This document shows positions 1 to 64,000 of a stretch of DNA of 64,000 bases, one piece after another (position 1 is the first letter of the stretch; each line of letters opens with the position of its first letter). The notes under the pieces were generated by a model. It saw nothing but the letters and a program-made list of their open reading frames with translations. It ran no database searches and was not told where the DNA came from. The translations under genes and the position numbers were made by a program. The DNA comes from Steroidobacteraceae bacterium (GTDB taxonomy: Bacteria; Pseudomonadota; Gammaproteobacteria; Steroidobacterales; Steroidobacteraceae): positions 1,627-65,626 of the forward strand of contig DATAYO010000046.1 in the NCBI GenBank assembly GCA_036272515.1, given 5' to 3'.

Positions 1-2409
1 GAGCCTGGCGCCGCGCGGATCATACGGCGCCTCGGGCAAAATGCGGGCGGGCAGCCGCCTCGACAGCACCTGCACGACGGCCTCGGCGTCCGGCGCGTGG
101 CCGCTCGGCAGGTAGGCAAAACCGAGCGCTCGGCCGATGCCGGGGACATAGGCCGCCGAGGTAAGCCTCGCGACCGGCTTGCCGTCGAGGTACACCGGTT
201 CACCGCCCGTCGGATCGGGATCGCTCGAGTCGATGGCCAGCAAGCTGAGGCGGCGCTTGGGCGGCTCGCGGCGCGATTCGATCACCGCCTCGCGGCCGAT
301 GAAGTCGCCCTTCTCGACCCGCACGAAGCGTGACAGACCGGCCTCGTCGGGTGTCGCGTCCGAGGTGTATTCCCGTCCCCAGGCGCCATAGCCTTTCTCG
401 AGCCTCAGGGCATTGAGCGCGCGCAGCCCGAAGTTGCGCAGGCCCAGCGGGGCCCCCGCCTCGCAGAGACTCGCGAACACGTGCCGCTGCTCATCGGCGG
501 CCACGTAGATCTCGTAGCCGAGTTCGCCGGTGAAGGAGAGGCGCAGCACCAGCGCGCTCGCCAGGCCCACGCTCAGCGAGCGCGCGCACAGGAACGGCAG
601 GCCCGAGTCGGATACATCCCCGGTCGCGACCCGCTCGAGGAGCTCACGCGCGCGCGGCCCGGTGATGCTGAGCCCGCACAGCTCGCGGGTGCGGCTGCGG
701 ATCGAGACCTGCGCCAATTCCGGCAATCGCTGTCGCAGCCATCGAAGGTAATAGCTTTCCGCACTGGGCGAGCCGAACAGCAGAAATCGATCCGGCTCGA
801 TCCGGGCGACGGTAACCTCGCCGAGAATCCGTCCGCGCGGGGTCAACAACGGACTCAAGACGATCCGTCCGGTCTCGAGCGGCAGGCTATTGGCGAGGAT
901 GCCGTCGAGCCAGGACTCCGCGCCTGCACCCGAGACCTCGAGCTTGCAGTAAGAAGAGGTGTCCCAGATTCCGACCGCCTCGCGCACCGCGCGGCATTCC
1001 CGCGCGACGTGCTCGAAGGCCGACGAGCGGTGGAACGAGGGCCGCTCGTGCGCTTGCGCGGGTGTCGGCGCGAACCAGAGCGGCACCTCGTGCGCCGCCG
1101 CGACCCCGAACACGCCACCGGCCTGCACGAGCCGATCGTAGATCGGCGAGGTACGCAGCGGACGGGCCGCCGGCAGCTCCTCGTTCCAGCACGGCAGGAT
1201 GAAGCGCCGTTGATAATTCTCGCGCGTCTTGGTGCGTACGTACGCCGAATTGGCAAAATCGCCGAAGCGGCTCACGTCCATCGCGAACACGTCCATGCCG
1301 GGCTCACCCTCGACGATCCAGCGCGCCACCGCCAGACCGATCCCTCCCCCTTGCGAAAAGCCGGCCATGCAGCCGGCCGCCATGAAAGCTCTGTCATGAC
1401 CGGGGAGCGGGCCGATGATGGGATTGCCGTCCGGCGAGAACACCATGCCGCCGTTGACGATGCGCTTGACGCCGGCGCCGCGCATGGCCGGCATGCGCTG
1501 CATCATCTTGTCCAGGGGAGCCACGATGCGGTCGATGTCCGGCGGCAACAGCTCGACGCCGAAATCCGCCGGCGTGCCGTCGACCGCCCAGTGCCGGCAA
1601 TCCTGCTCGTAGGTGCCCACCAGCAATCCTTTGGCCTCCTGGCGCAGATACACGGCGCCGTCGAAATCGACCGCGGCCGGAATCTCCCGGCTGAGCGCCG
1701 CCAGCTCGGGAATCTCGTTGGTGATCAGATACTGATGCTCCATCGGGATCACCGGCAGCTCGACCTGCAACAGACGCCCGACCTCCCGCGCCCAGAGCCC
1801 CGCCGCGTTCACGATGTACTCGGCGCGCACCGTCCCCGCGGGTGTCGACAGCTCCCACTCGCCCGAGCGCAGCCGGCGAATGGCCGTGACCGGCGTGTGA
1901 CGATGGATCTGCGCCCCCGCGTCGCGCGCCGCCTTGGCGTAGGCATGGGTCACGCCGCTCGGATCGACGTGTCCATCGTTCGGATCGAACATCGCCGCGC
2001 GATAGTGCGAGATGTCGATGAGCGGATTGCGCTCTCGCACTTCGTCCAAATCGATGAAATGCAGGCCGACGTTCAAGTGCCGTGCCTTGGCCTCCTCCGA
2101 CTCGAAGAACTGCGCCTCGTTCTCGGTCACCGCGAGATAGATGCAGCCGGTGCGATGCAGTCCGCAGGACACGCCGGACACGCGCTCGATCTCCCGGTAG
2201 AGCTCGATGGTGTAGGCCTGCAGCGCCGCCACGTTCGAATCGCCGTTGAGCGTGTGCACGCCGCCGGCGGCATGCCAGGTCGAGCCCGCGGTGAGCTCCG
2301 CGCGCTCGAGCAGCATCACATCGCGCCAGCCGAGCTGGGTAAGATGGTACAAAACGCTGGCGCCGACCACGCCTCCGCCGATGACGGCCACCCGAGCATG
2401 AGAGTTCAT
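1..2409 (-). CDS. FAD-dependent oxidoreductase fused to a GcvT-type (aminomethyltransferase/folate-binding) domain, dimethylglycine/sarcosine dehydrogenase-like; C-terminus runs off the left edge
   Basis: Not in the ORF track because no stop lies in the window. The reverse complement from ATG 2409-2407 reads MNSHARVAVIGGGVVGASVLYHLTQLGWRDVMLLERAELTAGSTWHAAGG (GxGxxG FAD site). The frame stays open for 803 codons to nt 1. The distal part carries the GcvT-type motif LRLSFTGELGYEIY (about nt 500-545). The + ORF 481..2445 is its shadow. Confidence 0.85.
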   Translation of the reverse strand, partial: MNSHARVAVIGGGVVGASVLYHLTQLGWRDVMLLERAELTAGSTWHAAGGVHTLNGDSNVAALQAYTIELYREIERVSGVSCGLHRTGCIYLAVTENEAQFFESEEAKARHLNVGLHFIDLDEVRERNPLIDISHYRAAMFDPNDGHVDPSGVTHAYAKAARDAGAQIHRHTPVTAIRRLRSGEWELSTPAGTVRAEYIVNAAGLWAREVGRLLQVELPVIPMEHQYLITNEIPELAALSREIPAAVDFDGAVYLRQEAKGLLVGTYEQDCRHWAVDGTPADFGVELLPPDIDRIVAPLDKMMQRMPAMRGAGVKRIVNGGMVFSPDGNPIIGPLPGHDRAFMAAGCMAGFSQGGGIGLAVARWIVEGEPGMDVFAMDVSRFGDFANSAYVRTKTRENYQRRFILPCWNEELPAARPLRTSPIYDRLVQAGGVFGVAAAHEVPLWFAPTPAQAHERPSFHRSSAFEHVARECRAVREAVGIWDTSSYCKLEVSGAGAESWLDGILANSLPLETGRIVLSPLLTPRGRILGEVTVARIEPDRFLLFGSPSAESYYLRWLRQRLPELAQVSIRSRTRELCGLSITGPRARELLERVATGDVSDSGLPFLCARSLSVGLASALVLRLSFTGELGYEIYVAADEQRHVFASLCEAGAPLGLRNFGLRALNALRLEKGYGAWGREYTSDATPDEAGLSRFVRVEKGDFIGREAVIESRREPPKRRLSLLAIDSSDPDPTGGEPVYLDGKPVARLTSAAYVPGIGRALGFAYLPSGHAPDAEAVVQVLSRRLPARILPEAPYDPRGARL

Positions 2410-2463
2410 GGGCGGATTATCGGAGGCACGCGCGCCGCGGACTGAGGAATAGAGAGAAAGAAA

Positions 2464-3786
2464 TTAGGCAAGCCGGCCGATGCTCGAGGACGGCCGCTTC
2501 GCCCCCAAGTGCTGCGCGCAGCGCCAGTAATGCCACGCCGCCCAGAAGCCGACGAAGGCCATGGGAACGAGCACGTGCCGCAACGATTCGGTGCCGTAGA
2601 CGGGCTGCAGATAATCGCTCGCGAAGCCCACCACCTGCGGAGCGATCACCAGATTGGCGATGTTGGCACAGAACAGCATCACCGCGACCGATTGCGCCCG
2701 CATCGATGCGGGCACCAGATTTTGCAGCAGCGCGAAGGTGGGACCGAACGGCGCATAGGACAGCGGGATGAAGATCCACAGCATGATGAGCGCGGTGTGC
2801 GCCGAGGTCGCGCTGTAGGCGATGATGGACGGCAGGGTGCCGAGCACGATGCTGCCGGCGACGAACCACGGCACGAGCCGAGGATCGCGCTTGCCGAGCG
2901 GGCCCATGAGCAGCATGGTGAGGAGCAGCACCGCCGTTCCCCCGATTCCGTGCATGAGCGAGAGCGCGCCGCCGGCCTCTCCCAGCGACAGGTGGTAGGA
3001 GCGCACCAGGAACGACGGTGTCCACCACATCAAACCCCACGACCAGAGCGTGTAGACCGTGGCGCCGAGCCAGGTGTGCAGGAGAGCCGGCTGGATGCGC
3101 GCGAAGCGAAGCGTGTCGATCAGGGTCGCGCGCGGCGGCGGCGGCGCTTCGTCGAAGCGGCCGCATGGCGGCGCCGGCGCTTCGTCGAAGCGGCCGCGCG
3201 GCGGCTCGCGGATGGTGAAGCCGACCAGCAGGGCGACCAGAACTCCGGGCAGGCCGAGCACGTAGAAGGCCGCCCGCCACCCCCAGGCGTCGCTCGCGTA
3301 GCCTGCGCTCGACCCGATCATCGATCCGAGCGAGGCGCCGACCGAATACACCGACAGTGCCAGCGCCCGGCGCCGCGGTGAAAAATAGTCCGAGAGGAGC
3401 GAGGCCGACGGCGGGGTCCCGCCCGCCTCGCCGACCCCGACGCCGATGCGCGCCAGCATCAATTGCCAGAAATTCCGCGTGAATCCGCACACGGTGGTCA
3501 TGAACGACCAGGCGCCCAGGGCGAGCGCGATCATGTTGCGGCGGTTGGTGCGATCGGCGAGCGTCGCCAACGGCAATCCCGCGGTCACGTAGAAGAACGC
3601 GAGGGCGGAGCCGGTCAGGAAGCCGATCTTGGAGTCCGACAGGCCGAGGTCGGCCTTGATGGGCTCTATCAAGGTCGACATGACGAACCGGTCGGCGATG
3701 CTGAGCGCATAGACCAGCGTGAGCATCAGGAGCACGTACCAGCGGCGCACGACGCCCCGATCGACTTCAGCGGCGGCGTCGTTCAC
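2464..3786 (-). CDS. MFS transporter (Spinster-like subfamily)
   Basis: 440-aa hydrophobic protein with the MFS loop 2-3 motif (GLPLATLADRTNRRNM) and ARIGVGVGEAG. GTG start. It lies 54 nt upstream of the dehydrogenase-like gene and 18 nt downstream of the TonB-dependent receptor. Paralogous to 59166..60488. Confidence 0.85.
   Translation of the reverse strand: MNDAAAEVDRGVVRRWYVLLMLTLVYALSIADRFVMSTLIEPIKADLGLSDSKIGFLTGSALAFFYVTAGLPLATLADRTNRRNMIALALGAWSFMTTVCGFTRNFWQLMLARIGVGVGEAGGTPPSASLLSDYFSPRRRALALSVYSVGASLGSMIGSSAGYASDAWGWRAAFYVLGLPGVLVALLVGFTIREPPRGRFDEAPAPPCGRFDEAPPPPRATLIDTLRFARIQPALLHTWLGATVYTLWSWGLMWWTPSFLVRSYHLSLGEAGGALSLMHGIGGTAVLLLTMLLMGPLGKRDPRLVPWFVAGSIVLGTLPSIIAYSATSAHTALIMLWIFIPLSYAPFGPTFALLQNLVPASMRAQSVAVMLFCANIANLVIAPQVVGFASDYLQPVYGTESLRHVLVPMAFVGFWAAWHYWRCAQHLGAKRPSSSIGRLA
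3143..3197. repeat. In-frame 33-bp-period tandem duplication inside the MFS gene
   Basis: The 22-nt core ggcgcttcgtcgaagcggccgc occurs at 3143-3164 and again at 3176-3197. This gives GRFDEAPAPPC/GRFDEAPPPP in the central cytoplasmic loop. Confidence 0.85.
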
Positions 3787-3804
3787 GGGGCGGGCGGTGT
3801 CGGC

Positions 3805-6084
3805 TCAAAAACTCACGTGCGCGTGTACACCGATGGTTCGGGGCCGTCCCCAGTACTGCAAGTTTCCCGGCTGGTACATACCGTAGAGGTTCACGTCGAC
3901 GAGGCTGACCAGGTGATTGTTCGTGAGATTGGTGCCGAACAGGCTGAGCGACCATCGATCGGTCACGTATCCGATTGAGCCGTTCAGCAGCACCGACGAT
4001 GGTATCACGGCGTAATCGAACGCCGTCGGGCTGAAATCCGTGAATGCCCGGCTGCGATAGGTCCAATCGGCGGAGATGTCGATTTTTCCCTGCGGCAATG
4101 GGATGTCGTAGTCGCCCGAGGCGCTGACGATGTTGCGCGGGAAGAACGGCGCGCGGTCTCCGCTGGTCGCTCCGAGATTCGGGATGGGGCCGTTCGCCGT
4201 GGCGTCGGTGTAGGACCCGCTGAGCCCGAGCGTCAGGTCGCTCGTCGCCCGCAGCTTCGATTCCCATTCGAGGCCCTGGCTGGTGATCTTGCCGGCATTT
4301 TGCGCGAAGTTGTATCCGCAGTTCAGAAGGTGCAGGGTCTGCACGTCGTCCCAGTCGATGTAGAACCCGTCGACGTTCATGGTCCAGCGGCCTTCGGCAT
4401 AGGTGCCCTTCTCGCCCAAGGTATAGCTCCAGAGGTGGTCCGGGCCGAACGACAGCGGCGATTGCTTGAGTCCTATCGCCTCCAGGTCGCTCGCGCAGAA
4501 TACCGTCGGCGCCGGCTCGTTCACACCGCCGTAGCGGAAGCCGCGGGCCGCCTCGCCGTACACGATGACGTGATCGTCCGCCTTGAAGGTCACCACGGCG
4601 CGCGGATTCACGCCGCGCGATTTCTGCTCGCCTCCGCCCGTGTCGGGCTGACCCGGCGCGATGGCGCCCGCCACGCCGGTGAAGTACAGATCGAAGTCGT
4701 CCTTGAAATCGAAGTAGCGCGCGCCGAGGGTCAGATCGAGCCGCGGCAGAATCGAATAGGTCGCCTCGCCGAACAGCGCGAACTGCCGCTCCACGAGATT
4801 GATGGTGCCGTAGAACGGCGTATCGGGCGCCGGCGTGCCGTACGCGGTCTGCGAACTGAACGTGGGGTCGCCGATTTCCGCTCCGAAGGCCGAATCGAAG
4901 CCGGGCGAGACCAGGTTCTGCGGATAGAACTGCGAATCGCGCTCGAAATAGGCGCCGGTGATCCAGCGCAGGGGCTGGTCGGGGCGCGACACCAGCCGCA
5001 ATTCCTCCTGGAATTTATGGATGTCGTTGGCATTCGTGTTGCTCGCCGGGAGCCGGTCTCCGGGCGTGATCAAGTACTCGTCGATCGACTCGAAGCTCTC
5101 GTCCTGGGCGAGGTGCCGCTGGGTGTACGAGGTCGAGGAGATCAGATGCGCGAAGGACAGGTCCCAGTCCGCGGTGACGTTGTAGAGCTTGAAGTAGTCG
5201 CTGAGCTGCTCGGGGGTCAGCGAGGCGTAGGTGTAGGCACCGAGCTGCGGGTAGACGGCGTCTCGCCCCTGGGCGTCGAGGCGCGCGAACAGGGCGCTGA
5301 CATCGAGCGTGAAGGTGTCGGAGGGCAGCCAGCGCACCGCCAGGCGTCCCTGGGTCGCATACGCGGGATTGGAGTCCCGCTCGCCCAGCTCCACATTGTC
5401 GATGTAGCCCGAGTCGTCGCTGCGGTACAGCACCAGGCGGGCGGCGAGCTTGTCATCGATGAGCGGCAAATTGACCATGCCGCGAATGCTGGTATTCGTG
5501 CCGCCGTGCCTGGTCTGCGAAACCGAGAGGTCCGCGTCCCCGAGAAAGGCGTTCGGATCGGGTTTCTTGGTGATCAGGCGGATGGTGCCGGCCATGGAGC
5601 CGGCGCCGTACAAGGTGCCCTGCGGACCGCGAATGACCTCGACCCGGTCCAGATCGTACACATGCAAATCGGGATTGAATCCCTCCTGCCCGATCGAGGC
5701 GTCGTCCAGGTAGAGCGCGACCAGCGAGCGTTGCTGCGTATTGGTCGGATTGACCTCGCTGGTGACGAGGCCGCGCATGTCGATTACGTTCTCTCCCGGC
5801 GATACCGATTGCAGATTCACGGATGGCAGCTCGCCGACGAAATCCGACACGCCGCTCAGACCCTTGCTGTCGAGCGCCGCGGGCGAAACGACGGAGATCG
5901 CCATCGGAACCTTCTGCACCGACTCCTCGCCGACGCGGCTGGCACTCACCACGATCTCCTGCAGGGCGAGGTTGTCGCCCTTGTTCTCGCCCTGGGCCGG
6001 TGCGTCCGCGCCGGCGGCGCCGGACCAGAGCGGAACGGCCGCCAGCGCCACGATCAAGATGGATACCGGACGGCGCTCACGCAT
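3805..6084 (-). CDS. TonB-dependent outer-membrane receptor
   Basis: The best start is ATG at 6084 (MRERRPVSILIVALAAVPLWSGAAGADA, a signal peptide), not the track start at 6297. Plug region LQEIVVSASRVGEES...VIDMRGL, long beta-barrel-type sequence, and terminal aromatic residue (...GVHAHVSF). Confidence 0.9.
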   Translation of the reverse strand: MRERRPVSILIVALAAVPLWSGAAGADAPAQGENKGDNLALQEIVVSASRVGEESVQKVPMAISVVSPAALDSKGLSGVSDFVGELPSVNLQSVSPGENVIDMRGLVTSEVNPTNTQQRSLVALYLDDASIGQEGFNPDLHVYDLDRVEVIRGPQGTLYGAGSMAGTIRLITKKPDPNAFLGDADLSVSQTRHGGTNTSIRGMVNLPLIDDKLAARLVLYRSDDSGYIDNVELGERDSNPAYATQGRLAVRWLPSDTFTLDVSALFARLDAQGRDAVYPQLGAYTYASLTPEQLSDYFKLYNVTADWDLSFAHLISSTSYTQRHLAQDESFESIDEYLITPGDRLPASNTNANDIHKFQEELRLVSRPDQPLRWITGAYFERDSQFYPQNLVSPGFDSAFGAEIGDPTFSSQTAYGTPAPDTPFYGTINLVERQFALFGEATYSILPRLDLTLGARYFDFKDDFDLYFTGVAGAIAPGQPDTGGGEQKSRGVNPRAVVTFKADDHVIVYGEAARGFRYGGVNEPAPTVFCASDLEAIGLKQSPLSFGPDHLWSYTLGEKGTYAEGRWTMNVDGFYIDWDDVQTLHLLNCGYNFAQNAGKITSQGLEWESKLRATSDLTLGLSGSYTDATANGPIPNLGATSGDRAPFFPRNIVSASGDYDIPLPQGKIDISADWTYRSRAFTDFSPTAFDYAVIPSSVLLNGSIGYVTDRWSLSLFGTNLTNNHLVSLVDVNLYGMYQPGNLQYWGRPRTIGVHAHVSF

Positions 6085-6121
6085 GCATTGCTTCTCCCGT
6101 ATTCTATTAATTCTTAGAAAG

Positions 6122-6148
6122 CCGTAGCAGCGGGACCGTAGCACCGGA
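6122..6148. promoter_or_regulatory. Direct repeat ccgtagca(g/c)cgg x2 (14-bp period) in the divergent receptor/AraC intergenic region; possible regulator site
   Basis: ccgtagcagcggg at 6122-6134 and ccgtagcaccgga at 6136-6148, between the receptor start (6084, minus) and the AraC start (6228, plus). Function is inferred only. Confidence 0.3.
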
Positions 6149-6227
6149 GGCCGCCGCCGGCTTAGTCGCTGCGGCCTGTCGATGAGGAAAGTGGCCAGAA
6201 CCGCGCGGGACCGCCTACACTTGAGGC

Positions 6228-7322
6228 ATGCAGACACGGAGCGGTCGGGATGGAACGTTCGGCGCGGTGCCCTCGCCGGGGCTGCTGCGCTCGGCACTCG
6301 TCGGGTTGAAACCCGCGGGCACGCTCCGCCATCTGTTCGGGAACCTGCACGAACTCACGCGGGGGGAAATCATCGGCGAGGATCCGGAGCGGAACGTTGA
6401 GGCCAGCCGCTTGCGGGTCGACCGCACCGACGGTCACGGAAGCTACGAGCTCTACCGGCTGGACCGGGACCTGTTCATCCTGACCATCGATTGCCTGTTC
6501 GACAGCGTTCGCGAGGAAATCGTCCCGGGTGAAGCGCTTCTCGAAGTGCACATCTGCCTGCGCGGACGGCTGACCATCCAGGTACCCCGCAGCCGGCAGC
6601 CGATCGTCGCACAGGGTCCCTGCCTGTTGCTGCTGTATCAACCCGCCGGTGCCGACGTGGCCGAGCGCTTGGAGGCGGGCATGCGCTACACCGGATTGTC
6701 GCTGTACTGCAGGCCGAGTTACCTCGCGCAACTCCTGCATCGAAACGGCATCGCCGAGTGCGCGTTGCTGCGGACGATCGAAGCGATCGATCAGCGCACG
6801 GTGTGGCACGAAACGCTGCCGCTGTCGGCGGCCCTGCACTACATCGCCATGGGTCTTCTACAAAGCCCGTATCAACAGGGATTTCGTCTGCTGCACTCGG
6901 AGGCCAAGGCGCTCGAGATCCTCTGTCAGGTGCTCAGTCCTGCGCCGCATGCGATGGCGGGCGAGCCGGCGCTCTCGACTTCGACGCTGGTGCGGCAGAT
7001 CGATGCGGCGCGCCGGATCCTGAGCAGTCAGTTCACCCCGATCCCGCACATTCACGATCTGGCGCGCCGGGTGGGCGTGAGCGAGTCGAAGTTGAAGCGC
7101 GCGTTCAAGGAACATTTCGGGGTGACCGTCTTCGAGTATGGCCTCCAATGCCGCATGCGCCATGCGCTCGAGCTGCTCCAGGCCGACACGGTGAGCATCT
7201 GCCAGGTGGCCGAAGCCGTGGGCTACCAGCATCAGACGAGCTTCACCGCGGCATTCCGCGATCATTTCGGATTTCTCCCCAGCGAGGCAAGAACACGCCG
7301 CAGCGGGCTGGTCACGCAATAA
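6228..7322 (+). CDS. AraC family transcriptional regulator
   Basis: C-terminal double HTH (ARRVGVSESKLKRAFKEHFGVTVFEYGLQCRMRHALELL...VAEAVGYQHQTSFTAAFRDHFGFLPSEAR). ATG is preceded by GAGG. The N-terminal region is also conserved with the paralog at 61698..62807, which supports the long start. Confidence 0.85.
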   Translation: MQTRSGRDGTFGAVPSPGLLRSALVGLKPAGTLRHLFGNLHELTRGEIIGEDPERNVEASRLRVDRTDGHGSYELYRLDRDLFILTIDCLFDSVREEIVPGEALLEVHICLRGRLTIQVPRSRQPIVAQGPCLLLLYQPAGADVAERLEAGMRYTGLSLYCRPSYLAQLLHRNGIAECALLRTIEAIDQRTVWHETLPLSAALHYIAMGLLQSPYQQGFRLLHSEAKALEILCQVLSPAPHAMAGEPALSTSTLVRQIDAARRILSSQFTPIPHIHDLARRVGVSESKLKRAFKEHFGVTVFEYGLQCRMRHALELLQADTVSICQVAEAVGYQHQTSFTAAFRDHFGFLPSEARTRRSGLVTQ

Positions 7323-7485
7323 GGCGTCGGCGGCGACTCGGCAGCGATGCGCCCGCAGCGGCGGCGGACCCGACAGCACTGCCGGATGTCCTCATCGACC
7401 GCGCCGAAATCCTAACTTCCATGCTCTGCGCAGCGCCCATAATTGAACGCATCCTAAGAACCATACGAGCCGCCGGGCGACACCC

Positions 7486-9447
7486 ATGAATAAAAAAACG
7501 CTTCTCGCGACGGCAGTGGCGCCGTTGCTCGCCGGCGCGCTGATTGCGCCTGCACTGCTGACGGCGCCCGCACTCTCGCGGGCCGCCGCCGAATCCGACG
7601 ACGTGGCCCTCACCCTGCCGCGCGATGCTGCGCTCGACCTGCGCGACAAGCTCGCGGATGCCCGTCCGAGGACGCCGCTCGAGGTGCTGGGTCTCGAGGA
7701 CGCCGCGGTATTCGAGCCGGTGGTGCCGGTCCGGATGCGCGACGGCGTGATGCTGTCGGCGAACATCATCCTGCCGAAGGACAAGGCACGGCAGCGATTG
7801 CCGGTCATCCTGATCCGCTCGCCGTACAGGCCGGCCAGCGAGGTGTCCGAGCCGCTCGCCTCGAAGCTCCTGCCGAATCTGGTGCGCAACGGCTACGCCG
7901 TGGTGATCGTCAACGATCGCGGCACGCAGTGGTCTCAGGGAAGCTATCAGTGGCTGAAAGGAGCGAACCAGGACGGCAGCGACACCCTGGACTGGATCAT
8001 CCGGCAGCCCTGGTCCAACGGCAAAGTGGGCACCTTCGGATGCTCCTCGAGCGGCGAGAGCCAGCCGCCGCTCGCCACCCTCAATCATCCGGCGCACAAG
8101 GCGATGGTGGAGATGGCCGGCGCAACCGCCGCCGGCAGCATTCCCGGGTATCGCGACCAGGGAATTTTTTATCATGGCGGAGTGCCGGATCTGGCGTGGA
8201 CCTGGTGGTACCACCGTTTCGGGCTCAGGGAGCGTCCGCTGATGCCGGCGGGCGCCGGGCAGGACACCCGGGTACGCATCGCCGGGAGCTTCTCGCCCGA
8301 GCCCGACTTCGGCAACGTCGACTTCCTCGCGCTCGCGAGCCATTTGCCGTCCGAGGACATCTTGCGTGCGAGCGGCGTCCCGGCGACGGAATGGGACCGG
8401 CTCATCCAGCTCACCCCGGCAAGCCCGGAATGGAAGGAGTACGACTTCATCCGCGACGGCGACAAGACGAAAGTCCCCGGGCTGCACATCGACAGCTGGT
8501 ACGACGAGATCGAGGCCTACCCCACCGTCAAGATGTACCAGTATCTCTCGGGCAACTCGCCCAACCAGCACCTGGTCATGGGCCCGACGGCGCATTGCGA
8601 GATGGGCATGGAAACGGCGGCGACCTCGGTCGGCGACCGCACGGTGGGCGACGGCCGCTTCGACTACGTGACCCTGGTGACTCGCTGGTTCGACCGCTGG
8701 CTGAAGGACGATGCGTCGGTCGCGGAAATCCCCAAGGTGCAGTACTACGTGTTGAATTCCAGCGAATGGAAGAGCGCCGATGCCTGGCCGCCTCCCGGGA
8801 GCCGTGCGACGAAGCTGTTCCTGTCGAGCGGCGGGCACGCCAACAGCGCCTCGGGCGACGGCAGGCTGGTGTCCTCGACAGCCTCCTCCGGGGCCGGCGC
8901 CGATGAGTTCGTCGATGACCCGGCGCATCCGGTCCCCTCGCTCGGGGGCAGCTGCTGCTCTGACCGGGTGGCGCGCGACCAGTCGGGGATCGAAGCTCGA
9001 CAGGATGTTCTCGTGTACTCGAGCGATGCCTTCACCGAGTCCACGCGCATCGTCGGCGACGTGAGCGTGACCTTGTATGTCGGCTCCACGGCGCCCGATA
9101 CCGACGTGATGGTGAAGCTGCTCGACGTCGATGCAGAGGGTCATGCGTACAATCTGAGCGACAGCGCCGTGCGGATGCGCTATCGGAACGGCATCGCGGC
9201 TGCGCCGCCCATGCGGCCGGGAGAGGTTTATCCGGTGAAGATCACCGGCATGGTCACCGCCAGCGATTTCTTGCCCGGTCACCGCCTGCGCATCGAGGTG
9301 GCGAGCACCAATTTTCCGAACTCCGAGCGCAACCTCAACACCGGCGGACGCAACGTCGACGAGTCCGTGCCGCGCATCGCCCGGACGCGGATATTGCACG
9401 ATGCGCAGCACGCCTCCTTCGTGGAATTCGCCACGCTGCCGCGCTGA
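7486..9447 (+). CDS. CocE/NonD family hydrolase (S15 X-Pro dipeptidyl-peptidase-like), secreted
   Basis: Signal peptide MNKKTLLATAVAPLLAGALIAPALL. VRMRDGVMLSANIILPKD...PVILIRSPY. Nucleophile elbow WSNGKVGTFGCSSSGESQ (GxSxxG). Long C-terminal non-catalytic domain typical of the family. Confidence 0.85.
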   Translation: MNKKTLLATAVAPLLAGALIAPALLTAPALSRAAAESDDVALTLPRDAALDLRDKLADARPRTPLEVLGLEDAAVFEPVVPVRMRDGVMLSANIILPKDKARQRLPVILIRSPYRPASEVSEPLASKLLPNLVRNGYAVVIVNDRGTQWSQGSYQWLKGANQDGSDTLDWIIRQPWSNGKVGTFGCSSSGESQPPLATLNHPAHKAMVEMAGATAAGSIPGYRDQGIFYHGGVPDLAWTWWYHRFGLRERPLMPAGAGQDTRVRIAGSFSPEPDFGNVDFLALASHLPSEDILRASGVPATEWDRLIQLTPASPEWKEYDFIRDGDKTKVPGLHIDSWYDEIEAYPTVKMYQYLSGNSPNQHLVMGPTAHCEMGMETAATSVGDRTVGDGRFDYVTLVTRWFDRWLKDDASVAEIPKVQYYVLNSSEWKSADAWPPPGSRATKLFLSSGGHANSASGDGRLVSSTASSGAGADEFVDDPAHPVPSLGGSCCSDRVARDQSGIEARQDVLVYSSDAFTESTRIVGDVSVTLYVGSTAPDTDVMVKLLDVDAEGHAYNLSDSAVRMRYRNGIAAAPPMRPGEVYPVKITGMVTASDFLPGHRLRIEVASTNFPNSERNLNTGGRNVDESVPRIARTRILHDAQHASFVEFATLPR

Positions 9448-9477
9448 CTCTTGGGATTGCTGCCGCGCTGACTCTTG
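9435..9477. repeat. 24-bp-period tandem duplication that copies the last codons and the stop codon of the CocE/NonD gene
   Basis: gctgccgcgctgactcttg at 9435-9453 (contains TGA 9445-9447) and again at 9459-9477. Confidence 0.85.
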
Positions 9478-9507
9478 ACATTCGGCCGCCGCATCCTAGG
9501 GTGGCTG

Positions 9508-9933
9508 ATGTCGAGGTTGCAGGAGATCGCGCTCGTGTCCGTTCACATCGTGCGCCTGGGATCGCCCCGTTCCGCGGGCGAGGGGTTACGGCTCGGCACC
9601 GTGCGGCGGCCGCCGCGCGGCGTGCCGAAGCGGGATTTTTCGCGGCGCGACTTCTACGACGTCTGGCTGCCGATTCTCTCGCCAAGCAGCGCGCTGGTGG
9701 ACGAGGCGCTCTCCGCCCGCAACGAGGTCGAGTGGCGCCGGTTCGCGCGCAAATACCGGGCCGAGATGAAGCGGCCCGATGCTTCGCGCACGCTCGATCT
9801 GCTCGCGGCGATGTCGCATACGGCGAACTTCGCGGTGGGCTGCTACTGTCTCGACGAGACCCGCTGCCATCGACGCCTGCTGCGCGAGTTGCTCGCGGAA
9901 CGAGGTGCGAGCCTCGCGGAGGCAGGCGGATAA
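9508..9933 (+). CDS. DUF488 domain-containing protein
   Basis: VHIVRLGSPRSAGEGLRLGTVRRPPRGVPKRDF...WLPILSPS...FARKYRAEM...VGCYCLDETRCHRRLL matches the DUF488 pattern. The start is uncertain (ATG 9508, or TTG 9475 in the track). Confidence 0.7.
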   Translation: MSRLQEIALVSVHIVRLGSPRSAGEGLRLGTVRRPPRGVPKRDFSRRDFYDVWLPILSPSSALVDEALSARNEVEWRRFARKYRAEMKRPDASRTLDLLAAMSHTANFAVGCYCLDETRCHRRLLRELLAERGASLAEAGG

Positions 9934-9950
9934 GCCGGGCTCCGGGGCGC

Positions 9951-10005
9951 CGCTCATGGCGTCGGCGCTCACTGCGCCACGCTCATGGCGCCGCTGCTCA
10001 CTGCG
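9951..10005. repeat. Imperfect 29-bp-period duplication between convergent genes that includes the glpK stop codon
   Basis: cgctcatggcgtcggcgctcactgcg (9951-9976) versus cgctcatggcgccgctgctcactgcg (9980-10005), 3 mismatches. The glpK stop (tca, 9998-10000) lies in copy 2. Confidence 0.7.
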
Positions 10006-11488
10006 TCAGCGCGCGACGCAAGGCGACCTGCCAGCCGGCAATCGCCTCGGTGCGGCGCGAAGGGGGCATCTGCGGTGCGAACCCGGCGCCTCTCGCCCAG
10101 GTGGCGGCCACGGCGTCGAGATCTTTCCATACGCCGGTCGCAAGACCGGCGAGGAATGCCGCGCCCAGCGCGGTGGTCTCGAGCTCGGTGGGCCGCTCCA
10201 CGCGGGCGTCGAGCACGTCGGAGAGGAACTGGCAGAACCAGTCGTTGGAGGCCATGCCGCCGTCGACCCGGATCGTGGCCGCGTGCGCGGCACCGTCGCG
10301 TACCATGGCCGATGCCAGATCCAGGGTCTGATAGGCCACCGATTCGAGCGCGGCGCGCGCGAGGTGTGCGCGGGTCGAGTCCAAGGTCAGCCCGCAGATG
10401 AGCCCTCGGGCGTTGGGATCCCAGTGCGGTGCGCCGAGTCCGACGAAGGCGGGAACGAGGTAGACGCCGTGATTCTCCGGCACCTGCACCGCGAGCGAGG
10501 CGGTGTCCGAGGCCTTATCGACCAGGCGCAGCCCGTCGCGCAGCCACTTGATAGCAGCGCCCGCGACGAAGATCGAGCCCTCCATCGCGTAGGTGATGCG
10601 GCCCTTGATACGATACGCCGGGGTGGTCAGGAGGCGATTGCGCGACTCCACCGGCACGCCGCCGGTATTGAGCAGCATGAAGCATCCGGTGCCGTAGGTG
10701 GACTTGACCATGCCCGGCTCGAAGCAGGCCTGACCCACGAGCGCGGCTTGTTGATCGCCGGCGATCCCGGCGATGGGGATGGGACGCTCGAACAGGCCAT
10801 CGGCGGTTTCGGCGTAGATCTCGCTGCTGTCCCGCACCTCAGGCAGCAGCGCACGCGGCACACGAATCAGCCGCAGCAGCTCGTCGTCCCATTGCTGCCG
10901 GTGAATGTCGAACAGCAGCGTGCGCGAGGCGTTGGTGACATCGGTCGCGTGCGTACGACCCGCGGTGAGACGCCAGAGCAGAAAGCTGTCGATCGTGCCG
11001 AAGGCGAGCTCGCCCCGCTCCGCACGCGCGCGCGCGCCGGGAACGTTGTCAAGGAGCCAGGCGACCTTGGTGCCCGAGAAATAGGGATCGATGAGCAGGC
11101 CGGTCCTGTGCCGCACCAGCTGCTCCGCGCCGTCGCGCTCGAGCTCCGCACACATCTGCGCGGTACGGCGGTCCTGCCAGACGATGGCCCGATGGATCGG
11201 AACTCCGGTGCGCCGGTCCCAGATGACCGCGGTCTCGCGCTGGTTGGTGATGCCGATCGCGGCGACTCCGCCGGCTCCGAGACCCGACTGCGCCAGAGCC
11301 TCCCGCGCCGTCGCCAGCGTATCGCGCCAGATGTCCTCGGCGTCGTGCTCGACCCAGCCGGCCGCGGGATAGTGCTGCGGGAATTCCCGCTGGGCGACCG
11401 CCACTTTCCTGGCCTCGTCGCTGAACACGATGCTGCGTGTGGAGGTCGTGCCCTGATCGATGGCGAGCACATGCCGGGCTCGAGTCAT
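9998..11488 (-). CDS. glpK: Glycerol kinase
   Basis: [22 protein letters not shown]...[11 protein letters not shown]...[13 protein letters not shown]...[10 protein letters not shown]. This is full-length FGGY kinase with the classic GlpK N-terminus. Start at ATG 11488. Confidence 0.95.
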
Positions 11489-11651
11489 GATTTGTTCCCG
11501 CAACGCACCCTGATGCTCGCGACCCTAACCCCCGGGCCCGGCTTTCCGCAAGGCCCGTCTGTCAGCAAAGACGTACAGGGAGTCGCGGACCGCGGCTCTG
11601 GCGTGGCCGATTGAACCCGACATACTGGCCGTGAAGGGGGCGCTGACACCG

Positions 11652-11954
11652 ATGATCGCGAGAACAAGCATCAATCGATTACCCGCCGCGGTGGTGATTG
11701 CGGGCAGCGTGCTGGCAAACTCGATGGTCTGTCTAGCGGGCCAGCCGCATGACTACTCGGTCAGACGTCAATTCGTAGTCGAGGTCTGGAGCTGCATGAA
11801 GAAGCGCATGGCCGACGACCGCTCCATTTCTTACAACCATGCCTTCAAGGCCTGCAAGGCTCAGGTGGCGGGGCAGCAAGCCGGCTCGCAGCAAGCCGGC
11901 TCGCAGCCAGCCCCGCTCGTCGCCGCCGAGGTCGCGGCCGACGGCAAGCATTGA
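11652..11954 (+). CDS. Hypothetical small secreted protein
   Basis: ATG 11652 is preceded by GAAGGGGG. N-terminal signal-like segment MIARTSINRLPAAVVIAGSVLANSMVCLAG. Contains a 15-bp x2 in-frame duplication (11874-11903, QQAGSQQAGS). I recognise no family. Confidence 0.4.
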   Translation: MIARTSINRLPAAVVIAGSVLANSMVCLAGQPHDYSVRRQFVVEVWSCMKKRMADDRSISYNHAFKACKAQVAGQQAGSQQAGSQPAPLVAAEVAADGKH

Positions 11955-11982
11955 TCCGGGGCTATCCGTTACCATGTGAGGC

Positions 11983-12771
11983 ATGCGCCTCGTCACGTAC
12001 AACGTCAACGGTATCGGTGCCCGGCTCGCGAATTTCCTGCGCTGGCTCGAGCAAACCGCCCCCGACATCGTTTGCCTGCAGGAGCTCAAAACGCCGCAGG
12101 ACAAATTTCCGGAGGCCGAGATACGAAATCTCGGTTATGGCGTCATCTGGCACGGGCAGAAGAGCTGGAACGGCGTCGCCATCCTCGCCCGCAACGCCGA
12201 GCCGGTCGAGTTACGGCGGGTGCTGCCCGGCGACCCCGAGGACGAGCATAGCCGCTACATCGAGGCCCTGGTCAACGGCCTGACGGTCGGATGCCTGTAT
12301 CTGCCGAACGGCAACCCGGCGCCCGGACCGAAGTTCGATTACAAACTCGGGTGGCTCGCGCGGCTCCTCACGCACGCGGCCACCCTGGTATCGAGCGCAT
12401 CGCCGGTGATTCTCGCCGGCGACTACAACGTGATTCCGACCGAGCGCGACGTCTACAAGCCCGAGCGATGGGTCGATGACGCGCTGTTCCGCGTGGAGGT
12501 GCGTCAGTCGTTCGGTGAGCTGCTCCGGCAGGGATGGACGGACGCGATTCGACGTCTGCACCCCGACAAGACGATTTACACGTTCTGGGATTTCTTTCGC
12601 AATGCCTATGGGCGGGATGCCGGGTTGCGCATCGACCATCTGCTGCTGAACGCGCCGGCCGCCGCGCGTCTGTCGGCTGCGGGGGTCGAACGCGAGGTGC
12701 GCGGCTGGGACAAGCCGAGCGACCACGCACCGACGTGGGTGGAGCTGCGCGACGCTCCGGCCGGCCCATGA
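11983..12771 (+). CDS. xthA: Exodeoxyribonuclease III
   Basis: MRLVTYNVNGIGARL...PDIVCLQELK...WNGVAILAR...SDHAPTWVEL; full-length Xth/APE1-family endonuclease signature. Confidence 0.93.
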   Translation: MRLVTYNVNGIGARLANFLRWLEQTAPDIVCLQELKTPQDKFPEAEIRNLGYGVIWHGQKSWNGVAILARNAEPVELRRVLPGDPEDEHSRYIEALVNGLTVGCLYLPNGNPAPGPKFDYKLGWLARLLTHAATLVSSASPVILAGDYNVIPTERDVYKPERWVDDALFRVEVRQSFGELLRQGWTDAIRRLHPDKTIYTFWDFFRNAYGRDAGLRIDHLLLNAPAAARLSAAGVEREVRGWDKPSDHAPTWVELRDAPAGP

Positions 12772-12825
12772 TCTGCGCTTGCGACGCCTTGCGACGCTCG
12801 GTGTCGTCCGTCTGATCCTGCGGCT

Positions 12826-13710
12826 GTGGTTGAGGCCCGCGGCTTGAGCCCCCCGCTCCACGACGTCTCGGACACCGCCTTCTGGATCGCCTATCACCGC
12901 GCCCTGGAGAGCGAACGGCCCGATGCGCTGTTTCACGATCCGTTCGCCGCCCGGCTTGCGGGCGAGCGAGGCCGGCGCATCTCCGAGGCCATGCCCACCT
13001 CGCGAATCGTCGGATGGATGGTGGCATTGCGTACCCGCATCATCGACGATTACATCACGCTTGCCGTTCGAGCGGGAATCGACACCGTGCTGTGCCTGGG
13101 CGCCGGGCTGGACGCGCGTCCCTATCGGATGGCGCTGCCACCCGGCCTGCGCTGGATCGAGGCCGACTATCCGCACGTCATCGAGTACAAGGAAGCGGTC
13201 CTGCGGCACGAGACACCGCGCTGCCGCCTCGAGCGCGTCAAAATCGATCTTGCCGTCGAGGCCGACCGGCAGGCGCTGCTCGAGCGTATCGATGCGTCCT
13301 CGGAGGCGATTCTCATCCTGACCGAGGGCGTGATTCCGTATCTCGACAATGACGAGGCCGCCTCGCTGGCCGGGGCCTTGCGCTCGATGCGCCGCGCGCG
13401 CTTCTGGATCGTCGACTATCTGTCCCCGCAGGCGGTCGAATTTCGCCGCCGCCGGCGCGTCAGCCGCGCGATGCAGAACGCACCGTTCAAGTTCGCGCCG
13501 GGCGACTGGTTTGCGTTCTTTCGGGAGCATGGCTGGCAGGTCAAAGAGATCCGCTATTATCCCGAGGAGGGGGTGCGGTATTCTCGCCCCATGCCGCTCG
13601 CGGCGATGGCGCGGTTGCTGCTTGCGGTGTCTAGGTTGTGGATGACGGAGCGACGGCGCGGGGAATTCCGCCGATTCGGCGGCTATGCGTTGCTCGAGCC
13701 TTTGGAATAA
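12826..13710 (+). CDS. Class I SAM-dependent methyltransferase (leucine carboxyl methyltransferase/TIGR00027-like)
   Basis: SDTAFWIAYHRALESERPDALFHDPFAARLAG...IDTVLCLGAGLDARPYR...EADYPHVIEYK. GTG start, exact start uncertain. Confidence 0.75.
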   Translation: MVEARGLSPPLHDVSDTAFWIAYHRALESERPDALFHDPFAARLAGERGRRISEAMPTSRIVGWMVALRTRIIDDYITLAVRAGIDTVLCLGAGLDARPYRMALPPGLRWIEADYPHVIEYKEAVLRHETPRCRLERVKIDLAVEADRQALLERIDASSEAILILTEGVIPYLDNDEAASLAGALRSMRRARFWIVDYLSPQAVEFRRRRRVSRAMQNAPFKFAPGDWFAFFREHGWQVKEIRYYPEEGVRYSRPMPLAAMARLLLAVSRLWMTERRRGEFRRFGGYALLEPLE

Positions 13711-13807
13711 GGGGGGCGTGAACAAAGCTCCGACTTGTGCGAACATCGGGCTCAGGTAGCGTGCTGCGGCAAGAGGTTCGCCAACTTACTTTTCCGGGAT
13801 CCGAGCA

Positions 13808-14725
13808 TTGACCAGCATCCTTTCCGGTCGCGATGGCGGTGCCATCGACGGCGGCGACGACTCCACGCCCCGTGGCCGCGCCTTCGCGGGACTTGCGGCT
13901 GAGCTCGAATCACGCAATGTCCAACCCGTCGTCGTCGCCAGCCATCCCCGCTCCGGAACGCATCTTCTCATCGATTCGCTTCGGCTGAACTGCCCGGAGT
14001 GCCAAAGCTACAAGTGGCTGGGGGAGCGACAGGACCGGCTGTACCTGAACGTCGATCACGTCGGGGGGACGCCGCCGCTGGCGGCCGGCGCGGTACGGCG
14101 CATTATGTTACGTCCCACCCGCCCGATCATCAAAACACACGCCTGGCCCGGGTTCCAGCGCACGATGTTTCAGGGCGACGACACCCGTCACCCCGCGGTG
14201 TTCTTTGACTGGCTCGAACGCAGCGCCGCGCAGCTGTACATTTACCGTGACGGCCGCGAGGTGATGCGCTCGCTGCACACCTTCATGCGGGATTTCGATC
14301 CGACCGCCCACGTGAGCCTGGGTGAGTTCATCCGGCAGGAAGTGCACGGCATGAGCCGTCCGCGCGCATGGGCCGAGCACGTCCGCCAGTGGTCGCTGCG
14401 GCCCGACGTCTATTGCGTCAGAATGGAGAGTCTCGTCCGAATGCCCGCGCTGACCATCGCACAGGTCGCCGAACGCCTGCGACTGCGGCTGGCAAGCACG
14501 ATCTCGCAGCCCGCGCAAACCCGTTCGCCGCGCGGAAGCCTGATTCAGCGCCTCACCCAGGTGCGCCCGCAGAGCACCGCCATTCTCGCCCATGCCCGCG
14601 CCAGGATCCCTCCCTGGCAGGAGCAGTTGACTCGAGACGACATGAAGTTCCTGCGCGACGAAACGGGCGACCTGTTGGTCAAGCTGAAGTACGAGCAGTC
14701 GTCGGAGTGGCCCGACCGATATTGA
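13808..14725 (+). CDS. Sulfotransferase family protein
   Basis: PAPS 5'-phosphosulfate-binding-loop-like VVVASHPRSGTHLLIDSL and 3'-phosphate-binding-like YIYRDGREVMRSL. TTG start in the track; the true start is uncertain. Confidence 0.55.
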   Translation: MTSILSGRDGGAIDGGDDSTPRGRAFAGLAAELESRNVQPVVVASHPRSGTHLLIDSLRLNCPECQSYKWLGERQDRLYLNVDHVGGTPPLAAGAVRRIMLRPTRPIIKTHAWPGFQRTMFQGDDTRHPAVFFDWLERSAAQLYIYRDGREVMRSLHTFMRDFDPTAHVSLGEFIRQEVHGMSRPRAWAEHVRQWSLRPDVYCVRMESLVRMPALTIAQVAERLRLRLASTISQPAQTRSPRGSLIQRLTQVRPQSTAILAHARARIPPWQEQLTRDDMKFLRDETGDLLVKLKYEQSSEWPDRY

Positions 14726-14749
14726 ACTGTCGGGCGGCGGCGACAAGCA

Positions 14750-16981
14750 TCAAGGGGGATGCGGGCGTGCGGCCGCTTCCTCCTGCTCCTTCAGCTTCCA
14801 GCCGCCATCGATGAGATAGGCATGAATCGCCTGCGCGTCCGCGGCCGACAGCACGTCGTCGAAGCGGCCCATGCCCTTCGGCGCATAGGCGCCGCCGAGC
14901 ACAATGCCGTCGAACAGCAGCTGCGTACCCGGTTCAAGGCGCCGGAGGTCCGGCAGATTTCCGCGGCCCATCACATGGCAGCGTGAGCAGTAGCGGTTGT
15001 AGAGCACCTCCCCGGCCGCGATCTGCCGCCGGTCCATCGGCCGCGCAGGCAGCTCCGGAAACGGCGGGTCGGTGCGCAGCGGCGGAAGCGGTGGCGTCGC
15101 GCCGCCGAGCTTCAGGGCGATGATGCGGCCATCGTTGCCATACCGGTACGCGGCCGACGCCGGATCGAGAGGGTAGCCGTTGATGACCCCGCCGCCGCCG
15201 TAACCGGCCACGACGGCAACATACTGCACACCCTTCACCCGATAGGTCATGGGCGCCGCCATGATCGAGGTCCCGAGCGAAATCGACGCCAGCCGCCGGC
15301 CGCTGTCCGAGGCGTAGGCATTGAGATTGCCGTTGGCGTCGCCCTGAAACACCAGCCCGCCGGCGGTCGCGAGCACGCCGCCGTCGAAGGCGGTGGCGGT
15401 TTGCGTCTCCCACTGCACGCGGTGGTCCTTGACGCGGTAGGCGCGCAGAAAGCCGCGCGAGGCGGGATTGGTCTTGATCGGCCGCTCGAGGTCGGCGAGC
15501 GGCGGCAGCAGACCATATAAGGAGCGCATGGAAACCGGGTCGTAGACTTCCGGCGGAAACGCCGGTGTCGTGAATTGACCTTCCACGAGCCCGGCCCGCC
15601 GGCCGCCGGTCTCGATCAGGACGTTGCCCGCCTCCTGCACCGAAATGTAGGTGAGCCCCCGAGCGGCGTCGTACGCCATCGGCTGCCAGGTGTGCGCCCC
15701 CGCCTCCGAGGGAAACACGAGCACAGGACCGCGGCCGTAATCGGCGCTCGGGTCGACGATCGGCCGTCCGCTCTTCGGATCGATGCCACGCGCCCAGCTC
15801 ACGTAGGCGAACTTGTCCGCGGACAGGAGCGCACCGCTTGCGCGGTCGAGCACGTAATAGAAGCCGTTCTTGCCCGCCTGCATGATCACGGGTCGGCGCT
15901 GTCCGGCGAGCTCCACGTCGGCAAGCACGAACTTCTGGGTGCCGTCGAAATCCCAGCGATCGCCGGGCGTGGTCTGGTAGTACCAGGCCATGGACCCATC
16001 GCGCGCATGGATGGCGATGATCGATGCCGCGTAGAGCTCGTCACCGCCGCGGCGGCCGCCGAGCTTCATGTCGTACGGTGCCGCATTGCCGGTGCCGATG
16101 TAGACCAGATTGAGCGCCGGGTCGTAGGCCATGCCGTCCCAGACGTTGCCGCCGATACCGGCGTTCCACGGGTGCTGCGGATCCCAGGTCTTGACCGCCG
16201 CCGCCAGGTGCGGCTGGTCCTGCGGCCCCAAGGCCGGGTCGCGCGGCACCGTGAAGAATCGCCAGCGCAATACGCCGCTCTCTCGATCGTACGCGGATAC
16301 GTAGCCGCGCGCGCCCGCGAAATCCCCGCCGCCGTTGCCGATGATGACCAGGTTTCCCGCGAGCTGCGGTGCGCCGGTGATGGTGTAGGGCCTGCGCTCA
16401 TCGCGCCCGATCAAGGTGTCGACCTTCCACAGCAGCCGGCCGGTGCGTGCATCGAGCGCATGCAGCCAGCCGTCGAGCGCACCCACGTACAGACGACCGT
16501 CGAACGCGGCGAGCCCGCGGTTGACGGCGTCGCAGCAGGCATAGCGCGCCCAGCGGCCGTCGATGTGCGGATCGTAGGTCCAGATCTCTTTGCCCGAGGC
16601 GGCGTCGAGCGCATAGGTGCGGCCGAAATTGCTGGTCGCATACATCACGCCGTCGATGACCAGCGGCGTCGATTCCTGGCCGCGGTTGGTCCCGAGCCGA
16701 TAGTCCCAGGCAAAGCCGAGCTTGCCGACATTGCCTGCGTCGATGTCTTTGAGCGGCGAGAAATAGGTGCCGTCGGCGTCCCGCCCCGGGGTCACCCAGT
16801 CGTCGGCATCGGGCGCTGCCAGGCGCGCGGCGGTCACATCCGCCGCCTTGACCTGCGGTGCGGGCGCGCCGGTCGCGACGGGCGGTGCGGGCGCGGGCCC
16901 GGCATGCTGAGCGCAACCGCCGGCGATCGCGAGCATGGCGCCGGCCAGCGAGGCCAACGCGGCGAAGCCGCATGTCGTCAT
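14750..16981 (-). CDS. PQQ-dependent quinohemoprotein alcohol dehydrogenase (type II, with C-terminal cytochrome c domain)
   Basis: 743 aa. Beta-propeller PQQ-ADH sequence (WDYRLGTNRGQESTPLVIDGVMY..., CCDAVNRG vicinal Cys pair). C-terminal heme c site YNRYCSRCH. ATG is preceded by AGAGGA. N-terminal signal with IAGGC. Confidence 0.9.
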   Translation of the reverse strand: MTTCGFAALASLAGAMLAIAGGCAQHAGPAPAPPVATGAPAPQVKAADVTAARLAAPDADDWVTPGRDADGTYFSPLKDIDAGNVGKLGFAWDYRLGTNRGQESTPLVIDGVMYATSNFGRTYALDAASGKEIWTYDPHIDGRWARYACCDAVNRGLAAFDGRLYVGALDGWLHALDARTGRLLWKVDTLIGRDERRPYTITGAPQLAGNLVIIGNGGGDFAGARGYVSAYDRESGVLRWRFFTVPRDPALGPQDQPHLAAAVKTWDPQHPWNAGIGGNVWDGMAYDPALNLVYIGTGNAAPYDMKLGGRRGGDELYAASIIAIHARDGSMAWYYQTTPGDRWDFDGTQKFVLADVELAGQRRPVIMQAGKNGFYYVLDRASGALLSADKFAYVSWARGIDPKSGRPIVDPSADYGRGPVLVFPSEAGAHTWQPMAYDAARGLTYISVQEAGNVLIETGGRRAGLVEGQFTTPAFPPEVYDPVSMRSLYGLLPPLADLERPIKTNPASRGFLRAYRVKDHRVQWETQTATAFDGGVLATAGGLVFQGDANGNLNAYASDSGRRLASISLGTSIMAAPMTYRVKGVQYVAVVAGYGGGGVINGYPLDPASAAYRYGNDGRIIALKLGGATPPLPPLRTDPPFPELPARPMDRRQIAAGEVLYNRYCSRCHVMGRGNLPDLRRLEPGTQLLFDGIVLGGAYAPKGMGRFDDVLSAADAQAIHAYLIDGGWKLKEQEEAAARPHPP

Positions 16982-17034
16982 CCTCTTTCCCCCGGAACAC
17001 GAGGCGCCAATAGGGGCGCCGCAACAATTCTATA

Positions 17035-17955
17035 TCATGGGGCAATTGCCCTTCGCGGGACCTCGGGTTTCAGCGCCCGGCAGTGCTCGATGAAGCGGTG
17101 CAGGCCGGCCGACAGGGTTTTCTCTCGATGCCAGATGAGCGACAGCCGCCGCTCGAGAGGCGGTAGCCGCGTATCGAGGACGGCGAGCCGCTTGGCGCGC
17201 ACCAGATCGCTCACCACCCAGCGCGACAGACAGCTCACGCCGAGCCCGAAGGCGGCGGCATTCTTGATGGCCTCGGAGCTGCCGAGGATGCGCGCCTCGC
17301 CGAACGACTCGATATGCGAAAGCAGCGCCTGGTCCACCGCGTCCCGGGTGCCGGAGCCCCGCTCGCGCAGCAGCCAGGGCCCCGTGGCGAGCTGAGCGAC
17401 CGTCAGCGGCCGGCGCCGCGCGGCGCGGGCGAGCGGATGCTCCGGCGCCGCCACCACGACCAGCTGGTCGCGGATCCAGGGCGTCACCACGATCCCGGCG
17501 TCGTGGCACGGCCCCTCGATCAGCCCGAGCTCCGCCGAGAAATCCTCGACGGCGCGCACCACCTCGAGCGTGTTGCCGATGCGCGCCTCCACCCGGCCCT
17601 GCGGACATGAGCGTCGAAAGCCGGCAAGCAGTTTCGGGACCAGGTAGTTACCGATCGTGGTGCTCGCATGGATGCTCAGCTCGAAGACGCTGGAGCGGCT
17701 CGCGCCGGATTCCAGCTGGCGCGCGTTGTCGAGGATGCCGAGCGCCTTCGGCAGCATCGCCCTGCCGTCGGCATTGAGCGCCAGCCGCTTGCCGATGCGG
17801 TCGAACAGGCGCACCCCGAGTGCCCGCTCGAGCTGATTGAGTCCCGCGCTGGCCGCGGATTGCGACAGCGGCAGGGTCTGCGCCGCCGCCGCGGTGCTGC
17901 CCTCGCCGGCGACGGCGCGAAAGATCTCGAGTTGACGCAGCGTGATCCGGTACAT
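17035..17955 (-). CDS. LysR family transcriptional regulator (YeiE-like, divergent from the yeiH-like transporter)
   Basis: MYRITLRQLEIFRAVAGEGSTAAAAQTLPLSQSAASAGLNQLE is a LysR HTH. Start at ATG 17955. The divergent arrangement with a UPF0324 transporter mirrors E. coli yeiE-yeiH. Confidence 0.9.
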   Translation of the reverse strand: MYRITLRQLEIFRAVAGEGSTAAAAQTLPLSQSAASAGLNQLERALGVRLFDRIGKRLALNADGRAMLPKALGILDNARQLESGASRSSVFELSIHASTTIGNYLVPKLLAGFRRSCPQGRVEARIGNTLEVVRAVEDFSAELGLIEGPCHDAGIVVTPWIRDQLVVVAAPEHPLARAARRRPLTVAQLATGPWLLRERGSGTRDAVDQALLSHIESFGEARILGSSEAIKNAAAFGLGVSCLSRWVVSDLVRAKRLAVLDTRLPPLERRLSLIWHREKTLSAGLHRFIEHCRALKPEVPRRAIAP

Positions 17956-18152
17956 GGACGGCTCCAATCAAGCGATTTGTTCGATTGATTATAGACAGAT
18001 TATGCGTTTTGACGATCGATTGGCGGAGCGCATAGTCGCTTCGCCCGGGGTCGTTCGCCCGGGCTCGTTCGCCCGGGGTCGTTCGCCCGGGAGTGTTCAC
18101 GCGGGGTTGTTCACGCGGAATCGCTTCGGCAACTTTTTGAGGAGTGTTTGTC

Positions 18153-19226
18153 ATGGCTATCGAATCGATCCGCTCCAAGGCCGCCGGCATCGCATTGGTC
18201 GGCGCGCTCGCGCTCGCGGCGCTCGGGCTCGCCCGGCTCCGGCTGGTTCAAGCCGGCGGCCTGAGCGCGCTCACCCTCGCCATCCTGCTGGGGATGCTGG
18301 TCGGCAACGCCCTGCTGGGGGCCGGCGAATCGCGCTTCTCGGCGGGCGTCGACTTCGGCAAGCAGGCGCTGCTGCGCTTCGGCATCGTGCTGTACGGGCT
18401 GCGGCTCACCTTCCAGGATATTGCGCACGTCGGTGCGGCGGGACTTGTGATCGACCTGGTCATGCTGAGCTGCACGTTCCTGCTCGCCTGGTGGGCCGGT
18501 ACGCGCTGGTTCCATCTCGATCGCAGCACGGCCATGCTGATCGGGGCAGGCAGCGCGATCTGCGGCGCGGCCGCGGTGATGGCCACCGACCCCGTCGTGC
18601 GCGGCCGGGCGGAGCAGGTTGCCGTGGCCGTTTCGACGGTCGTGGTCTTCGGCACGGCGGCGATTTTTCTATATCCCTTCCTCTATCATCTCAACCTCGC
18701 GCACCCGCTGGTGGCGATGGACTCGCGTGCTTACGGCATATTCGCCGGATCAACCATCCATGAAGTGGCGCAGGTGGTCGCGGCGGGCCGAGCCGTGGGC
18801 ACCGGAGCCGCCGATACCGCCGTCATCACCAAGATGGTGCGGGTGATGCTGCTCGCACCATTTCTCCTCCTGCTGTCGGCGTACCTGGCGCGCTCCTCGT
18901 CCGATGAGCGATCTGCGGACGCCGGCGCTCCGCCGGTTCGCACGTCATCGGTCCGCTCGAAGATCACGATTCCCTGGTTCGCGTTGTGGTTCGTGGCGGT
19001 GGCGGCCCTGCACTCCCTGGTGCCTCTGCCGGCAGCGTGGGTCGGCGCGGCGGTGAATGCCGATACGCTGATCCTCGCGATGGCCATGGCGGCGCTCGGC
19101 GTCACCACCCATATGTCTGCCGTCGGCAAGGCGGGCGTGAAACCCATCGCTCTGGGCGCGCTGCTGTTCGCGTGGCTGATCGTCGGCGGCGCCGTGGTCA
19201 ACACGGTGATCGAGCGCGTGCTCTGA
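18153..19226 (+). CDS. YeiH/UPF0324 family putative sulfate-exporter-type membrane protein
   Basis: Polytopic membrane protein. ATG 18153 lies 8 nt after GAGGAG. Sequence ...LAILLGMLVGN...LLRFGIVLYGLRLTFQDI...GAGSAICGAAAV is typical of the family. Confidence 0.85.
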   Translation: MAIESIRSKAAGIALVGALALAALGLARLRLVQAGGLSALTLAILLGMLVGNALLGAGESRFSAGVDFGKQALLRFGIVLYGLRLTFQDIAHVGAAGLVIDLVMLSCTFLLAWWAGTRWFHLDRSTAMLIGAGSAICGAAAVMATDPVVRGRAEQVAVAVSTVVVFGTAAIFLYPFLYHLNLAHPLVAMDSRAYGIFAGSTIHEVAQVVAAGRAVGTGAADTAVITKMVRVMLLAPFLLLLSAYLARSSSDERSADAGAPPVRTSSVRSKITIPWFALWFVAVAALHSLVPLPAAWVGAAVNADTLILAMAMAALGVTTHMSAVGKAGVKPIALGALLFAWLIVGGAVVNTVIERVL

Positions 19227-19238
19227 TTCTCGCGTGCT

Positions 19239-19520
19239 TCAGTTCAGAGTGAAGGTCCGCTTCAAGAGGTACGAGCCGAGGCCGCCCTCGACGCTGTAAT
19301 AAAGCCAGTCGCAATTCTCGAAATCACCGAGGACGACGAGTCCGAAAAATCCGGCGCATAGGATCAGGAGGCCGAAGCAGGCCGGCCATACACCGGAGCC
19401 GCCGTCGAAGAAACGTGTAACCAGGCTTCCCGGCTCGTCGAGCAACCAGGACTTGGGCTTGATGTCGGCCGTCAGAACGGCCAGTGCCAGGAACCACATG
19501 GTCGGCGCCTCTCGTGTCAT
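19239..19520 (-). CDS. Hypothetical small membrane protein
   Basis: 93-aa ORF with two hydrophobic segments (MWFLALAVL..., ACFGLLILCAGFFGLVVLG). It sits in a lower-GC stretch convergent with the yeiH-like gene. No family recognised; the start may be at Met8 (19499). Confidence 0.35.
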   Translation of the reverse strand: MTREAPTMWFLALAVLTADIKPKSWLLDEPGSLVTRFFDGGSGVWPACFGLLILCAGFFGLVVLGDFENCDWLYYSVEGGLGSYLLKRTFTLN

Positions 19521-19756
19521 CCATTACGAAGCGTTGCCATCTTGCAGAACCGCTCCCGGTGCGGCGCGGCAACAAGTCTCAGGAGCGTTATGTCAACGTG
19601 TGATCGGCATCACGAGCCGGCGACATGACAGAAGCCGGCCTGGGGAATGGTACAAGGGAGCAGGTAGGACAAATGTAGGCGAATTCCTGCAGCGCGCGGA
19701 CGGGAGATGCACTAGGATCAAAAAATAATATCCAAGAACAACTGTTCAGGGATGAA

Positions 19757-22700
19757 ATGAAAATCCTTCCGTGTTTCTGCGTAGTCGCTGCCGCCGGCCT
19801 GGTATCGGCGTGCGGGGGAACAACACCGGTCACTGCCCTGACGGCCGCAGCACTCGATGCGTCGAGCACCACGGTCGCGATGAACGGGTCGGTAACGCTC
19901 TCGTGGTCGTCGAGCAACGCCAGCTCCTGCAGCGCCTCGGGCGGATGGACGGGAACGCTCGCGACGAGCGGCAGCCGCAGCACCGGACCGCTCAGCAGCG
20001 ACACCACCTATACCTTGACGTGCACCGGCGCCGGGGGCAGCAGCCAGCCCGCGACGGTGAAGATCGTCATCGCGACGCCCGATGCTCCCACGGGGACGCT
20101 GACGGCCAATCCAACTTCCATTACCGCGGGCAGCGCATCGACGCTCAGCTGGACGTCGACGAACGCCACCTCATGCTCCGCCTCCGGGGCCTGGAGTGGA
20201 GCGCTGGCCACCAGCGGTACCCAGGGCACCGGGGCGCTGACCGCCACTTCCACTTACTCGTTGACCTGCAGTGGAAGCGGCGGCACCAGCGCTCCGGTCA
20301 CCGCCGTGGTCACGGTCACGCCGGTGCAGGCGCAACCCGTCCCCGCCGCCACGCTCAGCGCGGCACCGTCCGCGCTCGCCACCGGTGCCGCGTCGACCTT
20401 GACGTGGAGCTCGAGCAACGCGACGGCCTGTACGGCGTCCGGAGGATGGAGCGGCGCGCTGGCGCCGAGCGGCAGCCGCAGCACCGGACCCCTGACGGCA
20501 ACCACCGGCTACTCGCTGGTGTGCACGGGCGCCGGCGGCACGAGCGCTCCGGCTGCCACAACGGTTACGGTCATTTCGGTACCGACCGTCATGCTCAGCG
20601 CCGCTCCGACCGCGGTCGCGAGCGGCGCCGCATCGACCTTGACGTGGAGCTCGACCAATGCCACCGCCTGTACGGCATCCGGGGGATGGAGCGGCGCGCT
20701 GGCGCCGAGCGGCAGCCGCAGCACCGGACCCCTGACGGCAACCACCGGCTATTCGCTGGTGTGCACCGGCGCCAGTGGCACGAGCGCTCCGGCATCCACG
20801 GCGGTCACCGTCGTTCCGGCACCGACCGTTACGCTCAGCGCCGCTCCGACCGCGGTCGCGAGCGGCGCCGCATCGACCTTGACGTGGAGCTCGACCAACG
20901 CGACGGCCTGTACGGCATCCGGCAACTGGAGCGGCGCGCTGGCGCCGAGCGGCAGCCAAAGCACCGGGCCATTGAGCACAGCCGCCAGCTATTCGCTGGT
21001 GTGTACCGGCATCGGTGGCACGAGCAGCCCCTCGACGGTTACGGTCAGCACCCTGCCTGCACCGACTGCCGTGCTGTCGGTTTCCCCCACGGTGGTGGCG
21101 CCGGGTGGCGCGGCCACTTTGAGCTGGAGCTCGACCAACGCCACGGCCTGTACGGCATCCGGGGGATGGAGCGGCGCGCTGGCGCCGAGCGGCACCCGCA
21201 GCACCGGCGCGGTCAATGCGACCACGGCCTACTCCTTGACCTGCAGCGGCCCCGGGGGCAACAGCCCGGCGGTCTCGGCCACGCTCACGGTATCGAACGT
21301 CACGATGAGCATCTCGCCGACCCACGCGGCGATCACTCTCACTGGCACGCAGCAGTTCACCGCCACCGTACCGGGAGGCGGAGCCGCCACCTGGACGGTC
21401 GACGGAATTGCCAACGGTGACAGCACGGTCGGCACCATCAGCTCCGCCGGTCTGTACACCGCAGGTCACGCCGGCGCGCATTCCGTGGTGGCGACCAGCG
21501 TGGCGAACCCGACGCAGTCGGCGACGGCGACGGTGGCGGTCACCGACCTCGCCGGCGTCTACACCTACCACAATGACCTGTCGCGGGACGGCGTGAACAG
21601 CCAGGAGTACGCGCTGACCACCACCAACGTGTCGAGCGCATTCGGCAAACTCACCTCCTGTCCGGTTGACGGGGCGATTTATGCGCAGCCGCTCTGGGCA
21701 GCCAACGTGCAGGTGAATGGTGCCAAGCACAACGTCGTATTCGTGGCGACCGCGCACGACAGCCTGTATGCATTCGATGCCGACTCCGTTCCGTGCACCT
21801 CGCTCTGGCGGATCAGCCTGATCGACACGACGCACGGTGGGACGTCCGGTGAAACTCCCGTACCCACCACGCTGGTTGGAGTCGGCACCCACGACATCCA
21901 GCCGGAGATCGGCGTCACCGGAACACCGGTCATCGACCCCACTACCGGCAACCTCTATGTCGTGTCCAAGTCGGTGAATTCGGCGCAAACGACGTTCTAT
22001 CAGCGGCTGCACGCCATCGACATCGCCACGGGAAACGAGAGGAGCGGATCTCCGATCATGGTCACGGCCACCGTCCCAGGCACGGGCGACGGCGGCAACA
22101 CGGTGACCTTCAACGTCAAGCAGGAAAATCAGCGAGGGGGCCTGGTGCTTGCCAACGGCAATGTGTACATACCCTGGGGGTCCCACGAGGACAGCGTGCC
22201 GTGGTACGGGTGGATGATGGCGTATAGATACGACGGTACCTCCTTTACCCAAACTTCGGCATTCAACACCGAGCCGAACCTGCAGGACGGCGGTATCTGG
22301 ATGGCGGGAGAGGCGCCGGCGGTGGACGCGGACGGAAATCTGTACCTCTCGACCGGCAACGGCGCGTTCGACGCCGACAGCGTCACACCGCCCAACAATG
22401 ACTACGGCGATTCTCTGTTGCAGTTGAGCCCATCGCTCGGCGTCAAGCAGTACTTCACGCCCTCGGACGAGGTGACGCTCTACGAGAATGATAAAGACTT
22501 CGGATCAGGGGGCGCTGCGCTACTGGCGGACCTGAACGGCAGCACCGTGACTCATGCGCTGGTCTGCGGAGGAAAGGACGGGAATCTCTATGTCTTGAAT
22601 CGCGACATGCTTGGCGGTGCAGCAAGTCTCTATGTACAGCAGATCGTTCTGGGTCACGGTTTATTTTCGACGGCAGCACTCTGGAATAACCATTTATTCG

Positions 22701-23116
22701 TTGCACCCGTCGGCAGTGTACTGCTGGCCTACCAAATGACCCCGCCGACCGTGCAGTTCAATTTCAACTCCAGTTCCGCCCATACCTACGGCTTTCCGGG
22801 CGCGACACCCTCCGTGTCCGCCTCGGGAACGCAGAGCGGTCTTGTCTGGGCACTCGATACCAGCGGCTACTGCACGAGCCAATCGCATGCATGCGGCCCC
22901 GCCGTGCTGCACGCGTACGATGCGACCGATCTCGCGACGGAACTCTGGAACAGCTCCATGAACGCCGCGGATACCGCCGGCTACGCCGTGAAATTCACCG
23001 TTCCGACCGTCGCCAACGGCCGCGTGTACATAGGGACGCGCGGAAACAACATCGGCGGTGCAGAGAACTCGACCAGCATTCCCGGCGAGCTCGACATCTA
23101 CGGGCTGAAGCCGTAG
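19757..23116 (+). CDS. Large lipoprotein: six Ig-like beta-sandwich repeats + Big_2-like domain + C-terminal PQQ-like beta-propeller domain
   Basis: Lipobox MKILPCFCVVAAAGLVSAC. Six roughly 80-aa repeats share the pattern TLSWSSTNATACTASGGWSGALAPSGSRSTGPLTATTGYSLVCTG. One Big_2-like unit (ISPTHAAITLTGTQQFTATV...ATVAVT). The C-terminal roughly 520 aa carry repeated blade-like motifs (DSLYAFD, GNLYVVS, GNVYIPWG, GNLYLSTGNG, GNLYVLN, GRVYIGT). Confidence 0.85.
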   Translation: MKILPCFCVVAAAGLVSACGGTTPVTALTAAALDASSTTVAMNGSVTLSWSSSNASSCSASGGWTGTLATSGSRSTGPLSSDTTYTLTCTGAGGSSQPATVKIVIATPDAPTGTLTANPTSITAGSASTLSWTSTNATSCSASGAWSGALATSGTQGTGALTATSTYSLTCSGSGGTSAPVTAVVTVTPVQAQPVPAATLSAAPSALATGAASTLTWSSSNATACTASGGWSGALAPSGSRSTGPLTATTGYSLVCTGAGGTSAPAATTVTVISVPTVMLSAAPTAVASGAASTLTWSSTNATACTASGGWSGALAPSGSRSTGPLTATTGYSLVCTGASGTSAPASTAVTVVPAPTVTLSAAPTAVASGAASTLTWSSTNATACTASGNWSGALAPSGSQSTGPLSTAASYSLVCTGIGGTSSPSTVTVSTLPAPTAVLSVSPTVVAPGGAATLSWSSTNATACTASGGWSGALAPSGTRSTGAVNATTAYSLTCSGPGGNSPAVSATLTVSNVTMSISPTHAAITLTGTQQFTATVPGGGAATWTVDGIANGDSTVGTISSAGLYTAGHAGAHSVVATSVANPTQSATATVAVTDLAGVYTYHNDLSRDGVNSQEYALTTTNVSSAFGKLTSCPVDGAIYAQPLWAANVQVNGAKHNVVFVATAHDSLYAFDADSVPCTSLWRISLIDTTHGGTSGETPVPTTLVGVGTHDIQPEIGVTGTPVIDPTTGNLYVVSKSVNSAQTTFYQRLHAIDIATGNERSGSPIMVTATVPGTGDGGNTVTFNVKQENQRGGLVLANGNVYIPWGSHEDSVPWYGWMMAYRYDGTSFTQTSAFNTEPNLQDGGIWMAGEAPAVDADGNLYLSTGNGAFDADSVTPPNNDYGDSLLQLSPSLGVKQYFTPSDEVTLYENDKDFGSGGAALLADLNGSTVTHALVCGGKDGNLYVLNRDMLGGAASLYVQQIVLGHGLFSTAALWNNHLFVAPVGSVLLAYQMTPPTVQFNFNSSSAHTYGFPGATPSVSASGTQSGLVWALDTSGYCTSQSHACGPAVLHAYDATDLATELWNSSMNAADTAGYAVKFTVPTVANGRVYIGTRGNNIGGAENSTSIPGELDIYGLKP
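19835..21295 (+). repeat. Six tandem coding repeats (period 240 bp for copies 3-6), copies 3-5 near-identical at DNA level
   Basis: For example, the run ggatggagcggcgcgctggcgccgagcggcagccgcagcaccggacccctgacggcaaccaccggcta is shared exactly by the copies near 20440 and 20680. Confidence 0.9.
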
Positions 23117-23122
23117 CAGAGT

Positions 23123-23140
23123 GGGGCGACCACGCCCCTT
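23123..23140 (+). terminator. Short GC hairpin just after the lipoprotein stop (weak intrinsic terminator candidate)
   Basis: ggggcg-acca-cgcccc followed by tt, 7 nt after TAG 23114-23116. Confidence 0.35.
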
Positions 23141-23278
23141 CGGTCGATGCTCCCGCTGCGACCGACGCTCCTGCTCCGACAGAGTAATCCCACGCGCACT
23201 TTGCCGCTCATGCGGACTTTACAGCGATGAGCGGGGGACTAGTGTGTGTCCCCCCGATATGGTGTTACGGAGGTTCCC

Positions 23279-24883
23279 ATGGCGAAACAAGCAAAGAAGC
23301 GCGAGCAATCGACCGGCTCGTCAGAGTCGCCGAGCGCCACACCGCAGTCAGCCGCGACAGCGCAGTCAGGCGCGACAGCGCAGGCAGCCGCGGCAGCGCA
23401 GTCAGCCGCGCAAAGCAACGCCCGAACATCGTCGCAAAGCTCTGCGGAAGATGCCATCGCTTTGCTCAAGGCCGACCACAGGAAGGTGGAAGAGATTTTT
23501 CGGAGCTTCAAAGCGGCGAGCTCGGCGGATGAGAAACAAAAGCTCGCGGAGCAGGCCTGCACCGAGCTGACGGTCCACACGATCCTGGAGGAAGAGATCT
23601 TCTATCCGGCATGCCGGGAAGCCCAGGTCGAGAGCGAAGCCCTCGATGAGGCGCAAGTCGAGCACGACAGCGTCAAGGTCATGATCGCGGGGATCGAGGC
23701 GGCGTCTCCGGGCGAGGACTTTTATGACGCCAAGGTGACGGTGCTCTCCGAGTACGTCAAACACCATGTCGCGGAAGAGGAAAAGGACGACGGCATTTTC
23801 TCGAAGGCGCAGGAGGCGGCCATCGACTTGAAGCAGCTGGGGGACCGCATACGCACCAGAAAGCAGGCGTTGACTGCGCAGGGATCAAACCCCGCGCCAC
23901 CCCGGATCCGCTCATTCGATATCAATGATGTCTCACAGCGCGAAATCAAACCGGAGGAAAGACATATGAATAGACAGTATGAACGGCCTCGAGACGACCA
24001 AGGCAGATTCGAGAGCGATGACCGCGGCGACCGCTCGCGTAGCCGGAGCTACTCGCGAGGCCGCGACGATGACGATTATGAGGAGAGCCGATCGGGCAGC
24101 GGTCGCGGCTGGTACGGCGACCCCGAGGGTCATGCCCGTGCCTCCGAAGAGGGTTGGGAGCACCGAGGCGGCGGCTACCGGCGCGGCTATTCCTCGCGCA
24201 GCGAGCGGGACGAGGACGACGACCGGCGCTCATCGGGGCGAGGCCATGGCGGCTGGTACGGCGATTCCGGGGGCCATTCCCGCGCGTCCGAGGAGGGCTG
24301 GGAGGGTCGTGGCGGCGGCTCGCGGCGCGGCTATTCGTCCCGCAGCGAGCGGGACGAGGATGACGATCGGCGCTCGTCGGGCCGAGGCCATGGCGGCTGG
24401 TTCGGCGACTCCGAGGGCCATTCCCGGGCTTCCGAGGAAGGCTGGGAGCATCGCGGCGGCGGCTCACGACGCGGCTACTCCTCACGCAGCGAGCGGGACG
24501 AGGACGACGACCGGCGCTCGTCGGGACGTGGCCATGGCGGCTGGTTCGGCGACTCCGAGGGTCATTCACGGGCATCCGAAGAGGGCTGGGAGAGTCGCGG
24601 CGGCGGCTCACGACGCGGCTATTCCTCGCGCAGCGATCGCGATGACGACGACAACGGCCGTTCGTCGGGCCGAGGCCATGGCGGCTGGTTCGGCGACTCC
24701 GAGGGCCATTCCCGCGCGTCCGAGGAAGGCTGGGAGCATCGCGGCGGCGGTTCGCGGCGCGGCTATTCCTCGCGCAGCGACCGCGACGAGGACGACAACG
24801 GCCGCTCGTCGGGACAGGGCCGGGGCTGGCGCGGCGATCCGGAAGGTCACGCCGAAGCGGCGCGGCAGCGCTCCCGGCACTGA
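23279..24883 (+). CDS. Hemerythrin (HHE cation-binding) domain protein with a C-terminal array of KGG-like stress-protein repeats
   Basis: ATG 23279 lies 5 nt after GGAGG (23269-23273). Hemerythrin motifs: LLKADHRKVEEIF...HTILEEEIFYP...VEHDSVKVMI...YVKHHVAEEE. These are followed by about 5.5 copies of GRGHGGWFGDSEGHSRASEEGWEHRGGGSRRGYSSRSERDEDDDRRSS. Confidence 0.8.
   Translation: MAKQAKKREQSTGSSESPSATPQSAATAQSGATAQAAAAAQSAAQSNARTSSQSSAEDAIALLKADHRKVEEIFRSFKAASSADEKQKLAEQACTELTVHTILEEEIFYPACREAQVESEALDEAQVEHDSVKVMIAGIEAASPGEDFYDAKVTVLSEYVKHHVAEEEKDDGIFSKAQEAAIDLKQLGDRIRTRKQALTAQGSNPAPPRIRSFDINDVSQREIKPEERHMNRQYERPRDDQGRFESDDRGDRSRSRSYSRGRDDDDYEESRSGSGRGWYGDPEGHARASEEGWEHRGGGYRRGYSSRSERDEDDDRRSSGRGHGGWYGDSGGHSRASEEGWEGRGGGSRRGYSSRSERDEDDDRRSSGRGHGGWFGDSEGHSRASEEGWEHRGGGSRRGYSSRSERDEDDDRRSSGRGHGGWFGDSEGHSRASEEGWESRGGGSRRGYSSRSDRDDDDNGRSSGRGHGGWFGDSEGHSRASEEGWEHRGGGSRRGYSSRSDRDEDDNGRSSGQGRGWRGDPEGHAEAARQRSRH
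24098..24880 (+). repeat. About 5.5 tandem 144-bp (48-aa) coding repeats
   Basis: In track-ORF numbering the repeat units start at residues 285, 331, 379, 427, 475 and 523 (last one partial), with an exact 48-aa period. Confidence 0.9.
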
Positions 24884-24898
24884 TTGCGCCCACGCTAC

Positions 24899-24940
24899 CC
24901 GCGGACGGTCCCGAGCCGGTGAGTCTCGGGGCGTCCGCGG
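24899..24940 (+). terminator. Strong stem-loop downstream of the hemerythrin gene (terminator candidate without a U-tract)
   Basis: ccgcggacg(gt)cccgag - ccggtgagt - ctcggg(g)cgtccgcgg. 9 + 6 bp stems with a small internal loop, 16 nt after the stop. Confidence 0.5.
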
Positions 24941-25254
24941 AGTCGCATCCGCGCTTGGGAATGAGCATTCGTCGGTTCACATTCATCGAGGCGCGCCCAT
25001 GAGCCAACCAGACAGCCAACCCGACAGCGTACCGGCTCGCCGACCTGCGGCCGACTGGAGCTTGGCGCGTGCGCGCCGGGCCCGGCGCCGCGCCAGAGCG
25101 CACGCCGCGGCGATCCAGGTCCCGCCGGAAGATCTGTATCGTGCCCTGGTGGCCGCGATCGCGGCCAGTGCGGGAGTGTGGTGGCGCTGAGTCGACCGTC
25201 GCGCCGGCCAACCCATGGCCGGTCAATCGGGCCCTGGCCCATCAGTCGCTCCAA

Positions 25255-26694
25255 TCAGTCGCTGCTTTGCAGCGGCTTCGATATCGATTCGAGCGATTTG
25301 CCGGCGGCCTCGATCCCGATGAGCCATTCGGCGATGGCGCCTGCCAGCATCAGCGCTGCGCCCAGCAAGTAGCCGGACATCACTCGATCTCTCGAGCCGC
25401 TCGCAATGAGCGCACCGAACAGCGCGGGCGCCCCGACTCCGCCGATGAGCGTGCCCAGGGCATAGAACACGGCGATGGCAAAGGCGCGGATCTCGAGCGG
25501 AAAGATTTCGCTCACCGTCAGATACGCGGCGCTCGCCGCGGAGGAGGCGGTGAAGAATATGAGGGCAAAACAGATGATCAGAGCCTTCAGGCCGAGCGTG
25601 CCGGTCGCGAACAAAACGGCGGTCGCGGCAAGCAATCCTGCGGCGCTGCCGTACGCGGCCGTGATCATCGGCTTGCGGCCGATCTTGTCGAACAGCGGGC
25701 CGAGCACCAGCGGCCCGAGGAAGCTCGACACCGCGAACGGCAGCAGCTGCAGCGGGATTTTCGCATCCGGCACACCGAAGAATTTCTTCGCCACCAGGCC
25801 GAAGGTGAAGAAAACCGCGTTGAAGAAGAACGCCTGTCCGACCATGAGGATCAGCCCGAGCAAGGAGCGGCGGCGATTCTCGCCCAGCATGTTCTTGAAG
25901 ATCTCACCCCACGGCGTGTGATCGCGCGGCCTGATCTTGAGCTTCGTGCCTTCGACGTGCGGCAGCTTGCCGTGCGTTGCGGCCACCTGGTTCTCGATGC
26001 CGCCGACGATGCGCTCGGCCTCCTGTTCCTTACCGCGCAGCATCAGCCAGCGTGGGCTCTCGGGGACGGACAGCCGCAGCAACAGCACGCCCAGTCCCAG
26101 GGAGCCTCCCACCGCAAAGCCGAGCCGCCAGCCCCAATGGGGTGAAATCGCATGCCCGCCCAGGAGGTAGAGCGCCGCCAACGAGCCCACGGTCGCGCCC
26201 ACCCAAAAGGTCGCATTGACCATGAGATCCACCGTGCCGCGCACCTTGCCCGGAATCAGCTCATCGACGGCGGAGTTGATGGCGGCATATTCCCCGCCGA
26301 TACCGAGCCCGGTGAAGAAGCGGCAGATGAAGAACATCGCCGCATCGACCGAGAGGCCGGTGCCGAGGGTCGCAAGCGAGTAGGTCGCGAGCGTCACCAG
26401 AAAGAGCTTCCTGCGCCCAAGCCGGTCGGTCAGATGCCCGAACAGCAAAGCGCCGCTGACCGCGCCGGCGAGGTAGGTGGTGGCGGCCGCGGCGACTTCC
26501 TGATCCGACAGCGACAGGCCATTCCTGCTCTGGAGAATGCCGGAGAGCGAGCCGACCAGCGTGACTTCGAGGCCGTCCAATATCCAGGAGGTGCCGAGTG
26601 CGATGATGATGCGTGCGTGCCAGCCCGACCACGGCAGCCGATCCATGCGCGCCGGAACGTCCGTCTCGATGGCCGGCGCGCGCGCGGCGCTCAT
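25255..26694 (-). CDS. MFS transporter (sugar-porter/metabolite:H+ symporter type)
   Basis: 479 aa. MDRLPWSGWHARIIIALGTSWILDGLEV...GHLTDRLGRRKLF...RFFTGLGIGGEYAA...PESPRWL motifs. Confidence 0.85.
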   Translation of the reverse strand: MSAARAPAIETDVPARMDRLPWSGWHARIIIALGTSWILDGLEVTLVGSLSGILQSRNGLSLSDQEVAAAATTYLAGAVSGALLFGHLTDRLGRRKLFLVTLATYSLATLGTGLSVDAAMFFICRFFTGLGIGGEYAAINSAVDELIPGKVRGTVDLMVNATFWVGATVGSLAALYLLGGHAISPHWGWRLGFAVGGSLGLGVLLLRLSVPESPRWLMLRGKEQEAERIVGGIENQVAATHGKLPHVEGTKLKIRPRDHTPWGEIFKNMLGENRRRSLLGLILMVGQAFFFNAVFFTFGLVAKKFFGVPDAKIPLQLLPFAVSSFLGPLVLGPLFDKIGRKPMITAAYGSAAGLLAATAVLFATGTLGLKALIICFALIFFTASSAASAAYLTVSEIFPLEIRAFAIAVFYALGTLIGGVGAPALFGALIASGSRDRVMSGYLLGAALMLAGAIAEWLIGIEAAGKSLESISKPLQSSD

Positions 26695-26768
26695 CGAGGC
26701 TCCGATTCGTGGGTGAGGATGCTGATGGTGCCGTTGCGCTCTATCGCGTGGCCGGCGGGATCAGCTGC

Positions 26769-26975
26769 TCAATGTTGGTGTCCATACGCCTTCATCACGT
26801 CCTGCGGTCCGCCAAATTGCTGCACGGACAAACTCTTGATGACGTCGATAACCTCATCCGGTGCATCGTTGCTTCTCGCGGCGCGCAAGAGCTCGTCCTT
26901 GCTCGCCGGATACTCGATACCTTTCAAATACAGCTGCACATTCGCCGGTGAATGCCCGCCCAAACCTCTGGCCAT
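26769..26975 (-). CDS. DUF2795 domain-containing protein
   Basis: 68 aa: MARGLGGHSPANVQLYLKGIEYPASKDELLRAARSNDAPDEVIDVIKSL...DVMKAYG. ATG 26975 is preceded by GGAGG. The longer track ORF start (27131) is rejected. Confidence 0.75.
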   Translation of the reverse strand: MARGLGGHSPANVQLYLKGIEYPASKDELLRAARSNDAPDEVIDVIKSLSVQQFGGPQDVMKAYGHQH

Positions 26976-27211
26976 GACGACTGCCTCCGTATAGAAGTAC
27001 AAGCATGACGATGCAGCAGCACCATGGCGTGCGCCGTCGGCGTGGCACCCGCCCGGGCGCTGGTGAATGACGACAATAAATGTCGGCGATCCGGAATAGA
27101 TGCGCCGATGTCCATGTACGCCGACGTCCATGTACTAAGGTGACCTTTGTAGTTTACCTTCATATCTGCTATGCTACGCGGGTGAAAAGAGCATCCGACC
27201 GTGCGTCTGTC

Positions 27212-27616
27212 ATGGCGGCCGAGCTGCGAGTGGTCCTCGGCAAGCTCAGGCGCCGGTTGCGGGAGCACGCGAACAAGGGAGATCTGTCCCTGTCCCAGCT
27301 CGCGGTGCTCGGCACCCTCGATCGCGAGGGCCCCGCCACCGTCACCACGCTCGCGCGCGCCGAAGGAGTGCGCCCGCAATCGATGGGCGCCACCATCGCC
27401 GCTCTGGAAGAAGCGGGCCTGGTGAGCGGAATGCCCGATCCCGGCGACGGCAGGCAGGTGATGCTGTCCCTCACCGACAAAGCGCGCAGCTGGATCAAGG
27501 CCAGCCGCGACGCGCGCGAAGACTGGCTGTCCCAGGCAATTCGTTCGCATCTCAGCGCGACGGAGCAGGAAGAGCTCGCTTGCGCGGTGGGGCTGCTGCG
27601 CCGGATCGTCGATTGA
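27212..27616 (+). CDS. MarR family transcriptional regulator
   Basis: LSLSQLAVLGTLDREGPATVTTLARAEGVRPQSMGATIAALEEAGLVSGMPDPGDGRQVMLSLTDKA is a winged HTH. Start at ATG 27212, or in-frame GTG 27182. Confidence 0.85.
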   Translation: MAAELRVVLGKLRRRLREHANKGDLSLSQLAVLGTLDREGPATVTTLARAEGVRPQSMGATIAALEEAGLVSGMPDPGDGRQVMLSLTDKARSWIKASRDAREDWLSQAIRSHLSATEQEELACAVGLLRRIVD

Positions 27617-27666
27617 ACACCGCCACACCTCAGTCACGATCGAACACCGATCAAAGGACATCGACC

Positions 27667-28230
27667 ATGGCCATAAGCCCCTTGGACGCCAAAACCGCAC
27701 TGGTGATCATCGACCTGCAGAAGGGCATCGTCTCCTACCCGACCGCACATCCCATCGGCGAGGTGGTGCGGCAGGCCGGCGAGCTGGCGGCCGCCTTCCG
27801 CCGGCATCACTTGCCGGTGGTGCTCGTCAACGTGGCGGGAGGAGCCCCGGGCCGCACGCAGCAACCGGCGGCCGTCGCCGAACCACCGGCGGATTGGACC
27901 GAGCTGGTCCCGGCGCTCAACCGTCAGCCGCAAGACCACGTGGTCACCAAGCGCACCTGGGGCGCTTTCACCAATACCAATCTCGAGGCGCACCTGCAGC
28001 GGCTCGGCGTCACGCAGATCGTGCTCGCCGGGGTCGCGACCAGCATCGGCGTCGAGTCGACCGCGCGCCATGCGCACGAGCTCGGCTTCCATGTCGCCCT
28101 CGCCGTCGATGCGATGACCGATCTCAGCCTCGATGCGCACAACCATTCGGTGACGCGCATCTTCCCGAGGCTCGGCGAGAACGGCACGACGCACGAGATT
28201 CTCGAGCTTCTGAAGAAAAGGCTCGAGTAG
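27667..28230 (+). CDS. Isochorismatase-family hydrolase
   Basis: TALVIIDLQKGI...VVTKRTWGAFTNTNLEAHLQRLGVTQIVLAGVATSIGVESTARHA. At the position where the family's nucleophilic Cys usually sits, the sequence reads Gly (TSIGVES). Confidence 0.85.
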   Translation: MAISPLDAKTALVIIDLQKGIVSYPTAHPIGEVVRQAGELAAAFRRHHLPVVLVNVAGGAPGRTQQPAAVAEPPADWTELVPALNRQPQDHVVTKRTWGAFTNTNLEAHLQRLGVTQIVLAGVATSIGVESTARHAHELGFHVALAVDAMTDLSLDAHNHSVTRIFPRLGENGTTHEILELLKKRLE

Positions 28231-28232
28231 CG

Positions 28233-29498
28233 GTGAGAGGCGCCTTCCGCTCGCTGCGCAACTACAACTACCGCATCTGGGCGGCCGGCGCGCTGGTATC
28301 GAATGTCGGCACCTGGATGCAGCGCACGGCGCAGGACTGGCTGGTGCTCGCCGAGCTCACCCACAGGAACGCCACCGCGCTCGGCATCGTCATGGCGCTG
28401 CAATTCGGCCCGCTCGCGCTGATGCTGCCGCTGTCGGGATTCGCCGCCGATCACTTCGATCGCCGCAAGCTCCTGATCGCCACCCAGGCGACGATGGGCC
28501 TGCTGTCCTTGGGCCTCGCCCTCCTCACCCTGTCCGGCCTCGTCCGGCTGTGGCAGGTGTACCTGTTCGCGTTTCTGCTGGGATGCGTGAGCGCCTTCGA
28601 TTCGACGGCGCGGCAGACCTTCGTCTCGGAGCTGGTGGGCGAGGAGGACCTGTCGAACGCGGTGGGCCTGAACTCCACTTCCTTCAACGTCGCGCGCACG
28701 ATCGGTCCGGCAATCGCCGGCTTCATGATTGCCGCGGTGGGGACGGGCTGGGTCTTCCTCATCAATGCGATGTCGTTTCTCGGCGTGCTGTCTTCGCTCT
28801 ATGCGCTGCGGGTCGATCGGCTGCATCGCAGCGTCCGGGCCACCGGCGGCGGCGGCAGTGCCCTGCTCGAGGGGCTGCGCTATGTCTGGCGGCGGCCCGA
28901 CATCCGGGCGGTCCTGGTGATGCTGTTTCTGATCGGCACCTTCGGCATCAACTTCCCGATCTTCATCTCGACCATGTCGGTCGGCGTATTTCACGCCGGC
29001 GCGAGCGAATTCGGCTTGCTGTCGTCCATGCTCGCGATCGGATCAGTCGCGGGGGCACTGCTCTCCGCCCGCCGTGAGAACCCCGGACTGCCGGTGATCA
29101 CGGCCGCGGCGGGGATCTTCGGGTTCGGCTTCTGTGTCGCGGCGCTGATGCCGAGCTACGGGCTGTTCGGCGGAGCGCTGGTCATCATCGGCCTGTCGGC
29201 GCAAACGTTCACCACCTCGGCGAACGTGACGCTGCAACTCTCGACCGAGCCCGAGATGCGCGGGCGGGTGATCGCGTTGTTCCTCGCCATTGCCGTCGGC
29301 GCCACGCCGATCGGGGCGCCGCTGGTCGGCTGGGTGGCCGATACGCTCGGCCCGCGCTGGGCGCTGGCGGTCGGCGCCGCCTCGGGATTCGGCGCGGTCC
29401 TGGTCGCCTGGCGGTACCTTGCGAAGCATCGGGGGCTCAAGGTGCGGGTTGCCCGCGGGCGCCTGAACTTCGAGCTCGGGCCCGCCGCGCGCCACTGA
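28233..29498 (+). CDS. MFS transporter (EntS/MFS_3-like exporter)
   Basis: GTG 28233 lies 2 nt after the isochorismatase-family stop. MRGAFRSLRNYNYRIWAAGALVSNVGTWMQRTAQDWLVL... is typical of this subfamily. The upstream part of track ORF 27894..29498 only overlaps the preceding gene. Confidence 0.8.
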   Translation: MRGAFRSLRNYNYRIWAAGALVSNVGTWMQRTAQDWLVLAELTHRNATALGIVMALQFGPLALMLPLSGFAADHFDRRKLLIATQATMGLLSLGLALLTLSGLVRLWQVYLFAFLLGCVSAFDSTARQTFVSELVGEEDLSNAVGLNSTSFNVARTIGPAIAGFMIAAVGTGWVFLINAMSFLGVLSSLYALRVDRLHRSVRATGGGGSALLEGLRYVWRRPDIRAVLVMLFLIGTFGINFPIFISTMSVGVFHAGASEFGLLSSMLAIGSVAGALLSARRENPGLPVITAAAGIFGFGFCVAALMPSYGLFGGALVIIGLSAQTFTTSANVTLQLSTEPEMRGRVIALFLAIAVGATPIGAPLVGWVADTLGPRWALAVGAASGFGAVLVAWRYLAKHRGLKVRVARGRLNFELGPAARH

Positions 29499-29504
29499 GG
29501 CAAC

Positions 29505-29539
29505 GGCGGCCCGGGGCCGTCTTGCCGGCCGGAGCCGCC
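29505..29539. terminator. GC-rich hairpin between convergent MFS and crcB genes (bidirectional terminator candidate)
   Basis: ggcggcccgg ... ccgg-a-gccgcc arms. No U-tract. Confidence 0.3.
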
Positions 29540-29549
29540 TCGCGTGCGT

Positions 29550-29945
29550 CTAACCCGCGGCGGGGCCCGCAAGCAGTCTCGTGGTCGCCATGCCGAGCAA
29601 TGTCATGGCCAGCGAACCACCGACATGCAGCACGATCGCGCTCGCGAACAGCCCGTAACGCTGTTGCTCGAACAGGGTGGTGATCTCGGCGGAGAAAGTC
29701 GAGAACGTGGTCAGGCCGCCGCAAAAACCCGTCGTGATCAACAGGCGCCATTCAGGGGCGAGCGCCGGTGTCCTCGCAAAGAACGCGATGGCGGCGCCTA
29801 TGACATAGGCGCCGATGAGATTCGCGGCCAAGGTGCCGGGTGGAATGGATGGGAACGCCGCGTTCAGTCCGAGGCCGAGTATCCAGCGAAGCCACGCACC
29901 GACGGCGGCGCCGACCCCAATGGCGATGATCGCAAGCGCGCTCAG
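29550..29945 (-). CDS. crcB: Fluoride ion channel CrcB/FluC (no canonical start codon; probable CTG start)
   Basis: [50 protein letters not shown]...[18 protein letters not shown] aligns along its full length with E. coli CrcB. The track only starts at TTG 29831, inside the conserved N-terminal helix. There is no in-frame ATG, GTG or TTG upstream. CTG 29945-29943 overlaps the upstream stop (CTGA) and gives a normal length of 131 aa. Confidence 0.8.
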
Positions 29946-30811
29946 CTCGCGACCGCCAAAGGGGCCTCTTCCGCCGCCTGCGGATGACGACGGACGATGC
30001 GACGATCGGGAAAGGCGATCGGTTGCCGCGCATGGCGGCGATCGATCATGCGCGGCTCCGCCGCGTTCGCGAGTGCCGGTCGCCTCTGCCCCTCATGGGA
30101 ATACTCGCGGCTGGCGGTGAGCAGCGCCAGATTCATCAGCTGCAGGCTCCGGCGGGCCGCCACCATGACCTTCATGCGGGCGCGATCCGTCTGTGCGTAG
30201 CGTGCCACGACCTCGAGGGCGATGCGCGGATGGTCGTCGTCGTATTTCGCGTGATTGCGGAACCACTTCGTGGTTCGCGGATTCATGGTTACGCCCTCCC
30301 GTGAACCGTAGGCCTCGAAGGCGCTGATCAGTCCGCGGGTGAGATCACCGGTCGCACCCTCGATGGCGAAGCTGGTGGCGGCGATCGCCTCGGCGAGCGA
30401 CCCTTTGGCGTTGATGAACCAGATCCAGTCGCTCAGCGACTGAACGTCGCGCAGCATCGGCCGGTCGCCCTCCGCCACGGCCATCATCTCGGCGCGCGAC
30501 AGGCCGAAGCCCTCGCCCATCCACAGCCAGTGCTCGGCATGCGCCTTTTCCACCCGGATGTTGTCGATCAGGAAGGAGCGCGAGTACTCGTCCTCGACCT
30601 TGATGAGTGCCTCGGCCAGGAACTTGGGAAAGGCGTGTACGAAGGGGTACAGCTGCAGGCACCAGCCGCGGATGGCATCCGTGGACCAGCTGCCGTTGGC
30701 GAGTCTGGTGGCCCATTCACCCGCCACGAGCTCATTCCAGTCCGGCTGGACGTAGAGTTTGAGCGTATTGATCCAGGGATTCTCGGTTGCTAGCTCGTGC
30801 GGGGCGTCCAC
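29942..30811 (-). CDS. Heme-oxygenase-like fold protein (TenA/PqqC/CADD-type, possible diiron oxidase) with an Arg-rich C-terminal tail
   Basis: GTG 30811 lies 6 nt after AGGAG. Candidate metal ligands are in helices: [25 protein letters not shown]. The overall pattern resembles TenA_C/PqqC/iron-containing redox enzyme families. The last roughly 55 aa ([10 protein letters not shown]...[10 protein letters not shown]) look non-globular. Confidence 0.6.
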
Positions 30812-31173
30812 CAAATACTCCTACTTTGAATTTGACAAAATCCGGGAGAGGTCGAAAATACAGCGCGCCGCCCGACCGGACCCACGTGCGGTTACCGTGA
30901 TGCAGTTCACCTTTTTCACAGCTTGAGCATCCCTCGTCGCGATTATTGAGAAGCAGTCCGCGCTTCAGTTCGTATTATGGTGAGTCTAAAGCCGGGAAGA
31001 TGACATGTGCAACCGCGTTGCCGGCCGGAACGGCGTTAGGGGACTCACCTACACCGCGCGCCAGCCGGCTCATGGGCACCCCCGGCAATAGCCAGGAGCG
31101 GCGCGAGGCGTGATATCTCTCTCGGTATGAGCCGGTCCGGATAGCTAGGCTTACAGGTAGTTTCCGCATCCCG

Positions 31174-34100
31174 ATGAAGGGGAGGAAAGTCAAAGCTCCG
31201 AGGCCCTCCGGGATGAAGCAACTGCACGGCAGCCCCAACGATTCGAACGGGATATCGCGATTGGCGATTCGCTTCGTCGCGCCCGTGCTCCTCTCGTTGA
31301 CGGTGATGCTGGTGGCAGCCGTTTGCAGCATCGAGCTGCTCTCCACCATTCGGGCCTGGGTGGGCGGCGAAAGCCTGTATTCCAAGGGCCAGAAGAACGC
31401 GACCTATTACCTGTCGCAGTACACGCAGTCGCATTCCGAAGAGGATTATCGGCTCTATCAGTCGGCCATCACCTTCCCGCTCGGAGATTGGAAGGCGCGG
31501 CTCGCGCTGCAACACCCCCCCATCGACATGGAGGCCGTACGCGCCGGATTTCTCGAGGGCGGCAGCGATCGCGCCGACATCGAAAGCATCATCATGGTTT
31601 TCCGGCTGTTCGGCGCTCTGGGCCCGGTGCGGCATGCGATCGACATCTGGACCGAGGGCGACAGCTACACGCTGCGCATCTGCGCGCTCGCGGCGCAGGC
31701 GCACCCGGCGGACGGGGTCGAGGTACCGCCGGCGGAGCTGGCGCGCATTCGAGCGGAGCTGCACCTGATCAACGGCGAGTTGACGCCGCTCGCGGCCCGC
31801 TTCTCGGCCACCCTCGGCAATCTGGCGCGCACCACCCGCACGCTGCTGATACTGGCGCTCGCCATCGGCACGGGAATCACCGGGTTCTTGTGCATCGAGG
31901 TGACGCGGGCGCGCGTGCGCGAGCGCGACGCCAAGGAGCGGGGGCTCGCGCGCTTGACGGAGCTGTATGCGGCCTTGAGCCAGACCAGTCAGCTCATCTC
32001 CCGGGTGCGTGACCGTCAGCAGCTGTTCGAGGAGCTTTGCCGGATCTGCGTCGGTCCGAGCGGCCTGATGCTCGCGGCCGTGGGCCTGTGGAGGCGCGAG
32101 CTGTCCAGCATTGAATTCGTGGCCGCGCACGGCGAGCGGCAGTCCCACCTCACGACCGTAAGGACGGATTTCGCGGGCGCGATGGGAGAGCCCGAGGCGC
32201 TGCATACGCCGCTCTACACGCGCCGATCCCGGGTGCTCAACGGCGCGGACCAGGCGCGCCGGGAATTTCCCTCGGATGCGTCCTTCCCCTTGATGTGTCA
32301 GAACGAGGTCGTCGGGGTGCTCTGCGTCTTTTCGCGCGAGGAGCATTACTTTCGGAAAGACATCGTCGAGCTCCTGGAGCAGCTCGCGATGGAGGCGTCC
32401 TTCGCGCTCGACAGCCTGTATCGGGACGCCGAGCGCCGCCAGCAGGCATCGGTGATGGCGGACCAGAACCGCATTCTCAACCTGATCGCTTCCGGAGCGG
32501 AGTTGCAGGTCATCCTGAAGACGCTGGCGGAGTTCGTGGAGAGCCAGTGCGACGGAACCCTCTGCTCGCTGGTCGCGCAGAACCCGGTCGGAACCGGCGT
32601 CTGCGCGGGCGTGTCACCCTCGATGCCTGCGAACTTCGACGCGGTCGCGGGAGAGGCCGTGCTCGAGGCGGGCGAGGTGCAGCGGATCAGCGCACGACCG
32701 ATCTTCGGCAGCAAGGATCAGCTGCTCGGCACCCTGTCGCTGTACGCGCGGCGCGGCGCGGAGGCGCCGCGGCCGAATGCCCAGCTCGTCGGCATCTGCG
32801 TGAATCTGGCCGGCATCGCGATCGAGAGCTGCCAGGCGGCGGATCGCATCCGGCATCTGGCCCACCATGATGACCTCACCGGGCTGCCGAACCGCCTGCT
32901 GTTCAATTACCAGCTCCACATGGCGCTCGCTCGAGCGGAACGCGCCGGCACCGCGGCGGCGGTCCTGTTTCTGGATCTGGACCGATTCAAGATCATCAAC
33001 GACACGCTCGGTCACGATGCGGGCGACACGGTGCTGCGGCAGATAGCAAGCCACCTGCGCGCCTGCGTGCGCGGCACGGACACCCTGGCACGCGTCGGCG
33101 GCGACGAGTTCACGCTGCTGGTGGAGCACCCCGCCGAGATGCACGATCTCGGCGCCATTGCTCAAAAATTGCTCGTTGCCATGTCCAGTCCGCTCACGAT
33201 CAACGGCAATGTCTATCAGCTGTCCGGAAGCATCGGCATCGCCGTGTATCCGAAGGACGGCGCCGACGGCGCCTCGCTCCTGAAGAACGCCGACATCGCC
33301 ATGTATCGGGCCAAGTCGTCGGGCAGGAACAATTTTCAGTTCTACTCGAGCGAGATCAACGAGCACAGCGTGGAGCGGCTCACCCTGGAGAATCAATTGC
33401 GGCAGGCGGTGGCGCGGCGCGAGTTCGAGATCCACTACCAGCCCAAAGTGGATATTCCGACCGGCGGCATCGCAGGCGCCGAAGCGCTGGTGCGGTGGCG
33501 GCATCCGCAAAGGGGACTGCTGCTGCCGGCTGAATTCATCGGCGTGGCCGAGGAAGTCGGGCTGATCGGCTCCATCGGCAGCTTCGTGCTGGAAACCGTG
33601 TGCACGGACATCGTCCGCTGGCGCGAGGGCGGCTATCCGGCGCCGCGTGTGGCCATGAACCTGTCGGCCCAGCAGTTTGCCGATTCGCGCCTGCTCGACA
33701 ACCTTCATCAGGTCCTGCAGCGCACGGGGTGCGATCCGCGGCTGCTGGAGTTCGAGATCACCGAGAGCGTGGTGATGACCAATCCCGGCAAAGCGCTGCA
33801 GCTGCTCGAGCAGATCAAGATCCACGGCATCACCCTGGCGATCGATGATTTCGGGACCGGGCACTCCTCGCTCGCCTACTTGAAACGCTTCCCGGTCGAC
33901 AGCGTGAAGATCGACTACACCTTCGTGCGCGACATGGCGGTGGATCCCGACGATGTCGCGATCATCAAGGCGATCATCGCGTTGGGACATTCATTGAACT
34001 TGAAGATCGTCGCCGAAGGAGTCGAATCGGCGACGCAGCTCGAGATCTTGCGGCGCTTCCAGTGCGACGAATTCCAGGGATTTCTGTTCAGCGAGGCGGT

Positions 34101-34191
34101 CCCCGCCGAACGGTTCGAGGTCTTTCTGGCGAACGGCGTCCGGCCGCAGCCGGCGGTCTCCGGGCAGGCCCCGCGGCGCGCGGCGCGCTGA
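31174..34191 (+). CDS. Membrane-anchored sensor diguanylate cyclase/phosphodiesterase (periplasmic domain - GAF x2 - GGDEF - EAL)
   Basis: Two TM segments flank a roughly 190-aa unassigned periplasmic domain. GGDEF site RVGGDEFTLLV. EAL motifs GAEALVRW, EFEITES, DDFGTGHSSL. The start could instead be ATG 31213. Confidence 0.9.
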   Translation: MKGRKVKAPRPSGMKQLHGSPNDSNGISRLAIRFVAPVLLSLTVMLVAAVCSIELLSTIRAWVGGESLYSKGQKNATYYLSQYTQSHSEEDYRLYQSAITFPLGDWKARLALQHPPIDMEAVRAGFLEGGSDRADIESIIMVFRLFGALGPVRHAIDIWTEGDSYTLRICALAAQAHPADGVEVPPAELARIRAELHLINGELTPLAARFSATLGNLARTTRTLLILALAIGTGITGFLCIEVTRARVRERDAKERGLARLTELYAALSQTSQLISRVRDRQQLFEELCRICVGPSGLMLAAVGLWRRELSSIEFVAAHGERQSHLTTVRTDFAGAMGEPEALHTPLYTRRSRVLNGADQARREFPSDASFPLMCQNEVVGVLCVFSREEHYFRKDIVELLEQLAMEASFALDSLYRDAERRQQASVMADQNRILNLIASGAELQVILKTLAEFVESQCDGTLCSLVAQNPVGTGVCAGVSPSMPANFDAVAGEAVLEAGEVQRISARPIFGSKDQLLGTLSLYARRGAEAPRPNAQLVGICVNLAGIAIESCQAADRIRHLAHHDDLTGLPNRLLFNYQLHMALARAERAGTAAAVLFLDLDRFKIINDTLGHDAGDTVLRQIASHLRACVRGTDTLARVGGDEFTLLVEHPAEMHDLGAIAQKLLVAMSSPLTINGNVYQLSGSIGIAVYPKDGADGASLLKNADIAMYRAKSSGRNNFQFYSSEINEHSVERLTLENQLRQAVARREFEIHYQPKVDIPTGGIAGAEALVRWRHPQRGLLLPAEFIGVAEEVGLIGSIGSFVLETVCTDIVRWREGGYPAPRVAMNLSAQQFADSRLLDNLHQVLQRTGCDPRLLEFEITESVVMTNPGKALQLLEQIKIHGITLAIDDFGTGHSSLAYLKRFPVDSVKIDYTFVRDMAVDPDDVAIIKAIIALGHSLNLKIVAEGVESATQLEILRRFQCDEFQGFLFSEAVPAERFEVFLANGVRPQPAVSGQAPRRAAR

Positions 34192-34195
34192 TTCC

Positions 34196-35125
34196 ATGCG
34201 CTCGTCCCGATCCTCGCTCGTCGCTGTCTTCTCGCTCGGTCTGGCCCTGCTCGGCCTGGTCCAGGCCGGCTCGAGCCACGCCGGCGTGGAGGTCATCGAT
34301 CCGCACGCGCTCTACCCCGAGGGCCCGCTCTGGGACCGGGGCCGCCTGCTATTCGTCGAATACGCGGGTCCGGGCATCAAGGTCTGGGACGGCAAGGGCA
34401 CGAAAGTCTGGTGGCGCCGAGAGCATTGCGGGGCGGATGCGCTGATCCATTTTCGCGATGATCATCTCCTCGTCGCCTGCTACGACGGAAATTACCTGGT
34501 CGAGCTCGATGCGAAGGGCAGGACCTTGCGCACCTTCGACAAGGACAGCGCGGGCAAGCCGTTCGTGGGCCCGAATGACTTCTCGAGCGACGGCCACGGC
34601 GGCGTGTACTTTTCGGCGTCCGGGGTATTCGACATCAAGGCACCCATCACCGGTGCCGTGCTCCACCTGTCGGGGGACGGGCGGGACATCCGGGTGGTAG
34701 CCGACACCATTCATTATTCGAACGGCCTGACCCTGTCGAAGGACGGCACGCATCTGCTCGTCGCCGAGATGCTCGCCGGCAGAGTCTTGTCCTTCCCCAT
34801 CGAAGCCAACGACACGCTGGGCCCTCGGACCGTGTGGGCGCGCCTCCAAGACCTGGCGCCGCCGACACCGAACGAGGATGCGTACAACGGCCCGGACGGC
34901 ATCAAATTGGGGCCCGACGGCAACTACTACATCGCGCAGAACGGCTCGGGCCGCGTGCTCGTGGTCACCGAGGAGAAAAAGCTGGTCCGCGCCATCGAGG
35001 TGGGGACCCGCTACGTGACCAACGTGGGCTTCGGGCAGAAAGGATCGCCTGATGTGTTCATCACGGGCGCGTTCGACCCGTGGAAGGCACCGTTCCCGGG
35101 AGCGGTGTATCGCTGGACGCCATGA
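34196..35125 (+). CDS. SMP-30/gluconolactonase/LRE family protein, secreted
   Basis: Signal peptide MRSSRSSLVAVFSLGLALLGLVQAGSSHA. EGPLWD..., GPNDFSSDGHGGVYFS, SNGLTLSKDG, GPDGIKLGPDGNYYIA. The start lies 4 nt after the GGDEF-EAL stop. Confidence 0.85.
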   Translation: MRSSRSSLVAVFSLGLALLGLVQAGSSHAGVEVIDPHALYPEGPLWDRGRLLFVEYAGPGIKVWDGKGTKVWWRREHCGADALIHFRDDHLLVACYDGNYLVELDAKGRTLRTFDKDSAGKPFVGPNDFSSDGHGGVYFSASGVFDIKAPITGAVLHLSGDGRDIRVVADTIHYSNGLTLSKDGTHLLVAEMLAGRVLSFPIEANDTLGPRTVWARLQDLAPPTPNEDAYNGPDGIKLGPDGNYYIAQNGSGRVLVVTEEKKLVRAIEVGTRYVTNVGFGQKGSPDVFITGAFDPWKAPFPGAVYRWTP

Positions 35126-35220
35126 CCGCACAGCCCTGCGCATGACGGGGCAGCCCTGCGCATGACGGGGCAGCCCCGCGCATGACGGGGCAGCCCTGCG
35201 CCACGACCGGGCACCCCGCC
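35121..35220. repeat. 20-bp tandem repeat x about 5 that starts on the stop codon of the SMP-30 gene
   Basis: The unit catgacggggcagccctgcg repeats with few changes. The first copy, catgaccgca..., contains TGA 35123-35125. Confidence 0.9.
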
Positions 35221-35373
35221 CTGTAGGAGGATTCCTATCCGGCACCGCGGCATCGGTGAACATAATTCGCCTTCCGCGAAACTCCGGGCGTGGTGTAATG
35301 GGGCCGGTGCATCGATCCGTGCCGCCACGGATAGTATTACCCCATCAGGTTCCGACCCCCGTGAGGCCTGCCC

Positions 35374-35901
35374 ATGTCCGTCAACGCATTCGACGCCGCC
35401 CTGGCCGGAGAGAGTGTCCTCGTCACCGAGACCCGCATGGAAGATCTGCAGCTGCTGGGTCGCGTCGGCAGCACCTCGTTCGTGATTTCCGGATCGCGCC
35501 GCAATTTCTCGCCCGAGAGCCTGAACCCGTACGAGCTCATGGGAGCTGCGCTCGGTTCATCGACGGCCATGACGGTGCGCCGCTATGCGGATCGCATGGA
35601 GCTGCCGCTGGTTCGAGTCCAGGTGAGCGTCTCCCACCACCCGAGCGGAGAACAGAGCAAAGCCGTGTTCGAGCGCAGGATCATCCTGGAGGGCGACGAA
35701 CTCAGCGATGAGCAAAGGCAACGTCTGCTCGATATCGCCGACCACTGTCCGGTGGACCAGACCCTCGCTTATGGAGCCGAGATCCATACCTCCATGAGCA
35801 CCGACCACCAGATCGCGGCGGCGCCGGCGACCTCCGACTATATCCGCGACATCGACGACCGGATCAGCGCCCTGCAGGAGACCTTGTCGCCGACGGAGTA
35901 G
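35374..35901 (+). CDS. OsmC/Ohr-fold protein lacking the first conserved Cys
   Basis: NPYELMGAALGSSTAMTVRRYA (Ser where OsmC has its peroxidatic Cys) and IADHCPVDQTL (second Cys retained). Confidence 0.75.
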   Translation: MSVNAFDAALAGESVLVTETRMEDLQLLGRVGSTSFVISGSRRNFSPESLNPYELMGAALGSSTAMTVRRYADRMELPLVRVQVSVSHHPSGEQSKAVFERRIILEGDELSDEQRQRLLDIADHCPVDQTLAYGAEIHTSMSTDHQIAAAPATSDYIRDIDDRISALQETLSPTE

Positions 35902-35912
35902 ACTCCGGGTCC

Positions 35913-36689
35913 GTGAGGACCGTCACCGCCGTTCGCTACGTCACGCCGCTGCGCGAGGGGGGCTCGTTGCCCGCCATCGTCGAGGCCGATGATGAGGGGC
36001 TGTACGTGCTGAAGTTTCGCGGCGCCGGTCAGGGTCCAAAGGCGCTGATCGCGGAGCTGCTCGCCGGCGAGATCGCCCGCCTGCTGGAATTGCCGGTGCC
36101 GGAAATCGTGTTCATGGAGCTGCCGGTGGAGCTGGCGCGCACCGAGCCGGATGCCGAGATCCAAAGCCTGATCCGGGCGAGCGGCGGTCTGAACATCGCG
36201 CTCGACTATCTGCCGGGGTCCATCACCTTCGATCCGCTGGTCTACGTACCGGATGCCGAGCTGGCCTCGGCCATCGTCTGGTTCGACGCGTTCGTGTGCA
36301 ACGTCGATCGGACGGCTCGAAACGTCAACATGCTGCTGTGGCACCGGCGTCCGTGGCTGATCGACCACGGCGCCGCGCTCTACTTTCATCACGGCTGGAC
36401 CCGCGAGAGCCGCCCCGCGGCGACGCCCTTCCCGATGATCAAGGACCATGTGCTGCTGGGCCTCGCCGCCTCGCTCCTGTGCGCCGACGCCCAGTTGAAG
36501 TCGCGCCTGCCGCCGGACAAGCTCGCGGACCTCGTCGAGCGGATTCCCGGCACCTGGCTCGAGGAGGACAGCGGCTTTTCGCACGCCGCCGAGCAGAGGG
36601 CTGCTTACCTGAGCTTCTTCTACCGGCGTCTCGAGGAATCGGAGGTGTTCGTGCGAGAGGCGATCCGCGCGCGCGCGGCGCAATCATGA
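35913..36689 (+). CDS. HipA-like (PI3/4-kinase-fold) small protein kinase
   Basis: GTG start 11 nt after the OsmC-like stop. Gly-rich loop LKFRGAGQGPK. Catalytic-loop-like NVDRTARNVN (D132, N137) and metal-loop-like LIDHG (D151). 258 aa, no HTH. Confidence 0.65.
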   Translation: MRTVTAVRYVTPLREGGSLPAIVEADDEGLYVLKFRGAGQGPKALIAELLAGEIARLLELPVPEIVFMELPVELARTEPDAEIQSLIRASGGLNIALDYLPGSITFDPLVYVPDAELASAIVWFDAFVCNVDRTARNVNMLLWHRRPWLIDHGAALYFHHGWTRESRPAATPFPMIKDHVLLGLAASLLCADAQLKSRLPPDKLADLVERIPGTWLEEDSGFSHAAEQRAAYLSFFYRRLEESEVFVREAIRARAAQS

Positions 36690-37072
36690 GCGCGCTCTGC
36701 ACTTACGATTACGCGATCGTGCGGGTGGTGCCGCGCGTCGAGCGTGGAGAATTCGTCAATGCCGGCATCATCCTGTCCTGCGACGTGGAGCGGATCCTGC
36801 GGGCGCGAATCGAGCTCGACGAGCGCCGGCTGCTCGCGCTCGAGCCGCATGCCGATCTCGCTCTCATCCGGGATGCGCTGGCGATCATTCCGGCACTGTG
36901 CGCAGGCGGCCCACAGGCCGGACCCCTCGGCGCGATGTCGGAGCGCGAGCGCTTCCACTGGCTGGTCTCGCCCAAGAGCACCATCGTGCAGACATCGCCG
37001 GTGCACACCGGCCGGTGCGCCGATCTCGAAGGAGCGCTCGAGCATTTGATGGCCACCATGGTGCGGCGCTGA
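36686..37072 (+). CDS. DUF3037 domain-containing protein
   Basis: ATGA overlap with the kinase stop. MSALCTYDYAIVRVVPRVERGEFVNAGIILSC...ERERFHWLVSPKSTIVQTSPVHTG matches the DUF3037 pattern. Confidence 0.7.
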   Translation: MSALCTYDYAIVRVVPRVERGEFVNAGIILSCDVERILRARIELDERRLLALEPHADLALIRDALAIIPALCAGGPQAGPLGAMSERERFHWLVSPKSTIVQTSPVHTGRCADLEGALEHLMATMVRR

Positions 37073-37098
37073 CCGGGATCGCGGCGCTGACCGGGATC
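37063..37098. repeat. 18-bp tandem duplication that includes the DUF3037 stop codon
   Basis: gcggcgctgaccgggatc at 37063-37080 (TGA 37070-37072) and again, identical, at 37081-37098. Confidence 0.9.
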
Positions 37099-37125
37099 GC
37101 GCCGCCGGCGGGGATTCGGCGCCGC

Positions 37126-40098
37126 CTACCGGGTCAGGGCCTTGAGCTCGCGAAGCGCGAACTCGAACTCGCCGGTGTGGTCGATTTGCCCCCACTCGGT
37201 CTGCAGGAGCCGCTGCGCCTGAACGCGCTGCCCCATGTTCACGTCGGCCGCCGCCGTGACGGTGGTGAGATAGGTCAGATCGGCGGGCGAATCGGCCCAG
37301 CGCGGCGCGAGCAGGTCCTGGCCGAGTCCCGCGATGGCCGGCGAGTCGCGCCGTGCGATCGCCGCCCAAAGATCGAGCCACGCCTTGTCGGCACCGGTGG
37401 CGTTGCGATAACAGCCGCTCGCCTGCACGCGGCTCCAGAGGGGCTGAAGCTCGGCGGGACTCAAGTAGGGCGCGGTGTCGTCGCTCAAGCTCCGAACGGC
37501 GTCCTGCCATTCGCCGCGCGCCGGTGACGCGCCGGCGCAGGCATCCCCGGCCGTGCCGACGAGCCAGACCGATCGCGCGGTCGCCGGATCCAGCTCCTCG
37601 AGTCTGCCGCTCATCAGCGCCCGGCGGATGTCGAGCGCGCGCTGCACCCGGTGATCGCGGATCACTGCGCTCGCCGCCGAGGGCTCGAGCGTCGCGCCGC
37701 GCGGCGGCCCATGCCCGAGCAGTTCCAGGAAGGGGATGGGCAGCACGGTGAGCGCGGGCAGCTCCTTGGCGTTGGCCTCGAGGTAGCGCAGGCGCGGGGC
37801 ATTCAGATCGACGAAGGGATAGAAATCGGAGTTCGGCGGCACCGCGATCGCATTCAGCAGCGGGCCGATGGTGCGGTTGTCGCCGATCTTGCGCGACGAC
37901 AAGTCGGCGAGCGACTGCACGCCGATGCGCTCGAGCTCCGCCTGAAGCGCGGGTGATTGCAGCAGGCTTGCATCCGGCGTGCGCAATTCGTGGCCCCGCG
38001 TCGCCACGATCAGCACGTCCAGATCATCGACGTTGTAGAGCGCGTAGGCACCGAAGTGAGGACCGAGGGCCTTGACGACCGAGGCCAGGATGCCGAGGTT
38101 GGTCTCGTACAGCTGCATCCACTGCACGAAGTAGCCGTCCGGGGTGAGGTAATGGGTGATCCGGCCATAGAACTCGTCCGAGAACAAGGTCGCGACCCCG
38201 CTCACCCAGGGATTGGAAGGCTCGGAGACGATGAGATCGTAGGGCTGCCGCGTGGTCGCGAAAAAGGTCTTCGCATCCTCGTAGATGATGTGGCTGCGGG
38301 GGTCCTCGAACACATTGTGGATGCGGGCGCCGAAGCCGCGGCGCGCCGCCTCCACCATGAACGGCTCGATCTCGATCGAATCCAGGCTCTTGACCCGTGC
38401 GCTGGTCAGGAGCGTATGAGTCGTCAGTCCCGAGCCGAAACCGATGTTGGCCACCCGCGTCGGAGCCGGGAGCATGCTGAGCGGAATGGCCGCGGCCAGG
38501 ACCATGGTGCTTTCATCGAGGGTCGGCTCTCCCGGACCCATCTGGATGCCCGCGTCGGGCTTGCCGTTGGTGGCAATGGTCACCGTGCCGCCCTTCTCCA
38601 CCAGACTGATGGTGGCGGTCTCGCCGTCCTTGAGATACGCGACCGTCGCTCCTTCGGGAAGCGTCGCCGATCCGGTGCGGTACACGCCCGAGGTCATCCG
38701 CAGCGGATCGAGATTCACGCCCACCGCCACCAGGCCGACCACGCCGAGACAGAGCGCCATGGCGATCCGCGCCGCCGGCGCGACCCGGGGACGCGAGGTC
38801 AGGAGCCGAGACAGTCCCAGGGCAATGTGAATGGCGGCGCCTGCCAGAATCACGCCCTTGAGACCGATGCGCGGCATCAGCAGATGAATCGTCAGCAGCA
38901 CGCCGGCGATGGCGCCCAAGGTATTGGCGGCGTAGATCGTGCCGATGGCGGGCTCGCCGGCCCCACGGCGCATGAGCGCATGCGTCAACAGCGGCAAGGT
39001 CATGCCCGCGCAGAATGTCGCAGGAACCATGATCGAGGCGGCGATCAGCTGGCTGACGAGGTTGAAGCCCACGTAGCCGTCGACGGTGCGCGCATGGGTC
39101 CTCAAAAACCAGGCCATGGAGTCGAAGGTGATGTTGTAGGCCGGCAAGGTCAGGGCCGCCAACGTGCCCATCGCAACCATCACGCCGGCGACGTGCGCCA
39201 CCGGATCCTTGAGCCGCTCGATGCGGCGGCGTACGGCGAGCCCGCCGCAGGCCAGGCCGAAGATGAACGCACTCAGCATCAGCTCGAACGAGTGAGTCGA
39301 GCTGCCGAGCACCAGGCTCAGCATCCGGATCCAGCCGAGCTCGTACATGAAGGAGGCGGCGCCGGTGAGTAAAGCGGCGGTGATCAGCCACCGGCTCGCG
39401 CCGTCGCCGGCCGTCCCGTCGCGGGCCGCCACGGCGCCGGGTACCGGCGGCGGCGCGGGCGCGGGCTCGCTCCGGCCGCGCATCGCCACTCCGACGGCCA
39501 GGGCCAGGACGAGGTTCAGCGTCCCGGCCACGCGAATGGTGCCCGGCAAGCCGACCGCCTCGATCAGCACGAAGCCGCTCACCAGGACGCCGCTCGCGGC
39601 GCCCAGGCTGTTGGTGAAGTACAGCGTGGCGAGCGTTTCACCCGGCCGCTGCGGCCAGCGCCGGATGAGTCCGCCGCTGATCAGCGGAAAGGTCATGCCG
39701 AGCAGCACCGACTGCGGAAAGATCAGCAGCGACCCCAGGGTCCACTTGTAGGCGTGTATCCAGAACGCCGAGGGCAATGCCGGGATGACGGCGGCGAACG
39801 AGAAGTCGTAGGCCCCGACGAAAGCCCGGTGAAAGAGCAGTCCCAGCACGCCGATCATCGCCTCGACCAGGACGTAGGCGCGCAGCAGTCCGCGGATGCG
39901 AGCGGAGCGGCGCGCGATCACCCAGGAACCGAGCGCCATCCCGCCCATGAAAATCGCCAGCACCAGCGATTGCGCATAGGCCGCGTGGCCCAGGAACAGC
40001 TTGAGGTAGTGCGACCAGATCGACTCGTAGATGAGACCGGTGAACCCGGAGACCACGAATATCCCGAGCAGGAAGCGGCGGCGGGCGGCGTCGAGCAT
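37126..40098 (-). CDS. Fused polytopic membrane (MFS-like) / spermidine synthase-like methyltransferase-fold protein with C-terminal helical domain
   Basis: 990 aa. N-terminus MLDAARRRFLLGIFVVSGFTGLIYESIWSHYLKLFLGHAAYAQ is typical of 'fused MFS/spermidine synthase' proteins. Aminopropyltransferase-like core VANIGFGSGLTTHTLL...SIEIEP...YDLIVSEPSNPWVSG. Confidence 0.8.
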   Translation of the reverse strand: MLDAARRRFLLGIFVVSGFTGLIYESIWSHYLKLFLGHAAYAQSLVLAIFMGGMALGSWVIARRSARIRGLLRAYVLVEAMIGVLGLLFHRAFVGAYDFSFAAVIPALPSAFWIHAYKWTLGSLLIFPQSVLLGMTFPLISGGLIRRWPQRPGETLATLYFTNSLGAASGVLVSGFVLIEAVGLPGTIRVAGTLNLVLALAVGVAMRGRSEPAPAPPPVPGAVAARDGTAGDGASRWLITAALLTGAASFMYELGWIRMLSLVLGSSTHSFELMLSAFIFGLACGGLAVRRRIERLKDPVAHVAGVMVAMGTLAALTLPAYNITFDSMAWFLRTHARTVDGYVGFNLVSQLIAASIMVPATFCAGMTLPLLTHALMRRGAGEPAIGTIYAANTLGAIAGVLLTIHLLMPRIGLKGVILAGAAIHIALGLSRLLTSRPRVAPAARIAMALCLGVVGLVAVGVNLDPLRMTSGVYRTGSATLPEGATVAYLKDGETATISLVEKGGTVTIATNGKPDAGIQMGPGEPTLDESTMVLAAAIPLSMLPAPTRVANIGFGSGLTTHTLLTSARVKSLDSIEIEPFMVEAARRGFGARIHNVFEDPRSHIIYEDAKTFFATTRQPYDLIVSEPSNPWVSGVATLFSDEFYGRITHYLTPDGYFVQWMQLYETNLGILASVVKALGPHFGAYALYNVDDLDVLIVATRGHELRTPDASLLQSPALQAELERIGVQSLADLSSRKIGDNRTIGPLLNAIAVPPNSDFYPFVDLNAPRLRYLEANAKELPALTVLPIPFLELLGHGPPRGATLEPSAASAVIRDHRVQRALDIRRALMSGRLEELDPATARSVWLVGTAGDACAGASPARGEWQDAVRSLSDDTAPYLSPAELQPLWSRVQASGCYRNATGADKAWLDLWAAIARRDSPAIAGLGQDLLAPRWADSPADLTYLTTVTAAADVNMGQRVQAQRLLQTEWGQIDHTGEFEFALRELKALTR

Positions 40099-40124
40099 TC
40101 GGCATCTTAAGCTGCCCAGCCGAT

Positions 40125-40200
40125 GCTGCGTTGCCGTTAACGGGCTGCGTTGCCGTTAACGGGCTGCGTTGCCGTTAACGGGCTGCGTTGCCGTTAAAGG
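40125..40200. repeat. Four tandem 19-bp repeats, each carrying the 10-bp palindrome CCGTTAACGG, in a divergent promoter region
   Basis: gctgcgttgccgttaacgg at 40125, 40144 and 40163; the fourth copy (40182) ends in aaagg. The array lies between gene starts 40098 (minus) and 40359 (plus). Confidence 0.9.
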
Positions 40201-40358
40201 CGAGGCAATGCCCTGTAGGATCCGATTGCCCGCCATTTCACATTGTGTTGATATGGATGCTCTGTGCAGCAGAAGGGGGAATCCAGGCACCTGCGCTCAA
40301 ACTTCGCGTCCCCTGCATTTCAGAACCAACCGCGAGCCCGAGTCGCACGGAGATCTCG

Positions 40359-43300
40359 ATGAGCGAGTCGGAGCTGGGGGACGCCACCGCCCCAACCCCA
40401 GCGGGCGATGCGAAGGATATTTCAGCCCCGGCCGATTTTAGCTCGCGCGCGACGCTGCCTTTTCCGGTCGTGGGGATCGGCGCCTCGGCCGGCGGCATCG
40501 AGGCCTTGCGGCGCTTTTTCTCGAAGGCCTCCGCCACGAGCGGTATGGCGTATGTCGTCATCCTGCATCTATCGCCCGATCACGAAAGCTTGATGGCGGA
40601 GATTTTAGGGCGCAGCGCCCCGATGCCGGTGCATCAGATCGAGGACGGCACGCGCATCGAGCCCAACCACGCGTACGTCATCCGCCCGGGACATACCGTC
40701 ACCTTGGAAGGCGATCGGCTCTTCTTGGGCGTGCCTTTGCAGCAGCGGGGCCACCGCCGCCCGGTGGACGATTTCTTCAGGTCGCTCGCCAAGGTGCAGC
40801 AAGAGAAGGCCATCGCGGTCGTCCTGTCCGGGATGGGCACCAACGGCACCGCCGGTGCACAGGCGATCAAGGCCGCGGGGGGCTTGTGCGTGGCCCAAAA
40901 TCCGGAGGAAGCGGAATTTCCCAGCATGGCGCGAAGCCTCATCCATGCAGGCTATGCCGATAAGGTCCTCGACATCGAGCAGATCCCCGCGTTCCTGCAG
41001 CGCTTCGTGCATCATCCCTATCTGCAACTCGATCGGATCGGCGGGCGGCAGGCGGCGCAAGAGCTCGAGTTTCATCGCGAGCGGCTGCAGGAGGTCTTGG
41101 CCCTGGTGCGCATTCGCACGGGACATGACTTCGCTCCTTACAAGACTCCCACGGTGGTGCGGCGAATTCAGCGTCGCATGGGGGTGACGGGATCGAAGGA
41201 GATCAAGTCCTACCTGGAATTCCTCAAGTCTCATGGCGCCGAAGCCGAGGCCCTCGCCAACGATTTGATGATCAACGTGACCGGATTTTTTCGCGACGCG
41301 GATGCGTGGGAGGCGTTGCGGACCGCAGTCATCCGCCCGATGGTTGAAAGCCGGGGGACGAACGAGCCGATTCGCGCCTGGGTCGCCGCGTGCGCGAGCG
41401 GTGAGGAGGCCTACACGCTTGCCATGGTGATTTCGGAAGAAGCGGCACGGCTGCACAAGAAACTCGAAGTGAAGATTTTTGCGACCGATACGGCCGACAA
41501 GGCTCTCGGCTTTGCGCGCGCCGGCATCTATCCCGGCGGCATCGAAGCGGACTTCACGCCGGAGCGCCTTGCGCGATTCTTCGACAAGGACGAGCACACC
41601 TACCGGATCAAGAAGGAGATCCGCGAGCAGGTGGTGTTCGCACCTCAGGATGTGCTGCGCGATCCGCCCTTCTCCCGCGTCGATGTGGTGACGTGCCGAA
41701 ACTTGCTCATTTACCTGGAGGCCGGCGCGCAGCGCCGCGCTCTCACCCTGATGCATTTCGCTCTCCTGGATGGCGGCTATCTCTTCCTGGGCAATGCCGA
41801 AACGTTGGGTCAGGCGGAAGATCTCTTCGAGGTAGTGAGCAAGCGCTGGCGCATCTACCGGCGCACCGGCCCCGCTCAACATCGCGTCGTGGACCTGGCA
41901 GCGCTCCGCGTCCCGGCATTTCGGGCGCTTCCAGGTGTTCCCGAGCCCGTCGCTTCGCCACGCCCGGCCGCAACGGTCGCTCTGCAGCTGGCGCTGCTGG
42001 AGGCGACCGCGCCGGCGACCGCCCTCGTCGATGGCAACGAGCGCCTCGTGTATTTCCAGGGATCGGCCGAACCCTACCTCACGCATCCTTCCGGGGAGAT
42101 CAGCATGAGCCTGCTCGACTCGGTGCGAGCATCGTTGCGGCCGGTGGTGAGGACTGCCTTGCGTCAAGCCATCGCGGAGAAGCGCGCGGTCCGGATCGAA
42201 CAAGCGCTCGTTGGCGAGAGCGGCGGTCTCATCCGCATCACGGCGGCGCCGCTTCGACCGACCGGCGCCGTATCGCACTATCGCGTGAGCTTCGAGCCGA
42301 TGACGGAGCAACCGGTCGACGTGGTCACCGTGCACCGCCCTTCGTCCGCCGTCGCCGACGAGGCACTGGAAGAAGAGGTTCGCGGCTTGAAGCGGGATCT
42401 TCAGACCCACGTCGAGGCCTTCGAGGCGACGAACGAGGAGCTCAAGGCCTCCAACGAAGAAGTGATGTCGATCAATGAGGAATTGCGGAGCACGAACGAG
42501 GAGCTCGAGACCGGCAAGGAGGAATTGCAGTCGCTCAATGAGGAACTGACCACCGTCAACACGCAGCTGCAGAACAAGCTCTTCGAGCTGGAGGCGTTGA
42601 CCAACGACCTGGATAACCTCTTGAGCAGCACCGATATCGCCGTGGTCTTTCTCGACACCCAGTTGAACGTGCGCCGTTTCACGCCGTCGATCAACGATCT
42701 GCTGACGCTGATCCCCGCCGACGTCGGCCGGCCGCTCGCGCATCTGGCGCAAAAGTTTACCGACGGCGATTTGATCGCCGATGCGGCGCAGGTACTGGCG
42801 AAGCTCGTGCCGCGCGAATCCGAGGTCCTCAGCCACAGTAGACGCTGGTACCTGCGTCGCACGCTGCCCTATCGCACCGAGGACAATCGCATCGCGGGCG
42901 TCGTGATCACCTTCATCGACATCACCGCACGCAAACAGGCCGAGCAGGCAATTCTTACGGTCCAGGAGCGCCTGCAGGCGGCGATCGAGCAGATGCCCGC
43001 CGCGGTACTGATGGTCGAAGCCCCGTCCGGAAAGCTCGTGCTCGCCAATCGCCAGGCCGCCGCGTTGTTCAACCAGCCCTTTCCGCCGCCCTATCTGGGC
43101 CAGAACTGGGTGGCGACCTATTCTGCGTTTCGCGGATTTCACGCCGACGGCCGCCCCTATGAGCCCGCCGAATGGCCCCTCGCGCGGGCACTGGCTGCGG
43201 GTGAAGTGGTGATCGATGAGGAAATGGGGTTTGTTCGCCCCGATGGCTCGCCGGGCACGTTGTCGATGAGCACCTCGCCGACCCGAAATGCCGCCGGCGC

Positions 43301-44930
43301 ATTGATTGCCGTGGTCGCCGCCTTTTGGGACATCACCGAGCGCAAACGCGCGCAGGCGGTCTTGAGAGAAAGCGAGGAACGTCTGCGCCTGCTGATCGCG
43401 AGCGCCCACGACTATGCGATTTTCATGCTCGACGCGCAGGCTCGCATCACCAGCTGGAACAGCGGCGCCGAGCAGGTCACGGGATATCGCGAGGAGGACA
43501 TCCTCGGGCAATCCATCGCGGTGCTGTTCACGGCCGAGGATCGCGCCGCCCGCATTCCCGAGCAGGAGATCGAGCGGGCGGCGGACACCGGAAGCGCGCT
43601 CGATGAGCGCTGGCACCTGCGCAAGGACGGCAGCCGCTTTTGGGCGAGCGGGGTCATGACCGCGGCCCGTGCTGCAGATGGGAACCCGAAGGGGTTCGTG
43701 AAAATCATGCGTGACAACACCGAGCGCAAAGCGACCGAGGAGCGTCTGCAGGAAGCGCTCGCCTGGGCGCAGCAGCATCGAAACGCCGCGGAAAGCGCCA
43801 ATCGCGCCAAGGATGAATTCATCTCGACCGTGAGTCATGAGCTGCGCACGCCCTTGAATACCATCCGAGTGTGGTCACGTTTGCTCATGAGCGGGAAGAT
43901 CGAGGGAGCCGATATCATCAAGGGGGGCGAGACAATCGATCGTGCCGCCTTGTCGCAGCAACAATTGATCGATGACCTCCTCGATGTCTCGCGCATGGCC
44001 ACCGGGCACTTGCGCTTGGCGATGCGCGATACCTTTCTCATCAGCATGGTCGAAGCGGCCATCGAGACCGTGCGCCCACTCGCCCACTCTCGCGATATCA
44101 GCCTGGAAGCCGATTTGAGCCCGGAGGTCGGCATCGTGCACGCGGATCCCGACCGCCTGCAGCAAGTGATCTTGAACCTGCTCGCGAACGCGGTGAAATT
44201 CAGCTCGACGGGCGGACGGATCGAGGTTTCCCTGCGGCGTTTGAACGAGCAGAGAGTGGAAATCGGCGTGAAGGATTACGGAATGGGCATCCGTGCCGAC
44301 TTCCTGCCGCATGTGTTCGATCGCTTTCGCCAGGCGGAGGCCGGTGCGGATCGCCGCTATAACGGCTTGGGACTGGGTCTTGCCATCGCCCATCAGCTCG
44401 TGGAGCTGCACGGGGGCGCCATCAGTGCGCACTCCGCCGCCGAGGGACAGGGCGCGACCTTCATCATCGATCTACCCCTCCAGAGGCGCTACCCCGCGAT
44501 TGAACCCGAAGCGGCGACACGAGAGATCAAGAATGGGAATGATTTGCGTGGCCTCGAGGTGCTGCTGGTCGAGGATGACACGTTGACGCGCGAGGCGACG
44601 CAGCGGCTCCTCGAACAATGTGGTGCTCAAGTGCGCGCCGTGAACTCGGCCTCGCGGGCCCGCGAGGCCTTCGAAATTCGCCCTCCCAATCTGATCGTGG
44701 CGGATATCGGCATGCCCGGAGAGGATGGCAATGCGTTTCTGAAATGGTTGCGCCAAATCGAACAGGAACAGGGTTCTTCCCGCGTACCGGCAGTCGCGGT
44801 CACCGCCTTTGCCCGAGCCGAAGATCGGGAACGCAGCCTGAAGGCAGGGTTTGACGATCATTTGCCGAAGCCGGTCGATCCGGACCGGCTGATCCGCGTG
44901 CTGGCACAGCTCGCCGCCAAAGCCCGGTAA
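40359..44930 (+). CDS. CheB methylesterase - CheR methyltransferase - coiled coil/PAS x3 - HisKA - HATPase - receiver fusion (hybrid sensor kinase)
   Basis: Start at ATG 40359 (MSESELGD...). CheB-type PVVGIGASAGGIEAL...VLSGMGTNGTAG. CheR-type RAWVAACASGEEAYTLAM...CRNLLIYL. Leu-zipper-like NEELKASNEEVMSINEELRSTNEELETGKEELQSLNEEL. H-box STVSHELRTPLNTI. G-box GLGLGLAIAHQLVELHGG. Receiver LLVEDD...ADIGMPGEDG...KP. Confidence 0.9.
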   Translation: MSESELGDATAPTPAGDAKDISAPADFSSRATLPFPVVGIGASAGGIEALRRFFSKASATSGMAYVVILHLSPDHESLMAEILGRSAPMPVHQIEDGTRIEPNHAYVIRPGHTVTLEGDRLFLGVPLQQRGHRRPVDDFFRSLAKVQQEKAIAVVLSGMGTNGTAGAQAIKAAGGLCVAQNPEEAEFPSMARSLIHAGYADKVLDIEQIPAFLQRFVHHPYLQLDRIGGRQAAQELEFHRERLQEVLALVRIRTGHDFAPYKTPTVVRRIQRRMGVTGSKEIKSYLEFLKSHGAEAEALANDLMINVTGFFRDADAWEALRTAVIRPMVESRGTNEPIRAWVAACASGEEAYTLAMVISEEAARLHKKLEVKIFATDTADKALGFARAGIYPGGIEADFTPERLARFFDKDEHTYRIKKEIREQVVFAPQDVLRDPPFSRVDVVTCRNLLIYLEAGAQRRALTLMHFALLDGGYLFLGNAETLGQAEDLFEVVSKRWRIYRRTGPAQHRVVDLAALRVPAFRALPGVPEPVASPRPAATVALQLALLEATAPATALVDGNERLVYFQGSAEPYLTHPSGEISMSLLDSVRASLRPVVRTALRQAIAEKRAVRIEQALVGESGGLIRITAAPLRPTGAVSHYRVSFEPMTEQPVDVVTVHRPSSAVADEALEEEVRGLKRDLQTHVEAFEATNEELKASNEEVMSINEELRSTNEELETGKEELQSLNEELTTVNTQLQNKLFELEALTNDLDNLLSSTDIAVVFLDTQLNVRRFTPSINDLLTLIPADVGRPLAHLAQKFTDGDLIADAAQVLAKLVPRESEVLSHSRRWYLRRTLPYRTEDNRIAGVVITFIDITARKQAEQAILTVQERLQAAIEQMPAAVLMVEAPSGKLVLANRQAAALFNQPFPPPYLGQNWVATYSAFRGFHADGRPYEPAEWPLARALAAGEVVIDEEMGFVRPDGSPGTLSMSTSPTRNAAGALIAVVAAFWDITERKRAQAVLRESEERLRLLIASAHDYAIFMLDAQARITSWNSGAEQVTGYREEDILGQSIAVLFTAEDRAARIPEQEIERAADTGSALDERWHLRKDGSRFWASGVMTAARAADGNPKGFVKIMRDNTERKATEERLQEALAWAQQHRNAAESANRAKDEFISTVSHELRTPLNTIRVWSRLLMSGKIEGADIIKGGETIDRAALSQQQLIDDLLDVSRMATGHLRLAMRDTFLISMVEAAIETVRPLAHSRDISLEADLSPEVGIVHADPDRLQQVILNLLANAVKFSSTGGRIEVSLRRLNEQRVEIGVKDYGMGIRADFLPHVFDRFRQAEAGADRRYNGLGLGLAIAHQLVELHGGAISAHSAAEGQGATFIIDLPLQRRYPAIEPEAATREIKNGNDLRGLEVLLVEDDTLTREATQRLLEQCGAQVRAVNSASRAREAFEIRPPNLIVADIGMPGEDGNAFLKWLRQIEQEQGSSRVPAVAVTAFARAEDRERSLKAGFDDHLPKPVDPDRLIRVLAQLAAKAR

Positions 44931-45032
44931 GGCCGGACACTCCCAAACCCCTTTGCCCATGCTCCCTGGACGCCGGGGAGCGATTCCGTGCGCGCGCCCA
45001 GCCGGCGGGCCTCCCATAGCCCGCGCCTGCCC

Positions 45033-45061
45033 TTGACAAAGGGGCCGTTGCGTGGATAATA
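45033..45061 (+). promoter_or_regulatory. Near-consensus sigma-70-type promoter upstream of the marR-efflux operon
   Basis: TTGACA (45033-45038), 16-nt spacer, GATAAT (45055-45060). It is followed by three GCA(G/C)TAA(A/C)TG boxes (45071, 45101, 45116) that could be MarR operator elements. Confidence 0.4.
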
Positions 45062-45122
45062 GCTGCCAAAGCAGTAACTGTATTAACAATAAATGTTTAG
45101 GCAGTAAATGCCGAGGCACTAA

Positions 45123-45632
45123 ATGTCCAAGCAGCATTATCACGCATCGACCTACCGGGCGCAGAGCAGCGTCGGCTATCTCATCAAGCGCGCCCATTCG
45201 ATGATGCTCGATGTGCTTGAGCAGGTATTCGCCGAGCAGGGCTTCACGTACATCCAATACGTGATCCTGGCGGGGCTCAGGGATGGCATCGCCGTCAACC
45301 CGACGGACATCTGCCGCCAGTTCCGCCACGACAGCGGCGCGCTGACCCGGGTCATCGACCAGCTCGAGGAGCGCGGCCTGCTCGAGCGGGTGCGGCGTGA
45401 CCGGGATCGGCGCAAGGTCGAGCTGCAGCTCACCGAGCCCGGCCGCGCGAAGGTCGAGAGCCTGATCCCGCTGGTGGTCGAGAAGCTCAACCTCGCGCTC
45501 GTGGACTTCTCCAGCGAGGAGGTGCAGGAATTCCTGCGCCTGCTGCTCAAGCTCAATGCCCGGATGGAGTCGACGCTCGATGCCAAACCCGGCACCGGCG
45601 ATGCCAAAGCGGCTACCGGCACGGAGAACTAG
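45123..45632 (+). CDS. MarR family transcriptional regulator
   Basis: VGYLIKRAHSMMLDVLEQVFAEQGFTYIQYVILAGL...DSGALTRVIDQLEERGLLERVRRDRDRRKVELQLTEPG. Confidence 0.9.
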   Translation: MSKQHYHASTYRAQSSVGYLIKRAHSMMLDVLEQVFAEQGFTYIQYVILAGLRDGIAVNPTDICRQFRHDSGALTRVIDQLEERGLLERVRRDRDRRKVELQLTEPGRAKVESLIPLVVEKLNLALVDFSSEEVQEFLRLLLKLNARMESTLDAKPGTGDAKAATGTEN

Positions 45633-45637
45633 GCCCC

Positions 45638-47122
45638 ATGCGCGGCAAGGCTGGCTCGATGCTCAAGACCCTGGTGCTGCTCGGCGCGGTGAGCCTGGCG
45701 GGCTGTGTGCTGCCGCCGAAAGAGTCGCCGCATCCGCGCGAGCTCGCGAGCGAGGAGGTCGGATTGACCGGTGCGGCGGCCGAGCCCGCGGCGGACGGCT
45801 GGTGGGAGTCGTTCAATGACCAGCAGCTCGACCGGCTGATCCGGTTGGGGCTGAAGGACAGCCCGACGCTGGCGCAGGCCCAGACGCGGGTCAGCGCGGC
45901 GCTCGCGCAGACCGAGTCCGCGCGCGCGGCGCTGCGGCCGAACGCCAACTTCGACGCCAGCGCCCTCTATCAGCGCGCGCCGAACGACTACCTGATTCCG
46001 CCGCCGCTCGCCGGTCACACCTTCTGGATGGGACAGGCGGGCGCAACCCTCGGCTGGGATCTGGATTTCTTCGGCCGGCAGGCGCAGGCGGTACATCGCG
46101 CGCAGGACCTCGCCCAGTCTGCGCGCCTCGACGTGGAGGATGCGCGGCTGATGCTCGCCAGCGCGATCACGCAGGCTTACATCGAGCTCTATCGTGAGAA
46201 CGCGCTCGCCGACATCGCCCACCGTTCGGAGCTGCAGCGCCAGAACATCGTCGACATCACCCGCCGCCGGGTGGCCGCGGGACTCGACACGCAGCTCGAG
46301 ATCCGCGAGGCGGAAGGCGAGCTGCCGCAGGCCCGCGTGGCGCGCACCCAGGCGCAGGCGGCCGCGCAGCTCGCGGTGCACGAGCTCGCCACCCTGAGCG
46401 GCCAGGGCGCCGAAAGCTACCCGTCGATCGTGCGGCCGGCGCTCAAGGTGGACGCGGCCCTGCCGGTGCCGAGCGATCTGCCCATCAACCTGCTCGCGCG
46501 GCGCCCGGACGTGCTGTCGGCGCGATCGCAGGTGGCGGCCGCCGACGCGCAGCGCCTGGCCTCGAAGGCAGCCTTCTATCCGGACGTGAACCTCAAGGGG
46601 CTCGCGGGCATCGGCGCGTTCGGCATGAGCAATCTGGTGCAGTGGAGCGCCCGCGGCTTCGGCGCCGGTCCTTTCATCTCGCTGCCGCTGTTCGACGGCG
46701 GACGCCTGCGCGCCGAGTACCGCGGCAGCGAGGCGCAACTCGACTCGGCCATCGACGGCTACAACGACACGGTGCTGCACGCGGTCGAGCAGACCGCCGA
46801 CCAGATCACGCGCATCGACGCGCTGGCGCGCGAGCGCATCGATCAGCAGCAGACGCTCGATGCGACCGAGGCCGCCTACAAGCTCGCCGAGGAGCGTTAC
46901 CGGGCCGGCCTCGCGAGCTATCTGTCGGTGCTCAATGCCGAGACGCAAGTGCTCGCCGCGCGCCAAACGATGGTGGACATCGTCGCGAGCCAGGCGGTCG
47001 CGCGGGTCACGCTGCTCGTGGCCGTCGGCGGCAGCTTCGATCCCCGCCCCACCGGCACGGTTGCCGGGCGGCATCACCCTGACATTTCTTCTCAAGATCT
47101 TTTGACGCGAGCCAAGCCATGA
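45638..47122 (+). CDS. Efflux outer-membrane lipoprotein, NodT/OprM family
   Basis: Lipobox LLGAVSLAGC. WWESFNDQQLDRLI. Two OEP repeats. ATGA overlap with the next gene. Confidence 0.9.
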   Translation: MRGKAGSMLKTLVLLGAVSLAGCVLPPKESPHPRELASEEVGLTGAAAEPAADGWWESFNDQQLDRLIRLGLKDSPTLAQAQTRVSAALAQTESARAALRPNANFDASALYQRAPNDYLIPPPLAGHTFWMGQAGATLGWDLDFFGRQAQAVHRAQDLAQSARLDVEDARLMLASAITQAYIELYRENALADIAHRSELQRQNIVDITRRRVAAGLDTQLEIREAEGELPQARVARTQAQAAAQLAVHELATLSGQGAESYPSIVRPALKVDAALPVPSDLPINLLARRPDVLSARSQVAAADAQRLASKAAFYPDVNLKGLAGIGAFGMSNLVQWSARGFGAGPFISLPLFDGGRLRAEYRGSEAQLDSAIDGYNDTVLHAVEQTADQITRIDALARERIDQQQTLDATEAAYKLAEERYRAGLASYLSVLNAETQVLAARQTMVDIVASQAVARVTLLVAVGGSFDPRPTGTVAGRHHPDISSQDLLTRAKP

Positions 47123-48582
47123 ACACGCCAGAATCCTCGAACTCACCGGAATCCTCGAAGACACCGGCGAACTCGCCGGCGAACACGCCGGCCGCCGCGC
47201 CGACCGCCGGACCTCGGGCGGCCGCCTCGCCGAACCGCGCCCGGCGCGCCGGACTCCTCGCAGTCGGCGCCGCGGTGGTGCTCGGCGCCGTGGGCTACGG
47301 GGCCTACTGGTTCTTCGATGGACGCTATTACGAGTCCACCGACGATGCCTACGTCGACGGCGATGTGGTGCAAGTCACCAGTGAGGTTCCCGGGACGGTG
47401 CTGTCCCTGAACGTCGATGATACCCAGCGGGTGCACGCCGGGCAGCCGTTGCTCGAGCTCGATCCCGCGGATGCAAAAATCGCCGTGGCCAATGCCGAGG
47501 CGGATCTCGCCCGCGCCGTTCGCCAGGTGCGCGGCCTGTTCGCGCAAAGCCGCGAATTGCGCGCGCAGATCGAGCAGCGCGAACAGGCGGAGCGCACCGC
47601 CGATGAGGACCTGACGCGCCGTGGCGGACTTCTCAAGGACGGTGCCATCTCGGCGGAGGAGCTCTCGCACGCGCGCGATGCCGTTACCACCACGCGCGCG
47701 AACGTCGCAGCCGCCCAGCAGCAGCTGGACCAGACGGTGGCCCAGATCGACGGCACGACCATCGCGGATCATCCGCAGGTGCTCGCAGCCGCGGCGGCTG
47801 TGCGCAACGCCGAGCTCGCGTTGCATCGCACCGAGCTCATCTCGCCGGTCACCGGTGAGATCGCCAAGCGATCGGTGGAAGTCGGACAGCGCGTCGCGGC
47901 GGGCACGCCGCTACTCGCCGTGGTGCCGCTCGACGATGTCTGGATCGATGCGAACTTCAAGGAAGTGCAGCTGAAGCGCATGCGCGCCGGTCAGCCGGTG
48001 ACCGTGAGCACCGACCTGTACGGGCACAGCGTCACCTACCACGGCCACGTGGTCGGCATTGCGGCCGGCAGCGGCAGCGCGTTTGCACTGCTGCCGGCGC
48101 AGAATGCCTCGGGCAACTGGATCAAGATCGTGCAGCGCGTGCCGGTGCGGATTCTGCTGGATCCGGCCGAGCTCGAGGCGCATCCCTTGAGGGTCGGTCT
48201 GTCGACCTCGGTGCGCGTCGACCTGCACGACACGTCGGGTCCGCTGATGAGCACGGCGGTACGCAACGTGGCGTTGCCCAAGGAGCGGAGCGCCGGCGAT
48301 GATCCGGCGGTCACTGCGCGCATCGACGCCATCATCGCGGAGAACGCCGGTCCGAAGGCGAATGAGCCGGCTCACCTGAGCCGCAACGCCCGCCACGGCA
48401 ACACCCGCAACCGGGACGAGGACGCGAGCGCTCGCGAGCTCGATCAGGCCCGCGCGGACGCCACCCGCGCGGATGCCACTCGCGGGGATGCGCCGGCGGA
48501 TGCCCAGAGCGACATCGAGGGCGGCGGCGATCTCGACGTCAGGCGCCACGGCGCCGGCGCATTGGCGGCCGAAAGCCCGTGA
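47119..48582 (+). CDS. HlyD/EmrA-type membrane fusion protein
   Basis: YESTDDAYVDGDVVQVTSEVPGTVLSLNVDDTQRVHAGQPLLELD..., coiled-coil region, ...GNWIKIVQRVPVRI. Low-complexity N- and C-terminal tails with short tandem repeats. Confidence 0.9.
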   Translation: MNTPESSNSPESSKTPANSPANTPAAAPTAGPRAAASPNRARRAGLLAVGAAVVLGAVGYGAYWFFDGRYYESTDDAYVDGDVVQVTSEVPGTVLSLNVDDTQRVHAGQPLLELDPADAKIAVANAEADLARAVRQVRGLFAQSRELRAQIEQREQAERTADEDLTRRGGLLKDGAISAEELSHARDAVTTTRANVAAAQQQLDQTVAQIDGTTIADHPQVLAAAAAVRNAELALHRTELISPVTGEIAKRSVEVGQRVAAGTPLLAVVPLDDVWIDANFKEVQLKRMRAGQPVTVSTDLYGHSVTYHGHVVGIAAGSGSAFALLPAQNASGNWIKIVQRVPVRILLDPAELEAHPLRVGLSTSVRVDLHDTSGPLMSTAVRNVALPKERSAGDDPAVTARIDAIIAENAGPKANEPAHLSRNARHGNTRNRDEDASARELDQARADATRADATRGDAPADAQSDIEGGGDLDVRRHGAGALAAESP

Positions 48583-50135
48583 GCGCGACCGCCTCGAGCG
48601 CCGTTCCGGCGCCGGAGCTCGCCGGCGCCACCAAGGCCTTGACGGCCGTGGCCCTGGCGCTGGGCACGTTCATGCAGGTGCTCGACACCTCCATCGCGAA
48701 CGTGTCCATCCCGACCATCAGCGGGGATCTCGGGGTGAGCTCGGATCAGGGAACCTGGGTGATCACCTCGTTCGCGGTGGCGAACGGCGTCTCGGTGCCG
48801 TTGACCGGCTGGCTGATGCAGCGGTTCGGTGTGGTGCGCACCTTCGTGCTCTCCGTCGCCCTGTTCACGATCGCATCGCTCCTCTGCGGTCTCGCCTGGA
48901 GCCTGCCCTCGCTGATCGCGTTTCGCGTGCTGCAGGGCGCGGTGTCGGGACCGATGATTCCCGGCAGCCAGGCGCTGCTCATCAACGTGTTCGGATCGGC
49001 GAAGCGCCACACGGCGCTCACCATCTGGTCGCTGACCACGCTGATCGCGCCGATCGCGGGTCCCGTGCTCGGCGGCTATATCTCGGACAACTACGTGTGG
49101 CCGTGGATCTTCCTGATCAACGTGCCGGTGGGGATCGTCTGCACGTTCGTGTGCTGGACCAATCTCAAGTCGCAGGAGACGCCGACGCGCAAGCTCCCGA
49201 TCGATCGCGTCGGTCTGTTGCTGCTGTTCGTGTGGGTGGGCGCGCTGCAGATCATGCTCGACAAGGGCAAGGATCTCGACTGGTTCAATTCGCCGGTCAT
49301 CGTGGCGCTGTTGCTGGTGACCGTGATCGCGTTCGCCGCCTGGCTCATCTGGACTCTCACCGAAAAGCATCCGGTCGTCGATCTGAGCCTGCTCAAGGGG
49401 CGCAGCTTCACCCTCGGCACGGTGGCGATGTGCCTCGGGTATGCGGTGTTCTTCGGCAACATCGTGCTGATGCCGCTGTGGCTGCAGAGCTACCTCGGAT
49501 ACACCGCCACCTGGGCGGGCCTGGTCTCGGCACCGAGCGGCGTGACCGCGGTGATCACCTCGATGTTCGTCGGGCGGCTGATGCGCCGCTACGATCCGCG
49601 CGTGCTCGTGGCCTCGGCCTTCGGCTTCTACGCGGTCTCCTACTTCATGCGCGCCGGGCTCACGGTGGACGCAAACTTCTTCGCGTTCGTGGCACCCCAG
49701 CTGGTGCAAGGCTTCGCGATGGGCTTGTTCTTCGTGGCGTTGCTCGCGGTGATCTTCGACGGGCTGCCGCCGGAGAAGATCCCCGCCGCCTCGGGCCTGA
49801 CGAACTTCATGCGCATCACGGCGGCCAGCTTCGCCACGTCGCTGACCACGACCTTCTGGGAACGGCGCGCGACCTTGCATCAGACCCACCTCGCGGACAC
49901 GATCAGCGTCTACTCGCCCGCCTATCAGCAGTCGCTCGCGCAACTGCACCAGTTCGGTCTCACCGATCAGGGCGCCGCGGGCGCGATGACGCAGGCCCTG
50001 GTGGGCCAGAGCTATCTGCTGTCCTCGCTCGATCTCTTCTATCTGTCCGGATGGCTGAGCGTGCTGCTGATCCCGCTGTGCTTCCTGGTGCGGCGCCCGT
50101 CCGTGAACGGCGCGGTGGCGGCGGCCGCGGACTAG
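48579..50135 (+). CDS. DHA2-family (EmrB/QacA-type) MFS efflux permease
   Basis: GTGA overlap with the preceding gene. FMQVLDTSIANVSIPTISGDLG...WVITSFAVANGVSVPLTGWL. Length and hydrophobicity pattern fit a 14-TM protein. Confidence 0.9.
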   Translation: MSATASSAVPAPELAGATKALTAVALALGTFMQVLDTSIANVSIPTISGDLGVSSDQGTWVITSFAVANGVSVPLTGWLMQRFGVVRTFVLSVALFTIASLLCGLAWSLPSLIAFRVLQGAVSGPMIPGSQALLINVFGSAKRHTALTIWSLTTLIAPIAGPVLGGYISDNYVWPWIFLINVPVGIVCTFVCWTNLKSQETPTRKLPIDRVGLLLLFVWVGALQIMLDKGKDLDWFNSPVIVALLLVTVIAFAAWLIWTLTEKHPVVDLSLLKGRSFTLGTVAMCLGYAVFFGNIVLMPLWLQSYLGYTATWAGLVSAPSGVTAVITSMFVGRLMRRYDPRVLVASAFGFYAVSYFMRAGLTVDANFFAFVAPQLVQGFAMGLFFVALLAVIFDGLPPEKIPAASGLTNFMRITAASFATSLTTTFWERRATLHQTHLADTISVYSPAYQQSLAQLHQFGLTDQGAAGAMTQALVGQSYLLSSLDLFYLSGWLSVLLIPLCFLVRRPSVNGAVAAAAD

Positions 50136-50180
50136 AAATAGAACATCCGCCATCCTCGCGGCCCGGCATGCCGCATGGCC

Positions 50181-50258
50181 TTGACTAATGACTCGTATAC
50201 AAGATATATGGATATAAGCTACACGTATATAAGTCACTCGTAGGTAGACCACTTATAG
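50181..50258 (+). promoter_or_regulatory. AT-rich promoter/operator region upstream of the marR-DUF2000 pair
   Basis: TTGACT (50181-50186), then an 18-nt spacer to TATATG. Repeated CGTATA(C/T)AAG boxes. Inverted repeat TATAAGT (50227-50233) / ACTTATA (50251-50257) just before ATG 50266. Confidence 0.35.
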
Positions 50259-50265
50259 GCAAGCC

Positions 50266-50685
50266 ATGGAGCGGATTGAAGACTGCATTTCGTTCGTGAT
50301 CGGCAAGGCGGCCCAGCAGATTGCCCGGCGTGCCAGGGAGAAGCTTGCCGTGCATGGTGTGACGCCTATCCAGTACGCGATCCTCAAGGTGCTCGGGCAG
50401 CAGGACGGCCAGAGCGGGGCGGAGCTGGGAGCTCGGCTGGTGATGGACAGCGCGACAATGACGGGAGTCATCGATCGCCTCCAGGCGTCGGGCTTGCTGG
50501 AAAGGCAGGCAGATGCCGATGACAGACGCATTCAGCGCCTGTTCGTTACCGAGCAGGGAAGGTTGCTCCAAAAGCCCATGGATGCCGCGATGGATCAGCT
50601 GAACGATGAAGTGACGCGGAACTTGGGTGAGCAAGGAGAGGTTTTTTGGCATGCGCTCCGCCGACTCGGCGAAAATAGGGGTTGA
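50266..50685 (+). CDS. MarR family transcriptional regulator
   Basis: ISFVIGKAAQQIARRAREKLAVHGVTPIQYAILKVL...MTGVIDRLQASGLLERQADADDRRIQRLFVTEQG. Confidence 0.85.
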   Translation: MERIEDCISFVIGKAAQQIARRAREKLAVHGVTPIQYAILKVLGQQDGQSGAELGARLVMDSATMTGVIDRLQASGLLERQADADDRRIQRLFVTEQGRLLQKPMDAAMDQLNDEVTRNLGEQGEVFWHALRRLGENRG

Positions 50686-50692
50686 GGTCATC

Positions 50693-51100
50693 ATGTTCAA
50701 CACGAAGATCGCCATCGTCGTTCGCGAGGACTTGGCGACGTGGCAAAAGTTGAACGTGACGGCCTTCCTGACCAGCGGCGTGGTCGGTGCGACCCCTGGG
50801 CTTCTGGGCGAACGGTACGAAGATGCAGCCGGCAACACCTATAACTCACTGGTGATCCAACCGATCATCGTACTGAGTGCCGACGCCGAGACGATCCAGG
50901 CGATTTACGGTCGTGCGATGGAATTTGGTGCTCGCCTCTCGCTTTATATCGAGGAGATGTTCTCTACCGGGCACGACGCCGCGAACCGGGCCGCCGTCAA
51001 ACAGTATGAGCCTGCCTCGATGAACGTCGTGGGTCTCGCCCTGCGTGAGGACAGGAAGCTAGTCGACAAGATCACCAAGGGCGCCCGGATGCACGCTTGA
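50693..51100 (+). CDS. DUF2000 domain-containing protein
   Basis: ATG 50693 is preceded by GAGGT, 7 nt after the MarR stop. MFNTKIAIVVREDLATWQKLNVTAFLTSGV... fits the DUF2000 pattern as I recall it. Confidence 0.7.
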   Translation: MFNTKIAIVVREDLATWQKLNVTAFLTSGVVGATPGLLGERYEDAAGNTYNSLVIQPIIVLSADAETIQAIYGRAMEFGARLSLYIEEMFSTGHDAANRAAVKQYEPASMNVVGLALREDRKLVDKITKGARMHA

Positions 51101-51118
51101 TCACGGACGTGGTCTTAC

Positions 51119-53986
51119 TTATAGGGTAGGAGCGCGAGCCTCCAGGCATCGCGCCATTGCCTCACGCAGTTCGCGCATCTTCGGGGGCTTGCCGAGCACT
51201 CGATCCACATGCGACGGAATGTCCCCATCTGCCACGAGTCGCTGCCCCCACCCGGTCAGCATCAGGACAATCGTGTCCGGGGCCGCCGTCTTGACGGCGC
51301 TCGACACCTTGCGGCCGTCCACGTAGGGCATGCCGAGGTCGGTAATAACGATAGGAAACGGCACGCCCCGCTTCCGCGCATCGAGGAAGGCATCGATGCC
51401 CGCCTGGCCGCCATCCGTGGACGTCACAGTGTGACCGTCCGCTTCCAGAGCATCGCGCAACGACTTGAGGACCAGAGGATCATCGTCCACGATCAGTATG
51501 CGCTGCGGTGGGATCGCAGCGATCGGAATGAACCGTGCGCCGCCGAGTGGAGGTGCCGCGGGTATCGGGAACCTGAGGCGTACTGTGGCGCCCTTGCCTA
51601 GTTCACTCTCGATGTCAATGTCGGCGCTATGACGCTGCATGGTGCCGTATACCATTGCAAGTCCGAGACCGGTGCCCCGCTCACCTTTGGTGGTAAAAAA
51701 GGGCTCCAGACATCTGCGCCGCGTGTCCTCGTCCATGCCGATTCCGGCATCCACTACTTCGAGCTGCATGAATTGGGGAGTCCCGGAGTCGGACGCTGCG
51801 GCGCGCGCGACGCTCGTCCGCAATATCAGCGGACCGCCGGCAGGCATGGCATCGACCGCGTTGAAGATCAGATTGGTGAGTGCCTCACGGATTTCATTGT
51901 CGGCGCCCATGATCATGGGCAGGTCCGCTCCCAGCTCGGTGCGCATCTCGATGGAAATGCCACGCCGCTGCGCCATGTCGCTCCACCGGGCACGCGTCAG
52001 CTCCACGACCTGCCGCACGAGGCTGTTCATGTCCACGGGCAGAAGAGACAGCTGTGGTTCGCGCTGCCGATAAAACTCGCGCATGCGAGACACGGTGCGT
52101 GCCACGTCATCGATGGCGCGCTGGATCGTCTCGAGATAGCCGCGTGTTCGAGGACTCAGATCGGGTTCCTTCTCCAGCAGCGACTCGGTGTAGAGCGCCA
52201 CGGGAGAGATTGCATTGTTGATATCGTGCGCGATGCCGCTTGCCATCTGGCCCAAGGCGAGCAGACGTTCCTGCTGCATGACGGCCTTTTGGGTTTGGCG
52301 CAGGTCATCGTAGGCCTGTTGCAGGGCGCCATAAAGTTGCGCCTGGTGGGCTGCCAGCGCGACGTGCTCGCTCGATTGCCTCAAGAACTCGCATTCGCCG
52401 CTGCTGAAGCTGCGCGACTGCTGGCGGGCGGCGATCAGGACGCCGAACACTTTGCTTTCGACCAGGAGCGGAGCGGCGACCATCGACCGTAACCCGCCTC
52501 CCGCCAGACGCTGGGGAAACGGGAACGCCACTTGCGCGATATCCGGCTCGTAAATCAACCGGCCGCGCACGCATTGCGACAATCCGTTCTGATCGATCTC
52601 GACACGAGAGTCTTGCGTCATCGCAAGCTGCATTGCCAGCGTTTGACTACGAACGCCCACGCTTGTGACCGTCAGGACGTTGTCGGCCGGCTCATAGAGA
52701 CAGATACAGCAGAAGTCCACCGGCAGATGTTGCTCGAGCGTTCGGATCACGACCTGAAAAATGCTTTGGATGTCCTGACGCTCGCCGATGGCCCGGGTAA
52801 CCTGGTGCAGCAGATTCAACCGCGCCAGCTGGGCCTGCAGCTTCTCCTCTGCCAGTTTGCGGTCGGTGATGTCACGGGCGATTTTGGATGCGCCGGTGAT
52901 AATGCCTTCGCTGTCGCGAATGGGCGAGATCGTGACGGAGACATCGATTTTTCGTCCATCCTTTCCAATCCGTTCCGTCTCGAAATGATCGGTGATCTCA
53001 CCGCGCGCGATTCGCGCCAGAATGGCGGGCTCCTCGCTTGAACGCTCGGGCGGAATCAGCAGCATCATCGGCTTACCCAATACCTCCGCCGCGGAATAAC
53101 CGAAGAGCTTTTCAGCGCCCGGGTTCCAACTGGTGATGATGCCGTTGAGATCCTTGCTGACGATCGCATCGTCGGAGAACTCAATGATGGAGGCCTGGCG
53201 GGCGAGCTGTAGAGTGCGTTGATGAACGCGCCCCTCGAGTTGATTGTTCGCCTCGCGCAATGCCCGCTCGGCCCGAGATCGGCCGGCAAACTCCCGGCGG
53301 ATCGCCCATAGCGCCATTACCACGATGCCGCAGGCGAGGAGGCCGCCGCCCAGAATGATCAATTGAGCCAGGGTGGAGCTGCGATGAGCGGAGCGTTCAC
53401 GCTCAGCGAGCAAGGATGTCTCCGTTCCCTGCATCTCATCGATCAGGCCGCGGATCTGATCGTGGAACCGCTCGCCCTTTCCCTTGAGAATCTCATTCTT
53501 CGCCGCTTCGAAACCCATGTCTCGCCGCAGATCCAGGACCGAACGCAAGTTGGCCAAGCGCGCCGTCGCCAGCGCCACCACGGAGCCGAGCCGCTGCAGC
53601 TGGTCGGGTCTGTCCGCCATCAACCGATGGAGCTGCGTCGCTTCGACCTCGACGAGCTGTGCAGACCGTCCGTAGGGTTCGAGGTAGCTCTCATCGCCGG
53701 TGATCACATACCCGCGTTCGGCGGTCTCCGAATCAGTTACTGCCGCCACCAATGACTGCAGCCGGTTGAGAACCTCGTGAGTGTGATCAACCCATGCCGC
53801 CTTCTCGTTCAGGCGCACCACACTCAAATAGGAGATCGCCCCGACGATTAGCAAGCAAGCGAGCGCCAAAAGGAAGCCGAATCGAACTCTTCGCTCCATG
53901 GAGCTCAACTCTCCGTCGAGCGATTCGCTGGCAGCGCCGGTAAACACGGGAGATTGCGTTATTTTTCTCTCGGCGGCGTTGTCCAT
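51119..53986 (-). CDS. Hybrid sensor histidine kinase (CHASE3 - HAMP-like - PAS - GAF - HisKA - HATPase - receiver)
   Basis: CHASE3-type AAWVDHTHEVLNRLQSLVAAVTDSETAERGYVITGDESYLEPY. PAS DAIVSKDLNGIITSWNPGAEKLFGY. H-box MASGIAHDINNAISP. GTGLGLAMVYG. Receiver ILIVDDD...TDLGMPYVDG. Confidence 0.9.
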   Translation of the reverse strand: MDNAAERKITQSPVFTGAASESLDGELSSMERRVRFGFLLALACLLIVGAISYLSVVRLNEKAAWVDHTHEVLNRLQSLVAAVTDSETAERGYVITGDESYLEPYGRSAQLVEVEATQLHRLMADRPDQLQRLGSVVALATARLANLRSVLDLRRDMGFEAAKNEILKGKGERFHDQIRGLIDEMQGTETSLLAERERSAHRSSTLAQLIILGGGLLACGIVVMALWAIRREFAGRSRAERALREANNQLEGRVHQRTLQLARQASIIEFSDDAIVSKDLNGIITSWNPGAEKLFGYSAAEVLGKPMMLLIPPERSSEEPAILARIARGEITDHFETERIGKDGRKIDVSVTISPIRDSEGIITGASKIARDITDRKLAEEKLQAQLARLNLLHQVTRAIGERQDIQSIFQVVIRTLEQHLPVDFCCICLYEPADNVLTVTSVGVRSQTLAMQLAMTQDSRVEIDQNGLSQCVRGRLIYEPDIAQVAFPFPQRLAGGGLRSMVAAPLLVESKVFGVLIAARQQSRSFSSGECEFLRQSSEHVALAAHQAQLYGALQQAYDDLRQTQKAVMQQERLLALGQMASGIAHDINNAISPVALYTESLLEKEPDLSPRTRGYLETIQRAIDDVARTVSRMREFYRQREPQLSLLPVDMNSLVRQVVELTRARWSDMAQRRGISIEMRTELGADLPMIMGADNEIREALTNLIFNAVDAMPAGGPLILRTSVARAAASDSGTPQFMQLEVVDAGIGMDEDTRRRCLEPFFTTKGERGTGLGLAMVYGTMQRHSADIDIESELGKGATVRLRFPIPAAPPLGGARFIPIAAIPPQRILIVDDDPLVLKSLRDALEADGHTVTSTDGGQAGIDAFLDARKRGVPFPIVITDLGMPYVDGRKVSSAVKTAAPDTIVLMLTGWGQRLVADGDIPSHVDRVLGKPPKMRELREAMARCLEARAPTL

Positions 53987-54101
53987 AATATGCTTGCGAA
54001 TCCCCTCGTGTCAGAAACCCGCGACGCGGGCTTGGGTGAAAGGACTAATGTCACGCACCGGACTCCCTGTCTGTAAGAACCGGGTGCCGGCGGAATTATG
54101 A

Positions 54102-54338
54102 GTGAGCCGAAATTGGGAGACTGCCTGCGGCAGTAGGCCATGCGTTCTAATGCGCTGTTCACGACCTCGTACACTAGCACACCCTGAGAGGACATCGGCA
54201 CTCGCCGACACGGTGCTGCGCAAGGACGGCGGGATTTCGGTCACTGAGTTCGCGAAGGTGCTCAACGTCTCGCGGGTCGCACCGTTGCGGGTCTTGGCGC
54301 CGCAGCGCCGGCGTTGGAGGCGATCGGAAGCAATTTGA
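54102..54338 (+). pseudogene. Degraded HigA/XRE-type antitoxin-like HTH remnant
   Basis: In the lower-GC gap between 53986 and 54432, the frame reads AHPERTSALADTVLRKDGGISVTEFAKVLNVSRVAPLRVLA. This resembles the HigA pattern HPGE...LS..ELAKALGVSR..LSRVLNG. The frame then ends prematurely, and a second frame continues AAAPALEAIGSN. No credible start codon. Confidence 0.3.
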
Positions 54339-54431
54339 AGGAGGACAGGTTTATCGGCGAGGAGCGTGCGCGGTTCACGTACCGGTGCTCGCACCGTCCA
54401 CCTAAAGTGCCCGCACCATCAGCGAGCCATC

Positions 54432-55697
54432 ATGACCGCATCTCCGTCCCGCTCCGCCGCATCACTGCGCGTCGCCGTCATCGGCGCCGGAATTTTCGGC
54501 TGCAGCGCCGCTTATCATCTGCTCAAGGCCGGCGTGGGCAACGTGAGCCTGATCGATGCGGTGCGCGCCGGCGGCGGCACCAGTGGTGCGGGTGCGGGCT
54601 TCGTGTCGCACTGGTCCGCCGGCTTTCTCGAGCATTTCGGCAGCGAGGGCATTGCGCTTCAGCAATACGGGCTCGAGTTCTATCGAATGCTGGCCGGCGC
54701 CGGGACCGAGATCGGCTACCGCCAGAAAGGCACGCTACAGCTCGCGCTGACCGCGGACGGCTATGAGCGCTTCGTGCGGCCGGTGCTCGACTCGCCGCTC
54801 GCGCCGGCCGGCGTGCGGCGGCTGTCGGCGGACGAGGTGGCGGGCACGATGGCCGGTCTGGTCGACGCCCGCGCGGTGCATGCGGCCGTGCTCAATCCGC
54901 ACGGCATTCAGGTGGAGACCGGTCTCGCCACCACCGTCCTCGCGGAGCAGGTGCGCGCGCTCGGCGGCTCGTTGCACTTCGGCGCCCGGGTGATCGGCAT
55001 CGAGGAGCGCGGCTCCGAGGTGCAGATCGACACCCAGGCGGCACGCTTCGTTGCGGATCTGGTGGTCATCGCGGCCGGTGCCTGGAGCAACGAATTACTC
55101 ACCACGATCGGCTGGCAGATGCCGCTGTATCGCATGCTGGCGACCCGCATCGTGACGGACGATCGCGGATTGGCCTCGCACTTCCCGACCGTGCAATGCC
55201 GTGAGCTCAGGCTCTGGTTGCGCGAGAGCTTCGGCGCGGTCACCTATGGCACGGTCGCGGGCTACGCGCCGTTGCATCGGTGGCTCGCACCCGGCGAATC
55301 GCTCGAGCCCGGGCAGCTGCACCGTCCCGAGCTGTTCGAGGCGCTGGTCCAGCAACAGAGCGCCCTCGAGCGCATCTTCCCGCCGCTTCGCGGGGCCTCC
55401 ATCGCCACCTGGACCCAGGGGGTTCCTTGCTATACGCCCGATCAGCAGCTGATCTGCGGGCGCATTCCCGATCATCCCTTGCTGTTCGTCATGGGCGCAG
55501 ACAATGAGACCGGCGTGACCCACGGTCCCGGGCTCGGACGACTGGTCGCCGAGCTGGCGCTCGAGCGCACGCCCTTCGTCGATCCCGGGCGCATGCACCC
55601 GGGACGGTTCGCGCCGGATGCCTATCCGACCGAGACGTCGGTGGAAACGGCGCTGGCGGCCTCGCTGGTGGTGTCCTCGACCCGCGGCGGCGGCTGA
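54432..55697 (+). CDS. FAD-dependent oxidoreductase (DAO/sarcosine-oxidase-beta-like)
   Basis: LRVAVIGAGIFGCSAAYHLLKAG dinucleotide-binding site. 421 aa from ATG 54432. Confidence 0.85.
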   Translation: MTASPSRSAASLRVAVIGAGIFGCSAAYHLLKAGVGNVSLIDAVRAGGGTSGAGAGFVSHWSAGFLEHFGSEGIALQQYGLEFYRMLAGAGTEIGYRQKGTLQLALTADGYERFVRPVLDSPLAPAGVRRLSADEVAGTMAGLVDARAVHAAVLNPHGIQVETGLATTVLAEQVRALGGSLHFGARVIGIEERGSEVQIDTQAARFVADLVVIAAGAWSNELLTTIGWQMPLYRMLATRIVTDDRGLASHFPTVQCRELRLWLRESFGAVTYGTVAGYAPLHRWLAPGESLEPGQLHRPELFEALVQQQSALERIFPPLRGASIATWTQGVPCYTPDQQLICGRIPDHPLLFVMGADNETGVTHGPGLGRLVAELALERTPFVDPGRMHPGRFAPDAYPTETSVETALAASLVVSSTRGGG

Positions 55698-55709
55698 GCG
55701 GCACGGCCT

Positions 55710-57797
55710 TCAGGCCACCCCTTCGGAAAAATACCGAAGAAACCACGATACATAGCGCGCGGTCGCATCGATCACCTGCGGGAAGCTGCGAATGCCGTGA
55801 CCCGAGGTCGGGTAGGTCGCGAGCACCGAGGGCTTGCCATGCTCGAGCAGCGAGCGATGGAACTCGAGCGCCTGCGTGGGCGGTGTGTTCTGATCGAGCG
55901 CACCGGTGAGCTGCAGCACCGGCGTGCGCACGCGCTCGGCGTACAGGGCGGGGCTGCGCCGGAAGAACAGCCCATCGGGAGCGGCGGGCGCGCCGTCCAG
56001 GAACAAGCTGTCGAAATAAGGGATTTGCGAGGTGCGGTGCTGGCTGAACCAGTCGGTGACGGGCGAGATCGGCACGGCGGCGGCGAAGCGGTCGTCCTGG
56101 GTCACGAGCCACGCCGACATGAATCCGCCGTAGCTGATGCCGGTGACGCCGAGCCTCGCCGGGTCGGCGATGCCGCGCTCGATCAGGGCATCGATGCCGC
56201 GCAGATAATCGTGGGTGTCCTCGCCGCCCATGTCGCCCTTCACCCGCCGGGCGAACTCGGCGCCGCGGCCGCTGCTGCCGCGCGGGTTCGGGTAGAACGA
56301 GGCGACGCCGTGATCGGCGAGCACGCGGGCTCCGCGCAACCGCCCTTGCCAGCGGTTGCGGCAGGCCCACACAGGCCCGCCGTGAATGTCCATCACCAGC
56401 GGCCATGGCCCGCGGCCCGCGGGGCGGACCAGAAGGCCCTCGATCTTCAGGCCGTCGCGCGCGCTCCACGCACAGCACTCGACCGTGATCGCATGGCCGC
56501 TCGAGGGGGCGCTCGAGGAGCCGCTCGACGGAACGCTCGATGAGTCGGGCGACTCGGCGCTCGGCGACTCGGCACCTGGGAGCGGATCGCTGGGCGGCGC
56601 GGCGAGCGACTTCTGCATGCGATAGCCGCCCGCTCCGATCTCGGCGATCTCGGGGGCGATCGCGAACGACTCGCCGACGATGACTGCCCCGCCCGTGGGC
56701 AACGGAGCGAGTTGCGGATACCAGCCCGCGCAGGTGCGCTCTCGATCGCCCCACCATTCGCGCACCGCGAGGGTCCGCGGATCGATCTCCCCGGCCACGG
56801 TCTCGAGGCCGCGAATGCCGATGTACAGCAACGCGTCACCGCCCCGCCACGCGGCGTGCGTCACGTCGGTGCCGCGGGTGTCGATGCGCCGTGCCGTCCC
56901 CGCGGCGGTGTCGATCAGCACGAGCGCGCCCGCGACGATCAGTCGATCGCTGCAGACGGCCTCGATCACGGCGATCCGGTCGCCCGCGGGACAGGCCGCG
57001 GGAACGCCGAGCTGATCGGCGCTTCGATAGAGATCCGCGACCGCTCCGCCGGCGATGTCGATGCTCACGAGCCGCGCCTGGTACCAGGAACCTTCGCTGT
57101 GCGAGTCCGAGACCACGCACGCGAGCATCGAGGGACCGAGCCAGCAGCTTTCCCACACATTGAGCCGCTCGGGTCCGACGCGGCGCGCGCGCCCTGAGGT
57201 CACGTCGAGGATCCAGGTGTGGCGCCAGAGATTGGCGGCATCGCCGCTCTCGACCTGCGGCGCCCAGTCCGGCAGGCTCTCTTGGGCGCGCACGGTGGTG
57301 GCGCCGCCCTGGCATCCGGCGAGATCCGCGCCGCGCCCGGCGACCCCGAGCAGCAGGCGGGTGCCCTCGGGCGACCATTCCATCGACTCGATGGTCCCTT
57401 CGAGCGGCGGCAACGCGCGCACGGGTTGGCCGCGCCGCTCGACGAACACTTGAAAATCGCCCCGCGACTCGGGGTCCGACAGATATGCGAGCGACTCGCC
57501 GTCGGGCGACCAGCGCGGCAGGCGATCGTTGGTGCCGGTAGGCTCGCGGATCGTGAGACGCCCGGATGCGCGTTCGAGCGCTGCGACGCGCGTGACCGGC
57601 GGCTCGGCGGTGCTCGGGTACAGGGTGCCGGTAAAGCTCACGGTGCGCCCGTCGGGCGACACCGACAGATCGCCGGCGTCGGTCACGTGCCCGGTGCCCG
57701 GGCCATACAGCGACTCGTAGAAGCGCTCGATCTGCCGATAGATCGGCGTCGATCGAATATCGCGGGCCGTGAACGCGGGCTCGTTATTGCGGGTCAT
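55710..57797 (-). CDS. S9 family serine peptidase (beta-propeller + alpha/beta hydrolase; acylaminoacyl/dipeptidyl peptidase-like)
   Basis: TolB-like propeller repeats (PRWSPDGESLAYLSD). Nucleophile elbow GVTGISYGGFMSAW. Catalytic Asp/His contexts TGALDQNTP and PTSGHGI. Ser/Pro-rich insertion PGAESPSAESPDSSSVPSSGSSSAPSSG. Confidence 0.9.
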   Translation of the reverse strand: MTRNNEPAFTARDIRSTPIYRQIERFYESLYGPGTGHVTDAGDLSVSPDGRTVSFTGTLYPSTAEPPVTRVAALERASGRLTIREPTGTNDRLPRWSPDGESLAYLSDPESRGDFQVFVERRGQPVRALPPLEGTIESMEWSPEGTRLLLGVAGRGADLAGCQGGATTVRAQESLPDWAPQVESGDAANLWRHTWILDVTSGRARRVGPERLNVWESCWLGPSMLACVVSDSHSEGSWYQARLVSIDIAGGAVADLYRSADQLGVPAACPAGDRIAVIEAVCSDRLIVAGALVLIDTAAGTARRIDTRGTDVTHAAWRGGDALLYIGIRGLETVAGEIDPRTLAVREWWGDRERTCAGWYPQLAPLPTGGAVIVGESFAIAPEIAEIGAGGYRMQKSLAAPPSDPLPGAESPSAESPDSSSVPSSGSSSAPSSGHAITVECCAWSARDGLKIEGLLVRPAGRGPWPLVMDIHGGPVWACRNRWQGRLRGARVLADHGVASFYPNPRGSSGRGAEFARRVKGDMGGEDTHDYLRGIDALIERGIADPARLGVTGISYGGFMSAWLVTQDDRFAAAVPISPVTDWFSQHRTSQIPYFDSLFLDGAPAAPDGLFFRRSPALYAERVRTPVLQLTGALDQNTPPTQALEFHRSLLEHGKPSVLATYPTSGHGIRSFPQVIDATARYVSWFLRYFSEGVA

Positions 57798-57909
57798 TGC
57801 AGGCGGCGATGTTAGCGCAGTGCGGCGCGATGAGGACGCCGGTCAGCCGCTTTTCTCCCGTCTTCCTTCAATTCACGCCTGAAAGCCTCACTCGGGACGG
57901 TCGCGTTCT

Positions 57910-57947
57910 TTAAACTTCGAGATTGGACTTAAACTTCGAGATCGGAC
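57910..57947. promoter_or_regulatory. Tandem 19-bp direct repeat in the divergent S9-peptidase/Rieske-oxygenase promoter region
   Basis: ttaaacttcgagattggac (57910-57928) and ttaaacttcgagatcggac (57929-57947). The array ends 19 nt before ATG 57967. A regulatory role is inferred. Confidence 0.45.
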
Positions 57948-57966
57948 TACCAGCCGCGAGTTGCTC

Positions 57967-59208
57967 ATGAGCACCGTCCCCGTGCCACCCGGAAGCGTCG
58001 ACCTGCAGGCGCTCATCGCCCGCCAGCGCCCCGGCCACTCGCTGGAGCAGCCGTTCTACACTGCGCCCGAGATCTTCGAGGTCGAGCGGCGCGGCTGGCT
58101 CGCACGCCAGTGGTTCGTGCTTGGTCACGGCAGCGAGATCCCGGAGGCAGGCTGCTACATGGTGCGCGAGCTCCTCGGCGAATCGCTGATCGTGCTGCGC
58201 GACGAGAGCGGCCGTGTGCACGCGTACTACAACGTGTGCCGGCATCGCGGCTCGCGGCTCTACACCGAGGACGGGCGCGGCACGCACTTGGTCTGTCCTT
58301 ACCACGCCTGGGGATACCGGCTCGACGGCTCGCTGCGCTCGGCCGCGGCGCTCCCCGCGGGTACCGACAGGGCCGCGCTCGGCCTGCGCTCGATCGCCGT
58401 CTCGGAATGCGAGGGTCTGATCGTGGCGAGCCTGACCGGCGAGGTCGAGACCGCCCGCACCCTGGAGCGCACGTTCGCCGACGGCCTGCGCCATCACGGT
58501 ATCGCCGGCGCGCGCGTCGCCGCACGGCGCAGCTACCCCACGCGGGGCAACTGGAAGCTCGTCATCGAGAACTTCATCGAGTGCTACCACTGTCTACCGG
58601 CCCACCCCGAGTACTGCCGCGTGATGAAGCACGTCGACGCGGTGGCGCGCGAGCCCAATCCCGCCGGGCAGGCCTGGCAGCAGCGGGTGGATGCGTGGCT
58701 CGAGCGCGAGGCGAACCGCGAGTCCCCGCTCGGTGGGAGGCCGGCGCCGCTCACGCTCCCGCTCTGCGGCACCAGCCGGGCGCCGATCGGCGGCGGCCGC
58801 AAGACCCAATCGGAGGACGGTCAGCCGGTCGCGCCGCTGATGGGGCGGCAAGCGCGTTTCGACGGCGGTGTGAGCATCTTCCGGTGCGAGCCGTTCATCT
58901 ATTTCGGGGCGCTGAACGATCATGCGGTGATGTTTCAGTTCCTGCCGGTCTCGGTCGATCTGACCCAGGTGACCATCAGCTGGCTGGTCGAGGGTGCGGC
59001 GGGCGATGCCGAGATCGACGTCGAGCGCATGATCTGGCTCTGGGACGTGACCACGATCCAGGACCAGCAGCTGATCGAGCGCAACGCCGAGGGCATTCGC
59101 TCGCGTTCCTACCTGCCCGGACCGTATAGCGAGCTCGAGAGCATGCCGTCCCGGCTGGTGCAGCGCTATCTGAGCGAGCTCGCTGCGGACGGTGCCTCTG
59201 CCCGATAG
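57967..59208 (+). CDS. Rieske [2Fe-2S] non-heme-iron oxygenase alpha subunit (GbcA/choline-monooxygenase-like SRPBCC type)
   Basis: Rieske motif CRHRGSRL...CPYHAWGY. Mononuclear-iron region NWKLVIENFIECYHCLPAHPEY. Confidence 0.85.
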   Translation: MSTVPVPPGSVDLQALIARQRPGHSLEQPFYTAPEIFEVERRGWLARQWFVLGHGSEIPEAGCYMVRELLGESLIVLRDESGRVHAYYNVCRHRGSRLYTEDGRGTHLVCPYHAWGYRLDGSLRSAAALPAGTDRAALGLRSIAVSECEGLIVASLTGEVETARTLERTFADGLRHHGIAGARVAARRSYPTRGNWKLVIENFIECYHCLPAHPEYCRVMKHVDAVAREPNPAGQAWQQRVDAWLEREANRESPLGGRPAPLTLPLCGTSRAPIGGGRKTQSEDGQPVAPLMGRQARFDGGVSIFRCEPFIYFGALNDHAVMFQFLPVSVDLTQVTISWLVEGAAGDAEIDVERMIWLWDVTTIQDQQLIERNAEGIRSRSYLPGPYSELESMPSRLVQRYLSELAADGASAR

Positions 59209-60488
59209 CGCGCCTCGGAGCGCTTCCAGGTGAGCCGGGCGGAGAAGAACAGCAGGCAAGCGAGGGCACCGGCAATCACGCCGACCAGACTGATCGCGCG
59301 ATCCACCGCCGCCGGCGTGCGATAGACGTAGCCGATCGCCGCGCCGATGAGCGTCGGTCCCCCACCGAGCCCCACCAGGGTGTTGGTGAACGTGAGCACC
59401 GCGAAGGCGGTGCCGCGGAATTGAGTGGGGACCACGTCCTGGATCACGGCCACCGCGCTCAGCTCGCCCAGGGTCGCGATGAAGATCCAGGAGCCGAGGC
59501 CGAAGAGCACGAAGTTCGCGTGCCCCCCCGAGATGACGGCGGCGGCGGCCGCCGCGAGTACGGCGCCCGTCATGGCGACGGAGAGGCGGGCGCGGTCCCC
59601 GCCCTGGCGTGCGGCGAGGTCCGCGACCCAACCGCCGAGCACCGAGCCCGCGATGCCGGCACCCGCCGTGATCACGCCGAAGGCGATGCCGACCCGGTCC
59701 GGATTCCAGCGGAACACGCGCGTGAGCGCCGTGGGAGCCCAGGAGACCAGGCCATAGTCGCCGATCGAGAGCAGCGCCAGGCCGCCGTAAAGTGGCAGGA
59801 GCCGCCGCCGATCCAACAGGAAATGACGCAGCGTCGCGGTGAGGTCGGTGCCCTCGACCCGGCCGCGCGGCGGGTCGGCGATGGTGAGAATCAGCAGCGG
59901 TGCGATCAGCCCGACCACGCCGGTGGTGACCAGCACGGCGCGCCAGGGCGCGAGCGCGCCGATTCCCGGCCAGGCGACGAGCGCCCCGCCCTGCGCCAGG
60001 GACAAAAGCACGCCGCCGACGGTGATGCCGAATGGGCCGCCGACCACCGAGCCCAAGAGGAATACGCCGAGGGCAAGCCCGCGGCGCTCGGGCGGGAAAG
60101 CATCGCCGAGCAGGGAGAGCCCGGTCGGAATGAGCGCGGCCTCACCCACGCCGAGCAGCGCGCGGCCGGCCAGGAACACGCCCGCGGTGGGCGCGAGACC
60201 GCACACGACGGTTGCCGCGCACCAGAGCGTCGCACCCGCCAGCAGCAGCCGCCGCCGGCTGTGCCGGTCGGCCAGACGCCCGAACGGCAGCGCCGTGAAC
60301 ACATACACGAGCGTGAACACGGGCCCCTGCAACAGCCCCACCTGGCTGTCGCTGAGTCCCAGGTCGCCGCGCAGCGGATCGACCAGCATGCTCAGGATGA
60401 GGCGATCGGAGTACGAGACGATCGCGGTCACGAACAGCACGCCGACGAGCCACCAGCGCGCTCCGGCCGACAGGGGTTGCGGGCTCAC
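59166..60488 (-). CDS. MFS transporter (Spinster-like), paralog of 2464..3786
   Basis: 440 aa, GTG start. ALPFGRLADRHSRRRLL and GRALLGVGEAA motifs. The 3' end overlaps the Rieske gene by 43 nt. Confidence 0.85.
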   Translation of the reverse strand: MSPQPLSAGARWWLVGVLFVTAIVSYSDRLILSMLVDPLRGDLGLSDSQVGLLQGPVFTLVYVFTALPFGRLADRHSRRRLLLAGATLWCAATVVCGLAPTAGVFLAGRALLGVGEAALIPTGLSLLGDAFPPERRGLALGVFLLGSVVGGPFGITVGGVLLSLAQGGALVAWPGIGALAPWRAVLVTTGVVGLIAPLLILTIADPPRGRVEGTDLTATLRHFLLDRRRLLPLYGGLALLSIGDYGLVSWAPTALTRVFRWNPDRVGIAFGVITAGAGIAGSVLGGWVADLAARQGGDRARLSVAMTGAVLAAAAAAVISGGHANFVLFGLGSWIFIATLGELSAVAVIQDVVPTQFRGTAFAVLTFTNTLVGLGGGPTLIGAAIGYVYRTPAAVDRAISLVGVIAGALACLLFFSARLTWKRSEARYRAEAPSAASSLR

Positions 60489-60571
60489 ACTACTGGCGGG
60501 GCGCCGCAGCGGTTAGCATACGAACTTCGCCGATGCGCGGCGTTCACGGCCAAAGGCCTGCGGAGACACTC

Positions 60572-61585
60572 ATGGGTCATATTGTGCTCGACCATCCCCC
60601 GATCCCGTCCGAGGTTCGCGCCATGTTCGCCGATGCGCTCGTCTGGGACAACCACACCTGCACCACCATCCGTCCCGGACATGCGCATTCGCTCGCCGAC
60701 CTGGAGCGTCACCGCCGCGCCGGTGTCGACGTGGTCGGGCTCAACGTCGGCTTCGATGCCGTGCCGGCGAGCGATGCCATCGTGCTGCTCGCCGACTTTC
60801 GCCGCTGGCTGCGCAATCACCCGCAGGAGTATGCGCTGGTGGGGAGCGTTGCGGACATCGAGGGGGCGAAGCGCGCGGGCAAGCTCGGGGTGTTCTTCAA
60901 TCTCGAGGGCGGCAACGCGCTGCACGGTCATGCCAGCATGGTGTCGCTGTACTACGAGCTCGGCGTCCGCTGGATGCTGTTCGCGTACAACCGCACCAAT
61001 GCGCTGGCGGGCGGATGCCAGGACATCGACAACGGCCTCACCGACTTCGGCCGCGAGGTGCTCAAGGAAATGGAGCGGGTGGGCATGATGGTGTGCTGCT
61101 CGCACATCGGCGAGCGCAGCGCGCTCGAGATCATGGAGCTCGCGACCCGGCCGGTGATCTACTCGCATTCCAATCCGCTCGGCAAGTGGCCGCATGCACG
61201 CAATATCTCGGATCAGGCCATGCGTGCCTGCGCGCGCACCGGCGGGGTGATCGGGATCAACGGCATCGGTATATTCCTGGGCGAGAACGACGCGCGCGTC
61301 GAGACCCTGGTCGAGCACGTCGACTACGCGCTGAATCTGGTCGGCCCCGAGCATGTCGCGATCGGCCTCGACTACGCCTTCGACGACGAGGAGGTGCGCA
61401 CCTTCCTCAAGGCCCATCCCGAGATCTATCCGCCGGAGAAATACCCGAACGGTCTCGAGATGGTGCCGCCTGAATGCTTCCCGCGGATCGCCGGGCTCTT
61501 GCTGGCCCGCGGCTGGAGCGGCACCGAGGTACGTCAAGTCATGGGGCAGAATCTGTTGCGCGTGGCCAGGCAGGTGTGGCGGTAG
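60572..61585 (+). CDS. Membrane (renal-type) dipeptidase, peptidase family M19
   Basis: ATG 60572 follows GGAGA. VWDNH..., signature-like LEGGNALHGHASMVSLYYELGVRWMLFAYNRTN, SHSNP, GLDYAFDD. Confidence 0.85.
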   Translation: MGHIVLDHPPIPSEVRAMFADALVWDNHTCTTIRPGHAHSLADLERHRRAGVDVVGLNVGFDAVPASDAIVLLADFRRWLRNHPQEYALVGSVADIEGAKRAGKLGVFFNLEGGNALHGHASMVSLYYELGVRWMLFAYNRTNALAGGCQDIDNGLTDFGREVLKEMERVGMMVCCSHIGERSALEIMELATRPVIYSHSNPLGKWPHARNISDQAMRACARTGGVIGINGIGIFLGENDARVETLVEHVDYALNLVGPEHVAIGLDYAFDDEEVRTFLKAHPEIYPPEKYPNGLEMVPPECFPRIAGLLLARGWSGTEVRQVMGQNLLRVARQVWR

Positions 61586-61697
61586 GCCAGATCGGCGGGG
61601 TTTCCCTTAAACCACCGACCTCGAAAGTCGGCCGCTGCTCGGCCGCGCGGCGCCGCGGCCATTGCGCCGAAAAGCGCGGAACTCTACATTGGGGGCC

Positions 61698-62807
61698 ATG
61701 ACGAGAACAGAGCCGCCCGCCCGCGGTCCCCGCTTGAGCAAATCACGAACGTCGAAGGGTGCCTCCCGCGTACCGACCTCCGCCACCCGCGGCATCATCC
61801 GGGGCCGGGTGGGACCGGACGCCACGCTCTCCGATGCCTTTGCCGTGCTCGAGAAAGAGACCGGCGAGGTGCCGGTGATGCGCCATCCGGTGCGCAATCT
61901 ACGCGGTGCGCGCTTTCATCTCGATCCGAAGGACGGCTCCGGCTACTACGATCTCACCCGGGTCGGCGAGCATGTGTTCGTGATCGTCGGCAATTTCGCC
62001 TACAGGCACCCGCGCATCGAGCTCATCCCGGGCGACGGGCGCATCCAGTTCTACTTCAAGCTGAGCGGCGATCTCACGCTCGGCGTGAGCCGCACCGAGC
62101 CGCTGCGCCTCAACCGGCCGAGCTTGCTGATCTACAAGCAGCACGCCGGGTTCGATCTGCAGGAATGGACGGCGCCGAGCGTGCTCGAGCGCTGCGTGGC
62201 GATCACGTTTTCACCGGAATATCTGATAGAAAATTTCTTGAGCTCGCGCACCGGAGCGCTTCCGGAGCTGGCGCTCGCCGACCGCGACGCCGGGCAATTC
62301 AAGTACCTGCGCCGGCCGCTCACCGCACGCATGTACGAGCTCGCCTCGCGGCTGGTCGACAATCCCTACGAGGGGTCGCTGCGCCTGGTGCACACCGAGG
62401 CGGTCACCCTGGAGCTGCTTTGCGCGGCGGTGCATGGATTTTCCTCGCTTCCGGCGACGCCGAACGAGGAGTACAGCGACCGCGACCTGCGCTGCCTGCA
62501 CATCGCGCGTGAGCTGCTGATGCGGCAACTGACCCCCGCCCCCACCATCCGCCAGGTGTCGCGCGCCGCCGGCATGAACGAGACCGCCTTGAAGCACGGA
62601 TTCAAGGCAGTGTTCGGCGACACGCTGTTCGAATTCTCGGTGCGCTGTCGCATGCAGCATGCCTTGACCTTGCTGCGAGAGCGCTGCGTGCCGGTGGCGC
62701 AGATCGCCGAGAGCGTCGGCTACTCGCACCAGACCTCGTTCGCGACCGCGTTCCGCCGCCACTTCGGCATCAGGCCGCGGGATGTGCGGGCGGTCAAGCC
62801 ACGCTGA
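61698..62807 (+). CDS. AraC family transcriptional regulator, paralog of 6228..7322
   Basis: C-terminal HTH pair (VSRAAGMNETALKHGFKAVFGDTLFEFSVRCRMQHAL...IAESVGYSHQTSFATAFRRHFGIRP). The N-terminal segment ATLSDAFAVLEKETGEV aligns with GTLRHLFGNLHELTRGEI of the paralog, which favours ATG 61698. Confidence 0.85.
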   Translation: MTRTEPPARGPRLSKSRTSKGASRVPTSATRGIIRGRVGPDATLSDAFAVLEKETGEVPVMRHPVRNLRGARFHLDPKDGSGYYDLTRVGEHVFVIVGNFAYRHPRIELIPGDGRIQFYFKLSGDLTLGVSRTEPLRLNRPSLLIYKQHAGFDLQEWTAPSVLERCVAITFSPEYLIENFLSSRTGALPELALADRDAGQFKYLRRPLTARMYELASRLVDNPYEGSLRLVHTEAVTLELLCAAVHGFSSLPATPNEEYSDRDLRCLHIARELLMRQLTPAPTIRQVSRAAGMNETALKHGFKAVFGDTLFEFSVRCRMQHALTLLRERCVPVAQIAESVGYSHQTSFATAFRRHFGIRPRDVRAVKPR

Positions 62808-62821
62808 CAAGGATCCGGATC

Positions 62822-64000
62822 ATGCCGCGTACCGCCTGCAACGCGAGTTTTCTCGCAGCTTCTCTCTCGCTGCTCGGCGCCGCTTCGGCCGGCGCCGCGG
62901 TGCTCGCCGGCTGGAGCCAGTATGGGACGAACGGCGAGGTCGACGCGAAAGTGGTCACGGATGAGTCCTCGTGCCCGGCCATGATTGCCGACGGCAGACC
63001 GCTGGCGATGCGCGAGCGCGCGGCCCCGAGCGAGGCCTTTCCGGTGCGCATCTGCGTTGCGCCGATTCCGCCCGGCACCCGGCACTTGCGGGCCGAGGGC
63101 CTGCGGCTGCCGGTGCCGGTCGCTCGTCCGCGGCACATCGTGGTGTTCGGCGATACCGGCTGCCGGGTGAAGGGCCCGGTCGTGCAGGATTGCAGCGAGG
63201 AAGCCGCGTGGCCGTTCCGCGACGTGGCCGCGCATGCCGCGCAAGAGCATCCCGATCTCATGCTGCATCTGGGTGATTACGTCTATCGCGAGTCACCCTG
63301 CCGGCCGGGCGATCCGCGCTGCGCCGGCACGCCCTGGGGCGACAACTGGCCGACCTGGAAGGCGGATTTCTTCGTCCCCGCCGCGCCCTTGCTGCACGAG
63401 ACCGTGTGGCTGATGGGCCGCGGCAATCACGAGGACTGCCGCCGCAACGGCATCGGCTGGACCACGCTGATCGGGCACGATCCGATCCACGAGCCCTGCC
63501 ATCCGCACGACAGCCCGCTGCTGGTCGACCTCGGCGGCGTGAAGCTGGCCTTGCTCGACGACAATGCCGCGGCGGATCTGCTCAAGGATCTGGATCCGGG
63601 CGTGGCCGAGCCCTTGAAGCGCGACATTGCCACGGCGATCGAGGCCAAGGCCGATTGGCTGGTGACTCATCACCCGTTCCGCGGCATCTCGAAGCCCGAC
63701 AAGCGCCTGGGCGGGAACGCCTGGGAAGGCGCCAACGCCACCTTGCTCTCCGCCCTCGACGGCACCGACGAGGCGCCGCTCACGCTCATGCTTGCCGGTC
63801 ACATCCATAATTTCCAGACCTTGAACTTCGCCGGCAGCACCACGCCGCAGCTGGTGATCGGCGAAGGCGGCGCACAGCTCGATTCGGGCGTGCCGCCGCG
63901 CCTCGATGGCCTGACGACCGGCGGCGCTGCCGTCGTGGACGGAATGTCGCTGCCGGGCTTCGGCTATGTGGTGATGGACCGGATCGGCGACGGCCAGGAT
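62822..64000 (+). CDS. Secreted metallophosphoesterase (calcineurin-like); 3' end runs off the right edge
   Basis: Not in the ORF track (no stop in the window). ATG 62822 opens a frame of 393 codons to nt 64000. Signal peptide MPRTACNASFLAASLSLLGAASAGAAV. Motifs VVFGDTGC, LHLGDYVY, GRGNHE, LAGHIHN. Confidence 0.75.
   Translation, partial: MPRTACNASFLAASLSLLGAASAGAAVLAGWSQYGTNGEVDAKVVTDESSCPAMIADGRPLAMRERAAPSEAFPVRICVAPIPPGTRHLRAEGLRLPVPVARPRHIVVFGDTGCRVKGPVVQDCSEEAAWPFRDVAAHAAQEHPDLMLHLGDYVYRESPCRPGDPRCAGTPWGDNWPTWKADFFVPAAPLLHETVWLMGRGNHEDCRRNGIGWTTLIGHDPIHEPCHPHDSPLLVDLGGVKLALLDDNAAADLLKDLDPGVAEPLKRDIATAIEAKADWLVTHHPFRGISKPDKRLGGNAWEGANATLLSALDGTDEAPLTLMLAGHIHNFQTLNFAGSTTPQLVIGEGGAQLDSGVPPRLDGLTTGGAAVVDGMSLPGFGYVVMDRIGDGQD

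Follow-up and report, generated by a model that had tools for sequence, protein, structure and literature searches.

A chromosomal HipA_2-family kinase with a DUF3037-only partner: a short-partner relative of anti-phage kinase pairs

The three genes at positions 35374–37072 of the window (the whole stretch of 64,000 nucleotides that was analyzed, from a Steroidobacteraceae metagenome-assembled genome) raise the question of whether a small kinase followed by an overlapping partner represents a toxin kept in check by its neighbor or a signaling module serving the physiology of the cell, and of how many of the three genes belong to the functional unit. Inspection of the ORF listing and of the sequence reveals three tightly packed ORFs on the + strand, encoding an OsmC-like protein, a HipA_2 kinase and a DUF3037 protein, and the following features:

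35374–35901, + strand: OsmC-like gene, 175 aa (Pfam OsmC, E = 1.1e-10)
35902–35912, + strand: 11-nt spacer from the OsmC stop to the kinase GTG (direct sequence reading)
35913–36689, + strand: HipA_2-family Ser/Thr kinase, 258 aa, GTG start (Pfam HipA_2, PF20613, E = 2.1e-16)
36686–36689, + strand: ATGA overlap of the kinase stop and the DUF3037 start, translational coupling (direct sequence reading)
36686–37072, + strand: DUF3037-only partner, 128 aa (Pfam DUF3037, PF11236, E = 3.7e-41)

The packing described in the first-pass annotation, including the 11-nt gap (OsmC stop TAG at 35899–35901, kinase GTG at 35913) and the ATGA overlap, is found exactly as reported, and a GGAG sequence is located 14 nt 5' of the kinase GTG. 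In homologous kinase/DUF3037 pairs the overlap amounts to 4 or 23 nt. The flanks in the window consist of signaling, transport and MarR genes; they show neither a tRNA nor a GC anomaly, and nothing in them matches defence models. Scans for promoters, terminators, Rfam families and inverted repeats gave nothing informative, and NCBIfam added nothing to the Pfam assignments of the three proteins.

The middle gene had been proposed, from its motifs, to encode a HipA-like kinase, and the profile-HMM search returned a significant match to HipA_2 (60.4 bits for a cut-off of 27). The motifs themselves are present and conserved in 79 species: the glycine-rich loop extends over residues 33–43 and includes the sequence RGAGQGPK, and residues K34, G37, G39, G41, D132, N137 and D151-H152-G153 show conservation of at least 97%, up to invariance (18 close homologues; 79 species), the metal-ligand positions N137 and D151 being invariant in the kinase family. 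In total, conservation across phyla reaches at least 97% at 75 kinase positions in these 79 species. D132 aligns with D139 of DS-6A, the kinase of an anti-phage system described below, with which the window kinase shares 30% identity (E=7e-15; hhalign probability 98% over 207 columns). Structural information is more limited: the AF2 model of the kinase is mediocre (pLDDT 65, pTM 0.69), its best match in Foldseek is Helicobacter pylori CtkA (PDB 3akl, probability 0.98, TM 0.45), a Ser/Thr kinase with no sequence-level similarity to the window protein, and profile and sequence searches of the PDB with the kinase family yielded no real match. CtkA is a secreted virulence-associated kinase, for which we know of no DUF3037 partner. 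The HipA_2 match, the invariant catalytic motifs, the alignment with DS-6A D139 and the weak fold match thus identify the 258-aa protein, as far as sequences and models can tell, as a kinase, which is predicted to be the effector of the pair.

The downstream protein is a full-length DUF3037 protein, in agreement with its initial description: the Pfam match reaches 140.5 bits and spans the whole length of the model, and no HTH was found in this or in either of the two other encoded proteins. At least 97% conservation is observed for 24 of its residues, and many of the invariant ones are polar (R13, R20, E22, N25, R89, S98, Q102, S104, H107). Comparison of its AF2 model (pLDDT 67, moderate quality) with the PDB by Foldseek gave no fold match. 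The divergences of the kinase and of DUF3037 are correlated (r=0.67 over 3081 pairs), and since the bare domain is always kept beside the kinase, DUF3037 would be the kinase-binding part; the partner is accordingly predicted to act as a putative kinase-binding restrainer.

The pairing of such a kinase with DUF3037 is already known. PADLOC-DB catalogues it as the candidate system PDC-M66, whose two profiles are both matched by the window proteins in an identical architecture: the kinase matches PDC-M66A with an E-value of 4e-22 and 76.7 bits (DS-6A itself scores 53 bits), and the partner matches PDC-M66B (1.2e-8). This latter match, however, spans just positions 3–128 of a 281-position long-form profile, the two-domain partner of approximately 275–281 aa being absent here; similarly, the window partner covers just positions 4–130 of the 279-position phage family phrog_5137. 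Homologues of the pair were tested in 2025–2026 (PMC12548924; PMC13092281). In the Retron-Sda1 operon, the genes for a HipA-like kinase and a DUF3037 protein constitute a standalone defence against phage Bas51; deletion of the kinase abolishes defence, deletion of DUF3037 is toxic, and the partner's C-terminal region resembles DNA-binding proteins of type III-A1 retrons (PMC12548924). The window pair shares this architecture but has neither a retron nor a defence context. The DefensePredictor study describes the system DS-6, renamed HipAD, from an E. coli prophage, composed of the kinase DS-6A and of DS-6B, a DUF3037+DUF1829 protein, for which AlphaFold3 predicts an interaction with DS-6A and a weaker one with DNA (PMC13092281); the catalytic mutant D139A of DS-6A loses defence (DeWeirdt, Mahoney & Laub, Science 2026, PMC13092281). 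The statement that no experimental characterization of these pairs is known, and likewise the label 'uncharacterised', are therefore out of date, and the pairing itself is no longer an open matter, because its relatives are validated anti-phage systems.

Comparing the window pair with DS-6/HipAD, it is seen that both consist of a HipA_2 kinase of approximately 250 aa without HTH, carrying the same catalytic Asp, and that the gene of a partner with a DUF3037 domain comes next, its start codon overlapping the kinase stop (by 4 nt in DS-6, which has the same gene order). Brenes & Laub 2025 is reportedly the primary HipAD paper. On the other hand, DS-6B has 275 aa and spans positions 6–271 of the PDC-M66B profile, that is, from end to end, whereas the 128-aa window partner is devoid of the C-terminal domain of approximately 150 aa that follows DUF3037 in DS-6B and PDC-M66B and that, in DS-6B, has a weak match to DUF1829 and is predicted to bind DNA. 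Similarity between the DUF3037 domains is also low (about 20% identity; hhalign 44%). Kinases of the DS-6 type are common on viral contigs, with 60 loci in IMG/VR, and 57 of the 59 partners in viral loci are 271–286 aa in length with both domains. The DS-6 type is prophage-borne or viral, whereas the window type lies on chromosomes and shows much stronger conservation, and by comparison of sequences the window pair forms a distinct short-partner subfamily of the HipA_2/DUF3037 two-gene systems.

One genome per species was surveyed with strict peptide patterns over 185,579 species. At least 594 species were recovered, in a patchy distribution, the best 80 of them (58–79% identity) belonging to Pseudomonadota, Acidobacteriota, Cyanobacteria, Chloroflexota, Bacteroidota, Myxococcota, Nitrospirota and Ignavibacteriota. 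Clustered at 90% identity, the kinase and DUF3037 are each represented by more than 8000 clusters in the protein database; among the best 120 of these, which are at least 72–74% identical, the kinase has approximately 258–268 aa and the partner 128–139 aa. The first-pass annotation describes short HipA-family kinases as recurring beside DUF3037 genes, and the survey confirms it: in the best 80 species, covering at least 8 phyla, a DUF3037 ORF directly follows the kinase on the same strand in 78 of the 78 evaluable loci, two loci at contig ends having been left out of the count. The adjacency is far above chance and extends to Bacteroides and Streptomyces (43–53% identity), the short partner being still present at 43% kinase identity in Streptomyces. 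Natural kinase-DUF3037 fusions were looked for among the cluster representatives, and the candidates were rejected, since they look like frameshift read-throughs.

Beyond the two genes, the neighborhood is not conserved. In the 80 species loci there is no third conserved gene or functional theme other than ubiquitous superfamilies, the genes flanking the pair show no strand preference, and the 135 flanking proteins include at most 4 occurrences of any one Pfam family; they are of housekeeping types, with very few matches to defence models. A location in defence islands, which the first-pass annotation had raised, is not what is seen: neither the window nor any of the 80 species loci showed a defence-island or mobile-element context. 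The window-type kinase has 0 matches in 50,697 phage records and no close match in IMG/VR, and 7 matches in 72,556 plasmid records, all of them megaplasmids or chromids; each of the cases examined again carries the short DUF3037. The concatenated pair shows between-phylum identities of 0.55–0.66, hardly under the within-group values, and in 63 of 75 cases its nearest neighbor comes from its own taxon, with at least one recent inter-phylum transfer (Enhygromyxa-Pseudoxanthomonas, 92% identity). Fast-turnover defence or toxin-antitoxin genes usually do not show such cross-phylum conservation. Within Steroidobacteraceae, synteny is kept in the order GGDEF/EAL, SGL, OsmC, kinase, DUF3037, then MarR and OEP, and these syntenic neighbors and the pair have diverged equally fast (78–86%). 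The pair is mainly vertically inherited and evolves like a core gene, not like a defence gene.

The upstream OsmC-like protein contains the OsmC domain, but of the two catalytic Cys of the OsmC/Ohr peroxiredoxins only one is found in the 4 orthologues: where E. coli OsmC has Cys59, the window protein and its 3 orthologues have Ser, while the Cys of the CPV motif is retained, just as had been read from the window sequence. OsmC is probably co-transcribed with the kinase in this Steroidobacteraceae lineage. That all three genes form one system, with the Cys-to-Ser OsmC protein serving the kinase module as its sensor or accessory, is suggested by the 11-nt spacer in the window, by a 4-nt overlap of the OsmC and kinase genes in one relative (L006) and by the preservation of the same Ser and C-terminal tail in the 4 orthologous loci. 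We nevertheless consider this very improbable: among the best 80 of at least 594 species OsmC is upstream in just 3 other loci (L006, L007, L054), all from the closest Steroidobacteraceae, elsewhere different genes are tightly linked upstream (CorA, DUF480, Na+/H+ exchanger, UDG, PfkB, M50 peptidase, TonB, histidine kinase), half of all upstream genes lie on the other strand, and DS-6 and PDC-M66 are two-gene systems. OsmC, which had been counted as a part of the module, is a lineage-specific neighbor outside it, and, given this restriction to close Steroidobacteraceae and the universal adjacency of DUF3037 in the loci evaluated, the functional unit consists of two genes. Even less credible is the placing of the window kinase in the canonical HipBA or HipBST families, a candidate assignment that we rejected. 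The NCBI protein names ('HipA family kinase' and 'DUF3037 domain-containing protein') and the D-x4-N ... D-x-G layout of the motifs speak for it, and the general logic, in which a small protein encoded next to a Ser/Thr kinase toxin and co-translated with it neutralizes the toxin, may be shared, if the analogy proposed here holds. However, E. coli HipA matches Pfam HipA_C and Couple_hipA and not HipA_2, whereas the window kinase matches neither of the former; hhalign of the window family against E. coli HipA gives a probability of 0.2%, with which a remote clan-level kinship is still compatible since the profiles are shallow (Neff 1.5), and no sequence similarity to HipBA or HipBST was detected. 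The glycine-rich loop of the window kinase, without Ser or Thr, also differs from these families. In HipBA the antitoxin HipB carries an HTH and is encoded upstream, whereas here the upstream gene is OsmC-like and the partner, with no HTH and no PDB fold match for its model, is encoded downstream; the hipB-hipS-hipT arrangement of HipBST, with a HipS like the N-terminal subdomain of HipA, differs in gene order and domains, no HipB- or HipS-like gene being present.

Concerning the role of the two-gene unit, we are inclined, with modest confidence and by analogy with the tested relatives, to regard it as a toxic kinase held in check by its DUF3037 partner. As in DS-6/HipAD and the Retron-Sda1 pair, the HipA_2-family Ser/Thr kinase would be a growth-arresting effector, and the translationally coupled DUF3037 protein would bind it and keep it inactive until a trigger, phage infection or another insult, frees the kinase to phosphorylate an essential target. 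In the long-form partners, the C-terminal domain may contribute DNA binding, autoregulation or sensing. For DS-6B, its C-terminal half has been proposed to act in DNA binding or autoregulation, a role that is missing in the window partner. The homology of both proteins to HipA_2, DUF3037 and PDC-M66A/B, the conserved catalytic and glycine-loop residues, the invariant gene order with its DS-6-like overlap, the adjacency with no other conserved neighbor and the co-variation of the two proteins are all observed and agree with a restrained toxin, whereas the toxicity of the window kinase, its neutralization by direct binding, its trigger and its target are inferred. In favor of this reading are also the equivalence of D132 with the DS-6A residue whose mutation abolishes defence and, in the Retron-Sda1 operon, the loss of defence upon deletion of the kinase and the toxicity upon deletion of DUF3037. 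The earlier interpretation of the locus as a conflict system is in part upheld, in that the relatives are anti-phage pairs of a kinase toxin and a neutralizing partner (PMC12548924; PMC13092281), and in part weakened by the lack of a defence context here.

Several observations count against a restrained toxin, and most of them favor a second reading, namely that the short-partner subfamily represents a signaling module conserved for a physiological purpose, in which the kinase would have a regular task in the cell and DUF3037 would be its obligate regulatory subunit, activator or substrate, and that the prophage-borne DS-6 type is a weaponized offshoot derived from it by gain of a C-terminal domain. 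The tested systems are distant and have a two-domain partner, the window partner lacks a DNA-binding domain through which it could autoregulate, and the single-chain models are of mediocre quality. Moreover, the between-phylum identity of 55–66% and the 75 near-invariant kinase residues are atypical for toxin-antitoxin or defence genes. Also pointing to a physiological module are the 24 conserved DUF3037 residues, many of them polar, the predominance of nearest neighbors in the same taxon, a divergence rate equal to that of the syntenic housekeeping neighbors, the absence from phage records and from close IMG/VR matches, the rarity on plasmids, the housekeeping types of the flanking genes and the sheer number of clusters for each protein. 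A physiological module is, on the contrary, difficult to reconcile with the fact that the sole homologues tested act in defence and become toxic on loss of the partner, with the patchy distribution, with a genomic context that varies and indicates no linked pathway, with the inter-phylum transfer at 92% identity, and with an overlapping two-gene architecture typical of toxin-antitoxin pairs. We hold this second reading to be possible, if on the whole improbable; its evolutionary form, in which the short-partner pair would be an ancient, slowly evolving, mainly vertical chromosomal kinase module and DS-6/HipAD a derived branch with an added C-terminal domain, appears to us a shade more doubtful still. 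If true, an immune system would have its housekeeping ancestor in the short-partner pair.

The window pair belongs to a very large chromosomal short-partner subfamily in which the partner is stripped to the bare DUF3037 domain and which evolves like core genes. Such a pair offers a minimal system for the function of the DUF3037 domain, and allows one to test whether, alongside a toxin/antitoxin family acting in defence, there is a conserved counterpart with a role outside defence. Experiments are straightforward since the pair is carried by culturable hosts, among them Stenotrophomonas rhizophila, Lysobacter cavernae, Spirosoma endophyticum and Bacteroides finegoldii.

Comparison of the concatenated kinase and DUF3037 sequences between loci reveals 92% identity for the pairs of the myxobacterium Enhygromyxa salina (L022) and the xanthomonad Pseudoxanthomonas sp. 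(L015). This level of sequence identity indicates a recent inter-phylum transfer of the module, which is otherwise vertically inherited. The flanking gene content was also analyzed for a copy carried by a linear plasmid:

L090 4028-5169, Streptomyces sp. 2P-4 linear plasmid: kinase and short (DUF3037-only) partner pair

This pair is bordered by a PKS/PPTase on one side and ccrA on the other, with facT (elfamycin efflux) and a TetR gene next to it, and so lies within a polyketide cluster of the elfamycin type. The same arrangement is expected for the S. globosus match (H7). Elfamycins target EF-Tu, and this could be a hint to the target of the kinase.

Kinase and DUF3037 segments are found in one polypeptide in several representative proteins (P0328, P0364, P0388, P0294 and others). 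In most of these the C-terminus of the kinase is without a match, suggesting that they are frameshifted metagenomic read-throughs instead of true fusions; P0364 could be a genuine one.

Within the window, the surroundings of the module comprise the following features:

35374-35901, + strand: OsmC-like protein in which Ser replaces the peroxidatic Cys
37063-37133: 18-nt tandem repeat
37126-40098, - strand: multi-pass membrane protein of 990 aa, spermidine-synthase-like in its central domain and encoded convergently to DUF3037
40188-44930: 1580-aa CheB-CheR-PAS-histidine kinase-receiver hybrid protein

The repeat contains 2.4 near-perfect copies (37063-37105) and up to 3.8 degenerate ones; it starts within the last codons of DUF3037, duplicating the TGA stop, and extends as far as the 3' end of the gene for the 990-aa membrane protein. 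This membrane protein is 78% conserved in L007, and the PADLOC 'mad2' match of the window protein is weak and limited to the methyltransferase-like domain. No counterpart of the 1580-aa hybrid was found in the syntenic Steroidobacteraceae relatives L006 and L007, in both of which MarR lies nearer to the module than in the window. Concerning the OsmC-like protein, the Ser substitution and a conserved C-terminal tail of approximately 35 residues (SDYIRDIDDRISALQE) are common to four orthologues, and its nearest PDB relative is the OsmC domain in 9wo1, a protein of 400 aa.
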